Source: a virus
Strand: one strand, 5' to 3'
Length of the DNA stretch: 34,701 nucleotides
IMG/VR virus record: IMGVR_UViG_3300033998_000166
Coordinates: 1-34,701 of that record
In this document: positions 1 through 34,701 of the stretch, piece by piece
How positions within the stretch are numbered: the stretch's first letter is position 1
Layout: the number at the start of each line of letters is the position of its first letter
Notes under the pieces: model-generated
What the model was told of the DNA's origin: nothing
Databases searched by the model: none
The model's input: only the letters and a program-made list of their open reading frames with translations
Position numbers and translations under genes: made by a program

Positions 1-127
1 ACTATATCGAAGTAGAGACACAGCCGTTGCGGCCAGTAGACACACCGCAGGAGGTATACCGTTCAAACGAGCCTGTCTCTATTCAGGCGGGACAGACGGT
101 GACAATAACGGCCTACTACAACGAAAC
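1..127. repeat. Terminal overlap identical to 34575..34701 (circular contig closure)
   Basis: Base-by-base comparison shows 127/127 identity between the two window ends. Confidence 0.95.
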
Positions 128-596
128 TCCCTGCATAGACGCCGTAGCCAGCCTGGAAAATGCGTCAGCGGGGTGCGTGATACAGGAAGCCACCTACTAC
201 GCCTGGGGAGCAGACGTGAAGGTGTATTCGCAAAATGCTGGAACATTTACGCTAGTAATCAACGCCAGGCCGCTCAAGGTGCTCAACAAAGAACGTGCCA
301 TTGCGAAGGATGACGCATCTATAACTGACAACGGCCTCATCAAATACACCTTCCCGGCTAACCCCTTGGTGCAGACCAGGGAGATAGCACAAACTATCGC
401 CAACAAGCTGCTGGCATACTACAAAGACCCACGCCGGGACGTGGAGGTGGAGTGGCGTGGCAACCCGGCTCTATTGCTTGGCGATAGGGTAAAAGTGACG
501 GATCGCAATGAGCAGAACGACTACTTCGTGGTGCGCCAGAAAATAGAGTATTCCGGCGCACTTCGGGCAAGATTGAGCGGAAGGAGGGCGGTATAA
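1..596 (+). CDS. Tail-tip / host-specificity protein, C-terminal segment (same gene as 32138..34701, joined through the circular junction)
   Basis: The reading frame opened at ATG 32138 has no stop up to 34701. Bases 1-127 repeat 34575-34701 exactly, and the same frame continues to TAA 594-596. ORF-track entry 27..596 is the in-frame end of this gene. Confidence 0.8.
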   Translation, partial: YIEVETQPLRPVDTPQEVYRSNEPVSIQAGQTVTITAYYNETPCIDAVASLENASAGCVIQEATYYAWGADVKVYSQNAGTFTLVINARPLKVLNKERAIAKDDASITDNGLIKYTFPANPLVQTREIAQTIANKLLAYYKDPRRDVEVEWRGNPALLLGDRVKVTDRNEQNDYFVVRQKIEYSGALRARLSGRRAV

Positions 597-784
597 TGTG
601 GCAGACACCAAAAACGAACTGGAAATCGCCTGCCTTCCCAAACTACGCCGATTTTAACCGCATAGAGGGGAATATACTCGAATTGAAAAAAGCCGCCACG
701 ATTGAAATCAACGATATTGGCAACTATTTCACTTCTACTAATGTGGAAGGTGCGTTACAGGAGCTTTATCAGCTTTGCAGGTAG
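596..784 (+). CDS. Truncated paralogue of the tail-fibre N-terminal module (62 aa)
   Basis: The ATG overlaps the upstream stop (TAATG). The protein MWQTPKTNW..NRIEGNI.ELKKA.TIEI....TNVEGALQEL aligns along its whole length with the N-terminus of the next gene, then stops. Confidence 0.55.
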   Translation: MWQTPKTNWKSPAFPNYADFNRIEGNILELKKAATIEINDIGNYFTSTNVEGALQELYQLCR

Positions 785-796
785 GAGGTGATAAAG

Positions 797-1702
797 TTGG
801 CGTGGCAGACACCAAAGACGAATTGGACGGCGCAGGACAGCATGACGCCGTCGGAGCTAAACCGCATAGAAGGGAATATTGCTGAGCTAAAGAAGGCAAG
901 CACGATTGAAATTGCCGACACCGCCGGCAATTTCACCGCTACCAACGTTGAGGGTGCGCTTCAGGAACTTGCGGGCAACGTCAAGAACGGTAAGACAGCA
1001 ATAGCAAACGCAATCGTAGCTATGGGACAAACAGCCAGTAGTAATGACACATTCGACGCCCTGGCGTCGAAGATACGGAATATTAGCAAGGACGCAACAG
1101 CAGGAACAGGAGACGTTTTAAGCGGAAAGACGTTCTATGCGGGTGGGGCTAAAAAGACAGGAACAATGCCGAACAGAGGGGCAGTAGTGATAACGCCGGG
1201 GACGCAGAATCAGGCGATACCGGCGGGCTATCATAATGGACAGGGGTATGTAAAAGGCGATGCGAATTTGAAGCCGGAGAATATCCGGCAAGGCGTGAGC
1301 ATTTTTGGGGTAGCAGGCTCATATTGTACAACAGTTGCTTCTGATACTCTCAGACTATCAGCAGATACAGAAAGGTCTACAAACAGTATGTCCTTTATAA
1401 AAGTCAAAGAAATAAGAGTTGGAAGAACGGGAATTTATAGAGTTTCTTACGAATTGCGGTCTCCTAGTGGCATTGCTGCTATTGGTCGAATTTATAGGAA
1501 TGGACTGCCATATGGATCGGAGAGAACTGTTAGTGGCGGTAGTTATTCTAAATTCACTGAAGATTTATTCTTCAGGGCGGGCGATTTAGTACAGTTGTAT
1601 ATCAGGTCGGGCGATTATTTAACTACCATTTTCACAAGAAATTTTAGAATCTATTATGACTTGGACGCGGCGGTTTCGACGGATGCAGTTTTACAAGACT
1701 AG
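797..1702 (+). CDS. Tail fibre / receptor-binding protein
   Basis: TTG 797 lies 6 nt after AGGAGGTG and is preferred to the ORF-track GTG 788, which sits inside the RBS. The N-terminal WQTPKTNW...NRIEGNI motif is typical of Firmicutes prophage fibres. The gene lies just upstream of the lysis cassette. Confidence 0.8.
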   Translation: MAWQTPKTNWTAQDSMTPSELNRIEGNIAELKKASTIEIADTAGNFTATNVEGALQELAGNVKNGKTAIANAIVAMGQTASSNDTFDALASKIRNISKDATAGTGDVLSGKTFYAGGAKKTGTMPNRGAVVITPGTQNQAIPAGYHNGQGYVKGDANLKPENIRQGVSIFGVAGSYCTTVASDTLRLSADTERSTNSMSFIKVKEIRVGRTGIYRVSYELRSPSGIAAIGRIYRNGLPYGSERTVSGGSYSKFTEDLFFRAGDLVQLYIRSGDYLTTIFTRNFRIYYDLDAAVSTDAVLQD

Positions 1703-1716
1703 TAGGAGGCGAGGCT

Positions 1717-3117
1717 ATGAGCATAAAAGAAGTGCTCGACTTTTTGAACATCTCTAAATGGCATGATGCCGGTTACAAAGGCCAGGGCGTGAAAGTTCTG
1801 ATGATTGACGATGGATGGGAAGACAGGCCTTGGTTCGATGGGAAGCTCCATATAGTCCATTCCAATGGGCCATCGGGTAGCCAGCACGGAATCAAAACTG
1901 CCGAAACTCTCCATATCGTGGCCCCGGAAGCGGAAATATATGTGCATGAAGTTTCATATCCCGCCTACCCTACACCGGACGTAGTGCTTCGGTATATTCT
2001 CGAAAACGACATACACATTGTTTCTATGTCTATGGGCGGATCTATCTTCAGACAGCCGGAATACAGAAGCCTGCTGGCAGAAGCCACAAAAAAGGCGATA
2101 TTTTTCACTTCGGCAGGAAATACGGGTGGGCCATTAACTGGGGCCGCCAACGATGATGAATATTGGATAGCTGTAGGAGCAGCATATCTCTTGAAAGGAA
2201 AACCTATGCGAGAGAGCTATTCTTCGATAGGCCCTTCGCTGGACGTAATGGGCCTAACAGGAATAGAAGTCCATTCCTCCGACGGGCAGAGGCTATTTGC
2301 ACCAGAAGGAACATCTTTCTCCTGCCCCGTTGTGGCAGGAATGATGGCAATATACTACTCGTGGTTTTATGAACAATATCGCCGCTATCCCACACCTGAC
2401 GAGGCAAAAGCATTCCTGTTCGCCAATTGCATGGATATGGAGGAACAAGGCCGGGACGACCGAACGGGTCACGGCCTTTTTGTATTGCCGAAAGAGATAC
2501 CGGAGGTGAAGGTGGTGAATAGACCGAAATATATCATTGTCCATCACAGCGCTACGAAGCAGGGTGATACCGAAACCTTCCGCCGCTACCACGTAGAAGT
2601 AAACGGCTGGAAGGATATAGGCTACCACTACGTCGTCAATAACGGCACATATAAATCCGACGGCCTAATAGAAAAAGGCAGGGACGAAAAAGAAGTAGGC
2701 GCACACGCTATCGGCTACAACGACAAATCAATCGGTATATGCCTTGTTGGAAACTTCGATGAAGACAGACCAACAGAAAAGCAGATGCAATCCCTTATTC
2801 GTCTATGCAAGGACATCATGAGGCGATACAATATCCCGGCCAAGAACGTGCTTGGGCATAGGGAAACCGGGGCAAAGAAGACTTGCCCAGGCAAAAACTT
2901 CGATATGGAGGCGTTGAGAAGGATGCTTGAGGAAAAGGTTATTACGCTTAGGGTTGGCAGCAAAGAAATGACCGTGAATGGCCGCAAAATTGCCCTCGAC
3001 GTACCCGCCAAGGTCGAAAACGGCAGGACGTTAGTCCCTCTCCGGGCTATTGCGGAGGCGTTCGGTTTTAGTGTCCATTATGACGACAAAACCAAGACTA
3101 TTACGATTCGGGGGTGA
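1717..3117 (+). CDS. Endolysin with three domains: S8 subtilase-like, N-acetylmuramoyl-L-alanine amidase (amidase_2/PGRP type), and a Cu-amine-oxidase-N-like wall-binding repeat
   Basis: S8 triad context: VLMIDDGW (Asp), SQHGIKTAE (His), GTSFSCPVVAG (Ser). Amidase_2 motifs: IIVHHSAT, GYHYVV, GAHAIGYNDKSIGICLVGNF, LGHRE..KTCPGKNF. C-terminal repeat: NGRTLVPLRAIAEAFGFSVHYDDKTKTITI. RBS is AGGAGG. Confidence 0.85.
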   Translation: MSIKEVLDFLNISKWHDAGYKGQGVKVLMIDDGWEDRPWFDGKLHIVHSNGPSGSQHGIKTAETLHIVAPEAEIYVHEVSYPAYPTPDVVLRYILENDIHIVSMSMGGSIFRQPEYRSLLAEATKKAIFFTSAGNTGGPLTGAANDDEYWIAVGAAYLLKGKPMRESYSSIGPSLDVMGLTGIEVHSSDGQRLFAPEGTSFSCPVVAGMMAIYYSWFYEQYRRYPTPDEAKAFLFANCMDMEEQGRDDRTGHGLFVLPKEIPEVKVVNRPKYIIVHHSATKQGDTETFRRYHVEVNGWKDIGYHYVVNNGTYKSDGLIEKGRDEKEVGAHAIGYNDKSIGICLVGNFDEDRPTEKQMQSLIRLCKDIMRRYNIPAKNVLGHRETGAKKTCPGKNFDMEALRRMLEEKVITLRVGSKEMTVNGRKIALDVPAKVENGRTLVPLRAIAEAFGFSVHYDDKTKTITIRG

Positions 3118-3123
3118 AATGGT

Positions 3124-3543
3124 GTGAACGAGAAAACTATTTTCCAATCCGTCGTTGCAGTGGGCGGTTCATTAGTTACGTATCTCTTCGGGGGGTGGTC
3201 GGCATTGCTGGGGGTGCTGGTCTCTTTCGTCGTTGCAGACTACATCACCGGCGTGCTGGCCGCTTTTTCGGAGAAGAAGCTATCCAGCGAGATTGGTGCG
3301 AAGGGTATTGCCAAGAAGGTGTTTATTTTTGTGTTCGTTGCCCTTGGAAATCTAGCTGATGTCGCTATTGGTGCTAATGGAAACATCATACGCAATGCAG
3401 TGATATACTTCTACCTTGCGAACGAGCTTTTGAGCATCATCGAGAACGCTGGCAGGATGGGCGTGCCTGTCCCTAGCGTTCTCAAGCGCGCGGTGGAAAT
3501 TCTGAATAGCAAGGGAGAAGGGAAGATAGAACCCCCGGCGTAG
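3124..3543 (+). CDS. Holin (phage_holin_4_1 / TcdE-like)
   Basis: GTG start after GGGGGTG. There are several hydrophobic helices and the motif ADYITGVLAA..KKLSSEIGAKGIAKK. The gene is adjacent to the endolysin. Confidence 0.8.
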   Translation: MNEKTIFQSVVAVGGSLVTYLFGGWSALLGVLVSFVVADYITGVLAAFSEKKLSSEIGAKGIAKKVFIFVFVALGNLADVAIGANGNIIRNAVIYFYLANELLSIIENAGRMGVPVPSVLKRAVEILNSKGEGKIEPPA

Positions 3544-3560
3544 GTCCGGGGGTGTTTTTG
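3531..3560 (+). terminator. Rho-independent terminator after the holin gene
   Basis: Stem ACCCCCGG/CCGGGGGT with a 7-nt loop, followed by GTTTTT. Confidence 0.75.
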
Positions 3561-3615
3561 TGCAAAAATTTGCAGTCCCGAAGGCGACTGCAAGAAATTG
3601 CAGTGCAGGCTAGAA

Positions 3616-3645
3616 CCCCCGGCCATCAAGCCGGGGATTTTTTTA
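3616..3645 (+). terminator. Second terminator-like hairpin
   Basis: Stem CCCCGG/CCGGGG followed by ATTTTTTT. It is preceded by TAGAACCCCCGGC, which also occurs at the holin 3' end. Confidence 0.6.
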
Positions 3646-3751
3646 TTCCCTCATATTTTCACAATATTGCGACTTTATGCCATACCCCGAAAGCCTTGCC
3701 GGATGCGGGTTTCGGGAATCGTGCTTCGAGAAAAATTTTTGGGGGGAACTA

Positions 3752-3780
3752 TTGACAATGACACGGAAACGTGTCATAAT
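3752..3780 (+). promoter_or_regulatory. Sigma-70-type promoter of the accessory operon
   Basis: TTGACA (3752-3757), a 17-nt spacer, then CATAAT (3775-3780). Confidence 0.7.
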
Positions 3781-3806
3781 ATACTCAGAAAGACACGGAA
3801 ACGTGT
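3761..3806. promoter_or_regulatory. Two copies of the palindromic operator ACACGGAAACGTGT
   Basis: Exact 14-bp palindrome ACACG-GAAA-CGTGT at 3761-3774, inside the promoter spacer, and at 3793-3806, just downstream of the -10. The centres are 32 bp apart. Confidence 0.7.
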
Positions 3807-3831
3807 AACAAAGAGGAAAGGAGAGGGTAAA

Positions 3832-4023
3832 ATGAAAGCGTATATCCTATCGAGAGCAAACGGAACGGTGCAAATTGGGAAGACTTTATATCAACCCTGT
3901 ACAGGAGCACAATACAAAGTTTCCAGTATACCGCGCAAAGGTGAATATGAAGCTGTAATCGAAGTTTCCGAAAACTCGATGCAAGGAGCCCGAGAAGCAC
4001 TCCAAAAAGACGCCGAGGGATAG
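3832..4023 (+). CDS. Small hypothetical protein (63 aa), first gene of the accessory operon
   Basis: ATG follows AGGAAAGGAGAGGG. It is the in-frame C-terminal part of ORF-track 3598..4023, whose upstream part spans terminators and the promoter. Confidence 0.6.
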   Translation: MKAYILSRANGTVQIGKTLYQPCTGAQYKVSSIPRKGEYEAVIEVSENSMQGAREALQKDAEG

Positions 4024-4149
4024 CGCAAGGGAGGGAGCCGTGAAACCCGGCTCAGGGCCGAAAGGCCCGTAGGCGGAAGCCAAAAACAATGCGCCGCCCA
4101 CCGTTTCATGGGGCGCAATAGAAATACCGGTGGGCAAGAAGGAGGAAAG

Positions 4150-4536
4150 ATGTTGCATGAATATACTCGAAAGAACACAATAGAGGCGTTTTTCAAATGT
4201 GATGAAAAAGGAGAAGATGCTACCATTGCCGTACGACAGACTGTTGTCTCGCCCCGCCGATTGAACCCAGTTTCTCCTTTATATGTAGAAGAGAGAGCTA
4301 CAAAATCGACGGACGGTTTTCACCCAATAATACACAAGGTGTTCAGACAGGCATTTGACCCCTTGTATGGCACACAACCTGTTATTGTCGAGGTAGTAGT
4401 GAATGTAGTACGTAATCCTTGGGGTGATAGAGCTAGGTATGTAGAAAATATCTGCATTGTCCAGGATGAGGGCGAATTGGCTGAAGGGGCCTGGAAGACA
4501 AAAGCTCTCATAAGTGCGCTCAAAACACCTCTATGA
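4150..4536 (+). CDS. Hypothetical protein (128 aa), second gene of the accessory operon
   Basis: ATG 4150 follows AAGGAGGAAAG and is preferred over the ORF-track ATG 4108, which has no RBS. No motif was recognised. Confidence 0.65.
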   Translation: MLHEYTRKNTIEAFFKCDEKGEDATIAVRQTVVSPRRLNPVSPLYVEERATKSTDGFHPIIHKVFRQAFDPLYGTQPVIVEVVVNVVRNPWGDRARYVENICIVQDEGELAEGAWKTKALISALKTPL

Positions 4537-4554
4537 GAGCGAGGAGGAAACAAA

Positions 4555-4734
4555 ATGGACCTTGAATGGATAACCCTAGCCGAAGCCGCACGGAGGTGGG
4601 GGCGAGCAGATTCCACCCTGCGGCACGCCATACGCCGGGGCCGGTTCACGCCGGACGAGGTACGCAAGTCCGGCAAGGTCTGGCTAGTGCGGACTTCGGC
4701 AATGACACGACTTTACGGAAAGCCCCGTGAGTAG
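4555..4734 (+). CDS. Small HTH DNA-binding protein (59 aa; below the ORF-track cutoff)
   Basis: Hand translation gives MDLEWITLAEAARRWGRADSTLRHAIRRGRFTPDEVRKSGKVWLVRTSAMTRLYGKPRE. The RBS is GAGGAGGAAA. The pattern is of the excisionase/MerR-like HTH_17 type (L..AA...G.s..tlr..i..G). Confidence 0.65.
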   Translation: MDLEWITLAEAARRWGRADSTLRHAIRRGRFTPDEVRKSGKVWLVRTSAMTRLYGKPRE

Positions 4735-4750
4735 GGGCTTTTGTTTTTTT
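4720..4750 (+). terminator. Rho-independent terminator of the accessory operon
   Basis: Stem AAGCCCC/GGGGCTT with a T-rich tail (TTTTGTTTTTTT). Confidence 0.8.
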
Positions 4751-4827
4751 GCTCTTCCAAGAAGGAATTTTTGTGAAAATATTGAAGAAAATATATACAG
4801 AAACTATCTTGGGAGGTGTTTTCTTCT

Positions 4828-5502
4828 ATGTTGTCTAAAACAATCAAAATCATCATTATTGGCATTCTCATCGTAGCCCTGGCCGGTGGTGCAGTTTTCG
4901 CAGCGCAGGCTAAGTATAAGGGCTTTCCCGTAGCAAACTTGATGCTGAACGGGCAACGAGTAACTCCGCCGAGCCCTGCCATCATTATTGACGGAACAAC
5001 CTACGTCCCGTTGCGGTTCGTCAGTGAATCGATGGGTATCAAGGTCGCATGGGACGGAAAAACGCAAACGGTCATCATCGGAGAAAAGCAGGCCGCATCT
5101 ACCCCAGCTCAGCCCAAGAATGAAATCGCGGTCAAGGACGCTTCGGGCAAGGTCCTCTATGCTCTCAGAATCAACAAAGTCACGACAATGACCGAGCGCA
5201 ACCCCTTCGCTGACACGAATCCTGTGCAGGTTGTGATGATTGACTATACCTATACCAACGTAGCGAGCGATGAAGATGTATACATCAGCGAGCTCAACTT
5301 TAAGGTGGTGGACTCTGCCGGTAAGGTGGGCTATCTATATCCGAACTCTCCCAAGAATTATCCGCAACGCATACCCAAAGGTACTACCTGCAACGCCCAG
5401 GTAATTTTCGGACTCGACACCAAGAGCGACAAGGTCAAGATACATTTCTACAAGGACCTATTCGGCCCCGTCACCGCTACGTTCGAACTGCCGGTTGAAT
5501 AG
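4828..5502 (+). CDS. Membrane-anchored accessory protein: Cu-amine-oxidase-N-like domain plus beta-rich DUF4352-like C-terminal domain
   Basis: ATG 4828 lies 9 nt after GGGAGGTG. There is an N-terminal TM helix IIIIGILIVALAGGAVFAA. The segment NGQRV..IIIDGTTYVPLRFVSESMGIKVAWDGKTQTVIIG matches the endolysin C-terminal repeat type. Confidence 0.7.
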   Translation: MLSKTIKIIIIGILIVALAGGAVFAAQAKYKGFPVANLMLNGQRVTPPSPAIIIDGTTYVPLRFVSESMGIKVAWDGKTQTVIIGEKQAASTPAQPKNEIAVKDASGKVLYALRINKVTTMTERNPFADTNPVQVVMIDYTYTNVASDEDVYISELNFKVVDSAGKVGYLYPNSPKNYPQRIPKGTTCNAQVIFGLDTKSDKVKIHFYKDLFGPVTATFELPVE

Positions 5503-5522
5503 TCTCCTCTCTGAACAAGCAT

Positions 5523-5556
5523 GGCCCAGCGATTTCCCGCTGGGCCTTTTTATTTT
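5523..5556 (+). terminator. Rho-independent terminator
   Basis: Stem GGCCCAGCG/CGCTGGGCC followed by TTTTTATTTT. Confidence 0.8.
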
Positions 5557-5586
5557 CGGTAGACTTCTACCAAAATTTCTACCGAA
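5555..5586. repeat. Putative integrase arm-type sites (left arm)
   Basis: TTCGGTAGA (inverted), CTTCTACC and TTTCTACCGAA lie within 32 bp. The same TCTACCGAA core recurs at 5839-5860. Confidence 0.55.
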
Positions 5587-5682
5587 AAAACAGAAACAGA
5601 CAGGGAAAAACTGAAATGAATCGAAATACTTACCCGGCATGAAAAGCCGCAAAATCGCATTGTTGCAGAAAAACTGAAACGT

Positions 5683-5719
5683 ATAAAAACAAAAAGAGGC
5701 GGATGAAAATATCCGCCTC
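5683..5719 (-). terminator. Terminator for leftward (int) transcription
   Basis: Stem GAGGCGGAT/ATCCGCCTC (5696-5704/5711-5719). On the - strand it is followed by CTTTTTGTTTTTAT. Confidence 0.65.
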
Positions 5720-5723
5720 AAAA

Positions 5724-5779
5724 CTCAAAATCCGGTGGCCGATGAGGCCGTGTGGGTTCGACTCCCACCTTCGGCACCA
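5724..5779 (+). other. attP core: 3' portion of a tRNA-Leu(CAA)-like gene, from the anticodon loop to CCA
   Basis: The segment reads as follows: CTCAAAA loop, TCCGG stem, a long variable arm GGCC-GATGA-GGCC, T-arm GTGGG-TTCGACT-CCCAC, acceptor 3' strand CTTCGGC, then A-CCA. No matching 5' half (GCCGAAG...) lies upstream. Confidence 0.7.
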
Positions 5780-5790
5780 GAGAAATTAAG

Positions 5791-5824
5791 GCTTCCGTGA
5801 GATGAAACCGGAAGTCTTTTTTTA
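5791..5824 (+). terminator. Terminator-like hairpin after the tRNA fragment
   Basis: Stem CTTCCG/CGGAAG followed by TCTTTTTTT. Confidence 0.7.
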
Positions 5825-5838
5825 TTGCTTCTACTCTT

Positions 5839-5860
5839 TTTCTACCGAATTTCTACCGAA
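5839..5860. repeat. Putative integrase arm-type sites (right arm), tandem TTTCTACCGAA x2
   Basis: Two exact abutting 11-bp copies that overlap the integrase stop codon. Confidence 0.55.
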
Positions 5861-6993
5861 CCATTATTTTCCATTTTCTTATATAGAAGTCGCTCGATTA
5901 TGTCGGCGGCTTCTTTTTTCATTGCATCATTTACATGCGTGTATACTTCTTCCGTTATGGCCGTGGTAGAATGACCGAGCCAGTCGGCAACAATCTTGGG
6001 GGAAAGCTTGCCGTATCCCATCAATAGTGTGCTGTTCGTATGCCGCAGGTCGTGGAAGCGAATCCTGGGAAGATTGTTCTTTTCTATGAATTCTTGAAAT
6101 CGTTTTGTGAAGGTGGATGGGTTCCAGGGTTCGCCGTTCTGCCGACATACGACAAGACTGTAGTCCTTGTATTCGGGGCCCAGGAATAATTTTATCTCCA
6201 TCTGCTTTTTGCGGTGGGCTTTAAGAAGCACGATTAGACCATCGGGCAGATACATTTTGCGCTGACTTTCCTCCGTTTTAGGTTCTTTGAAGAAAATTTC
6301 CCCGGGGACCCGGGCAAGTGCTCGTCTGATTTCCAGGTATCCCTTTTGTAGGTTCACGTCACTCCATCGAAGACCAAGAATCTCGCCCCTGCGCAGGCCG
6401 AGGGCGGCGGCAAGGTGGATGGGCACCTCGAATTCCGTTCCCCGTGCGGCCTGCATAATTTGAATAAGGTCCTCCAACTCCAGGGCTTTACCTGGAGTTT
6501 TTTGTTTCTTGGGACAATTTACGAACTGAAGGGGGTTGCGTTCAATAAGTTGCATTCTTGCCGCGTAGTTAAGGGCGCTTGACAAGGTTCGGTATATATT
6601 TCGAACCGTTGTGGAACTCAAACGTCCTTCCTGGAGCAGGTTGGAAAAGAATTTATTGAGTTGCATGGGGTGAAGTTTTTGAAGCGGTATTTTACCGAGA
6701 GCGGGAACGATATATTTTTCTACATGCAATTTATAGCCTTCCAGTGTTGTTTTGGAAAGTCTTGGTTCGCACTGCGTCCACAACCATTCCTGCAGGAATT
6801 CGCCTAACGTCATTTTTTGCGGTTCAAGTAGCAGCCCTGCCTGGGCTTTCTTTAGAAGCTCGGGCAGGGCTTTTTCTGCATCGGACTTTTTATCAAAGCC
6901 TGAATACCACTTCCTTTTTCTTTTACCAGACGCGTCGTATACGTCCAGCACGATGTAATATTTATTCCCCTTCTTGACGATGGACCCTCGCAT
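5842..6993 (-). CDS. int: Tyrosine integrase with an N-terminal arm-binding (AP2-like) domain
   Basis: Catalytic context: LRRGE, HDLRHT, GHSTTAITEEVYTH. The start is taken at the ATG preceded by GGAGGAGG (MRGSIVKKGNKYYIV), not the ORF-track TTG at 7011. Confidence 0.9.
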   Translation of the reverse strand: MRGSIVKKGNKYYIVLDVYDASGKRKRKWYSGFDKKSDAEKALPELLKKAQAGLLLEPQKMTLGEFLQEWLWTQCEPRLSKTTLEGYKLHVEKYIVPALGKIPLQKLHPMQLNKFFSNLLQEGRLSSTTVRNIYRTLSSALNYAARMQLIERNPLQFVNCPKKQKTPGKALELEDLIQIMQAARGTEFEVPIHLAAALGLRRGEILGLRWSDVNLQKGYLEIRRALARVPGEIFFKEPKTEESQRKMYLPDGLIVLLKAHRKKQMEIKLFLGPEYKDYSLVVCRQNGEPWNPSTFTKRFQEFIEKNNLPRIRFHDLRHTNSTLLMGYGKLSPKIVADWLGHSTTAITEEVYTHVNDAMKKEAADIIERLLYKKMENNGSVEIR

Positions 6994-7007
6994 TATATCC
7001 TCCTCCC

Positions 7008-7688
7008 TCAAAAATTGATTATTGCCCTTACTACTTTCCCAAGAACAATTACGTTGGTCTTAGAGGGGTCAATTACTCTGGGTTTGTGTTCCGGGTTGGA
7101 ACTATGCGGAACTAGCGTTATCGTTGAATCGGTTTTGTAAAAGCGTTTTATCGTTGCATTTTCATTATCCACCATCACCACTGCAATTTCGCCGTTGTTA
7201 ACTACGCTTTGCCTTCGCACTATAACTATATCGCCATCGCATATTCTATCCAGGTTCATACTGTCGCCGATAACTCTGAGCCCGAAATATTCTCCATCCT
7301 TTGCCAAATCTTCTGGGAGCTCTACGTATCCTATAATGTTTTGAACCGCCAAAATTGGTTCTCCTGCTCGAATAATGCCGACAACGGGGATTTTTACTGC
7401 TGGGGTTAAAGGGATTTCTTCTCTGGCTATTAAGTCTATGAAGTTAAGGTCCGGGTCGCTTCTGCTTTCATCCCCTCTTTTGATGAGCTCGCTAGGATTA
7501 ACCCCAAGAACGTTTGCAATGGCGGACAATTTTTGTAAACTCGGACTAAAACGCCCGCCTTCCAGGTCGGCAAGATAGCTTTGGGATATGCCGCACTTCT
7601 CCGCTAGCTGTTTTTGCGTCAATCCTGCCTCTTTCCGCAATTCCTTTATCCTTTTACCTACCATTTTTTGAAATTCTTTCTTTTCCAT
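7008..7688 (-). CDS. CI/LexA-like repressor (XRE HTH plus S24 peptidase)
   Basis: HTH segment LTQKQLAEKCGISQSYLADLE. Putative Ala-Gly cleavage context IIRAGEP. S24 motifs GDSMNL and ATIKRF. The gene is divergent from the cro-like gene. Confidence 0.9.
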   Translation of the reverse strand: MEKKEFQKMVGKRIKELRKEAGLTQKQLAEKCGISQSYLADLEGGRFSPSLQKLSAIANVLGVNPSELIKRGDESRSDPDLNFIDLIAREEIPLTPAVKIPVVGIIRAGEPILAVQNIIGYVELPEDLAKDGEYFGLRVIGDSMNLDRICDGDIVIVRRQSVVNNGEIAVVMVDNENATIKRFYKTDSTITLVPHSSNPEHKPRVIDPSKTNVIVLGKVVRAIINF

Positions 7689-7731
7689 TCAGACACCTCC
7701 TTTCGCATATTTTATCAATATCTCCGCTATT

Positions 7732-7760
7732 ATAATATCATTATTTACGATATTTTGCAA
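7732..7760 (-). promoter_or_regulatory. Leftward promoter (repressor/int)
   Basis: On the - strand: TTGCAA, 17-nt spacer, TATTAT. Confidence 0.6.
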
Positions 7761-7815
7761 GTAAAAAGAAGAAAAAATCCGAATAACAAAGAACGATAAC
7801 ATTTTCGTCCAAGAT

Positions 7816-7832
7816 TTCGTGAAATACACGAA
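7816..7832. promoter_or_regulatory. Palindromic candidate operator TTCGTG-AAATA-CACGAA
   Basis: Perfect 6-bp arms, located immediately upstream of the rightward -35. Confidence 0.5.
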
Positions 7833-7841
7833 TCGTTACAC

Positions 7842-7870
7842 TTGAAAAATATCGGGAATATTGATATTAT
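7842..7870 (+). promoter_or_regulatory. Rightward early promoter
   Basis: TTGAAA, 17-nt spacer, TATTAT. Its reverse complement matches 7732-7760 at 25 of 29 positions. Confidence 0.6.
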
Positions 7871-7892
7871 TGGAATCGAAGGAGGGGAGGAA

Positions 7893-8135
7893 ATGAGGGG
7901 GAAAATCGGGGAAATGGTCGAAAATGCGCCATGGAATAAAAAAATTGCCGTGCTACGCATCTTGAAAGGGTGGACGCAGGAAGAAGCAGCAGAAAAATGT
8001 GGCACGGACCAGAGGATTTATTGGAACTGGGAAAACGGCATTTCATACCCCAGGACCATTAGCCGACGCGCCATTGCAAGGGCATTCGGCGTGCCGGTCG
8101 AGGAAATATTCGGAAGGGGTGAAAAGGTTGGCTAA
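7893..8135 (+). CDS. Cro-like XRE-family HTH regulator
   Basis: ATG follows GGAGGGGAGG. HTH segment WTQEEAAEKCGTDQRIYWNWENG. Confidence 0.75.
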   Translation: MRGKIGEMVENAPWNKKIAVLRILKGWTQEEAAEKCGTDQRIYWNWENGISYPRTISRRAIARAFGVPVEEIFGRGEKVG

Positions 8136-8391
8136 AACCTGCTACGACCCCAGAAACGCTGCATACCGCATCGAGGATATGCCGTTTCTTCTTACAGTTT
8201 CGGAAACGGCAAAAATCCTGCGGTGCGGCAAAAACAAAGTATATGAACTTGCAAAGACGGAAAAAGATTTCCCAGCCATCCGGTTATCAGGGGCTATCAG
8301 AATACAGAGAGATGGTCTGATACGGTGGCTGGAAAGAAGAGTGAAAGGAGGGGGAAATGATGCTGAGGCTATCGAGAGAAACCGAAGATAA
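8128..8391 (+). CDS. Excisionase-type (HTH_17) DNA-binding protein; start uncertain (8128 TTG or 8179 ATG)
   Basis: The segment LLTVSETAKILRCGKNKVYELAKTEKDFPAIRLSGAIRIQRDGLIRWLE fits the Xis/AlpA-type winged helix. The N-terminal part of ORF-track 7999..8391 overlaps the cro-like gene. Confidence 0.6.
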   Translation: MAKTCYDPRNAAYRIEDMPFLLTVSETAKILRCGKNKVYELAKTEKDFPAIRLSGAIRIQRDGLIRWLERRVKGGGNDAEAIERNRR

Positions 8392-8527
8392 GGTCCAGAG
8401 ATTCCTGGACGCCACCACCGCCTTGGTATGGACCAAGGTAATGTGGAATATTTGTGCAATGCTGGGTTACGGCTTACTTGCATGGCTGATTATTGGTTTG
8501 TTTGAGCAATTGCAAGCACTTATATGA
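8357..8527 (+). CDS. Small membrane protein (56 aa; below the ORF-track cutoff)
   Basis: ATG follows AAAGGAGGGGG. Hand translation gives MMLRLSRETEDKVQRFLDATTALVWTKVMWNICAMLGYGLLAWLIIGLFEQLQALI, which contains one TM helix. Confidence 0.5.
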   Translation: MMLRLSRETEDKVQRFLDATTALVWTKVMWNICAMLGYGLLAWLIIGLFEQLQALI

Positions 8528-8543
8528 GAAGGGGGTGAAAGAG

Positions 8544-8702
8544 GTGGAACGACTATTTACTATTACATGCAAACCCCAAGAAATAAAGAAAAAGCTCCGC
8601 CAGATAAAGCAGGAGCTTATAAGGGAAAATGTTATTCGATTTCAGTATAACACAAATCGGGAGGCAAGAAAAGATGATAAAGGCTATTTATATATGCGAT
8701 AG
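8544..8702 (+). CDS. Small hypothetical protein; weak call
   Basis: In-frame GTG inside ORF-track 8493..8702, after AGAAGGGGG. It overlaps its neighbours. Confidence 0.3.
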   Translation: MERLFTITCKPQEIKKKLRQIKQELIRENVIRFQYNTNREARKDDKGYLYMR

Positions 8703-8946
8703 GTGCAAAAGTGAAGCCGCTTTAACATTTAAAAATGCATTTTCATTTAGGTACCCAGAAGGATGGCATTTTATCACAACTAAAATTATGGGAACAAAAG
8801 TGGAAGCGGAATACTTCTTGTGCCCGGATTGTTGCAACAAATTAGGGCTAAATGAACCAATTATCCAAGAAGAAGATAAAAAATCTGTCGCCGATAGACT
8901 AATTGAATGCATCGAAGAAATTGTCGAATCGCTCATGGAGGGTTAG
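8674..8946 (+). CDS. Hypothetical zinc-ribbon-like protein (CxxC...CxxC)
   Basis: ATG 8674 follows GGGAGG. The protein has CDRC near the N-terminus and CPDCC later. Confidence 0.6.
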   Translation: MIKAIYICDRCKSEAALTFKNAFSFRYPEGWHFITTKIMGTKVEAEYFLCPDCCNKLGLNEPIIQEEDKKSVADRLIECIEEIVESLMEG

Positions 8947-8948
8947 AA

Positions 8949-10646
8949 GTGATAGAAGTATTCCGGCGGCCAATATTTAGCAAGCCGCAAATTCGAATAC
9001 AAAACAACCAAATATACCTGAAATGCGACTTCGCAGACAAGGATAAGGCGAAAGAGATACCAGGATATCGCTGGGACCGGGAGCAAAAATGCTGGGTGTA
9101 TCCGCTGTCACTTGAAGTCTACAAACAAATATGTGAGCACTTCCCCGACGTGGAGGCCGACAATGTGACAAATGCAATTCTGAACGATATGATAGCCCGA
9201 GCACATTATGTTACAAAGGCGAAGCTGGCAGGATGGGAGAAAGTAGAGCCGCTTAAACCGATGCCAGTTAAGGTCAAGCCATTCCGCCACCAAATCCTTG
9301 GCTACAATATAGGCATTACCCTTCCTAATGTTGCCCTCCTTATGGAAATGGGGACCGGCAAGAGTCTTACCGCCCTAGCAATAGCCGGCAGGCGATACCT
9401 AGACGGACAAATCAAAAAACTTCTCATTGTATGCCCTACCAGTATTATGTTCGTCTGGCACGACGAATTCGAGAAATTCGCAAACTTCCCGTATTCACTG
9501 CTGGTGCTCGATGGTCCGGTCCAGAAACGAATCGAGCGGCTCCAGGAATTTAAGGGGGAAGGCCTCCAGGTTGCCGTCATAAACTACGAATCGGTGTGGC
9601 GCATGGAGGATGAGCTCCGTAGGTGGGAGCCGGACATGATTATTTCCGATGAATCCCAACGCATCAAGACACCTTCGGCCCAACAGTCCAAAGCCATGCA
9701 CCGCCTGGGCAAAATCGCAAAATACCGCATGATTCTTACGGGGACACCGGTCACCCAGGGGCCGCTAGACTTCTTCTCACAATACAAATTCCTGGACCCG
9801 ACCATCTTCGGCAACAGTTTTTACGCCTTTAGAGCCAGATACGCCGTTATGGGCGGCTATGAAAACCGGCAGGTGGTCCGGTATCAGAACCTGCCGGAGT
9901 TGATAGAGAAGGCCCACAGTATAGCTTTCCGCGTCACGAAAGCCGAAGCGCTGGACCTGCCGGAGCAGATAGACCAAATTCGCTATTGCGAACTGGAGCC
10001 CAAAGCCACGAGAATATACGAGCAGATGCGGCGGGAATGCATCGCGGAGCTCGAAAACGAGAAGGTCGTCACGGCAGCGAACGTGCTCTCAAAGCTGCTC
10101 CGGCTCCAGCAAATTACCGGCGGGTTCCTGGGGGACGGCGAGGGTGGCGTCCAGAAGGTAAGCAACGCCAAGCTGGATGTTCTTCGGGAGATTCTGGAGG
10201 ACATCGTTATCGACAACGGAAAAAAGGTCGTCATTTTTGCCCGGTTTCGGCCGGAGATAGCGGCCATCGAAAAATTGTTAACAGATATGGCACTGCACTA
10301 CGGCACAATTACAGGCGATACGCCGATGAAGGAAAGAGGGGAAAAGGTCCACGCATTCCAGACCGGAGCAAGTATAAATGTATTCGTGGCACAGCTCCAA
10401 ACGGCGGGGCTCGGGATAACACTCTCGGCAGCAGATACGGCGGTGTTCTACAGCCTGGATTTCAGCTTCGCAAACTACGACCAGGCCAGAGCAAGATTAC
10501 ATCGTATCGGCCAAAAAAACAACGTCACAAATATTCACATTATCGCTAAAGGAACAGTGGATGAAAAAGTTATGAAAGCCCTGGCGAAGAAGAAGAACCT
10601 GGCGGACCTGGTGGTGGATGGGTGGAGGCAGGTGTTTGAACCATGA
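8949..10646 (+). CDS. SNF2-family helicase
   Basis: GTG follows GGAGGG. Walker A is MGTGKSL. Motif II is DESQRIK. Other motifs: LTGTPVTQGPLDFFSQYKFLDP and the C-terminal QARARLHRIGQ. Confidence 0.9.
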   Translation: MIEVFRRPIFSKPQIRIQNNQIYLKCDFADKDKAKEIPGYRWDREQKCWVYPLSLEVYKQICEHFPDVEADNVTNAILNDMIARAHYVTKAKLAGWEKVEPLKPMPVKVKPFRHQILGYNIGITLPNVALLMEMGTGKSLTALAIAGRRYLDGQIKKLLIVCPTSIMFVWHDEFEKFANFPYSLLVLDGPVQKRIERLQEFKGEGLQVAVINYESVWRMEDELRRWEPDMIISDESQRIKTPSAQQSKAMHRLGKIAKYRMILTGTPVTQGPLDFFSQYKFLDPTIFGNSFYAFRARYAVMGGYENRQVVRYQNLPELIEKAHSIAFRVTKAEALDLPEQIDQIRYCELEPKATRIYEQMRRECIAELENEKVVTAANVLSKLLRLQQITGGFLGDGEGGVQKVSNAKLDVLREILEDIVIDNGKKVVIFARFRPEIAAIEKLLTDMALHYGTITGDTPMKERGEKVHAFQTGASINVFVAQLQTAGLGITLSAADTAVFYSLDFSFANYDQARARLHRIGQKNNVTNIHIIAKGTVDEKVMKALAKKKNLADLVVDGWRQVFEP

Positions 10647-10807
10647 ACATATCCAGGGAGCAGATGCTCCATTTCGTGAGCGAAATGGAAGATATTGCAC
10701 TGATGGCTCTTGAGGGGAAGGTCACAAAGCAAGCCCTCGAGGCTCAATTCAGAATCATCCGCGAGAATATCGAAAGGTGGGAGGAATTTGCAGGAGACAA
10801 TATTTGA
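10643..10807 (+). CDS. Small hypothetical protein (54 aa; below the ORF-track cutoff)
   Basis: ATGA overlap with the SNF2 stop codon. Hand translation gives MNISREQMLHFVSEMEDIALMALEGKVTKQALEAQFRIIRENIERWEEFAGDNI. Confidence 0.45.
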   Translation: MNISREQMLHFVSEMEDIALMALEGKVTKQALEAQFRIIRENIERWEEFAGDNI

Positions 10808-11198
10808 ACTCGCAGCGAAATTGAAAACGCTGCGGGAAGAAAAGAAAGAGATGGAGGAACGGCTTAAAGCCATTGAATCAGAAATCGAAGAAACGGAAAA
10901 CCAGTTATCCCAGGAAATGGTTAACGCCGAAATTCAAAACTTCAACAAAGACGGAACAACCTTCTACCTGCAAATCAAGACCTATGCTAGCATAAAACCC
11001 GAATTTAAACAGCAAGTCTACGACTGGCTCAAGGCCAACGGATTCGAATCCTTAGTCTACGAGACGGTCAACGCTCAAAGATTTTCAGCTTTCATTAAGG
11101 AGCTCCTGGAGGAAGTAGATGAACTTCCCAGCGAGCTCAAAGATAAAGTCAACGTTTTTGAAAAAATTACTGTCGGCATGAGGAAGGCCGGCAAATAA
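10788..11198 (+). CDS. Coiled-coil protein resembling siphovirus Gp157 family
   Basis: TTG follows GGTGGGAGG. There is an N-terminal heptad-rich segment, and the C-terminal part reads ETVNAQRFSAFIKELLEE. The family assignment is from memory only. Confidence 0.5.
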   Translation: MQETIFELAAKLKTLREEKKEMEERLKAIESEIEETENQLSQEMVNAEIQNFNKDGTTFYLQIKTYASIKPEFKQQVYDWLKANGFESLVYETVNAQRFSAFIKELLEEVDELPSELKDKVNVFEKITVGMRKAGK

Positions 11199-11219
11199 AA
11201 AAGACAGGAGGATGAGCTT

Positions 11220-11957
11220 ATGGCGAACGAACTTGCGGTCATTAATGATTTTCAATTCCCCGCAGTAGAAGGCATGGGGTCCATATTTCAGGAAGAAATG
11301 CAGGGGTTATCTTTCACCTTCGACCGCGTAAAAATTCCAAGCGGTGGCGGGTTGGCTTTCGAGGTCCCTGGCGATGATGAAGAAAATCCGGATATGGTAA
11401 AGGAAATTGTCGGCGTCATTGTAGACCATTACCCCGTGAACGCTTACTGGCAGGACAAATACGCAGGGCAGAACAATCCGCCGAACTGCGCCAGCATGGA
11501 CGGCGTAAAGGGCGTTGACAGGGACACGGGCGAAGTCCGGACCTGCAATTCCTGCCCCTATAACGCATTCGGCACGGCCGAGGACGGCCGGGGTAAGGCC
11601 TGCAAGAACATGCACCGAATATACATCCTGCGTAACGGCGAGTTGTTTCCCCTGCTGCTTACCCTGCCGCCGACATCGCTCAAGAATTTTGCAAACTACC
11701 TGGCGAAGCGGGTTCTTGGCCGTGGCAAGAAAAGCCACGAAGTTGTCACAAAGATTAGTCTCAAGAAAGCTACATCAAGCCAGGGCATTGCATATTCCCA
11801 GGCGGCGTTCTCGCTGGTGGGTGTATTACCCCCGGAGGTCGCTGAAAAGATGAAAGTATATGCCGAACAGATACGGCCATTTACTAGGAACTTGCAGATT
11901 ACGCAGGACGAGGCTATCGAGGCCGAAGCCGCGTCCGGGGGAAATCTCCCGTTTTAA
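11220..11957 (+). CDS. Hypothetical Cys-containing protein of the replication/recombination module
   Basis: RBS is AGGAGG. Motifs seen: VKIPSGGGLAFEV, PPNCASMDG, CNSCPYNAFG, GKACKN. No family was confidently recognised. Confidence 0.7.
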   Translation: MANELAVINDFQFPAVEGMGSIFQEEMQGLSFTFDRVKIPSGGGLAFEVPGDDEENPDMVKEIVGVIVDHYPVNAYWQDKYAGQNNPPNCASMDGVKGVDRDTGEVRTCNSCPYNAFGTAEDGRGKACKNMHRIYILRNGELFPLLLTLPPTSLKNFANYLAKRVLGRGKKSHEVVTKISLKKATSSQGIAYSQAAFSLVGVLPPEVAEKMKVYAEQIRPFTRNLQITQDEAIEAEAASGGNLPF

Positions 11958-12014
11958 TCCAGAGCGGGCCGGTTCGGCCCGCTCTCACAAAAATACGGAG
12001 GAGGCTAAAGAAAA

Positions 12015-12761
12015 ATGATTAGAACTGCAAAATACAACGTCGAGATAGAATTTATCGAGCCGATACTCGGTTCCTTGCCGGCGGACCCGGCGGTCTATAC
12101 GAATTATATTGCATCCAAGGCGCCCTCAACATGGCAGCACGACGAAGAAGTAGAGCTTGCCGATGCCAGGGCGGACGAGATGAATTTGGATAAAGGAATT
12201 ACCGTATTCGCAAGGGATGAAAAGGGCTTATTCCTCTACAACTATCACGTCAAAGGCTTTCTTAAGGAAGTTGCAAACATGCTCAAAGATAATTTCGGCA
12301 TACCGAACTTACGCTCTAAGATAGATTATTACGTATACGTGCAGCCCAGGCGCATTTATCTTACTCGGCCCAACGGCAGAATCATACAGGAAGAAGATGA
12401 AATTTTCGAACGCCCGCTCCGTGCAAAGACGGCACAAGGAGAACGCGTCGCACTTGCGGCCTCGGAACGCATTAATCCGCCGTGCAAAATACAATTCACG
12501 CTGGAAATTGTGGAAAATTCAGCGGGAATTACGTGGGAGCTACTGCAGGAAATATGCAAATTCGGCCGCCTGAAAGGATTAGGCCAATGGCGGAACGGTG
12601 GCTGGGGGCAATTCGAACTAAAAACCTTTGAACTCGCACCCGGCTCAAAGCACCTGGAACCGATAGAGAAAGTATCGGGCAATAAAAAGAAAGCCGAAGA
12701 AAGTGAAGGCGAAGAAAAGAAGCGCAGGGGCCGCAAGAAGAAAGAAGAAAGTGCGGCCTAA
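12015..12761 (+). CDS. Hypothetical protein with RAMP-like signatures and a K/E/R-rich tail
   Basis: RBS is GGAGGAGG. The segment GLGQWRNGGWG (aa 188-198; nt 12576-12608) fits the RAMP glycine-rich loop pattern GhGxxxxxGhG. Also present are IEPILGSLP, YHVKGFLKE and the C-terminal tail KKKAEESEGEEKKRRGRKKKEESAA. Confidence 0.75.
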   Translation: MIRTAKYNVEIEFIEPILGSLPADPAVYTNYIASKAPSTWQHDEEVELADARADEMNLDKGITVFARDEKGLFLYNYHVKGFLKEVANMLKDNFGIPNLRSKIDYYVYVQPRRIYLTRPNGRIIQEEDEIFERPLRAKTAQGERVALAASERINPPCKIQFTLEIVENSAGITWELLQEICKFGRLKGLGQWRNGGWGQFELKTFELAPGSKHLEPIEKVSGNKKKAEESEGEEKKRRGRKKKEESAA

Positions 12762-12893
12762 CAAAGGCGAGGTAAAGTGGAGTGATGCTAAGGTAATGCA
12801 AAGCCTGGCATTGTAACAGCAAAGTAAGGCGCTGCTAAGTTTAGGAACGGCAAGGCGATGCTTTGTGATAGGAAAGTAAAGCATTGCACCGCC

Positions 12894-13000
12894 CTCCGCA
12901 GCGGTTAAGCATCGTTCGGCATAGCAACGGCGCTGCGGAGTCAAGTCAAGCAGGGGTAATGCAATCCGCCGTTCGGCAAAAGCAGAGCCCTGCTGACTTG
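12894..13000 (+). other. Two abutting long hairpins
   Basis: First stem: CTCCGCAGCG (12894-12903) pairs with CGCTGCGGAG (12931-12940). Second stem: CAAGTCAAGCAGGG (12942-12955) pairs with CCCTGCTGACTTG (12988-13000), giving 13 bp and one bulged A. Both loops contain CGTTCGGCA. Confidence 0.6.
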
Positions 13001-13447
13001 GCAATGGCATCGCGTTGTTCAGCTACGGCTTTGAATGGTGGGGCAAAAGCAAAAGCCTGCATAGCACGGCAAAGGCACGACATGGCATGGCAGTGTTATG
13101 CAATGGTGCGGTGCTGCGATGCAAAGGCGGAGCTAGACACGGCGAGGTTGTGGTGATGTTCAGTGATGCATAGGTATGGCAGGGTAAAGCGAGGGCGTCG
13201 TTCTGCGATGCATAGTGGAGCATAGGAAAGGCAAGCCGTAGCAAGGCCAAGGAGGAGCATTGCTCAACGATGCAGAGCAGGGTAGGGGCTGAGCGGAGCT
13301 GAGCAAAGCGATACGATGCAGCAGTTAGGCTAGGCAGGGCGATGCTGAGGCTGAGCGAGGCAACGTAACGGTACTGTTTAGTATTGTTTAGCAAGGTGCT
13401 GCATAGCATCGCGGCGTTGCGTAAGTTTTGCATAAGTTTTGCAAGTA

Positions 13448-13546
13448 AGCATAGGTATTGCGTGGTCTTGTATGGTATAGCATAGGCACAGCGTAGTCTT
13501 GTATGGTATAGCATAGGCACAGCGTAGTCTTGTATGGTATAGCATG
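13448..13546. repeat. 31-bp tandem repeat, about 3 copies
   Basis: The unit GTCTTGTATGGTATAGCATAGGCACAGCGTA is exact at 13465-13495 and 13496-13526. A partial third copy runs from 13527, and a degenerate copy lies upstream from 13448. Confidence 0.9.
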
Positions 13547-13882
13547 GGCTTTGCCTTGCCTCGCAAGGTGAAGCATGGGCAGTGCATCGTAGAGTAATGC
13601 ATCGGCTGAGCCTCGCGCAGCAGGGGTGTAGCAGTGAGCGGTAGGGGCACCGCTAGGGAAAGTAACGCAACGGCTATGCGAAAGCAAAGCTGCGCGTTAC
13701 GATGCACCGGCGGCGTACTGTCAGGCAAAGGTAACGCTTTTGTATTGTGACGTTTTGCAACGGCTTTGCTTGGCAAAACAAAGGCGATGCCGAGCCCCAC
13801 ATATCACAGGCAAAACAATAGCCAGTAGGCGAGCCAGCCCTGTCTCCCTTGAGCGATTCTTGGTGAGGGAGAGTGATATTAA

Positions 13883-14050
13883 GTGGAAAGAAAAACATGT
13901 CCACTTACCATGCTCAGCGGGATAGAACGTCATGACTATGTACTACTTTATTGCCGTGAAGAGAAATGTGCATGGTGGGATGAAAAATCTAAAAAATGTG
14001 CGTTCGTATCAATTGCTAGTATCGCAAGAATTATAGGGAATACAATATAG
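13883..14050 (+). CDS. Small 4-Cys protein (55 aa; below the ORF-track cutoff)
   Basis: GTG lies 9 nt after GAGGGAGAG. Hand translation gives MERKTCPLTMLSGIERHDYVLLYCREEKCAWWDEKSKKCAFVSIASIARIIGNTI. The alternative start is ATG 13910. Confidence 0.5.
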   Translation: MERKTCPLTMLSGIERHDYVLLYCREEKCAWWDEKSKKCAFVSIASIARIIGNTI

Positions 14051-14098
14051 AGCTGCTCCGACCGCAAGTCCAGCAATGCACGGCGGGGCGGTAAATGC

Positions 14099-14172
14099 AC
14101 GGGAGTAGTCTAAGGGTAGGACACAGGACTTTGGCTCCTGTAGTGCAGGTTCGAATCCTGCCTCCCGTGCCA
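14099..14172 (+). tRNA. tRNA-Gln (anticodon UUG), CCA encoded
   Basis: Hand-folded 74-nt cloverleaf. Acceptor stem ACGGGAG/CTCCCGT. D stem GTCT/GGAC. Anticodon stem CAGGA/TCCTG with loop CTTTGGC. T arm GCAGG-TTCGAAT-CCTGC. Discriminator G, then CCA. Confidence 0.85.
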
Positions 14173-14197
14173 CAACTCAAAGGAGGTGAATAAGCAA

Positions 14198-14428
14198 ATG
14201 ATTGATATGTCAATCATCAAAGATGTCCTCTTCGAAAAAAAGTCTGTCGTAGTAACGAATAGAACAAGTATTGACTGCAAAGTGAATATCGAGAGCGGGT
14301 ATATTGAATTAATACCAGAGCCTATTGTTGTAAATTTCATGGATATTGATTCAATCGAACTTAAAAGCAATGGGATTATAAAAATAACGTTTACAGATTC
14401 GAGGGTTTTAGGATTAATTGTCGAATAG
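14198..14428 (+). CDS. Hypothetical protein (76 aa), AT-rich gene
   Basis: ATG 14198 lies 9 nt after AGGAGGTG. The ORF-track GTG 14186 lies inside the RBS. Confidence 0.6.
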   Translation: MIDMSIIKDVLFEKKSVVVTNRTSIDCKVNIESGYIELIPEPIVVNFMDIDSIELKSNGIIKITFTDSRVLGLIVE

Positions 14429-14432
14429 AGGC

Positions 14433-14455
14433 GGGGCGGGCCACCCCGGCCTGCC
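14433..14455. repeat. GC-rich motif GGGCGG(G)C(C/T)ACCCCGGCCTGCC, copy 1
   Basis: It starts 5 nt after the stop of 14198..14428. A near-identical copy lies at 14636-14658. Confidence 0.7.
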
Positions 14456-14479
14456 TTACTTGAAACGGAGGTAGTTGTC

Positions 14480-14620
14480 ATGAAGGGAAAAGGAAAAAAG
14501 AAACGCACGTGCTGTATTTGCGGCACGAAGCTCCAGAATTCCGAAAAAAGTATATGTGCAGACTGTTTCGAAAGATGGGTAAGGGCATTTGTGGCAGACT
14601 ATATAGCTCGGCAGAGATAA
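14480..14620 (+). CDS. Small zinc-ribbon-like protein (46 aa; below the ORF-track cutoff)
   Basis: ATG follows ACGGAGGT. Hand translation gives MKGKGKKKRTCCICGTKLQNSEKSICADCFERWVRAFVADYIARQR. Confidence 0.5.
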   Translation: MKGKGKKKRTCCICGTKLQNSEKSICADCFERWVRAFVADYIARQR

Positions 14621-14635
14621 AGTTAGCAACCTTAA

Positions 14636-14658
14636 ACGGGCGGCTACCCCGGCCTGCC
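14636..14658. repeat. GC-rich motif, copy 2
   Basis: ACGGGCGGCTACCCCGGCCTGCC, located 16 nt after the stop of 14480..14620. Confidence 0.7.
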
Positions 14659-14723
14659 CTGCTAACATATTAAAAAGAACATCATTAAATTGGAGCGAAT
14701 CAGCTTTGCAATGCGGCACTGAT

Positions 14724-14750
14724 GGGCGAACCAACATCCCTGGTTCGCCC
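14724..14750 (+). promoter_or_regulatory. Perfect 9-bp hairpin upstream of the primase-helicase gene
   Basis: GGGCGAACC, a 9-nt loop, then GGTTCGCCC. There is no T-tract. It lies 30 nt before the start codon. Confidence 0.4.
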
Positions 14751-14779
14751 GCATCCCCTTGCTTAAAAGGAGGCCTAAC

Positions 14780-17308
14780 ATGGCTACAATCGACAGACTA
14801 GGCTTAGACAACCGAATAGACTACAGAGAATTCTACCGTCAGCGGTTGCGGAATTTTAAAGATAAAGGCGACGAGCTCGTCGCCGACTGCCCTTTCCATA
14901 ATGATACAAAACAGCATTTCTATATCAACGCCAAGACCGGACAATATCATTGTAAGGTCTGCAACGAAGCTGGCAACGCTCAAACCTTCCTCGAAAAGAC
15001 CGAACACCTCACCCCCCAGGAAGCCTACCAGAAACTGCTCAAAATCGCCGGAATTGAGCCGAAAAGCACGCAGAAAAAACCGAAAGTAGACTATTTTTCG
15101 CAATATGCTGAAATGAAGAAACTACCGAAGGATTTTCTTCAATCTTTGGGCATCAAGAACGCCAATATCGGAATCTCTATTCCCTACATGGACGAAGCCG
15201 GCGTCGTAGTAGCAACGAAGAAAAGGCGTATCTCCGATGGTTCAGGGCCACGATTTACTTGGAACCGGGGAGCGAAACTACTCCCCTACGGTCTTTGGCG
15301 GCTGAAAGAAATTCGAGAAGCCGGCTACTGCATCCTGGTGGAAGGTGAGAGCGATTCACAAACGCTTTGGTATCACGGCTTCCAGGCACTGGGTATCCCA
15401 GGAGCAGGGAGCTTCAAAAACGAGTGGGTGGACTACATCCGGGACGTGCCGAAAATATACATCCACCAGGAGCCGGGCGAGGGTGGGGAGGCGTTCCTAA
15501 AACAAATATGCGGCAAGCTCCTGGACGAAGGCTACCGGGGCAAGGTGTATGTGATACATACCCCGGGCTACAAGGACCCTTCCGACCTGCACGTCGCCGA
15601 CCCGAACGGGTTCAAAGCAACGTGGCAGAAGGTCCTCGAATCGGCCAGAGAGCTCAATCTTGCAGACTTCGAACCGAGGCCCGAGGAAATCATACCAAAC
15701 GCACCGATACGCCTCCGCCTGCCGGTTGGCTGGATTGTGAACGAAAACGGCGTATACAAGCAGGAAAAGGACGGCCTGCTCCTCGTCTGTCCCGTTCCGA
15801 TACTCATCACGAAGCGGCTTCGAAATATAGATACGGGCAATGAAAAAATTGAAATTCACTTCCGGCGCGACAACCAGGACCACTACATCCGCGCCAACCG
15901 GAGCACGGTTTTTCAGAACCGGACCATCACGCAGCTCGCGGACCGCGGCCTGCCGGTGACGAGCGAGAACGCCAAGAAATTAGTTAAATACCTCGGCGAC
16001 CTCGAGGCAGAAAACATGAAGCTCATACCGGTCCAGCGGTCTACGGAGCAGATGGGATGGGTGAGTTCAAGCATCTTCATCCCGGGTGCCGACGGCGATG
16101 TTGTCCTGGATGTGGACGAAGGTTCGGCGTACATCGCGGCGGCATATCACCCGGAGGGCAGCCCCGACGAATGGAAAAATGCAGCCGTGCAGGCCAGGGC
16201 AATATCGCCGATTGCCAGATTCGTATTGGCGGCAAGTTTCGCCGCACCGCTTTTATCCATCCTGAACCAGCGCGTGTTCGTGGTCCACTGCTGGGGGCCG
16301 AGCCGCGGTGGAAAGACGGCAGCGATAAAGCTGGCCCTGAGCGTTTGGGGCAACCCCGAAACACTGCTCATGAACTTCAACGCCACAAAGGTTGCTCTGG
16401 AGCGGTTGGCGTCATTCTTTAACGACCTGCCCCTGGGAATAGACGAAAAACAGGTTGCCGGTGATAAACAGGGATTCGTGGAGGGGCTGATATATCTTCT
16501 CGGTTTGGGCAAAGGCCGGGCAAGAGGCACGAAAACGGGCTGGCTGCAGCAGTTCAAATATTGGCGAACCATAGCTCTTACCAGCGGCGAAGAACCGATT
16601 TCAACGGCCTCTAGTCACACCGGCATAATTACAAGAACACTGGAACTCCGGGGGCAGCCCATACCTGACGAAAGATTCGCCGCGAAACTGCACGACATCG
16701 TAGTTGAACATTACGGCCACGCAGGGCCGGTATTCATCCGTAAATTAATCGAATTTATCAAGGACAACCCTGAGGACATAAAGGCATTGTATGAATCTAT
16801 CCTGGAACACCTCGATGTATACGGCGCAGGCAAGCTCGGTTCGCACAAAGCGGCGGTCGCGACGGTGTGTGTGGGCGACATTTTATCGAGCATGTGGATT
16901 TTCGGGCATGAACCGGCGATAGCAAAAAGCGAGGCAATGGAACTGGCCGAATTCATCCTGGACTCCCTGCAGGATTACGAAGAAGCCGACTACGCTGAAC
17001 GAGCGAAGGAATGGCTCGATTCCTGGATAGCGCAGCACTGGGCGAATTTCGGCGACGACGCCAAGGAGCGGTTCGGCTGGGTGAAGCCGGATGGCATTGC
17101 GATACTACCGTCGGCACTGGAACCAGCGATGAAGAAGGAGGGCTTTTCACCCACGAGGGTATATTCGGACTTCGCGGAGAGGGGGTGGATTCTTGGAGGG
17201 GACGGCAGGCACATCAAACGGAAGATACAAATCGAAAACAAGCAGTATAGAGTAATATTCTACACGGGGCTCGACAGGGATGATGACGAGGAAGAAATAC
17301 CTTTCTGA
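14780..17308 (+). CDS. Bifunctional primase-helicase (CHC2-type zinc finger, Toprim, P-loop NTPase; DUF927/D5-like)
   Basis: ATG follows AAAGGAGG. Zinc motif CPFHNDTKQHF...YHCKVC. Toprim segment ILVEGESDSQTL. Walker A GPSRGGKT. Walker B-like LPLGIDEKQ. Confidence 0.85.
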   Translation: MATIDRLGLDNRIDYREFYRQRLRNFKDKGDELVADCPFHNDTKQHFYINAKTGQYHCKVCNEAGNAQTFLEKTEHLTPQEAYQKLLKIAGIEPKSTQKKPKVDYFSQYAEMKKLPKDFLQSLGIKNANIGISIPYMDEAGVVVATKKRRISDGSGPRFTWNRGAKLLPYGLWRLKEIREAGYCILVEGESDSQTLWYHGFQALGIPGAGSFKNEWVDYIRDVPKIYIHQEPGEGGEAFLKQICGKLLDEGYRGKVYVIHTPGYKDPSDLHVADPNGFKATWQKVLESARELNLADFEPRPEEIIPNAPIRLRLPVGWIVNENGVYKQEKDGLLLVCPVPILITKRLRNIDTGNEKIEIHFRRDNQDHYIRANRSTVFQNRTITQLADRGLPVTSENAKKLVKYLGDLEAENMKLIPVQRSTEQMGWVSSSIFIPGADGDVVLDVDEGSAYIAAAYHPEGSPDEWKNAAVQARAISPIARFVLAASFAAPLLSILNQRVFVVHCWGPSRGGKTAAIKLALSVWGNPETLLMNFNATKVALERLASFFNDLPLGIDEKQVAGDKQGFVEGLIYLLGLGKGRARGTKTGWLQQFKYWRTIALTSGEEPISTASSHTGIITRTLELRGQPIPDERFAAKLHDIVVEHYGHAGPVFIRKLIEFIKDNPEDIKALYESILEHLDVYGAGKLGSHKAAVATVCVGDILSSMWIFGHEPAIAKSEAMELAEFILDSLQDYEEADYAERAKEWLDSWIAQHWANFGDDAKERFGWVKPDGIAILPSALEPAMKKEGFSPTRVYSDFAERGWILGGDGRHIKRKIQIENKQYRVIFYTGLDRDDDEEEIPF

Positions 17309-17309
17309 A

Positions 17310-17639
17310 AATTCTGTATGTGGGAAGTGTGGGAAGTGTGGGAAGCCTTGTGGGAAGCCTTCAAACCCGCATGGCGCCTAATATAGAAAGTATACTTCCC
17401 ACACTTCCCACAAGAAAGTATACTTCCTTTACAACTTGCGCACACAAAAATTTAGTACCTCCCCAGGCGATATAAAAATTTTTGTACCGAAAAAATAGAT
17501 ATATATTTTCGCAGGTATGTGGGAAGCCTAAAAACCCCTAGTAAAATCAAGGCTTCGAGGCCATTTTCGGCTTCCCACACGATGTGGGAAGCCTTAAAAA
17601 TATCGTAAATAATGATACAAAAATGGGAAGTGATATATC
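17310..17639. other. Iteron-type origin of replication (putative)
   Basis: TGTGGGAAG occurs directly at 17319, 17328, 17337, 17349, 17518 and 17583. It occurs inverted (CTTCCCACA) at 17395, 17404 and 17571. There is a partial copy at 17623. AGAAAGTATACTTCC occurs twice. AT-rich tracts lie at 17445-17510. Confidence 0.7.
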
Positions 17640-18113
17640 GTGAATTACGATAAATTTAAAGACCCCTACGCCCTTGAACAGGATGTGCGTGAAAAACAAA
17701 AATGGGAAGCCCTATTCAAAATCACCACCAAGCTCTACCCAAATAACACTGAGCTTCTAGAGGCGCTGCATGCGGTCCGCATGGCCGGAGCGGTGCTGAA
17801 AAAAGAAAAGAACGGCTACGTCATACGACCAATTATCGATTACTGGGGAGAACGCTCGCTGTTCAAGACGGTTGAGGTTTACGAAAAGTGGAAGGATACG
17901 TACCTCATGCCGTTCAAGGAGCAAATCATTAAAGTTATGCAGGCATTCACGATTGCCCAGGAATACGAAAAACTGGCCGCTCAATTCGTGGGCAAAACCA
18001 TCAGGACCCCCGAAGGAGAGGGGGAAGTTCTTGGGGTGGAGCTTCACGAATTCATTGTAAAGATTAACGGCGAAGAAAAACACTTCGCCATCCAGGAATG
18101 CGAGCCATTTTAA
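17640..18113 (+). CDS. Hypothetical protein (157 aa)
   Basis: ORF-track entry with a GTG start. Codon usage looks normal. No motif was recognised. Confidence 0.65.
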   Translation: MNYDKFKDPYALEQDVREKQKWEALFKITTKLYPNNTELLEALHAVRMAGAVLKKEKNGYVIRPIIDYWGERSLFKTVEVYEKWKDTYLMPFKEQIIKVMQAFTIAQEYEKLAAQFVGKTIRTPEGEGEVLGVELHEFIVKINGEEKHFAIQECEPF

Positions 18114-18150
18114 TTAAGGTTGGGAGGCAAAAAAATGAATAAAAAAAAAC

Positions 18151-18309
18151 TTGACCATAAAAGAACGGTTAGAAAAGCTACCATGTGGATTAAAGATTGA
18201 TTTACTTAAAAATCAATGCTGCATGACAATATGTCCCAACCCAAATAAGCGGGGCAATTCGGAGGCGATTGAAAAATGCGAGTATTGGATTGGAGGTGGT
18301 GAAGGATGA
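18151..18309 (+). CDS. Small Cys-rich hypothetical protein; start unresolved (TTG 18151, or ATG 18135 via the A9 tract)
   Basis: Hand translation gives (M)TIKERLEKLPCGLKIDLLKNQCCMTICPNPNKRGNSEAIEKCEYWIGGGEG. Its stop overlaps the next start (ATGA). Confidence 0.45.
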   Translation: MTIKERLEKLPCGLKIDLLKNQCCMTICPNPNKRGNSEAIEKCEYWIGGGEG

Positions 18310-18476
18310 GCCGCATAATAGATGCTGCATGGTTCCCTAACAAGCGGGAAGCTGAGAAATACGTAAAGAAGAAAGTAGGGAAAGACAAAGGTAAGCAGGC
18401 CAAGATATATCCAGCCGGCTACTACAAGGGCGCAGGCTGGAGTGTGCGGATTGAGGAGGTAGAAGAAAATGCGTGA
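18306..18476 (+). CDS. Small basic hypothetical protein (56 aa; below the ORF-track cutoff)
   Basis: ATG follows GGAGGTGGTGAAGG. Hand translation gives MSRIIDAAWFPNKREAEKYVKKKVGKDKGKQAKIYPAGYYKGAGWSVRIEEVEENA. It overlaps the next start. Confidence 0.5.
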   Translation: MSRIIDAAWFPNKREAEKYVKKKVGKDKGKQAKIYPAGYYKGAGWSVRIEEVEENA

Positions 18477-18885
18477 TTGGGAAAGAGACTGGGAACTATG
18501 CCAAAAAGCTACGCCGGGACCGTGGGCGGTTCGAGATGAGTTTCGGGTACATTCACCAAATAGCCCAGTTGTTCATTACTGCGCAGTAGGTTATAAGTGC
18601 GATTTTCGGCGCAGAGTTGGAGATATACACTATAGTCCATATGGACATAACTCTGTAGTAATAAACTGCCAACCATTATCATGGGCATCTGTTTGCCAAG
18701 CACGAGCAAATGCGCAGTTTATAGCCGAAGCCCGTGAGGCCCTTCCGTATTGGTTACAGCAGTTTAGAAAAATTGTTGAGGTGTTAAAAGATGCCGAAAT
18801 ATACATACATGGGAAGGGGCCTGTAACAATAGACGAAATTCTTGAAGAAGAATGTAATACTTTTGAGGGGGAAGAAGAAAGATGA
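18469..18885 (+). CDS. Hypothetical protein with Ead/Ea22-like motifs
   Basis: ATPGPW near the N-terminus and ANAQFIAEAREALPYWL later. Both motifs are recalled from Ead/Ea22-like phage proteins. Confidence 0.6.
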   Translation: MRDWERDWELCQKATPGPWAVRDEFRVHSPNSPVVHYCAVGYKCDFRRRVGDIHYSPYGHNSVVINCQPLSWASVCQARANAQFIAEAREALPYWLQQFRKIVEVLKDAEIYIHGKGPVTIDEILEEECNTFEGEEER

Positions 18886-19091
18886 CAATTAAAATAATTT
18901 CTCTACTGATTTCCACCGTTTCGCTGATTATTTCAATTGTCGCGATGTGGAAAAGTAAACGTGCGCAGCATGAAATAAACAAAGTCCAGGAAAGATTAAC
19001 GCAAATTGAAAAACAAAACAATGAAATTATGCGTCAAATTGATGAGTTGGATTGTGAATTCACCAGGCATGTTAGGGACTACGAAGATTGA
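18882..19091 (+). CDS. Small membrane plus coiled-coil protein
   Basis: N-terminal TM helix IISLLISTVSLIISIVAMW, followed by heptad-like sequence. Confidence 0.6.
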   Translation: MTIKIISLLISTVSLIISIVAMWKSKRAQHEINKVQERLTQIEKQNNEIMRQIDELDCEFTRHVRDYED

Positions 19092-19111
19092 GGCATGGAG
19101 AGTGAACCACC

Positions 19112-19405
19112 TTGAAGAAACACATTCCGACCGAAAAATCAATTACCCAGCGAATTATCTCATATCTAAATCGCTTTTCCGGGTGCCGGGCAATGAAATT
19201 CCCCGGCACCATACACCGCCACGGCGAGCCGGACATTTTCTGCTGCTACCGCGGCCGTATGGTGCTGCTAGAAGTCAAACGCCCAGGTGGGAAGCCCACA
19301 CCGCTACAGGCAGCTACGCTGGCGAAGTGGCGGCAGGCCGGAGCGGTGGCGGAAGTGGTGCATAGCGTGGAGGAAGTTAAAAAGATTTTGGAGGGGTTAA
19401 AATGA
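19112..19405 (+). CDS. VRR-NUC domain nuclease
   Basis: The segment GEPDIFCCYRGRMVLLEVKRPGGKPTPLQ fits the PD-(D/E)xK core of VRR-NUC. This domain commonly partners phage SNF2 helicases. Confidence 0.75.
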   Translation: MKKHIPTEKSITQRIISYLNRFSGCRAMKFPGTIHRHGEPDIFCCYRGRMVLLEVKRPGGKPTPLQAATLAKWRQAGAVAEVVHSVEEVKKILEGLK

Positions 19406-19638
19406 CTCTTCAGGAACTCGTTTCAGCCCTGGAGTATACCAGGGAGCAGATTTTCAACGCAGAATTACGTCTCGACCAAACGGACCCGAAAGAACCGGAG
19501 CTCATCGATGCTCTGATATACGAGCTCAGGGCCTGGGGAAAGAGATACGAATATTACAATCGCAAAATCAGGGAGGCCGTGAGGAATGGACAAGAAATAC
19601 AGGGTCGAGGGCTGCTTCAGTTTGGCGGTAGACGCTGA
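19402..19638 (+). CDS. Hypothetical protein (78 aa)
   Basis: ATGA start-stop overlap with the upstream gene. Confidence 0.55.
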   Translation: MTLQELVSALEYTREQIFNAELRLDQTDPKEPELIDALIYELRAWGKRYEYYNRKIREAVRNGQEIQGRGLLQFGGRR

Positions 19639-19744
19639 AGACATTCAAAGAGCACGGACGAAAGCACAAGAAATACTGTATAAGGTATCGCAGGCGACCG
19701 GAATAGGATTCTGCATTGTGAGCGTGGTGAAAAGCGATGAATAA
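19586..19744 (+). CDS. Small hypothetical protein (52 aa; below the ORF-track cutoff)
   Basis: ATG follows GTGAGGA. Hand translation gives MDKKYRVEGCFSLAVDAEDIQRARTKAQEILYKVSQATGIGFCIVSVVKSDE. Its end overlaps the next start. Confidence 0.4.
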   Translation: MDKKYRVEGCFSLAVDAEDIQRARTKAQEILYKVSQATGIGFCIVSVVKSDE

Positions 19745-20114
19745 CGAAATGGTCAAACTCGTTTTTCGGATGGTGATAAACACAATGGCAGGAAAGAGAG
19801 AAAGAAATGAGGCGCTGTATGAAGAGTATCTGCGAAAAGGGGAGAACAGCATGGAATATGTCCAAGAATCTTGCGAGGGAATCATTACAATCGGCGAATA
19901 TGTGGAATTTATGCAACCATGGACTTACCGGATGCTAAAACTTATGCCGCGCATACAACCGTTAATAAACAAAGCAAAAGATATAACTGAGCAAATCCTA
20001 CAAGCCGCCGACGTTTCAGGAGAGGCCAAGCACTACGCAAAACTTATGCAGGAGCGCCCGCTTCCCGGCAGAGCGGGGCTGCTCCCTGGGGAGAGGGAGG
20101 ATGCGCTGCTGTGA
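19737..20114 (+). CDS. Hypothetical protein (125 aa)
   Basis: ORF-track entry. It is translationally coupled to its neighbours. Confidence 0.6.
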   Translation: MNNEMVKLVFRMVINTMAGKRERNEALYEEYLRKGENSMEYVQESCEGIITIGEYVEFMQPWTYRMLKLMPRIQPLINKAKDITEQILQAADVSGEAKHYAKLMQERPLPGRAGLLPGEREDALL

Positions 20115-20569
20115 ACTACATACGCGAAGCAGAGAACTATCTTTACTACTACCACGACCTGCATAAGAGTTTGCAGCAGATTGAAAGCCAGATAAGCCGT
20201 CTAATCGCAAAGGCAGGACCTAAAGACATTAGTGCCGTATGCTACGAGCAAGTCAAGGCCAATCCTTCACCTCACCAAGACGAAACAATCAATGTCTTGT
20301 TCCAGCTTCAAAAACTCATAGAGAACAGGGAGCGCACCAAGCAGGAATTAGAGAAAATAGACCGAATCCTGGACGAAATCAGCCAGGACCCGGGATGCGA
20401 GTTGTATGGGGAGATCCTGCGGAAGTGGTATATCGAGAGAGTTCCCAAGGAAGATATAGCAGAGGAATTAGGTTACAGCAGCCGGCAGAGCATATACGAC
20501 CTGCGGGCGAAGGCTATACGGAAGTTTGCAGTGCGGCTTTTCGGGATAGGAGCCCTGGAGATGCTGTAA
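20111..20569 (+). CDS. ArpU/RinA-type late transcriptional activator (sigma region-4-like)
   Basis: N-terminal AENYLYYYHDL. C-terminal HTH ILRKWYIERVPKEDIAEELGYSSRQSIYDLRAKAIRKFA. It is the last gene before the packaging genes. Confidence 0.7.
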   Translation: MNYIREAENYLYYYHDLHKSLQQIESQISRLIAKAGPKDISAVCYEQVKANPSPHQDETINVLFQLQKLIENRERTKQELEKIDRILDEISQDPGCELYGEILRKWYIERVPKEDIAEELGYSSRQSIYDLRAKAIRKFAVRLFGIGALEML

Positions 20570-20621
20570 AAAATTTTTAACGAAACATCGTTGAATATGA
20601 TGAAACTGGAAAAAGAGTAGA

Positions 20622-20650
20622 CAGACATTTTCTTAAAAACGTGGTATTAT
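20622..20650 (+). promoter_or_regulatory. Candidate late promoter with an extended -10
   Basis: TGgTATTAT at 20642-20650, with a weak -35 CAGACA 17 nt upstream. Confidence 0.45.
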
Positions 20651-20665
20651 GCTATTGAGTGGCAG

Positions 20666-20697
20666 AGTGCCTGGGATTCTGGGCACTTTCTTTTTTG
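20666..20697 (+). terminator. Rho-independent terminator in the late leader
   Basis: Stem AGTGCCTGG/CTGGGCACT with loop GATT, followed by TTCTTTTTT. Confidence 0.7.
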
Positions 20698-20768
20698 AAT
20701 GCAATTTACGGCGGCCCATCACGGGCGGGTGCAGCACCCCAGCATGAGAGGCCAGGGGTGAAGTAAGT

Positions 20769-21062
20769 ATGAAGCCTTGGGCGAAAAGCTTTTACAAAAG
20801 CAAGGCTTGGCGACAATGCAGAGATGCATTTTTTGCCAGTAGATATGGACTGTGTGAGAGATGTGGAAAACCAGGCGTGATAGTGCATCATAAAATCAAA
20901 CTCACACCGAGCAACATCAACGATCCAACTGTGACGCTGAATTGGAATAATCTAGAACTGCTTTGCCAGGATTGCCATAATAAAGAACATGGAGGATCAG
21001 TGACGGCTGATGGGTTGGAGTTTGATGAGAATGGTGATTTGATATACACCCCCCAGGGGTAA
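20769..21062 (+). CDS. HNH endonuclease (packaging-associated)
   Basis: CERCG...VHHK...NLELLCQDCHNKEH. It lies directly upstream of terS and terL. Confidence 0.85.
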   Translation: MKPWAKSFYKSKAWRQCRDAFFASRYGLCERCGKPGVIVHHKIKLTPSNINDPTVTLNWNNLELLCQDCHNKEHGGSVTADGLEFDENGDLIYTPQG

Positions 21063-21157
21063 AAATGCATATAGCCTATGGGGACCGGGCTGCGGGCCTT
21101 CGAAAACCCCGGAACGGATTTCGCGCACGACGGGGGTTCGGCAGGAGGTGACACAAA

Positions 21158-21508
21158 ATGGACAAAATTCAGAAAGATAAGCTGATTAAGAAGGAAATGC
21201 AGAAACTTAACAAATTTTTCAAAAACATACCGAAAGAAAAGCAAACGATGATTCAAGGATTGAAGGAACAAGCTGCCTTCATGTATGCTACGCTCGTTGA
21301 GCTCCAAGAAATCATGAACACCGAGGGTCCCGTAGAACTTTTTGAGCAGGGTAAACAGCGGCTAATCAGAGAGCATCCGGCCAGTAAGGTGTATAACGCA
21401 ATGATAAAGAACTACACCAGCGTAATAAAACAGCTTTTGGACCTTCTGCCGAAGGAAGATGCGAAACAACAAGAGGATGAATTGCTGGCATTCATCAAAA
21501 AGAAGTGA
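21158..21508 (+). CDS. terS: Terminase small subunit (P27 family-like)
   Basis: RBS is GGAGGTG. Size, position and the segment LIREHPASKVYNAMIKNYTSVIKQL are typical of P27-family TerS. Confidence 0.75.
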   Translation: MDKIQKDKLIKKEMQKLNKFFKNIPKEKQTMIQGLKEQAAFMYATLVELQEIMNTEGPVELFEQGKQRLIREHPASKVYNAMIKNYTSVIKQLLDLLPKEDAKQQEDELLAFIKKK

Positions 21509-21514
21509 TCTAAA

Positions 21515-23158
21515 ATGAACTGGATTCTTGAATACTGGAAGGAGATCGAGAATGGTAGCATAATCGTGTCGCAGAAGGTCCGCAAGATTTACGAGCGACT
21601 AGCAAAAGAAATTGAAAATCCAAAGGGCGATTGGGTATTTGACGAAGAAAAAGCCAATCGCCCTATTGAATTTATAGAGCGGTTCTGCAAACAGTCAAAA
21701 GGCGAGTGGATAGGGCAACCAGTTCGACTGCAATTATTCCAGAAGGCATATATATCGGCACTATTCGGTTTCGTGCATAAAGAAACTGGTTTGCGGCGGT
21801 TCAAAGAAACGCTTTTTCTGGTTGCGAGAAAGAATGGAAAAAGTACTCTGCTTTCCGGCATAGCTTTATACATGCTTATGGCTGACGGAGAAGGCGGCGC
21901 CGAAGTATACAGCGTTGCCACAAAAAAGGACCAGGCTAGAATTGTTTTCACAGAAGCAGTAAACATGGTAAAGCAATCACCAGCGTTATCCCGGCATCTG
22001 AAGAAACGAAAGACGGACCTATACATGCCGCTGACATTTTCAAAATTTGAACCGCTTGCCTCTGACAGCAACAGCTTGGATGGTTTAAACAGCCACTGCG
22101 TTATCATTGACGAATTGCATGCTATAAAGGACCGGAACCTATACGAAGTTATGAAACAGTCCATGAGTGCCCGCAGACAACCGTTGCTAGTGATGATTAC
22201 CACAGCTGGTACGGTCCGCGAATGTATCTATGATGACATGTATGATTACGCTTGCAAAGTCGCTGATGGCATTATCGAAGATGACCGATTCCTGCCGATA
22301 CTTTATGAATTAGATGACCGGTCAGAGTGGACAGACTGGCGCATGTGGATCAAGGCCAATCCGGGCCTTGGCACGATAAAGAAGATGGATGACCTTATTC
22401 AGAAAGTCGAAAGGGCCAAAAAGAATCCGAACGACCTGCCGGGTATATTATGCAAGGACTTCAACGTCCGGGATACGTCGGCGGGTAGTTGGCTGACTTT
22501 CGAAGAAATCAACAACGAAGAAACCTTTGACATTGAAGATCTGCGCGGCTGCTATGCGGTAGGAGGGGTTGACCTTTCCAGCACTACTGACTTGACTTGT
22601 GCAACACTGCTTATTATGAAACCTGACAGCGATAAAAAATATTGCATACAGCATTATTTTCTGCCTGAAGATTTACTCGAAAAGCGGGTCCAGGAAGATA
22701 AAATTCCTTACGACAAATGGCGGGACCGTGGCCTGCTTACCGTTTGTGTCGGCAATAAAGTAAACTACAAGGACGTTACCGCATGGTTTGAGAGCATGAT
22801 AGAAAAGTACGATATACGGCCATTGTGGGTAGGGTACGACCCCTGGAACGCGCAGTATTGGGTTGAAGAAATGGAAGCTAAGGGATTCGTTATGGAAGAA
22901 GTCCGGCAGGGATATAAAACTCTGTCGCAACCGATGAAAGAGCTAGAAGCTGACCTGAAGGCCCATAAGATAAATTATAACAATAACCCAATCCTGAAAT
23001 GGTGCCTAACGAACACCACAGTCAAGCGAGATGAAAACGATAACATCCGGCCTGTGAAGGGCCAGAACCAGCGACAGCGAATTGACGGCATGGTTTCGCT
23101 GCTAATTGCTTATGTAGTGCTTCATAATCACCTTTCTGACTACCAAGCATTGATTTAA
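21515..23158 (+). CDS. terL: Terminase large subunit
   Basis: Walker A-like VARKNGKSTL. Walker B-like VIIDELH. C-terminal nuclease region. Size and position fit. Confidence 0.9.
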   Translation: MNWILEYWKEIENGSIIVSQKVRKIYERLAKEIENPKGDWVFDEEKANRPIEFIERFCKQSKGEWIGQPVRLQLFQKAYISALFGFVHKETGLRRFKETLFLVARKNGKSTLLSGIALYMLMADGEGGAEVYSVATKKDQARIVFTEAVNMVKQSPALSRHLKKRKTDLYMPLTFSKFEPLASDSNSLDGLNSHCVIIDELHAIKDRNLYEVMKQSMSARRQPLLVMITTAGTVRECIYDDMYDYACKVADGIIEDDRFLPILYELDDRSEWTDWRMWIKANPGLGTIKKMDDLIQKVERAKKNPNDLPGILCKDFNVRDTSAGSWLTFEEINNEETFDIEDLRGCYAVGGVDLSSTTDLTCATLLIMKPDSDKKYCIQHYFLPEDLLEKRVQEDKIPYDKWRDRGLLTVCVGNKVNYKDVTAWFESMIEKYDIRPLWVGYDPWNAQYWVEEMEAKGFVMEEVRQGYKTLSQPMKELEADLKAHKINYNNNPILKWCLTNTTVKRDENDNIRPVKGQNQRQRIDGMVSLLIAYVVLHNHLSDYQALI

Positions 23159-23171
23159 AGGAGGTGATGAA

Positions 23172-24368
23172 GTGGCTGAAAGACGGAGCTTATTACAAAA
23201 AATTTTCGGAGCGATCAGAGAAAGAACGACATTATCACGGTTGCAAATACTTTCTGGTTATACTCCCGTATTTACGCCGTGGAGCGGCAACCCGTACGAA
23301 GCTGATGTTGTCCGAGCTGCTGTGGATGCTATCGCTAGGAATGCCGCGAAATTAAAGGCAAAGCATATCAGGAGAGTAGACGGCCAGATAATTCCCGTAG
23401 GCGGCCAGATTGAGCGATTGCTGCAAATAAGACCCAACCCGCTAATGAGTGCCTACGATTTCCTCTACAAACTTGTCACTACTCTCCTGATAGATAACAA
23501 CGCTTTCGCATATCCTGTGTGGGAAGGACCGAATTTGGTCGCGATCTGGCCGATTAATTGCACGGCGGCGGAATTCCTTGAGGATGACAGCGGGATGGTT
23601 TTTGTGAAGTTTCATTTCGGCGGGGCCCAGTCTGTTATATTGCCTTATGATGAGGTAATTCACTTACGACGTCACTTTTACAAAAATGACCTGACTGGGG
23701 AAACAAACACGCCGATTAATTCAACCTTGGAAGCCATCCACACTGCTAATGAAGGCATAGCGCAGGCAGTAAAAACATCTGCACATCTCCGCGGTATTCT
23801 CAAATACGCGGGGATGTTGAAGGAATCCGACATAAAGGCCAACCGCGACCGATTTGTCGCAGAATATTTGTCTGTCCAGAACAACGGCGGTGTGGCCGCA
23901 TTAGACGGCAAAGCTGATTATATCGAGCTTAAGAATCAGCCTATGATGGTAAACGCCCCGCAGATGAAGGAACTTCGAGATGCTATATTCAGGTATTATG
24001 GTGTAAACGAGAACATCGTAATGGGCAAATACACCGAAGATGAATGGAATGCCTTCTATGAAAGCACAATTGAACCCCTGGCCGTGCAGATGAGCCTGGA
24101 ATTTACCAGCAAGCTGTTTACTGAGCGGGAGCGAGGTTTTGGTAATGAAATCATATTTGAGGCTAACCGCTTGCAATATGCGAGTGTGAGCACAAAACTA
24201 GCATTGCGGGAAATGGTAGACCGTGGCGCTCTCACCCCGAACGAATGGCGAGAAGCCTTCAACCTTGCGCCGGTGGAGGGTGGAGATAGGCCGATAAGAC
24301 GACTTGACACCAGACCGACTGACGAAACGGACCAAGGCGGTGATGATAATGCCAATGCCGACTCCTAA
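23172..24368 (+). CDS. Portal protein (HK97 family)
   Basis: GTG follows AGGAGGTG. The segment RAAVDAIARNAAKLK, the length and the position fit. Confidence 0.85.
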   Translation: MAERRSLLQKIFGAIRERTTLSRLQILSGYTPVFTPWSGNPYEADVVRAAVDAIARNAAKLKAKHIRRVDGQIIPVGGQIERLLQIRPNPLMSAYDFLYKLVTTLLIDNNAFAYPVWEGPNLVAIWPINCTAAEFLEDDSGMVFVKFHFGGAQSVILPYDEVIHLRRHFYKNDLTGETNTPINSTLEAIHTANEGIAQAVKTSAHLRGILKYAGMLKESDIKANRDRFVAEYLSVQNNGGVAALDGKADYIELKNQPMMVNAPQMKELRDAIFRYYGVNENIVMGKYTEDEWNAFYESTIEPLAVQMSLEFTSKLFTERERGFGNEIIFEANRLQYASVSTKLALREMVDRGALTPNEWREAFNLAPVEGGDRPIRRLDTRPTDETDQGGDDNANADS

Positions 24369-25089
24369 AAGCGACGAAACCAAAGATGAATTTATAAAAC
24401 GCTGCATGACCGATGAGGTCATGCTTGGAGAATTTCCCGACGAAAAACAGCGATATGCTGTTTGCTTATCTCAGTACCAAAAGGGAGGTGAGAAAAAATT
24501 GGCAGTGGTGACAAGAGAAATCAGAATGGCCGAGATAAGGGCCTTAGAGCCTGAGAATGAAAATGAAATGATAGTCGAGGGTAGGGCGATCGTCTATGAT
24601 AAACCCACCCTGATGTATGAAATTGATGGGCGCAAGTATTATGAGGTAATTGTCAAAGGTGCGTTGGATGGCGCTGACCTTCGGGATGTGCCATTCAAGT
24701 ATAACCACTCTGACAGTGTTATGGTAATGGCACGCACCAGGAACAAAACCCTAGAGCTTATCCCTGATGATGAAGGCCTTCTGATACGTGCAAAACTAGC
24801 AAACACTACGGCTGGTAGAGACCTGTATGAGCTGATAAAGCGAGGCGACATCGACAAGATGAGCTTCGCCTTTACTGTTGCTGAGGAAGCCTATGACAAA
24901 GAAACCCGCACCAGGAAGATATTACGATTCAAGCGCATTTGGGATGTGTCGGCGGTGGATACCCCGGCATACCCTGATACTTATATAGCCGCTCGTGCTT
25001 ACTTCGAGGCGCTGGCGGAGGCCGAGCGCCGGGCAGCGGAGGCTGCTGAAGAATTGCGGAAGCGGCTAATAGCAAGAACATATCTATAA
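24343..25089 (+). CDS. Prohead protease (HK97/S78-type) with an N-terminal conserved extension
   Basis: The in-frame ATG 24343 is preferred. The N-terminus reads PTPKSDETKDEFIKRCM..EFPDEKQRYAVCLSQY. The protease core follows. The gene lies between portal and capsid. Confidence 0.8.
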   Translation: MIMPMPTPKSDETKDEFIKRCMTDEVMLGEFPDEKQRYAVCLSQYQKGGEKKLAVVTREIRMAEIRALEPENENEMIVEGRAIVYDKPTLMYEIDGRKYYEVIVKGALDGADLRDVPFKYNHSDSVMVMARTRNKTLELIPDDEGLLIRAKLANTTAGRDLYELIKRGDIDKMSFAFTVAEEAYDKETRTRKILRFKRIWDVSAVDTPAYPDTYIAARAYFEALAEAERRAAEAAEELRKRLIARTYL

Positions 25090-25104
25090 AGGAGGAAGAA
25101 GATT

Positions 25105-26262
25105 ATGAACATCGAAAAACGTTTAGCCGAAATAAAAGAGCGCAAGGTAGAAATCCGTAAACTGCTGGAAAGCGGAGAAAAAGTTGACCTCGAAAAGATT
25201 AATGAGGAGCTCAGGCAGTTAGAAGAGGAAGAAAAAGAGCTCCGCAGAAGGTTAGAAATTGCGCAGGGGATTCAGGATGGGACTGTGCAGGCCAGGACCA
25301 TTTCTGTAATAGGGCAGGCCGAAAAGAGGGACAAAACCATCGAGGAAATTCTTGCGAGTCCCGAATACCGGAGCGCATACCTGAAGAGGTTGCAGGGTAA
25401 AGAACTGACCGAAGCTGAAAAACGTGCATTGACAACCGCGAGCAATAGCGCCGGTGCTGCGGTGCCTACTCGGACCTTGAACATGATAATCGATAAGATG
25501 CGTCAGACCAGTGCCCTGTTCCCCAGGATAAATGTTTCTTACGTGCCTGGCAATTTATCTATCGTGGTGGCCAACGCCAAAAATGCGGCTACATGGAAAT
25601 CTGAAGGCGTCGACGGTACTCCTGCCGACGATACTGTTGTAAGCATCCAGCTGACCGGTTACGAACTGATTAAACTGGTAGAAATGTCTGCGGCAGCTGA
25701 AGCAATGACAATTGACGCCTTCGAGCAGTATATTACTTCTGAAATCGGCCGTCAGATGGCGATTGCCGTGGAAAATGCTATTCTGAACGGCTCCGGAACC
25801 GGGGAGCCCACTGGCATCCTGACCGGCATTACCTGGGATACTACGAACTCTCATTCCTATGCTACTGCCATTAGTTACGATGACATTGTAGATGGCCTTG
25901 CATTGCTTCCGACAATGTATCACAACAATGCGGTATTTGTTATGAACCGCAAGATGCTGTTCAGCGGCATCCGGAAGATAAAAGCCCAGGACGGTCAGCC
26001 GATCTTTACCTACAACCCGCAGGATCGGGCAGCTATGACTATACTGGGCTATCCGGTCATACTCGATGACTACATGCCCGATGACACCATCCTGCTGGGT
26101 GACCTCAGCTACTACTACATGAACTTTGCTAAGGCGCCCACCATAGACGTATCCAGAGAAGCGGGCTTCAAGTCTGGCAAGGTAACATACAGAGGATTGG
26201 CGGTTGCCGATGGCAAACCCGCTTTGGCAGAGGCATTTGTGAAGATATACAAGAGCGCTTAA
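25105..26262 (+). CDS. Major capsid protein (HK97 fold) with a coiled-coil delta domain
   Basis: RBS is AAGGAGGAAG. There is an N-terminal EEL-rich coiled coil. Size and position fit. Confidence 0.9.
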   Translation: MNIEKRLAEIKERKVEIRKLLESGEKVDLEKINEELRQLEEEEKELRRRLEIAQGIQDGTVQARTISVIGQAEKRDKTIEEILASPEYRSAYLKRLQGKELTEAEKRALTTASNSAGAAVPTRTLNMIIDKMRQTSALFPRINVSYVPGNLSIVVANAKNAATWKSEGVDGTPADDTVVSIQLTGYELIKLVEMSAAAEAMTIDAFEQYITSEIGRQMAIAVENAILNGSGTGEPTGILTGITWDTTNSHSYATAISYDDIVDGLALLPTMYHNNAVFVMNRKMLFSGIRKIKAQDGQPIFTYNPQDRAAMTILGYPVILDDYMPDDTILLGDLSYYYMNFAKAPTIDVSREAGFKSGKVTYRGLAVADGKPALAEAFVKIYKSA

Positions 26263-26270
26263 TAAAGGTT

Positions 26271-26297
26271 AATGGGCAGGGATAACTCCTGCCCATT
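26271..26297 (+). promoter_or_regulatory. Perfect 10-bp hairpin after the capsid gene
   Basis: AATGGGCAGG, a 7-nt loop, then CCTGCCCATT. There is no T-tract, so it may be a partial terminator or mRNA stabiliser. Confidence 0.5.
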
Positions 26298-26316
26298 GGC
26301 TTTAAGGTGGTGATTT

Positions 26317-26607
26317 TTGATGGCGATACTTGATGATGTAAAAATTGCTCTTCGCGTGACTAACACGGCATTTGATAGTGAAATTTTAGACCTTATTGAT
26401 GCCGCCCGGCAAGATTTAATTCTGTCGGGCGTTACCACTTTAAAAGCAAATGATGACACTGATCCATTGATAAAACGAGCTATCATTACCTATTGCAAAG
26501 CTAATTTTGGCTTTGACAACCCTGATGCCGACCGCCTACAAAAAAGCTACGATATGCTTAAAATGCACCTGTCATTATCGACAGAGTATACCGAGGCGGT
26601 GGAATAA
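26317..26607 (+). CDS. Head-tail connector protein (gp6-like)
   Basis: The N-terminus LDDVKIALRVTNTAFDSEILDLIDAARQDL is typical of this family. Confidence 0.75.
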   Translation: MMAILDDVKIALRVTNTAFDSEILDLIDAARQDLILSGVTTLKANDDTDPLIKRAIITYCKANFGFDNPDADRLQKSYDMLKMHLSLSTEYTEAVE

Positions 26608-26933
26608 TGCGCTTTAAAGATGTAATCTACCTAATAAGCGTTACTGTTCCGAAGGACGAAAATGGCCATCCTGCCACAGACGAAAACGGCAATCCGATTG
26701 AAATTCTTACGGAACGCATGGTATTTGCCAATGAATATAGTATTTCATCCAACGAATATTACAACGCTGCCATGACCGGCTTACGACCCGCTAAACAATT
26801 TGAGATATACAGCTTCGAATATCAGGGCGAAGACCGGTTAAAACACAACGGCATAATATACCGCATTATTCGAGCAGAAACCCGGGGCGAAAAAACCCGA
26901 CTGACCTGCGAAAGGGTGGCCGCTGATGGTTGA
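26607..26933 (+). CDS. Head closure / head-tail adaptor protein
   Basis: Position, size, and a TAATG overlap with the upstream gene. Confidence 0.65.
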   Translation: MRFKDVIYLISVTVPKDENGHPATDENGNPIEILTERMVFANEYSISSNEYYNAAMTGLRPAKQFEIYSFEYQGEDRLKHNGIIYRIIRAETRGEKTRLTCERVAADG

Positions 26934-27312
26934 TGTGCCGATAGACAGACTAGCTGACGAGATTACAAAGGCCATCCAGGAATATACCGAAGATGTGGCA
27001 AAAGCTATCGAGAAAAAAGTAGATGAAGTTGCTGAACAGGTTCTTCAAGAGACGAAAAATCTTGCACCGAAGCGGACCGGCGAATACGCCAGCACTTTTG
27101 TAAAGACAAAACAGGATGAATATGGTAAGACTCGACGGGTGATCTGGAACAAAAAGCATTACCGCCGGGTTCATTTGCTTGAATTCGGCCATGCCAAAGT
27201 GAACGGCGGCAGAGTAGATGCTATTCCGCATCTACGACCGGCTTATGAAAAATATGCGATTGAATTGCCGGACCACATTAAGCGGATTATCCGGAATGGA
27301 GGGGGAGAATGA
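26926..27312 (+). CDS. HK97 gp10-family tail-attachment protein
   Basis: AKAIEKKVDEVAEQVLQETKNLAPKRTGEY pattern. Position fits. Confidence 0.7.
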   Translation: MVDVPIDRLADEITKAIQEYTEDVAKAIEKKVDEVAEQVLQETKNLAPKRTGEYASTFVKTKQDEYGKTRRVIWNKKHYRRVHLLEFGHAKVNGGRVDAIPHLRPAYEKYAIELPDHIKRIIRNGGGE

Positions 27313-27629
27313 CGCAAGCAGAACTTATACAGGCTCTAAAAAGTCTAGGCATGCCTGTGGCCTACAGCGAATTTACATCTCCCCAGACACCGCCGTTTAT
27401 TTGTTGTCAGCACGTTTATTCCAGGGACATTATGGCCGACAATCAGAACTATGTTGAAGTAGGCTTTTATCAGATTGAACTGTATACCTCTAAAAAAGAC
27501 CCTGCTGTAGAGAAATTAGTGCAGGATAAACTAAAAGAATTAAAATTACCCTATTCCAAAATTGAAACTTGGCTGGACGATGATAAAGTTTTTCAGGTAA
27601 TTTATGAAGTCCAATTGATTGGAGGTTGA
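27309..27629 (+). CDS. Tail completion / terminator protein (putative)
   Basis: It lies immediately upstream of the major tail protein and has an ATGA overlap with the upstream gene. Confidence 0.55.
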   Translation: MTQAELIQALKSLGMPVAYSEFTSPQTPPFICCQHVYSRDIMADNQNYVEVGFYQIELYTSKKDPAVEKLVQDKLKELKLPYSKIETWLDDDKVFQVIYEVQLIGG

Positions 27630-27633
27630 GAAT

Positions 27634-28215
27634 ATGCCGAATAAAGTGACCTTCGGCCTCGAACAGGTCCATATAGCCTTTATGGAAACCTCTTCGCCGA
27701 CGCAACCAGCATGGAAAACTCCTGTCAAAATACCTGGCGCAGTGAGGTTCACACCTACTCCTCAGGGCGAAGAGAGTACATTTTACGCCGATAATGGGCC
27801 TTACTTCACGGTAACGTCGAATAATGGCTATACCGCTGAACTTGAAATGGCTCTTATCCCTGATGACATTTTGGCTGAAATGTTAGGATGGGAGATTGAC
27901 AGCAATGGCATGTTAGTGGAAATAGCAGACGGAGAGCCCAAAGAATTTGCCCTAATGGGGCAGGTCCAGGGCGACCAGAAGAACCGGCGCTTTGTTTACT
28001 ATCGTTGCAAAGCTTCAAGACCGGCGAAGGAACATACCACCAAGGGCGAAACAACGACACCAAATACTGATGTGTTAACGCTTACTATCCTGCCCATTGA
28101 AGTAAACGGCAAGAAGATAGTCAAGGGTGTCATTGAGCTTAACGACACCAATCAGGCTGTATATGATTCTTTCTTCGATGCTGTAACTTTGCCGACATTT
28201 GGAGGAGGGTCTTAA
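27634..28215 (+). CDS. Major tail protein (phi13-family-like)
   Basis: ATG 27634 follows GGAGG. The N-terminus reads MPNKVTFGLEQVHIA. Size and position fit. Confidence 0.8.
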   Translation: MPNKVTFGLEQVHIAFMETSSPTQPAWKTPVKIPGAVRFTPTPQGEESTFYADNGPYFTVTSNNGYTAELEMALIPDDILAEMLGWEIDSNGMLVEIADGEPKEFALMGQVQGDQKNRRFVYYRCKASRPAKEHTTKGETTTPNTDVLTLTILPIEVNGKKIVKGVIELNDTNQAVYDSFFDAVTLPTFGGGS

Positions 28216-28557
28216 TTGAGAGAAATAAAGATAGGTGGGAAAGAAATACGGGTCAAGGCATCGCCCTTGACCCTTCTCTTTTATAAGCAGGAATTCAAAT
28301 CCGACATGATCGGCGATATTCTAAAGCTCCATGCCGTCCAAAAGAATCCTGCGGAGTTGGATTCGCTGATATTCTTACAAATCATTTGGGCAATGAACAA
28401 AGCGGCAGAGTATGGAAAGGACTTTCCGAGCTTCCCGAAATGGCTTAAAACCCTGGATGCTTTCGACATAAGCGATACAGACATGCTGAAAGCAGTCTTT
28501 GAAGAAGCCGCGAAGGGTTTTTTTCGTAGGGGAGCGATGCGAAAGCGGCGCAGCTAA
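28216..28557 (+). CDS. Tail assembly chaperone (short form)
   Basis: TTG start. It lies between the major tail protein and the tape measure, and an overlapping downstream frame is present. Confidence 0.75.
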   Translation: MREIKIGGKEIRVKASPLTLLFYKQEFKSDMIGDILKLHAVQKNPAELDSLIFLQIIWAMNKAAEYGKDFPSFPKWLKTLDAFDISDTDMLKAVFEEAAKGFFRRGAMRKRRS

Positions 28558-28747
28558 ACATGAAGTAGATACCGATTTTGCGCTGGAATTGTTGGTGTTG
28601 GGCAAGAAATGCGGCCTGTCGCTGGTGGAGATGAACGAATTTCGGGTTCGTGACTTGCTCGATTTTGTGGAGATATACACCGGAGCAAAAGAAAAAAGGC
28701 CGCGTATGGCGACCCAAGAGGACATAGATGCATTTTTCAGTATGTGA
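28216..28747 (+). CDS. Tail assembly chaperone, frameshift-extended form (putative +1 or -2 shift at 28516-28525)
   Basis: The downstream frame (28490-28747) is +1 relative to the chaperone frame. A G3T7C tract lies in the 68-nt overlap window. The -1 frame meets TAG at 28527. Confidence 0.5.
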
Positions 28748-29219
28748 TGGTTTTGATTAGCTCTGCACGGGTTATTCCACCCACTTTTTTCGCCAGCGGC
28801 CCTGTAATATTTTCCCCTGCTTCTCCATACATTGAAATTATTTCAGCCGGCTGTTTAGATTCCTCAGGCATAATTGTTTGAAAGCCTGCCCATACTTCCA
28901 ATTCGCCTTTTGGTATGTTTTCGAGGGAAATGGAGGCTTGCCACTGGCCGTTTTCAACCTTTGCAGCGCCTTCTTGTGTGTTTTCAGGGTGATCTTTCGG
29001 CATAACCTGCCAGGCGATCATTGCGCCATCGGGCAAATTTGTTTGACCCGACAGTTTTAACGTAGAGCCTTCAATGATAGGCTCGAAGGATAATTCGACG
29101 GCTGGCGGTTTTGCCGCAGGATTGTTTTCAACTGTAGGTGTTTTATTTGAATCACTAGAGCTACAAGCTGTTAGTAACACCATAATTGCTACTAACAGTA
29201 GTAAATATAGTCTTTTCAT
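28737..29219 (-). CDS. Lipoprotein encoded antisense within the tail module
   Basis: ATG follows GGGAGGG. The signal peptide and lipobox read MKRLYLLLLVAIMVLLTAC, followed by a Ser/Pro-rich linker. The ORF-track start at 29270 is an upstream extension. Confidence 0.75.
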   Translation of the reverse strand: MKRLYLLLLVAIMVLLTACSSSDSNKTPTVENNPAAKPPAVELSFEPIIEGSTLKLSGQTNLPDGAMIAWQVMPKDHPENTQEGAAKVENGQWQASISLENIPKGELEVWAGFQTIMPEESKQPAEIISMYGEAGENITGPLAKKVGGITRAELIKTITY

Positions 29220-29296
29220 CACGTATCCCTCCCTTGAAGTATTATTTACTTCTTTTCTTTTTCTATACAAAATTGTTTTTCCCTGCTTTAAAGGGG

Positions 29297-31414
29297 GTGA
29301 ATATCATCGCCGAGACTATAAAAGGAATTAACGTCGTTATTGGTGCAGAAACAACCGGCCTCAGTGCAGCCCTAAGCGACGTAAATAAAAAATCAAAAGA
29401 GATACAATCCGAATTAAAGCAGGTGGAACGCCTGCTTAAATTTGATCCTTCTAATACTGAGCTTTTAGCGCAAAAGCATAAACTCTTGGGCGATGCGGTT
29501 GCTAACACAAGAGAAAAACTTGAGCGATTAAAGGCGGCTCAAGAGCAGGTAAACGAGCAATTTCAGAAGGGCGAAATATCGGAAGGGCAATATAGGGCAT
29601 TTCAGCGAGAAATAGCAAAGACAGAGCAAGAATTACAGCGGCTGGAAGAACAGCTGAAAAAATCTCACCCCACCTTGGAGGCCTTCGGAGCGAAGGCTAA
29701 AGAAGTTGGCGAGAAACTTTCTACTGTTGGTGGCAACCTGACAAAGTATGTCACTGCTCCACTTGCCGCCGCAGGAGCTGGGTTATTGGCAGTAGGCAGC
29801 CAGTTTGATGACGCATTCGATAAAATACGCACCGGCACCGGAGCCACCGGTGAAGCTCTGGAGGAACTCAAGGAAGATTTTCGAGCAGTGGCCAAAGAAG
29901 TTCCGGCAAGTTTTGAAGATATTGCTACCGCCATAGCGGATTATAATACCCGTCTGGGGCTTTCCGGCGAGGCACTTCAAAAACTTTCTGCTCAAACCTT
30001 GGAACTCGCTCGCATCACCGGCCAGGACCTGGCGACCGTAATTGAAAATACATCGCAGTCTTTTCAGGCATTTCAGCTTCCTACTCAAGAATACGGAAAT
30101 GCTTTGGACTTCGTATTCAAGGTATCGCAATCCACCGGTATATCATTGCAGCAGCTTCAGCAGGACCTTATTAAATTTGCTCCTGCTTTACAGCAACTTG
30201 GTCTCGGATTTCAGGAAAGTGCCACTCTTATCGGCCAGCTTGAAAAAGCTGGCGTGAATGTAGAACAGGTCCTTTCCGGTCTAAATAAAGCAGTAGCAAC
30301 GATGGCAAAGGAAGGCGTTAAAGATGCCAATGAAGCGATAAAACTTTTGTTTGAGCAAATAAAAAATGCTCCGACGGATATCCAAGCTACTCAAGTTGCT
30401 ATAGATACTTTCGGTGCTAGAGCAGGACCAGCTTTGGCTACAGCAATTCGAGAAGGTAAGCTGGAATATCAGGACCTTTTAGCTACTTTGCAGGGCAGCA
30501 ACGAAACCATCCTTGGCGTGGCTAACGATACCAAGGACTGGGCGGAAAGGCTGGCAGAGCTTAAAAATAATGTAATGCTAGCATTAGAACCTATTGGCGA
30601 ACAGTTTTTTGGCGCCATAAATGACCTTATCCCGCTTATAAAAGACGTGACTGCTTTCATTGCCGGCTTAATCGAGAAATTCGCCAACCTTCCTGGGCCA
30701 GTTCAAGAAGCAATATTAATTGCTGGTGTTTTGGTGGCAGCTTTAGGCCCAGTTCTGTCGCTTGTCGGGTCCCTCATCACTACCATTGGCACCTTGACGC
30801 CCATGTTTGCCGCACTGTCCGGGCCTATCGGCATCGCAGTGGCCGCCATAGCTGGCCTGACTGCGGCAGGAGTAGCATTGTATCAAAATTGGGACACTAT
30901 TAAGGCGCGTATATCTTCCATCTGGAACAGCATAAAAGAAACCGCCTCCAAGGTGTGGGGCAGCATCAAAGACACCATAAAAGGAACGATAAACAGTATA
31001 ATTGGCTTTATAAATAAATGGATACGTGCCTTGAATAATATCAAAATCCATGTGCCATCCATCAATATTCCTTTGGTCGGCACCGTCGGGGGATGGACCA
31101 TAGGTCTGCCCCATATCCCAGAAATACCAATGCTAGCCGAAGGTGGAATTGTTACGAAACAGACATTGGCGATGATTGGTGAGAAGGAGCCTGAAGCAGT
31201 AATTCCATTGCGGGAATTGCGGAGCATTATCGCTGACATACTTGAAGAACAGCGTGCGAAGATAGAATTACAAAGCAGATTAGCAACTGCCGGAGGTCCT
31301 GAAGTGCATTTGCATATAGGAACCCTTGTTGCGGATCCACTGGGCCTGAAAGAGCTGGAACGGACATTGCAAAGATATCGCATTGGAGAAATCCAGCGGA
31401 TAGGAGGCCAATAA
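29297..31414 (+). CDS. Tape measure protein (start uncertain)
   Basis: The N-terminus (V)NIIAETIKGINVVIGAETTGLS...ELKQVERLLKFDP is typical of Firmicutes tape measure proteins. It has coiled coils and C-terminal hydrophobic segments. The ORF-track start 29186 overlaps the antisense lipoprotein gene. Confidence 0.85.
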   Translation: MNIIAETIKGINVVIGAETTGLSAALSDVNKKSKEIQSELKQVERLLKFDPSNTELLAQKHKLLGDAVANTREKLERLKAAQEQVNEQFQKGEISEGQYRAFQREIAKTEQELQRLEEQLKKSHPTLEAFGAKAKEVGEKLSTVGGNLTKYVTAPLAAAGAGLLAVGSQFDDAFDKIRTGTGATGEALEELKEDFRAVAKEVPASFEDIATAIADYNTRLGLSGEALQKLSAQTLELARITGQDLATVIENTSQSFQAFQLPTQEYGNALDFVFKVSQSTGISLQQLQQDLIKFAPALQQLGLGFQESATLIGQLEKAGVNVEQVLSGLNKAVATMAKEGVKDANEAIKLLFEQIKNAPTDIQATQVAIDTFGARAGPALATAIREGKLEYQDLLATLQGSNETILGVANDTKDWAERLAELKNNVMLALEPIGEQFFGAINDLIPLIKDVTAFIAGLIEKFANLPGPVQEAILIAGVLVAALGPVLSLVGSLITTIGTLTPMFAALSGPIGIAVAAIAGLTAAGVALYQNWDTIKARISSIWNSIKETASKVWGSIKDTIKGTINSIIGFINKWIRALNNIKIHVPSINIPLVGTVGGWTIGLPHIPEIPMLAEGGIVTKQTLAMIGEKEPEAVIPLRELRSIIADILEEQRAKIELQSRLATAGGPEVHLHIGTLVADPLGLKELERTLQRYRIGEIQRIGGQ

Positions 31415-31415
31415 T

Positions 31416-31769
31416 ATGGCTGTTTTCATTGATGGCGTAGAGATAATGAATCCGTCCGACAGGAAAGTAATAATGTTTGATATCGAGCAAGAGGATCGCA
31501 CAGCCTCCGGGCGATTAGTATCGGATTACGTTGCTACCAAGCGGATATTACAATTAAGCTGGAGTATTATTAAGCATGATGACTTAAAGCAAATCCTGGA
31601 TATTTTGGCATCAAGAAGATATCACACAATTGTTTACCCCGACCCGCAGAGTGGAGAAACACATACTATCACGGCTAAAGTAAGCGGCAATATCCAGATT
31701 GGCTCATGGCGTGTTATAGGCGGCGTTAGGTACTGGAAAGATGTTTCATTATCGCTAGTAGAGCGATAG
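31416..31769 (+). CDS. Small tail protein at the distal-tail-protein position
   Basis: It follows the tape measure directly. At 117 aa it is shorter than a typical distal tail protein. Confidence 0.55.
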   Translation: MAVFIDGVEIMNPSDRKVIMFDIEQEDRTASGRLVSDYVATKRILQLSWSIIKHDDLKQILDILASRRYHTIVYPDPQSGETHTITAKVSGNIQIGSWRVIGGVRYWKDVSLSLVER

Positions 31770-31781
31770 GAGGTGTATACT

Positions 31782-32126
31782 ATGGCCCGAGTAAGCCTTG
31801 CACGGCAACAATTGTCCGACACCGGCCTTGTGGCGGCATATTCGCCTGCCGTGGCCGAAGGTCACGCTGTTGAAAACAACGGCAAAGTGATACTGCACGT
31901 GAAAAATGATTCAGAAGCGGATGTAACCGTGACAATCTTGAGCGGTTATACCGTAAATGGCCTAAAGTTGGCCGACAGAGTAGTAACCGTCCCTGCTGGC
32001 AAATCCGTTTTTATTGGGCCGCTTGACCCCAAAATATACAATCAGAATGACGGCCTTGCCGGTCAAGTGGCGATAGACTACTCATCGGTGGAAGGAGTAT
32101 CCGTGGCAGCCTTATTGATTCCGTGA
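31782..32126 (+). CDS. Hypothetical tail-associated protein
   Basis: ATG 31782 lies 6 nt after TAGGAGGTG. Confidence 0.55.
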   Translation: MARVSLARQQLSDTGLVAAYSPAVAEGHAVENNGKVILHVKNDSEADVTVTILSGYTVNGLKLADRVVTVPAGKSVFIGPLDPKIYNQNDGLAGQVAIDYSSVEGVSVAALLIP

Positions 32127-32137
32127 GGTGATGCCGA

Positions 32138-34701
32138 ATGTATCCCGTCACCGCAGATTTTGTCTCCAAAATGCGCGCCGACGAGCGCCGTATTCATGCA
32201 CGTATAGAAATAGACTACACAGACCCGTTTCTAGACCAGAGCATACAGGTGGAGGCCTCCGAACAAGCGAATGTATCCTACCCCGCCCAAACCGCCGATG
32301 CAGTATCCGAGCCTTTCGCAAAGATAGCATCCCTGGACGGCTCCTGGGTGCTGGACGGCAGCTTTGCACTTGCACCGGACCCCGAGGAAGCCGACCAATA
32401 CCAAATGGGCTGGTGGGGGTCGCAGTTGGCAGACGAAAACGGGAACTTTGCAGAGCCTTACCCCAGATTGACCGTTACCCACTTCGCAAGGCCGATACAC
32501 AGCTTGAAGGTGGTAGGTGATAGCAAGCGTGGCGAGTGGCCGGTGGACTTCAGAATAGATTTGTACGGGCCTGACGACACGCTACTGTATACGGAAAACG
32601 TCGTCGGCAATACAGAAGTAGCATGGAGCAAAAACCTTGCCACGCCTGTATTGGACGTTGTGAAGCAGGTGCTTACAATTACGAAGTGGAGCCATGCTGG
32701 ACGGCAGGCCAAGATTTTGGAGTTCTTCACGAGCGTGCAGGAAGTATACGAAGGCGACGACATACTTCTCATACACCTGCTGGAAGAAAGGGAAGTGTCG
32801 CAGGGGAGCTTGCCGGTGGGGAATATAAGTGCGAATGAGATAGACATACGTCTTAATAACGAAAGCAGAAAATTCGATGCGGGTAACACACAAAGCCCAT
32901 TGTATCGGCTTTTAAAACAAAATAGGCGTATTCGGGCGTGGCTTGGGACAGAAGCAGAGAATAACTACACGGACAAACCTCCTACCTTCATCCGCAATAG
33001 CATCGCCTACAAGTCTGACGGCACGCAGGTTGCAGCGAATCAGCCTCGTTTCGAGCCTGGCGTATTCGGTCAGGCGGTGCTGGTGGAGGGAGGGACGACG
33101 AATTACATTCCTGATTCAGACGGCAACGGCAATCCGGACGGTTGGCACTGTACATGGAACCGTCGAGGTGTAGCTCCAGCAGTAAAGGAATTTATCACAG
33201 TTTCGGGTATTCCAGGTAAGGTACTGCACATTCAGGATACCTCAGCAGCTACGCAGACTGGAGGCTGTCAGACTTGGGGAGGACTTGTACCTCTAAATCG
33301 GGACGTTTCAGGCAAAACTTTCACTCTAAGCTTTTGGATTAGAGGGACTTATGTAGGTTGTGGTAAAGGAGCACTAAAGGTAGCCTGGCGTGATTCTTCA
33401 GGAAACATCATAACTATGAATTCTGCCACTTGGAGTGTTACTTCTGACTGGCGAAGAATTGTTTACTCAGTTACTGCTCCTAGCGGAGCTTACAATGCAT
33501 ACGTTTATATATATCTTGTCGATAATCTTGACACTGGCGATTCCTATGATGTTTACTGCGGTGGATTGCAATTTGAAGAGAAGCCGTATGCTACATCCTG
33601 GGCAGGCATGGGGGCTACCCGTTCCCCCGAGACCCTTACCATCCCCGGCTCTGTGCTGAACCCGCAGGAGGGAACGATTGAGTTTTGGGTAAAGCCTCTT
33701 ATAGTGACAAATTACAACCAGTTCTTCTTGATGCCGACAAGCAATGGCAGGTTTTTGCTATACTTCAACAGTTCAGGGTCCGCCCGCTTTGATTACGGTC
33801 CTAATGTCAGCGGCCCCGCCGTGGGAATCATTATGGCAAACAACTGGTATCACATTGTCTTACGCTGGTCTGCAACAACCGGGAAGCAGGCGATATTTGT
33901 AAACGGAGTCAAAGACGAGAAAAATTTGCCTAATGGTGTGGCTAGTAGTTTCCCGACAACTGTATCTATCGTAAATAATTACAGTGCATACATCGACGAC
34001 CTCCGCATCTCCAGCATTGCACGCAGCGATGAGGAGATACTGGCAGCATACCAGAGCGGACAGCCGTTGCCGGTGGATGAGTGGACGACGTATAAGCTTA
34101 CGTTCAACGGGAGCATCTACCCCGTAGAAAAAGTTTGGATTCCCCTCGGCACCTTCTGGTCCGGCGACTGGTCCGCCCCGGAGGACGGCGTGTATGCACA
34201 GACCACCGGTAGGGACAGGCTGGAACTGCTCCGCAAGAGCACCTACAGCACGTCGCAGGTGCAGCAGAACAAGACACTATACGACCTTGCCGTTGCAGTT
34301 TTGCAGGATGCGGGCCTGAAGCCCGAGGAATACTGGGTAGACCCGGAACTGCAAAACTACGTAGTGCCCTATGCCTATTTTGAGCCGCAATCGCACCGTG
34401 AGGCTCTCCGCAAAATTGCTGAAGCCTGCCTCGGGCAAGTTTACTGCGACCGCAACGGCATCGTGCGAGTAGAAGGGCCTTCATACTTGGCTAGCAAGAC
34501 CGAAGCGGAGCTTGAAATTACCGCCGACGACTACTTCAGGAAGGACAATCCGGTCAAGTGGTCGGAGATAGCGAACTATATCGAAGTAGAGACACAGCCG
34601 TTGCGGCCAGTAGACACACCGCAGGAGGTATACCGTTCAAACGAGCCTGTCTCTATTCAGGCGGGACAGACGGTGACAATAACGGCCTACTACAACGAAA
34701 C
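32138..34701 (+). CDS. Tail-tip / host-specificity protein (N-terminal 855 codons; continues at 1..596)
   Basis: My own translation from ATG 32138 finds no stop up to the window end. The ORF is absent from the ORF track because it is open-ended. It contains a CBM-like segment (about 33100-33590). It also contains a LamG/concanavalin-like segment at about 33660-34060 (FWVKP...NNWYHIVLRWS...IFVNG...YIDDLRISS). Confidence 0.85.
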   Translation, partial: MYPVTADFVSKMRADERRIHARIEIDYTDPFLDQSIQVEASEQANVSYPAQTADAVSEPFAKIASLDGSWVLDGSFALAPDPEEADQYQMGWWGSQLADENGNFAEPYPRLTVTHFARPIHSLKVVGDSKRGEWPVDFRIDLYGPDDTLLYTENVVGNTEVAWSKNLATPVLDVVKQVLTITKWSHAGRQAKILEFFTSVQEVYEGDDILLIHLLEEREVSQGSLPVGNISANEIDIRLNNESRKFDAGNTQSPLYRLLKQNRRIRAWLGTEAENNYTDKPPTFIRNSIAYKSDGTQVAANQPRFEPGVFGQAVLVEGGTTNYIPDSDGNGNPDGWHCTWNRRGVAPAVKEFITVSGIPGKVLHIQDTSAATQTGGCQTWGGLVPLNRDVSGKTFTLSFWIRGTYVGCGKGALKVAWRDSSGNIITMNSATWSVTSDWRRIVYSVTAPSGAYNAYVYIYLVDNLDTGDSYDVYCGGLQFEEKPYATSWAGMGATRSPETLTIPGSVLNPQEGTIEFWVKPLIVTNYNQFFLMPTSNGRFLLYFNSSGSARFDYGPNVSGPAVGIIMANNWYHIVLRWSATTGKQAIFVNGVKDEKNLPNGVASSFPTTVSIVNNYSAYIDDLRISSIARSDEEILAAYQSGQPLPVDEWTTYKLTFNGSIYPVEKVWIPLGTFWSGDWSAPEDGVYAQTTGRDRLELLRKSTYSTSQVQQNKTLYDLAVAVLQDAGLKPEEYWVDPELQNYVVPYAYFEPQSHREALRKIAEACLGQVYCDRNGIVRVEGPSYLASKTEAELEITADDYFRKDNPVKWSEIANYIEVETQPLRPVDTPQEVYRSNEPVSIQAGQTVTITAYYNE
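34575..34701. repeat. Terminal overlap identical to 1..127
   Basis: 127/127 identity. Confidence 0.95.

Follow-up and report, generated by a model that had tools for sequence, protein, structure and literature searches.

The unit at positions 3752-4750 of the 34,701-nt phage DNA analysed here (the window) is complete in itself, comprising a promoter, twin inverted repeats, three genes for proteins of 63, 128, and 59 aa, and a terminator; the lysis genes lie on one side of it and the integration module on the other. ORF1 (3832-4023; 63 aa), whose start is at 3832, one base before 3833, is followed by ORF2 (4150-4536; 128 aa) and ORF3 (4555-4734; 59 aa, pI 11.4), which encodes an HTH_59 DNA-binding protein; all three are on the plus strand, and each is preceded by a GGAGG-type ribosome-binding site. 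They have a single promoter and a single terminator in common. The latter, an intrinsic terminator on the plus strand (4718-4750), consists of a 9-bp stem (4718-4742) followed by a T-run and overlaps the stop codon of ORF3. This gene order had been given in a preliminary description of the DNA and was confirmed by the open reading frames and a Pfam HTH_59 match. The same description placed the unit between the holin gene and attP; it does follow the holin gene, from which two terminators insulate it, but attP is not directly adjoining, since a 228-aa gene (4816-5502) with its own terminator separates the unit from the attP/integrase region. ORF4, the next gene after the unit, encodes a membrane-anchored, surface-type protein. 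The GC content of ORF3 is 63%, against 48% for the window.

The promoter (3752-3780, plus strand) is of the sigma-70/SigA type, with a -35 element TTGACA (3752-3757), a 17-nt spacer, and a TG-extended -10 element CATAAT (3775-3780); it scored 11/12, in agreement with the near-consensus promoter noted previously. The window contains exactly two copies of the 14-nt repeat ACACGGAAACGTGT (ACACG-GAAA-CGTGT), one at 3761-3774 and the other at 3793-3806, embedded in a 30-nt direct repeat with 80% identity. The start-to-start distance of the copies is 32 bp, or approximately three helical turns, which places them on the same helix face. Two copies at this spacing had been reported as an exact palindrome; the copy number and distance hold, but the repeat is an interrupted inverted repeat, in which an asymmetric GAAA spacer separates the 5-bp arms (ACACG/CGTGT). 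Chance would not be expected to give a 14-mer two exact copies in 35 kb; the shuffle expectation of 2.06 covers matches with up to three mismatches, not exact copies. The first putative operator, O1 (3758-3777, no strand assigned), reads ATGACACG-GAAA-CGTGTCAT, with 8-bp arms around the core at 3761-3774. O1 takes up the whole promoter spacer and reaches into the -10 element, which is the classic position for steric repression. The second, O2 (3792-3806, no strand assigned; GACACGGAAACGTGT), lies 32 bp downstream of O1 and spans approximately +6 to +20 when counted from the inferred transcription start. In the RNA, O2 could fold into a hairpin of the 5' UTR, with a 5-bp stem and a GNRA cap (-6.4 kcal/mol, z -4.2).

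Elsewhere in the 34.7-kb window we found no further operator copy, and none lies in the cI-cro region. The repeats of that region are different (TTCGTG-N5-CACGAA), and the prophage repressor is therefore unlikely to bind O1 and O2. Among known host operators, the NrdR box, the Cheo/LexA box, cre, Rex, and CRP were dropped, their half-sites or spacing being different. No paper was recovered when the full text of the literature was searched with the operator sequence.

We compared four intact cassettes, namely that of the window and those of the related phage loci L104, L105, and L106(-108); the sampling sources were a JGI metagenome and SRR10854627. These relatives match the window in frame and position: promoter, twin operators, an HTH_59 gene in last place, and terminator, in the common order lysin, holin, cargo, HTH, terminator, recombinase. 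Their ORF3 homologues (P0013, P0014, and P0020 in L104, L105, and L106-108) are 85-90% identical in protein sequence, and the HTH gene is the last one in all four intact cassettes. At every locus inspected, the ORF3 homologue was located downstream of variable genes and last before the same terminator, which is kept in L104, L105, L106, and L109. The genes in between are replaced: those of the window encode 63 and 128 aa, those of L104 162, 110, and 144 aa, those of L105 162, 62, and 98 aa, and those of L106 169 and 141 aa, which together make up eight unrelated families in mixed combinations, none of them matching Pfam, PHROGs, or PADLOC. In one operon, a small, conserved HTH gene directly follows small, non-conserved genes. 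The acr-aca-like architecture suggested in the preliminary description was therefore borne out, in that the HTH and the twin-operator promoter are kept as a frame while the cargo changes. Loci L109-113 (P0018-type) were considered as a third cassette type and set aside; they are rearranged, with the HTH and the -35 element kept and the operators lost.

The frame also extends upstream of the promoter. A non-coding region (3650-3745, plus strand), in which the near-palindrome TCACAATATTGCGA (3659-3672) and a hairpin (CCCGAAAGCC...GGGTTTCGGG) are found, has 89-94% identity to its counterparts in L104, L105, and L106-108, compared with only 66-81% for the holin genes. The palindrome TCRCAATATTGCGA, also upstream of the promoter, has no second occurrence in the window. 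Between the window and L104, the 29-nt promoter/O1 segment does not differ at all (100% identity), against 81% for holin DNA and 89% for HTH DNA; it is likewise fully kept between L105 and L106 despite an HTH DNA identity of 79%. These values suggest that the operators are under selection.

The operators fall into two classes that follow the HTH protein. In the window and L104, both operators read ACACG-N4-CGTGT, and the HTH has G16, H24, and K41 (RWGRAD-STLRH...SGKVW); in L105 and L106, both read AAACG-N4-CGTT(T/G), with AAACG-AATT-CGTTG at the O1 position, and the HTH has D/N16, N24, and G41 (STLRN). The promoter bases flanking the operators are invariant between both classes. Since L104 and L105 have cargo C in common (96% identity) yet differ in both operator and HTH, the operator class tracks the HTH and not the cargo. 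This covariation of operator and recognition helix was seen in four independent cassettes, with two operator classes that amount in effect to a single evolutionary switch, and it supports the view that the HTH regulates its own operon. In more distant HTH_59 proteins beside ACACG operators, the residue corresponding to H24 is N, Q, K, or R, and no simple recognition code applies. As read from sequence comparison, the conserved frame and the covariation are what an Aca-like autorepressor would predict, and we infer that ORF3 is the autorepressor of its operon. The earlier proposal had coupled such autoregulation to anti-defence, superinfection-exclusion, or lysogenic-conversion cargo; the first part fits these data, but ORF1 and ORF2 resemble no known anti-defence family in the sequence and fold searches described below.

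ORF3 belongs to Pfam HTH_59 (PF20038; E 1.6e-18, 66.9 bits against a gathering cutoff of 27), its residues 6-57 aligning to positions 8-64 of the 66-position profile; this type is a winged helix resembling excisionases and MerR. Eight close homologues are 78-90% identical, and a search of approximately 50,000 GenBank phages returned only distant relatives (35-52% identity) in other contexts. The Pfam domain is also present in proteins of Geobacillus virus E2, Parageobacillus phage NIIg3.2, and Clostridioides difficile phages, which are 41-52% identical to ORF3 over that domain but larger, at roughly 150-170 aa compared with 59 aa. Their genes lie in or after a region that in NIIg3.2 includes ArpU and, unlike ORF3, are not the last of a lysis-attP cassette. 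To our knowledge, HTH_59 is not among the described Aca families; we found no link between HTH_59 and Aca in the literature, although HTH_59 does appear in a phage-genome paper. In PADLOC, ORF3 matches mad1, the small HTH protein of the candidate MADS defence system (E 1.2e-7).

ORF3 could also be read as a phage excisionase (recombination directionality factor), with the operon controlling excision. It matches PHROG 2655 ('excisionase'; E 1.8e-14) and, weakly, Pfam Exc and HTH_17, its gene is approximately 1.1 kb from the integrase gene, and RefSeq applies the label excisionase to the HTH_59 proteins from Geobacillus virus E2 and phiMMP01; however, the excisionase labels rest on similarity only. 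Other annotated relatives bear the name 'putative regulatory protein'. Each recombination directionality factor is tied to its own recombinase. In the window and L104, the neighbour of this HTH is a tyrosine integrase, but in L105 the same HTH (88-90% identity) adjoins a large serine recombinase, which argues against an excisionase role, and a canonical HTH_17 gene occupies the usual Xis position just after cro in the window (8179-8391, E 4e-12) and in L104. ORF3 is accordingly found with more than one integrase family and is not the sole Xis-like gene. A promoter this strong driving Xis constitutively would also destabilise lysogeny. We regard an excisionase role as very unlikely.

A search by pattern alone recovered twin ACACG-N4-CGTGT promoters at 70 IMG/VR loci. 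Six of these encode an HTH_59 domain, in every case within approximately 1.1 kb downstream and on the promoter strand. The other 64 have no detectable HTH_59 in the DNA fetched, and many of them encode small XRE-like HTH proteins; the motif is therefore not diagnostic of ORF3, and other regulators use this operator type too. Related frames with other half-sites (GACG/CGTC and TACG/CGTA) are also without HTH_59. A looser frame scan (TTGACAATGANACG...) was discarded, as it returned mostly chance or differently regulated promoters and none with HTH_59. These counts would suit a different regulator, of the host or encoded elsewhere in the phage, that binds the twin repeats while ORF3 has another DNA-binding task. 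Against such a regulator, each of the four cassettes pairs its operator class with the corresponding HTH class even though the cargo is shuffled, the gene in all six HTH_59 loci is directly downstream of the operators, and the window holds neither a further operator site nor a second candidate regulator near the unit. We consider a separate regulator improbable, and autorepression by ORF3 remains our preferred reading.

ORF1 and ORF2 are separated by a GC-rich element (4024-4149, plus strand; 61% GC). It contains a 27-nt core, GGGCCGAAAGGCCCGTAGGCGGAAGCC (4055-4081, plus strand), with two predicted GNRA-capped hairpins, and a leader of roughly 55 nt, ATGCGCCGCCCACCG...GGGGCGCAATAGAAATACCGGTGGGCAAGAAGGAGG (4089-4146, plus strand), that runs up to the ORF2 ribosome-binding site. 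L019 has the core without a single change, next to coding DNA with 51% identity and no exact run of at least 10 nt; the leader is 84% identical ahead of unrelated genes in L104, L105, and L106. Covariation in favour of an RNA structure in the leader is weak, with one compensatory pair that was equalled by 112 of 500 shuffles, and Rfam gave no known RNA family in the unit at gathering or permissive thresholds. A metagenome scan for the 27-nt core yielded three matches, all judged to be chance and inside high-GC coding regions, and a viral scan yielded none.

ORF1 has nine relatives among 5.8 billion proteins and forms with them a small family of phage proteins that is marked by the motif MKAYILS..GTVQIG..QPCTG. 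These relatives occur in many unrelated contexts without HTH_59. ORF2 is a near-orphan, its one true relative among 1.84 billion representatives being P0011 (50% identity); P0012 (648 aa, repeat and C-type-lectin-like; E 3e-4 to ORF2) was judged spurious. DNA and protein searches of approximately 50,000 GenBank phages recovered no relative of either the operon or ORF2. The model of ORF1 (pLDDT 93) has five beta-strands and a C-terminal helix, and that of ORF2 (pLDDT 83, pTM 0.72) an eight-stranded all-beta fold and a C-terminal helix; no fold match was found for ORF1 in the PDB or for ORF2 in the PDB and BFVD. ORF1, ORF2, and ten sister cargo proteins gave no match in Pfam, PHROGs, or PADLOC, nor did ORF1 and ORF2 match any PDB sequence. 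None of these comparisons places a known anti-CRISPR or anti-defence gene upstream of ORF3. The cargo proteins are small, soluble, and unannotated; most of those in the sister cassettes are strongly acidic (net charge -8 to -19), whereas ORF1 and ORF2 are near-neutral.

A small autoregulated operon containing an HTH protein might also encode a toxin-antitoxin or abortive-infection pair, formed by ORF1 and ORF2 or by ORF2 and ORF3, with the HTH as the autoregulating antitoxin; in L019, an ORF1-like C-terminus, the intergenic core, and an ORF2 homologue are found together. However, Pfam and PADLOC gave no toxin or antitoxin family, and the closest relatives of ORF1 pair with unrelated genes. Because the upstream genes are freely exchanged between cassettes, they are not a fixed partner of the HTH. 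With neither a fixed pair nor recognisable families, we judge such a pair extremely unlikely.

Several known systems resemble the locus in part. Like Hendrix-type morons, it is an autonomous unit with its own promoter and with terminators on both sides, it is placed between the lysis and integration modules, its composition differs from that of its neighbours, and its content varies among related phages. We know of no classic moron described with a dedicated autoregulator or with a conserved frame that exchanges cargo. The acr-aca operons of the Aca1 and Aca2 paradigms consist of small, fast-turnover genes and then a conserved small HTH in one operon. Of the two inverted repeats in their strong promoter, the first overlaps the core elements and the second is situated within the 5' UTR or close to it. 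The same arrangement is seen here, with the HTH as the conserved anchor and the upstream genes variable. The acrIIA loci of Listeria prophages, which lie next to the lysin, likewise adjoin the lysis genes at the prophage end. In contrast, the regulator here is a winged-helix, excisionase-like HTH_59 protein, a type that is not known as an Aca family, its cargo bears no resemblance to known Acr or anti-defence proteins in Pfam, PHROG, PADLOC, or predicted folds, and a conserved leader with predicted structure lies between the cargo genes. C proteins of restriction-modification systems are XRE-type regulators, usually encoded first, that act as activator and repressor and control the R-M genes. 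The small HTH, the paired inverted-repeat operators in the promoter, and the proposed autoregulation are similar in our locus, but the XRE type, the first-gene position, dual activation and repression, and R-M genes were not seen in the cassette. From its sequence, the locus appears to be an acr-aca-like cassette that regulates itself, carries variable cargo, and has a regulator from a family not described before. The region is probably a self-contained, autoregulated accessory-gene cassette, in effect a moron built on acr-aca logic, in a temperate siphophage of the Bacillota.

For the binding of ORF3, repression, and the timing of expression, we propose the following model. When the repressor is absent, the strong housekeeping-type promoter would fire, and the product of the last gene, the 59-aa HTH_59 protein ORF3, would build up. 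ORF3, probably as dimers, would then bind the two identical 5-4-5 inverted repeats three helical turns apart and, seated in the promoter spacer and just past the start site, would switch the operon off. The frame, comprising the upstream region, promoter, operators, HTH gene, and terminator, would be inherited, while ORF1 and ORF2 would be exchangeable cargo, possibly exchanged by recombination at the conserved leader sequences.

As for the cargo, anti-defence or host take-over is a serious candidate, though we stop short of calling it probable; an anti-defence role of ORF1 and ORF2 is suggested by the architecture and competes with prophage-expressed defence and lysogenic conversion. Within the same regulatory frame, ORF1 and ORF2 may instead serve the lysogen, as defence, superinfection-exclusion, or lysogenic-conversion factors expressed from the prophage and steadied by negative autoregulation. 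The position between lysis and attP is a classic hotspot for morons and prophage defence, a Eubacterium prophage carries an HTH_59-DUF488 fusion and a 273-aa protein in the same slot, and negative autoregulation would suit constant low expression; the mad1 match of ORF3 and the membrane-anchored, surface-type neighbour ORF4 fit as well. However, none of the ten cargo proteins tested matches a PADLOC defence model, and the cargo, being small, soluble, mostly acidic, and without enzymatic or membrane domains, is more inhibitor-like than defence-effector-like. We hold lysogen protection or conversion to be possible but doubtful, and some other role takes up the remainder.

Returning to the Aca-like reading, we suggest tentatively that such HTH_59 proteins make up an Aca-like repressor family not described before. 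The promoter signature TTGACA-N3-NNACG-N4-CGTNN over the -10 element, repeated approximately 30 bp further downstream, may likewise point to a store of uncharacterised anti-defence genes carried by phages of the Bacillota. If so, the regulator/operator pairs would switch specificity (ACACG/His to AAACG/Asn), sparing co-resident phages cross-repression, and cargo genes would be exchanged as cassettes at conserved structured leaders that also set cargo translation. ORF1, ORF2, and their sisters of 162, 110, 144, 62, 98, and 169 aa would in that case represent eight inhibitor families, all of them new and with new folds. The four cassettes yield eight small protein families that match no known family, and the predicted structures of ORF1 and ORF2 are confident and appear unlike any solved structure. 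The paired change in operator and recognition helix may be a natural specificity switch, and the conserved leaders between cargo genes hint at a route of gene exchange for such loci. Bacillota phages have few markers for guilt-by-association searches; if ORF3 is an Aca-like autorepressor, the HTH_59 family would provide such a handle for accessory, possibly anti-defence, genes, and the promoter-embedded twin 5-4-5 operators would provide a second one at the DNA level.

The window is the genome of a 34.7-kb temperate siphophage from a JGI metagenome, and its large terminase shares 52-62% identity with terminases of Caldibacillus, Bacillus and C. difficile phages. Tail-fibre genes lie upstream of an endolysin gene (1717-3117) encoding Peptidase_S8, Amidase_2 and Cu_amine_oxidN1 domains; the holin gene (3124-3543) and, on its 3' side, two intrinsic terminators come next, ahead of the unit at 3752-4750. 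A duplicated 13-mer, TAGAACCCCCGGC (3527 and 3611), is located beside these terminators, and an inverted repeat, TGCAAAAATTTGCAGTC/GACTGCAAGAAATTGCA, lies between them (3527-3650). The unit had been placed between the holin gene and attP, which is its actual location; however, it does not directly contact attP, as one extra gene (4816-5502), followed by a dedicated terminator (5523-5546), intervenes. Its 228-aa product carries a membrane anchor at the N-terminus, shares a Cu_amine_oxidN1 domain with the endolysin and also has a DUF5067/DUF4352-like domain; it may act at the surface or in exclusion. Since only a remnant of the gene is present in L106 and it is missing from L104, two contigs carrying related units, the gene is a second, independently variable moron. 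The probable attP region (5503-5860) contains arm-type repeats and a sub-threshold tRNA-like fragment (5738-5776). A 13-nt repeat, AATTTCTACCGAA, at 5574, 5837 and 5848 is likely an integrase arm site, and the corresponding stretch of L106 continues into a tRNA-like 3' end. The genes for the tyrosine integrase (5842-7011) and a LexA-like cI repressor (7008-7688) follow on the minus strand. The inverted repeats of the cI-cro intergenic region (7689-7841), TTCGTG-AAATA-CACGAA and ACGAATCGT, are unlike those of the unit and are probably the operators of the prophage repressor.

The near-consensus promoter of the preliminary description, TTGACA-17-CATAAT, was located at 3752-3780 with a score of 11/12 and a TG extension. 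The two copies of ACACGGAAACGTGT, one in the promoter spacer (3761-3774, O1) and one 32 bp downstream (3793-3806, O2), were also present; however, they are not exact palindromes but interrupted inverted repeats with 5-bp arms around a GAAA centre, and the arms of the first copy extend to 8 bp. Genes for proteins of 63 aa (ORF1, 3832-4023), 128 aa (ORF2, 4150-4536) and 59 aa (ORF3, 4555-4734), all with good ribosome-binding sites, and the terminator (4718-4750) agreed with that description, and the helix-turn-helix (HTH) assignment of the last product was supported by a match to Pfam HTH_59 (PF20038; E 1.6e-18). The GC content of ORF3 is 63%, compared with 44-45% for ORF1 and ORF2 and 48% for the whole window, which is consistent with a mosaic origin of the frame and the cargo, although the ORF3 value is partly owed to arginine-rich coding. 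The non-coding stretch upstream of the promoter (3650-3745) is 89-94% identical in related phages, exceeding the adjoining holin gene, and holds a near-palindrome, TCACAATATTGCGA, and a hairpin.

Eight proteins are close homologues of ORF3 (78-90% identity), and their contigs share one gene order: S8/Amidase_2 lysin, holin, 90 nt of conserved non-coding DNA, promoter, variable genes, HTH_59 gene last, the same terminator and a recombinase. Because L106, L107 and L108 represent one phage, the independent cassettes are four: the window, L104, L105 and L106. Between promoter and HTH gene, these encode proteins of 63 and 128 aa (window), 162, 110 and 144 aa (L104), 162, 62 and 98 aa (L105), and 169 and 141 aa (L106), that is, eight mutually unrelated families in mixed combinations, except for a weak C-terminal motif common to the 98-aa and 141/144-aa proteins. 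Identity between the L104 and L105 copies of the 162-aa protein is 96%, and between the L104 and L106 copies of the 141/144-aa protein 78%. Six of the eight sister cargo proteins are strongly acidic, both copies of the 162-aa protein being basic, and none scored above the Pfam threshold or had a match in PHROGs or PADLOC. What defines acr-aca loci is an HTH anchor that stays constant while the small genes upstream of it vary, a property shared by these cassettes. None of the cultured phages in GenBank carries the cassette. Rearranged copies in L109-L113 keep part of the upstream region (window 3691-3740) and the -35 hexamer TTGACA, and diverge exactly after it, and so lack the operators; the HTH gene (product P0018) and terminator are retained, with a DNA methyltransferase gene downstream on the opposite strand. 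In a prophage of a Eubacterium MAG (L002/L023, about 4980-6451), and also in L003 and L004, an HTH_59-DUF488 fusion precedes a 273-aa protein with no Pfam match; in the Eubacterium prophage, the pair occupies the same holin-to-integrase slot; the two genes may together form a defence or conflict module.

To ORF3 itself the label 'excisionase' might be applied, as it is to HTH_59 proteins in PHROG 2655 and in some RefSeq records. These labels are founded on similarity only; moreover, the same HTH protein (88-90% identity) is paired with a tyrosine integrase in the window and L104 but with a large serine recombinase in L105, and a canonical HTH_17 gene lies directly 3' of cro, the usual position of Xis, in the window and L104. 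These observations argue against an excisionase.

A scan of IMG/VR for two copies of ACACG-N4-CGTGT within 8-30 nt (20 specified bases, for which a handful of chance matches is expected) returned 70 loci (L034-L103), of whose design positions 3752-3806 of the window are one instance. At 50 of the 70 loci, one copy is preceded, 1-5 nt away, by a hexamer that was not part of the search pattern but resembles a -35 (TTGACA or a one-mismatch variant), and a suitably spaced -10 is present, indicating that the promoter-operator design is widespread; at nearly all of the 50, the second copy lies 29-36 bp downstream. The central 4 nt vary (GCAC, AAAA, AAAG, GAAA and others), and exact ACACGGAAACGTGT occurs at two loci (L065 and L068). 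An HTH_59 domain is encoded at six loci, always on the promoter strand within about 1.1 kb downstream. Long early operons follow the promoters of the other 64 loci, where different small HTH proteins are encoded; HTH_59 proteins are therefore not the exclusive partners of this operator type, and a regulator other than ORF3 may use the operators in the window. Weak ArdC-N and Amidoligase_2 matches occur among the first genes of these early operons.

The promoter frames of the four cassettes align base for base. The window and L104 have TTGACAATG-ACACGGAAACGTGT-CATAAT ... AGAAAG-ACACGGAAACGTGT, and L105 and L106 have TTGACAATG-AAACGAATTCGTTG-TATATT ... AGAAAG-AAACGA(T/A)AACG(T/A)TT; thus, both operators show a symmetrical change (C to A, G to T) at one shared half-site position, between invariant flanks. 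The HTH proteins divide likewise into RWGRAD-STLRH-AIRRGRF...SGKVW (window and L104) and RW(D/N)RAD-STLRN-AIRR(G/R)RF...SGG(V/T)W (L105 and L106), differing at residues 16, 24 and 41, which we take to be the start of the recognition helix, its interior and the wing, respectively. L104 and L105 differ in both classes despite their 96%-identical cargo protein, showing that the operator class tracks the HTH protein rather than the cargo. Within each class, the 29-nt promoter/O1 block is 100% identical, against only 79-89% DNA identity in the neighbouring genes. Together, these comparisons give good support for action of the HTH protein on the repeats, although the four cassettes record a single switch.

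The spacer between ORF1 and ORF2 (4024-4149; 126 nt) has a GC content of 61%, and its flanking genes 44-45%. The 27-nt core of the spacer, GGGCCGAAAGGCCCGTAGGCGGAAGCC, recurs without change in L019, the sole contig in which an ORF2 homologue is encoded; the coding DNA of the two is saturated with substitutions, sharing 51% identity (33% at third codon positions), with no exact run reaching 10 nt. Each of the two spacers folds into a series of four hairpins. The 3' half forms a leader of about 55 nt that ends at the ribosome-binding site; L104, L105 and L106 have it, with 84% identity, before three cargo genes that are unrelated. Support for a structure comes from only a single compensatory pair. 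We read the GC-rich elements between cargo genes (also L019 45-161, L104 4754-4820, L105 1225-1293 and L106 2672-2823) as conserved junction or leader modules that may serve as recombination linkers for cargo exchange or as translation or stability elements; RNA structure, a recombination linker or both may account for their conservation.

The ORF1 family has nine members in 5.8 billion clusters, an invariant N-terminus (MKAYILS..GTVQIG..QPCTG in the alignment) and relatives that lie within arrays of small genes, in phages or plasmids, and whose neighbours vary. ORF2 is a near-orphan, with a single relative (P0011, 50% identity) in an exhaustive HMMER scan of 1.84 billion representatives. Confident AlphaFold models (pLDDT 93 for ORF1 and 83 for ORF2) gave no fold match in the PDB, nor in BFVD for ORF2 (top TM-scores about 0.3-0.4, E above 0.1), and neither sequence matched Pfam, PHROGs, PADLOC or PDB sequences. 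A match to an unrelated known function, which the preliminary description had named as refuting its reading, was therefore not found, and neither was a positive identification.

The unit would work like an acr-aca locus: it shows three of the architectural features of such loci, and it also falls under the definition of a moron. It departs from acr-aca loci in that none of its cargo is recognizable as an anti-defence protein, and we do not claim a demonstrated anti-CRISPR locus; our literature search found no description of HTH_59 as an Aca family. The promoter would fire when the phage enters a cell, or with basal strength in the lysogen, and a single mRNA would yield ORF1, ORF2 and ORF3. We infer that ORF3 (pI 11.4) would then occupy O1, over the -10 and spacer, and O2, at about +6 to +20, where a gap of three helical turns would permit cooperative binding, and would shut the promoter. 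Aca2 is reported to have an effect at the RNA level, and a similar effect is conceivable here, since O2 in the 5' UTR could form a GNRA-capped hairpin (-6.4 kcal/mol, z -4.2).

The cargo may act in anti-defence (or host take-over), a reading that we hold with less than even confidence and that would fit its small, soluble products, fast turnover within a frame predicted to be tightly autoregulated, mostly acidic sisters and novel folds. Lysogen-protective functions, namely prophage-expressed defence or conversion, are a slightly less likely alternative, for which the location is equally suitable and which the resemblance of ORF3 to the small HTH protein of the candidate MADS defence system (PADLOC) favours. 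We file the unit as a putatively autoregulated accessory cassette whose regulator family, operators and cargo are all new.

Follow-up and report, generated by a model that had tools for sequence, protein, structure and literature searches.

A probable VIPR locus in a temperate siphovirus: a stand-alone RAMP protein adjoined by a kilobase-long pentanucleotide array

VIPR (Viral Interference Programmable Repeat) systems were first described in 2026 (bioRxiv 10.64898/2026.04.26.720920). That preprint presents Vipr as a stand-alone RAMP of ~20 kDa that is mostly encoded by phages, with flanking intergenic DNA that expresses vrRNAs of 9-16 YNNGG repeats followed by a conserved 3' tail (10.64898/2026.04.26.720920). 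The NN bases of the vrRNA are stated there to pair with double-stranded DNA, every third target base being skipped, and the effect is the silencing of transcription in competing phages. The preprint distinguishes seven VIPR types, gives NNNGG, YNNNG and NNNNG as alternative repeat consensuses, and includes both arrays separated by ribozymes and staggered arrays, where each vrRNA stops at the point at which its successor starts (10.64898/2026.04.26.720920). It names six families of vap accessory genes for the seven types, which implies that one VIPR type without a vap gene exists. VIPR is described as minimal and PAM-free, directing a 20-kDa protein to its DNA through a gapped code written in repeats, and it has been put forward as possibly ancestral to CRISPR RAMPs.

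A companion preprint (10.64898/2026.04.26.720927) reports the structure of Vipr from phage SUSP1, with each repeat occupied by a single protomer. H17 and D177 read the first G of the unit (G1), R138 holds the second (G2), stacked on W178, and the pocket for the pyrimidine (Y3) includes R179 (10.64898/2026.04.26.720927). One turn of the free filament takes six protomers, and one turn of the DNA-bound filament takes five (10.64898/2026.04.26.720927). In both preprints, the thumb is treated as a defining feature of RAMPs and of Vipr (10.64898/2026.04.26.720920, 10.64898/2026.04.26.720927). We were led to these two 2026 preprints by the name of a PDB chain, 'SUSP1 Vipr protein'.

The window analysed here is the whole 34,701-nucleotide stretch of the IMG/VR virus record IMGVR_UViG_3300033998_000166. 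Pfam annotation portrays it as a complete-looking temperate siphovirus, with genes for an integrase, an S24 CI-like repressor, HTH proteins, a large terminase subunit, a portal, a prohead protease, a capsid, a tape measure, a holin and an amidase endolysin. The vipr gene sits in the replication module, together with an SNF2 helicase (8907-10646) and a DUF927 primase-helicase (14759-17308). Pfam and Rfam searches of the 34.7-kb phage genome found no cas genes and no CRISPR array, in keeping with the earlier description of the protein as a stand-alone one, and the Rfam scan of the window returned a single tRNA only. The features discussed below are as follows.

12015..12761, + strand: vipr gene, encoding a 248-aa stand-alone RAMP (Cas7-like), defined by its open reading frame and translation, homologues, model and profiles
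~aa 1-208 of the protein: predicted core, an RRM with thumb and G-loop, followed by a lineage-specific K/E-rich tail
12399..12473, + strand: codons of the predicted thumb, a long beta-hairpin (aa 129-153), from the secondary structure of the model and from conservation
12576..12608, + strand: codons of the glycine-rich loop GLGQWRNGGWG (aa 188-198), from conservation and from HMM and hhalign alignments
12639..12758, + strand: codons of the K/E/R-rich C-terminal tail (~aa 209-248), outside the conserved family core
12764..13774, + strand: candidate vrRNA array of ~190 NNNGY pentamers, beginning 2 nt past the vipr stop codon
13448..13549, + strand: 31-nt module of the array (six pentamers and one additional base), duplicated in tandem to 3.3 copies at 92% identity
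13775..13890, + strand: structured 3' end of the array region, with stem-loops including CUCCCUU...GAGGGAG

We conclude that vipr and the 1-kb region downstream very probably form a VIPR system, a Vipr protein with its vrRNA array, of this temperate siphovirus. The reading draws on what is observed at the locus and among its relatives: the RAMP fold of the protein and its homology to Vipr, the code of the repeats and the strand they lie on, the hypervariability of the array and its constant linkage to the gene.

The reading frame at 12015-12761 on the + strand translates into 248 aa with no internal stops. The window protein has 587 homologues in a protein collection clustered at 90% identity, and an alignment of 54 sequences underlies all conservation figures given here as well as the family profile. 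Searched with this 54-member profile at E<=1e-3, a collection clustered at 50% identity yields 2750 cluster representatives. The window protein has no match in Pfam, PHROGs, NCBIfam or PADLOC, nor does a single-sequence search against PDB chains return any; since the curated libraries and that search gave nothing, only the family profile and the fold search are informative for the family assignment.

The segment GLGQWRNGGWG, which a first-pass annotation of this DNA had taken for the glycine-rich loop of a RAMP, is the most conserved segment of the family, and its conservation lies far beyond chance. Five residues of the loop region (G184, G188, R193, N194 and G198) never vary, and three more (G190, Q191 and G195) are conserved in at least 90% of sequences. 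Two further segments had been singled out by eye. YHVKGFLKEV (aa 77-86), compared with the PGSS(L/I)KGxLR motif, is present and conserved (K84 is invariant; Y77, G81 and F82 reach at least 90%), and its resemblance to that motif is only approximate. EPILGSLP (aa 15-22) is likewise in place, with L18 invariant and G19 at 90% or above. The thumb carries a conserved motif of its own, ERPLRAxTxQGxR, in which R133 is invariant and R136 and R144 are at least 90% conserved. The K/E/R-rich tail noted after the core is real and confined to the closest relatives (P0002 and P0003), with a longer version in P0048; most homologues are ~200 aa long and end near residue 205 without such a tail, which is modelled as a low-confidence helix (pLDDT 60-67).

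An AlphaFold2 model built from the family alignment has a pLDDT of 89.4 and a pTM of 0.81. Its first half consists of a strand (4-13) after which EPILGSLP follows, a helical insertion (25-55), short strands and a long helix (76-94) that starts with YHVKGFLKEV. The second half comprises strands at 107-115, the beta-hairpin (129-153), a strand (157-166) and helices (174-187), and the glycine loop then lies between the last helix and the last strand (200-207). This final strand coincides with QFELKTFEL, for which the first-pass annotation had anticipated a short strand after the loop. As modelled, the layout of RRM core, thumb and G-loop is that typical of Cas7-type RAMPs. A Foldseek search of the PDB, the structural check that the same annotation had put forward for its RAMP proposal, gives 108 matches at E<=1e-3, and the best 50 of the 108 are CRISPR RAMPs throughout, with no non-RAMP fold: Csm3 from several type III-A complexes, Cmr4, Cmr1, type VII Cas7, gRAMP/Cas7-11 and type III-D subunits. 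These 50 score at E 2e-6 to 1e-4 with a probability of 1.00, and the target-normalised TM-scores of the PDB RAMP matches are mostly 0.45-0.57 at 9-16% identity. Among the predicted viral structures of BFVD, the best named match is a Siphoviridae 'Cas system-associated RAMP superfamily protein' (E 6e-17), and archaeal-virus proteins rank next. By sequence, the family profile matches PDB entries through the G-loop, namely type VII Cas7 (E 8e-4) and Csm4 (E 9e-4).

The fold is shared by Csm3, Cmr4 and type VII Cas7, which likewise have an RRM core, a hairpin as thumb and, ahead of the final strand, a glycine-rich loop, and the G-loop of type VII Cas7, GIGGWLNKGYGR, is similar in sequence to that of the window protein. 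Unlike Csm3 and Cmr4, the window protein is predicted to carry an alpha-helical bundle at aa 25-55, between strand 1 and helix 1. The type III and type VII CRISPR-Cas effectors also work with an RNA partner of 6-nt periodicity, whereas the window system has a 5-nt one, and they come with other subunits (Cas10 or Cas14, Cas5, Cas11) and a CRISPR array, whereas the window phage is without Cas10, Cas5, Cas6, Cas11 and adaptation genes.

Homology to the characterised Vipr was assessed by profile-profile comparison, for which the SUSP1 vipr gene was taken from the phage record and a family alignment of 40 sequences was built. With hhalign, the window family and the SUSP1 Vipr family align along the whole of both proteins, in 182 columns, at 95.5% probability, E 1.3e-8 and ~21% identity. 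A direct HMM match of the window family to PDB chain 36pp_D, the SUSP1 Vipr protein, likewise made via the G-loop, is weak (hmmsearch, E 0.009). On the strength of these alignments, the window protein is recognised as a distant homologue of the experimentally characterised SUSP1 Vipr. Three residues of its G-loop, Q191-W192-R193, align with D177-W178-R179 of SUSP1 Vipr, and SUSP1 H17 falls in a gap of the alignment. Where SUSP1 Vipr has D177 and H17, the window protein therefore has Q191 and no H17 counterpart, a change that would fit a relaxed requirement for the first G of the unit; the retained W-R dyad would in turn fit the conserved G-Y of the repeat. SUSP1 and a Pseudomonas fulva prophage, both with type II VIPR, likewise have a phage-borne stand-alone RAMP that is small (~200 aa), and the window Vipr differs from that of SUSP1 in carrying the K/E-rich C-terminal tail.

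A RAMP in a phage could also have as its main task the cutting of the long repeat transcript, as a Cas6-like endoribonuclease would, or some other processing or targeting of RNA, rather than the formation of a DNA-silencing filament. Among solved folds, the nearest are the RNA-targeting subunits Csm3 and Cmr4, SUSP1 Vipr pairs with single-stranded RNA too in vitro (10.64898/2026.04.26.720927), and the array described below is a single long tract free of internal promoters, tails and ribozymes, so that some processing step is needed. The best fold matches, however, are backbone subunits of the Cas7 type, Cas6 is absent from the best 50 of the 108, and the model shows a single RRM as opposed to the double ferredoxin fold of Cas6. 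No catalytic motif was identified in the protein, and its SUSP1 homologue forms a stoichiometric filament on double-stranded DNA. We regard RNA processing or RNA targeting as an improbable main role.

The DNA downstream of vipr had been described as repeat-rich, and its repeats are of a specific kind. Between 12762 and 13900, successive G[CT] dinucleotides are spaced by exactly 5 nt in 49% of cases, versus 8% in the rest of the window, and GY pairs 5 nt apart number 126 versus 41.7 +/- 5.5 in dinucleotide-preserving shuffles (z = 15.4). The resulting NNNGY array is the sole such region on the + strand of the window. NNNGY is YNNNG in the register of the VIPR preprint, one of the alternative consensuses given there. 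Applied to SUSP1 as a positive control, this detector picks up all four published vrRNAs, one of them upstream of vipr and the other three downstream. A plain period-5 Fourier scan of the window array gives a weak signal because the units recur on average every 5.2 nt, a period at which the spectrum has a power of 20 versus 0.4 at 5.0. Across the clade the period lies between 5.15 and 5.29, whereas SUSP1 arrays peak at 5.0. Long minus-strand open reading frames inside the array, such as 13023-13520, were considered as genes and rejected, since period-3 power in the array is 0.39 versus 3.74 in the vipr coding sequence.

The additional fifth of a nucleotide has a regular origin. Phase-tracking segmentation splits the array into 38 runs, mostly of 4-6 units, and at the head of each run stand a single additional base, mostly A, and then a true GGY unit. 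Phase shifts are exactly +1 in 33 of the 36 cases in the window (p = 4e-17) and in 154 of 173 across eight loci, and the runs between shifts most often hold 5 units (72 runs), followed by 4 (44) and 6 (23). Over 942 boundaries in the loci examined, the extra bases are spaced by 26 nt (240 cases), 31 nt (182), 21 nt (98) or 36 nt (83), and the boundary consensus is G-C / A / A-N-G-G-C. Position 3 of the unit, which corresponds to the first G of the SUSP1 GGY, is G in 30% of ordinary units, and the first unit past the extra base is a true GGY in 88%. Five units per module equal, perhaps by coincidence, the five protomers that make up a turn of the SUSP1 filament on DNA.

The first-pass annotation had tied the protein to the downstream region and had named co-occurrence of homologues with a similar non-coding region as a way of checking it. 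An adjoining pentamer array is present in all 88 relatives' loci examined (8 from the protein collection and 80 from IMG/VR). Together with the fold and the lack of cas genes, this supports that annotation's proposal of a stand-alone RAMP-like protein that may act on a transcript of 12762-13882. In the protein-collection set the same-strand array adjoins vipr at 8 of 8 loci; at the seven other than the window it lies downstream in six and upstream in one, with lengths from ~100 to 1650 nt. Of the 80 IMG/VR loci, 74 have an adjacent array by the GY criterion (47 downstream and 41 upstream, some having both), and the other six show a 5.1-5.15-nt spectral peak adjoining the gene. Kilobase-long arrays occur in the clade, up to 4.2 kb in one IMG/VR locus (L063). 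At least 554 relatives are found on IMG/VR contigs, and the window sequence itself turns up in two further samples, with 100% identity where the sequences overlap. In genomes, the protein's nearest relatives, at 51% identity, come from a Moorellaceae MAG and from Caldicoprobacter algeriensis, and more distant relatives are spread over many phyla; the host is probably a thermophilic or anaerobic member of the Bacillota.

The gene is kept with an array, and the content of the array changes rapidly. Two related loci (L001 and L003) are 85% identical over the SNF2 helicase, DUF7307, a 245-aa gene and vipr, and in their arrays nothing but 89 nt at the start and 45 nt at the end can be aligned, at 91% identity. 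The window array aligns with neither of the two. A still closer pair (L001 and L002), 99.9% identical, differs by an indel of ~52 nt inside the array. In alignable arrays, positions 1-3 are substituted at rates of 0.090, 0.082 and 0.083 per site, G4 at 0.049 and Y5 at 0.037. Conserved positions of the repeat thus alternate with hypervariable ones, and arrays differ between close relatives.

These data bear on two other readings of the repeats. According to the first, the tract is an iteron-like phage replication origin and the RAMP-fold protein a DNA-binding replication factor. The locus does lie among replication genes (the SNF2 helicase and the DUF927 primase-helicase), and helicases and primases are neighbours of vipr in other loci too. 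The repeats, though, are strand-asymmetric units of 5 nt as against iterons of 15-22 bp, and they are always on the strand of the gene, whether upstream or downstream of it. The tract is moreover hypervariable between phages whose replication genes are 85% identical, unlike a cognate origin, and the protein is homologous to one shown to bind such repeats as RNA. An origin is in our judgement very unlikely.

According to the second reading, gene and repeats are linked by descent only, and the repeats are a decaying or selfish simple-sequence tract or a decoy RNA that sequesters protein. It would accommodate the empty target searches reported below and the length of the tract, whose ~190 units compare with 9-16 in characterised vrRNAs and are far more than in any of them. 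Against it stand the conservation of G-Y while other positions vary, a module structure kept over the 942 boundaries, and a linkage that holds for hosts of many phyla; together, G-Y conservation, module upkeep and broad linkage point to selection on the repeat code. We attach almost no credence to a tract that carries no guide, and favour a vrRNA array.

The array ends in a structured element. The segment 13775-13890 folds at -43.6 kcal/mol (z = -3.1 versus shuffles), and it may be a terminal tail or a terminator. The 3'-terminal block of ~45 nt is conserved between the two 85%-identical loci, and the 3' part of the window element resembles this block; the consensus fold of the 3' element is weak and comes from three sequences only. 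No recurring invariant 3' tail was found inside the window array, where module duplications are the sole internal repeats. Searches of the + strand, including the stretch between vipr and the array and the array itself, gave no sigma-70-like promoter, and ribozymes or known RNA families were absent in and around the array even at E<=1. The lack of a vrRNA with 9-16 repeats and an invariant tail argues against a type II architecture and not against VIPR membership.

Candidate targets were sought under several pairing rules. A local search of 9-unit guides against ~0.1 Mb of loci under seven pairing rules did no better than shuffles. Guide windows drawn from every array (4465-5194 of them) also served for a seed search of 2.7 Mb of related viral loci. 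Under 16 rule variants, with skips of 0-3 and 2 or 3 bases read, seeds were no more frequent than in reversed controls, and extensions of the target seeds matched at random level. Exact-pattern scans were likewise empty: the longest window guide under the NNx rule had zero hits in viral and metagenome contig collections, and the NNN and NNNx rules and a two-module NNx pattern had zero in viral contigs.

Nor do the neighbours of vipr include a constant partner. Across 90 loci the neighbours vary, and no conserved accessory (vap) gene was found beside vipr. Three candidates were rejected as conserved partners: the 245-aa protein encoded upstream (phrog_23155), near vipr in 4 of the 90 loci; DUF7307, in 3; and the SNF2 helicase, in 8. 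A PADLOC scan of two proteins, Vipr and the upstream neighbour (11220-11957), gave no matches.

Set beside type II VIPR as known from SUSP1, the window locus has the same elements in a different arrangement. In both, a same-strand pentanucleotide array with conserved G-Y lies in the intergenic DNA flanking the gene, and both phages are without cas genes and a CRISPR array. SUSP1, however, has four separate vrRNAs of ~100 nt, each with 12-16 units and its own leader and tail, whereas the window has one array of ~1 kb. SUSP1 type II further combines a pseudoknot tail per guide with a vap gene, and in the window clade neither such a tail nor a conserved vap gene was found. The clade thus departs from SUSP1 in several ways. 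Firstly, the first G of the unit is relaxed, being needed about once in five units, and units have three variable bases each versus two in SUSP1. Secondly, an extra base sets off modules of ~26 nt. Finally, the array is a single long tract without internal tails, and it is accompanied by no conserved vap gene. Other VIPR types (I and III-VII), as outlined in the preprint, include YNNNG repeats, staggered arrays and one type without a vap gene, all of which are compatible with the window locus, and the peculiarities of the clade may already fall within the published type scheme.

How such a locus might work can be sketched from the SUSP1 studies, on which transcription, filament assembly, DNA targeting and biological role are all modelled here. 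The array would be transcribed on the + strand, most likely together with vipr, since it starts 2 nt past the stop codon and no promoter-like site lies between the two. Copies of the RAMP would assemble on the RNA into a polymer with a protomer on every five-base unit, each gripping the G-Y of its unit through the glycine loop (W192 and R193), helix 1 and the thumb and leaving the variable bases exposed. By analogy with SUSP1, the exposed bases would form discontinuous pairs with double-stranded DNA belonging to a competing phage or another mobile element, whose transcription would thereby be silenced. Module-sized guides could be cut from a polycistronic RNA, or very long filaments could read DNA with a different skip pattern. 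That the recognition code and guide architecture of this clade truly differ from the published SUSP1 rule is conceivable, and we put it forward only tentatively, as a rather doubtful proposition.

Systems of this kind have been known since the 2026 preprints, and the window locus is a further member. It confirms that the VIPR class is recognisable from raw sequence alone, and it adds a well-delimited example from a temperate phage in a clade that is very abundant, with its 2750 representatives at 50% identity and its spread over many phyla. If the published 'staggered arrays' are different from what is seen here, the locus would represent an undescribed variant of noncontiguous RNA-guided recognition. 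If the 5.2-nt rhythm and the D-to-Q change reflect a different reading rule, the clade would widen the design space of programmable DNA recognition and would provide a natural experiment linking sequence to structure in the reading of repeats by Vipr.

The gene immediately upstream of vipr, which encodes the stand-alone Cas7-like RAMP protein, overlaps a possible transcriptional signal at its 3' end.

Features of the region 5' of vipr
11220-11957, + strand: gene for a 245-aa protein, immediately 5' of vipr
11936-11951, + strand: terminator-like hairpin, then a T-run (CGGGGGAAATCTCCCG TTTTAATCCA)

The 245-aa protein has no match in Pfam or NCBIfam, strongly matches phrog_23155, a PHROG of unknown function, and contains a cysteine cluster (C...CNSCP...CKN). 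Its identity exceeds 90% among the close relatives L001-L003. Because just 4 of 90 loci have it close to vipr, a role as a Vipr accessory was considered and rejected, and the gene is assigned to the replication module. The terminator-like hairpin lies within the 3' end of this gene, 64 nt 5' of the vipr start codon. If it is functional, vipr and the downstream array of NNNGY pentamers, the candidate vrRNA tract, would need a promoter of their own; a sigma-70 consensus search for one found none.

BFVD entry A0A8S5R426, from Siphoviridae sp. ctcMb1, belongs to the same family as the window protein (34% identity) and is labelled 'Cas system-associated RAMP superfamily protein' in its public virome record. 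Automated annotation had thus spotted the RAMP nature of the vipr homologues before the preprints on VIPR (Viral Interference Programmable Repeat) systems.

Endolysin-like gene
1717-3117, + strand: endolysin-like protein with a subtilase (Peptidase_S8) region, Amidase_2 and Cu_amine_oxidN1

This domain make-up, together with the recurrence of the Cu_amine_oxidN1 wall-binding domain in the protein at 4816-5502, points to a host among the Bacillota.

Arrays in the window and in a related locus
12755-12770 and 13772-13787, + strand: 16-nt direct repeat (GGCCTAACAAAGGCGA / GGCAAAACAAAGGCGA), copies 88% identical
14099-14172, + strand: tRNA-Gln, anticodon UUG (Rfam, 68.6 bits)
L063 (IMGVR_UViG_3300035520_000350, 243-kb contig) 11061-15320: giant array of ~4.2 kb, downstream of a vipr homologue

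The two copies of the direct repeat flank the window's array, one at the first unit and one at the last, an arrangement that could be due to chance, and the tRNA-Gln lies ~200 nt 3' of the array region, before the primase-helicase gene. Among relatives, array placement and size vary. Pentamer arrays flank the vipr homologue on both sides in L015, L032, L038, L051, L072 and other IMG/VR loci, and in some loci, such as L010, the array lies solely upstream. The L063 array, with a period of 5.1 nt and no period-3 signal, far exceeds in length every vrRNA array in the VIPR preprint text. The L001 and L002 contigs are 99.9% identical and differ by a ~52-nt indel inside the array (~6772-6794 in L001 versus ~6088-6118 in L002), equivalent to two 26-nt modules, and the window's array carries a 31-nt triplication at 13448-13549. 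Together, this indel and triplication suggest that arrays expand and contract by whole modules.

Follow-up and report, generated by a model that had tools for sequence, protein, structure and literature searches.

Genomic context of the locus

The stretch of DNA analysed here (the window: all 34,701 nucleotides, 34.7 kb, of the IMG/VR virus record IMGVR_UViG_3300033998_000166) carries the genes of a temperate siphophage, among which those for an integrase, a cI-like repressor, a Cro-like protein, an SNF2 helicase, a primase-helicase, a terminase (TerL) and the portal, capsid and tape-measure proteins. Within the early replication and recombination module lie the gene of a small RAMP protein, designated vipr below, and a region of tandem units of about five nucleotides (Table 1), to which the primase-helicase gene is adjacent. 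The array begins before vipr has ended, in the final codons of the gene, and nothing resembling a terminator was found between the two. Scans for promoters and terminators gave results no better than those obtained with shuffled sequences. ORFs between 7842 and 18113 were compared with Pfam and PHROG; they corresponded to replication genes or had no match, and none belonged to a Cas family. CRISPR-type direct repeats were not found in the window, its sole strong tandem repeat being located inside the array.

Table 1 Position of the gene, the array and neighbouring elements in the window
Feature	Position	Strand	Remarks
vipr	12015..12761	+	248-aa minimal Cas7-like RAMP; ends where the array starts; no Pfam or PHROG match
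vrRNA array (putative)	12751..13798	+	About 202 G-Y-N-N-N units in tandem (5 nt: 152; 6 nt: 44; 4 nt: 6)
Five consecutive 26-nt blocks	12762..12891	+	Four 5-nt units and one 6-nt unit each; 6-nt units start at 12787, 12813, 12839, 12865 and 12886
Perfect 10-bp hairpin	12894..12903 with 12931..12940	+	CTCCGCAGCG / CGCTGCGGAG; inside the array, in 12837-13061
Longest run without register shift	13365..13425	+	One 6-nt and ten 5-nt units; served as test guide in target searches
Five 31-nt modules	13448..13604	+	Each opens with a 6-nt unit, GCAT(A/G)G, and continues with five 5-nt units; modules 2 and 3 identical, module 1 nearly so
7-bp hairpin	13843..13872	+	TCTCCCT, 16-nt loop, AGGGAGA; about 45 nt past the last unit; without a T-run
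tRNA-Gln (UUG)	14099..14172	+	Neighbour, apparently incidental; Rfam match at gathering score

A preliminary description of this DNA, made from the sequence alone, had drawn attention to about 1.1 kb without ORFs on the + strand, facing a - strand that appeared spuriously open. This observation was confirmed. On the + strand of 12762-13882 (373 codons) no ORF exceeds 90 amino acids and the three frames contain 24, 17 and 23 stops, compared with only 10, 9 and 3 in the frames of the - strand. The openness of the latter is an accident of base composition. G is present 370 times in this region and C 226 times, and for 13141-13320 exactly the same counts were obtained as had been given before (G71, C30, A48, T31).

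The adjacency of a tRNA gene, to which meaning had been attached, appears to be incidental: a tRNA is absent from nine of the 11 related loci that were scanned, and the calls in the remaining two do not abut the array. Only a tRNA-like remnant is present in the related loci L001 and L003. The replication origin had been placed elsewhere in the phage genome, with which the candidate iterons at 17319-17412 agree.

Among 88 loci encoding a homologue of the RAMP protein (see below), no widely conserved neighbour was found that could represent an accessory vap gene, a gene that usually but not always accompanies vipr in VIPR systems. The commonest neighbour of vipr is a divergent gene for an XRE-type HTH protein or repressor, located within about 2.5 kb in 21 of the 88 loci, while the 245-aa gene upstream of vipr is common to only five loci. 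No match to the region was obtained with blastn among 50,697 phage records. An identical sequence of the same phage was present in two other samples, and both of these contigs end inside the array. Samples containing this phage include JGI 3300033999 and SRR10854627.

The pentamer array

The dominant signal in the region is a period of approximately 5.2 nt, a feature that is absent from the preliminary description. Base identity at a lag of 5 nt amounts to 0.42, compared with about 0.22 at the neighbouring lags, and further autocorrelation peaks occur at lags of 10/11, 16, 21, 26 and 31 nt. The array was parsed by dynamic programming, using units anchored on a G followed by a pyrimidine. The resulting G-Y-anchored pentamer chain over 12751-13798 had a score of 261 on the + strand and of 52 on the - strand. 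Among segments of 1.1 kb, those not overlapping the array scored 16 at best, and the median over all segments was 7.

Both the G and the pyrimidine are in place in 92 % of the approximately 202 units; taken separately, each of the two is found in 94 %, the G at the first position and the C or T at the second. At positions 3 to 5 of the 5-nt units variability is close to maximal, with an entropy of 1.8-1.9 bits. A G occupies the fifth position in just 26 % of the units in the window.

The 6-nt units have the consensus G-C-A-W-N-G, with a G at the sixth base in 31 of the 44, and GCATAG is the commonest form. They carry an extra G and recur every 4-6 units, by which the array is divided into blocks of 21, 26 and 31 nt; the mean period is 5.2 nt because of this recurrence. 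The five consecutive 26-nt blocks at the start of the array (Table 1) are the clearest example of the super-period. The 31-nt modules further downstream include a tandem repeat of 31 nt, present in 3.3 copies at 13448-13549. Neither a recurring tail nor a recurring leader was found in the window array.

Repeated words and local folding

The abundance of a few short words had been noted in the preliminary description, and the counts for CGATGC (8), GCATCG (5) and GCATAG (9) were confirmed. RGTAANGC is indeed abundant, albeit with eight occurrences instead of the claimed ten or so. The enrichment of such motifs holds against shuffled controls if these preserve mononucleotide composition only; most of it disappears once the unit structure is kept. 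For CGATGC, observed eight times, the expected number was 0.25 after mononucleotide shuffling, 1.6 after shuffling within the variable columns and 5.4 after shuffling of the order of the units. The word originates where a GCGAT or ACGAT unit has GC after it, and unit composition accounts for most of its enrichment. There remains a genuine, though secondary, excess of units containing 'GAT', often located just 5' of a 6-nt unit. Pairing between CGAUGC and GCAUCG as the organising principle of the region, as proposed earlier, is not borne out, the words being for the most part products of common units, for instance GCGAT with GC after it.

The hairpins and nested tandem repeats that had been reported are present, in the form of a few hairpins of 8-10 bp and the 31-nt repeat. 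Apart from two local hairpins, the array folds much like shuffled sequence, with a mean z-score of -1.2 compared with -0.5 in coding control segments. The only part that folds clearly better than shuffled sequence is 12837-13061, in which two segments of 150 nt had z-scores of -2.6 and -3.3. The perfect 10-bp hairpin in this part could be a local separator or a processing element. The 7-bp hairpin downstream of the array (Table 1), at the equivalent position of which a hairpin-forming element also occurs in L001 and L003, may mark the 3' end or a processing site of the array transcript, or it may overlap with the ribosome binding site of the next small ORF.

The comparison with Rfam that had been suggested returned no family other than tRNA: within the window only the tRNA reached the gathering score, nothing relevant was found in 12600-14250 at E≤10, and eight related loci gave no match. 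The reading of the region as a large structured RNA was dropped in view of the z-scores, the restriction of better folding to 12837-13061 and the lack of a matching Rfam family.

The RAMP protein

The AF2 model of the vipr product (pLDDT of 88.4) contains an RRM core with the order beta-alpha-beta-beta-alpha-beta, a thumb in the form of a beta-hairpin at residues ~129-153, and a G-loop, G188-L-G-Q191-W192-R193-N-G (G188-LGQWRNGGWG). A C-terminal helix of about 45 amino acids, rich in K and E, is lacking from most relatives. Using Foldseek with this model, the best matches were Csm3 of type III-A systems and the Cas7 protein of type VII, with E-values between 3e-7 and 1e-5. Single-protein searches of IMG/VR using either Vipr or the primase did not retrieve close relatives, whereas a search with the family alignment did find loci. 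The family comprises 587 matches, mostly proteins of 200 amino acids, and its invariant motifs include G-L-G-Q-W-R-N-G-x-G-x-F near the C-terminus. The family profile matched type VII Cas7 (E 0.0016) and also the G-loops of Csm4.

Similarity to the Vipr protein of Escherichia phage SUSP1 was seen in two comparisons. The family profile aligned weakly with chain 36pp_D, the SUSP1 Vipr protein (E 0.026; profile positions 29-201, chain positions 29-190), and an alignment of the family with SUSP1 Vipr as given in the phage record, using hhalign, had an E-value of 4.5e-5 and a probability of 69 % over 175 columns. The similarity is weak but extends over the full length, and the window protein is regarded as a homologue of SUSP1 Vipr. 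In the SUSP1 structure, the first G of the repeat (G1) is read by H17 and D177, R138 and W178 hold the second (G2), and R179, among others, holds the pyrimidine (Y3) (10.64898/2026.04.26.720920, 10.64898/2026.04.26.720927). In the alignment, W178 and R179 of SUSP1 correspond to W192 and R193 of the window protein, which are conserved in the family, while H17 and D177 are replaced by S20 and Q191. The replacement of both G1-reading residues would fit the loss of G1 from the repeat.

Conservation in related loci

The set of 88 loci consisted of 80 from IMG/VR, obtained in a search with the family alignment, the first seven loci that were collected, and the window; an array was called at a score of at least 30 on the vipr strand. 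By this measure an array is present on the strand of vipr in 83 of the 88 loci encoding a homologue, and the sequences of these arrays are unrelated. The pairing of gene and array is conserved across the whole protein family. An earlier suggestion that a noncoding RNA locus is tied to the upstream RAMP-like protein gains support from this pairing, the protein being a Cas7-like RAMP homologous to Vipr. The array is adjacent to the gene on its downstream side in about 38 loci and on its upstream side in about 24, and in about 20 it was scored as overlapping the gene boundary. Of 25 additional loci, taken from GTDB genomes, most also contain an array; the proteins of these loci are 34-51 % identical to the Vipr of the window. 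The hosts of the clade, as judged from the genome matches, are mainly anaerobic Bacillota. In the closest relatives (Vipr 76-83 % identical), as well as in an unrelated phage with a protein that is 59 % identical, a G-rich pentamer tract follows the gene immediately.

The punctuation by 6-nt units is family-wide: these units make up 17-25 % in most arrays, with a modal spacing of five units and a G at the sixth base in 83 %. In comparisons of related arrays, the pairs of which are not independent, the rate of change was 1.6 % for the G and 5.1 % for the Y, 73 % of the latter being exchanges between C and T. Positions 3, 4 and 5 changed at rates of 8.6, 7.7 and 8.5 %, the same limit on independence applying. 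Among the close relatives (Vipr 76-83 %) the frame is kept while most of the array sequence has been replaced. L001 and L002 differ by one indel of 52 nt, corresponding to 10 units, and L001 and L003 have the first ~95 nt and the last ~50 nt in common, with a middle part that has been replaced.

Comparison with VIPR and other systems

VIPR (Viral Interference Programmable Repeat) systems, the subject of two bioRxiv preprints from 2026, consist of a phage-encoded minimal RAMP, Vipr, and vrRNAs of 9-16 YNNGG repeats (10.64898/2026.04.26.720920, 10.64898/2026.04.26.720927). The GGY bases are held by the protein, while the NN bases pair with double-stranded DNA in such a way that every third target base is skipped; the outcome is the transcriptional silencing of competing phages (10.64898/2026.04.26.720920, 10.64898/2026.04.26.720927). 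The vrRNAs have a conservation pattern of scaffold plus variable positions (10.64898/2026.04.26.720920), and no self-targeting was observed for the VIPR types that were analysed (10.64898/2026.04.26.720920, Methods). The available text of the preprints also mentions, without characterising them, the variant repeat consensuses NNNGG, YNNNG and NNNNG, as well as tail-less 'staggered arrays' in which the vrRNAs overlap by 1 nt (10.64898/2026.04.26.720920, 10.64898/2026.04.26.720927).

The locus in the window resembles type II VIPR, as known from Escherichia phage SUSP1 and a Pseudomonas fulva prophage, in several respects. Both have a Cas7-like Vipr with a core of about 200 amino acids (248 amino acids in total here, with a C-terminal extension) and a G-loop of the form ...G-x-W-R..., and in both the pentamer-repeat RNA genes, or putative RNA genes, directly flank vipr on the same strand and combine a conserved G-Y with hypervariable positions. 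Both are encoded by phages, and cas genes or a CRISPR array do not accompany them. Several traits of VIPR in general are seen in the window: a minimal single-RRM RAMP with G-loop and thumb, a viral context and a minimal locus free of cas genes and CRISPR. The tandem pentamers beside vipr, of which VIPR requires at least four of the GGY/NN kind, occur here in a variant form, with G-Y only (YNNNG).

The differences from type II are equally clear. Upon applying the parser to SUSP1 as a control, all four known vrRNAs were recovered, one upstream and three downstream, each with a leader and a structured tail, and with a G at the fifth position throughout. The SUSP1 units are GGTNN with a fixed first G, whereas this G is free in the window. 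The vrRNAs of SUSP1 are discrete, measure about 100 nt and contain 9-16 units between a leader and a structured pseudoknot tail; the array in the window, in contrast, is a continuous, tail-less series of about 200 units over 1 kb, in which discrete vrRNAs with the invariant structured tail of type II (SUSP1-like) systems are not found. The window also differs in its punctuation by a 6-nt unit every 4-6 units and in that no vap gene was recognised.

Closer counterparts may exist among the variants. The G-Y-N-N-N unit of the window is the same as the YNNNG of certain VIPR variants in another register, going by the text of the preprints available. The tail-less array, in which the register moves by +1 nt at intervals of a few units, agrees with the legend of fig. 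S18 on 'staggered' arrays, a likeness that is drawn from the legend. The family-wide regularity of the 6-nt units as measured here is not mentioned in the main text or in the available figure legends of the preprint.

With Csm3 of type III-A and the Cas7 protein of type VII, the window protein has a G-rich loop in common, as well as a thumb of the kind that breaks the guide at a fixed period. These systems differ in that the window is devoid of other cas genes, CRISPR repeats and spacers, and in that the period is 5 nt here and 6 nt there. Compared with class 1 CRISPR in general, the guide information in the window is interleaved with the scaffold and not contiguous. CRISPR-Cas was rejected as a description of the locus, since there are no CRISPR-type direct repeats and no cas operon among the neighbours. 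GOLLD and ROOL RNAs are, like the array, long, ORF-free and phage-borne, but the latter has no covariance-model match and no conserved structure or sequence.

Target searches

Targets were sought by applying the published rule, the scaffold being replaced by one wildcard (a 1-nt skip); with exact-match tools and undefined guide boundaries this constitutes a weak test. No self-target was found in the 34.7-kb window, even when two mismatches in 20 read bases were allowed. In the window plus the 87 other loci (1.4 Mb, both strands counted), searched with skips of 0-3 nt and two or three read bases, matches were not in excess of those of reversed or shuffled guides, the sole excess being self-matches with period 5. 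Five scans of IMG/VR, using guides of 10 units and a 1-nt skip, gave nothing or one low-complexity match in a contig of a giant virus. Reading the three variable bases contiguously, by using the concatenated NNN string in a BLAST search against phages, gave nothing below an E-value of 0.2.

One metagenome scan yielded a single match, of 22 out of 22 bases over 11 units, which spans exactly the run without register shift at 13365-13425. The match is in phase with an ATG that is preceded by AGGAG, on a contig with 65 % GC and no credible genes. By estimate, about one match is expected by chance for a pattern of 20 specified bases, a rough figure as the size of the collection is not given. The match is a lead and not a finding, and its meaning is uncertain.

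Interpretation and alternative explanations

Since G and Y are constrained and positions 3-5 are free, as in vrRNAs, the array is read as the scaffold of guide RNAs. Taken together with the Cas7-like Vipr homologue next to it, the locus is very probably a VIPR system of a temperate siphophage. As such it is a member of a kind of system that was described very recently (2026), in a variant clade characterised by a G-Y-only scaffold, a tail-less array of kilobase length and 6-nt punctuation. Points that count against this reading are the weakness of the similarity to SUSP1 Vipr, the lack of structured 3' tails and of discrete vrRNAs of about 100 nt as known from type II, and the outcome of the searches, which yielded neither a conserved vap gene nor a convincing natural target.

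Judging by the experiments that the preprints describe for SUSP1 and P. fulva, the array would be transcribed together with vipr, after which the RNA would become covered by Vipr protomers, each occupying one unit and flipping out its conserved G-Y. In this way the variable bases could be presented for gapped pairing with double-stranded DNA, the target being a rival phage or mobile element, and binding would silence transcription of that element.

Whether the code of the clade departs from the published GGY/NN rule with its 1-nt skip is a separate matter; we regard such a departure as possible, if rather doubtful. The points behind it are that G-Y alone is fixed, that positions 3-5 evolve equally fast and that the G1-reading residues have been replaced. 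The 6-nt unit restores a full GGY about once per five units, which equals approximately one per turn of a Vipr filament of 5-6 protomers. A different code could take several forms, each of which would fit: three bases may be read per unit, the array may be processed into staggered guides that are very short (4-6 units), or it may act as a continuous filament of kilobase length with periodic correction of the register.

A VIPR-type ribonucleoprotein might also serve the phage itself, in the timing of early genes, in replication or in the choice between lysis and lysogeny, or it might silence host genes, instead of taking part in conflicts between phages. The location of the locus inside the early replication and recombination module would suit such a role, as would the divergent XRE-type repressor gene at about 2.5 kb or less from vipr in 21 related loci and the fact that external targets were not found in the IMG/VR scans. 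The search of the window itself speaks against it, however, as no self-match turned up even with the two mismatches allowed, and the preprint reports no self-targeting in the types analysed (10.64898/2026.04.26.720920). The fast turnover of arrays between close relatives, moreover, fits an arms race better than it fits housekeeping, and self-regulation is considered improbable.

The remaining alternatives do away with the guide RNA altogether. Protein-binding sites arrayed in the DNA itself (as in a centromere, a secondary origin or a nucleoid-like packaging element), also put forward in the preliminary description as an array of sites, would make sense of the mean period of 5.2 bp, which is half a helical turn and would let successive sites alternate between the faces of the helix, and of the position in a replication module beside the primase-helicase gene. 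Nevertheless, the signal is specific to one strand (261 against 52), this strand is that of the RAMP gene in most relatives, and the Cas7 fold predicted for the partner protein is of an RNA-binding kind, with no domain for binding DNA. Outside G-Y there is no sequence conservation whatever, the conservation pattern is that of a guide scaffold, and candidate iterons are located elsewhere; binding sites in DNA are therefore disfavoured and we think them very unlikely. Much the same holds for non-functional, satellite-like DNA generated by replication slippage, or a mis-called gene on the - strand. Internal tandem duplications such as the 31-nt repeat of 3.3 copies, the assemblies that break inside the array and the - strand ORFs put into related arrays by gene callers could all be taken as signs of it. 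Against this, G and Y are strongly constrained across proteins that are 34-83 % identical, the indel of 52 nt is not a multiple of three, and the open frames on the - strand follow from base composition, which leaves a very small chance for either version. Least credible of all is a large structured or multimerising noncoding RNA of the GOLLD/ROOL type with kissing between CGAUGC and GCAUCG, as the preliminary description had it. A long, ORF-free region of a phage near a tRNA, with complementary hexamers and two local hairpins that fold better than shuffled sequence, does invite that comparison. It fails on the lack of any Rfam match even at E≤10, on folding with a z-score of only -1.2, on an excess of hexamers that is largely unit composition, and on the wholesale replacement of the array between phages with Vipr proteins 76-83 % identical, in which neither sequence nor structure is conserved.

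Implications

VIPR is a newly reported way of recognising DNA by means of an RNA guide; it may be older than CRISPR, and only type II has been studied in depth so far. Together with approximately 100 relatives, the locus in the window represents a large clade that seems to have its centre in phages of anaerobic Bacillota and the arrays of which reach 200-300 units. The members of this clade provide test cases for the flexibility of the code, for the delimitation of vrRNAs in arrays lacking tails or ribozymes and for the length of Vipr filaments. On the practical side, arrays of this type break assemblies and draw false gene calls on the opposite strand; in related arrays, gene callers indeed place ORFs on the - strand.

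Placement and length of the arrays

In some relatives, a second pentamer array is found 1.6-3.2 kb from vipr, the gene for the Cas7-like RAMP protein (see table), and vrRNA genes are therefore not always located next to the protein gene. In a Thermodesulfobacteriota genome, the array reaches 314 units and 1.6 kb (L098:3603-5220). One Oscillospiraceae MAG contig (JAGCAN010000001.1) carries two loci, L110 (22469-29074) and L111 (70362-76967), for which tblastn match, array score, and array coordinates are identical.

Positions of second pentamer arrays in related loci
Locus	Feature	Position
L010	second pentamer array	6267-6487
L030	second pentamer array	7612-7831
L049	second pentamer array	7847-8156
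L082	second pentamer array	3250-4349
L086	second pentamer array	7164-7839

In other samples, contigs assembled from this same phage break off within the array, L088 at window position 13494 and L089 at 12926. The arrays also attract spurious minus-strand gene calls, the longest being 248 aa (L001:6359-7105; L088:4009-4479).

The 3' end of the array

In the two closest relatives, the array is terminated by a tRNA-Gln-like minihelix (L001:6905-6960; L003:3590-3640) consisting of a 5' acceptor strand, a T-arm, a 3' acceptor strand, and CCA. The element is a near match to the 3' half of the window tRNA-Gln (14099-14172); ARAGORN called no tRNA in it. It looks like a deletion remnant but could still recruit RNase P or the CCA-adding enzyme to the 3' end of the array.

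Vipr and neighboring genes

At its C-terminus, the window Vipr is extended by a K/E-rich segment of approximately 45 aa (residues 205-248; 12627-12761), in which a helix is predicted at residues 224-247. Its two closest relatives have this extension as well, whereas other family members are approximately 200 aa long and lack it. In L001, the vipr reading frame continues into array sequence. Just upstream of vipr, window 11220-11957 encodes a 245-aa protein (phrog_23155) without a Pfam match, which also occurs in L001-L003 and in one other locus. Small Cys-containing ORFs located 3' of the array (13883-14050) differ from relative to relative. Either the gene of the 245-aa protein or a small Cys-containing ORF could conceivably be an accessory (vap-like) gene.

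A guide match and candidate origin repeats

[quoted passage not shown] The match spans 11 units, agrees at 22/22 bases, and shares the phase of an ATG that has AGGAG in front of it. No convincing ORFs are present in the contig, whose GC content is 65%.

The preliminary description had proposed an iteron origin, and the repeats were indeed found: a stretch at 17319-17412, directly after the primase-helicase gene, contains three direct copies of TGTGGGAAG and two of its complement, ACTTCCCAC, making these repeats candidate origin iterons.
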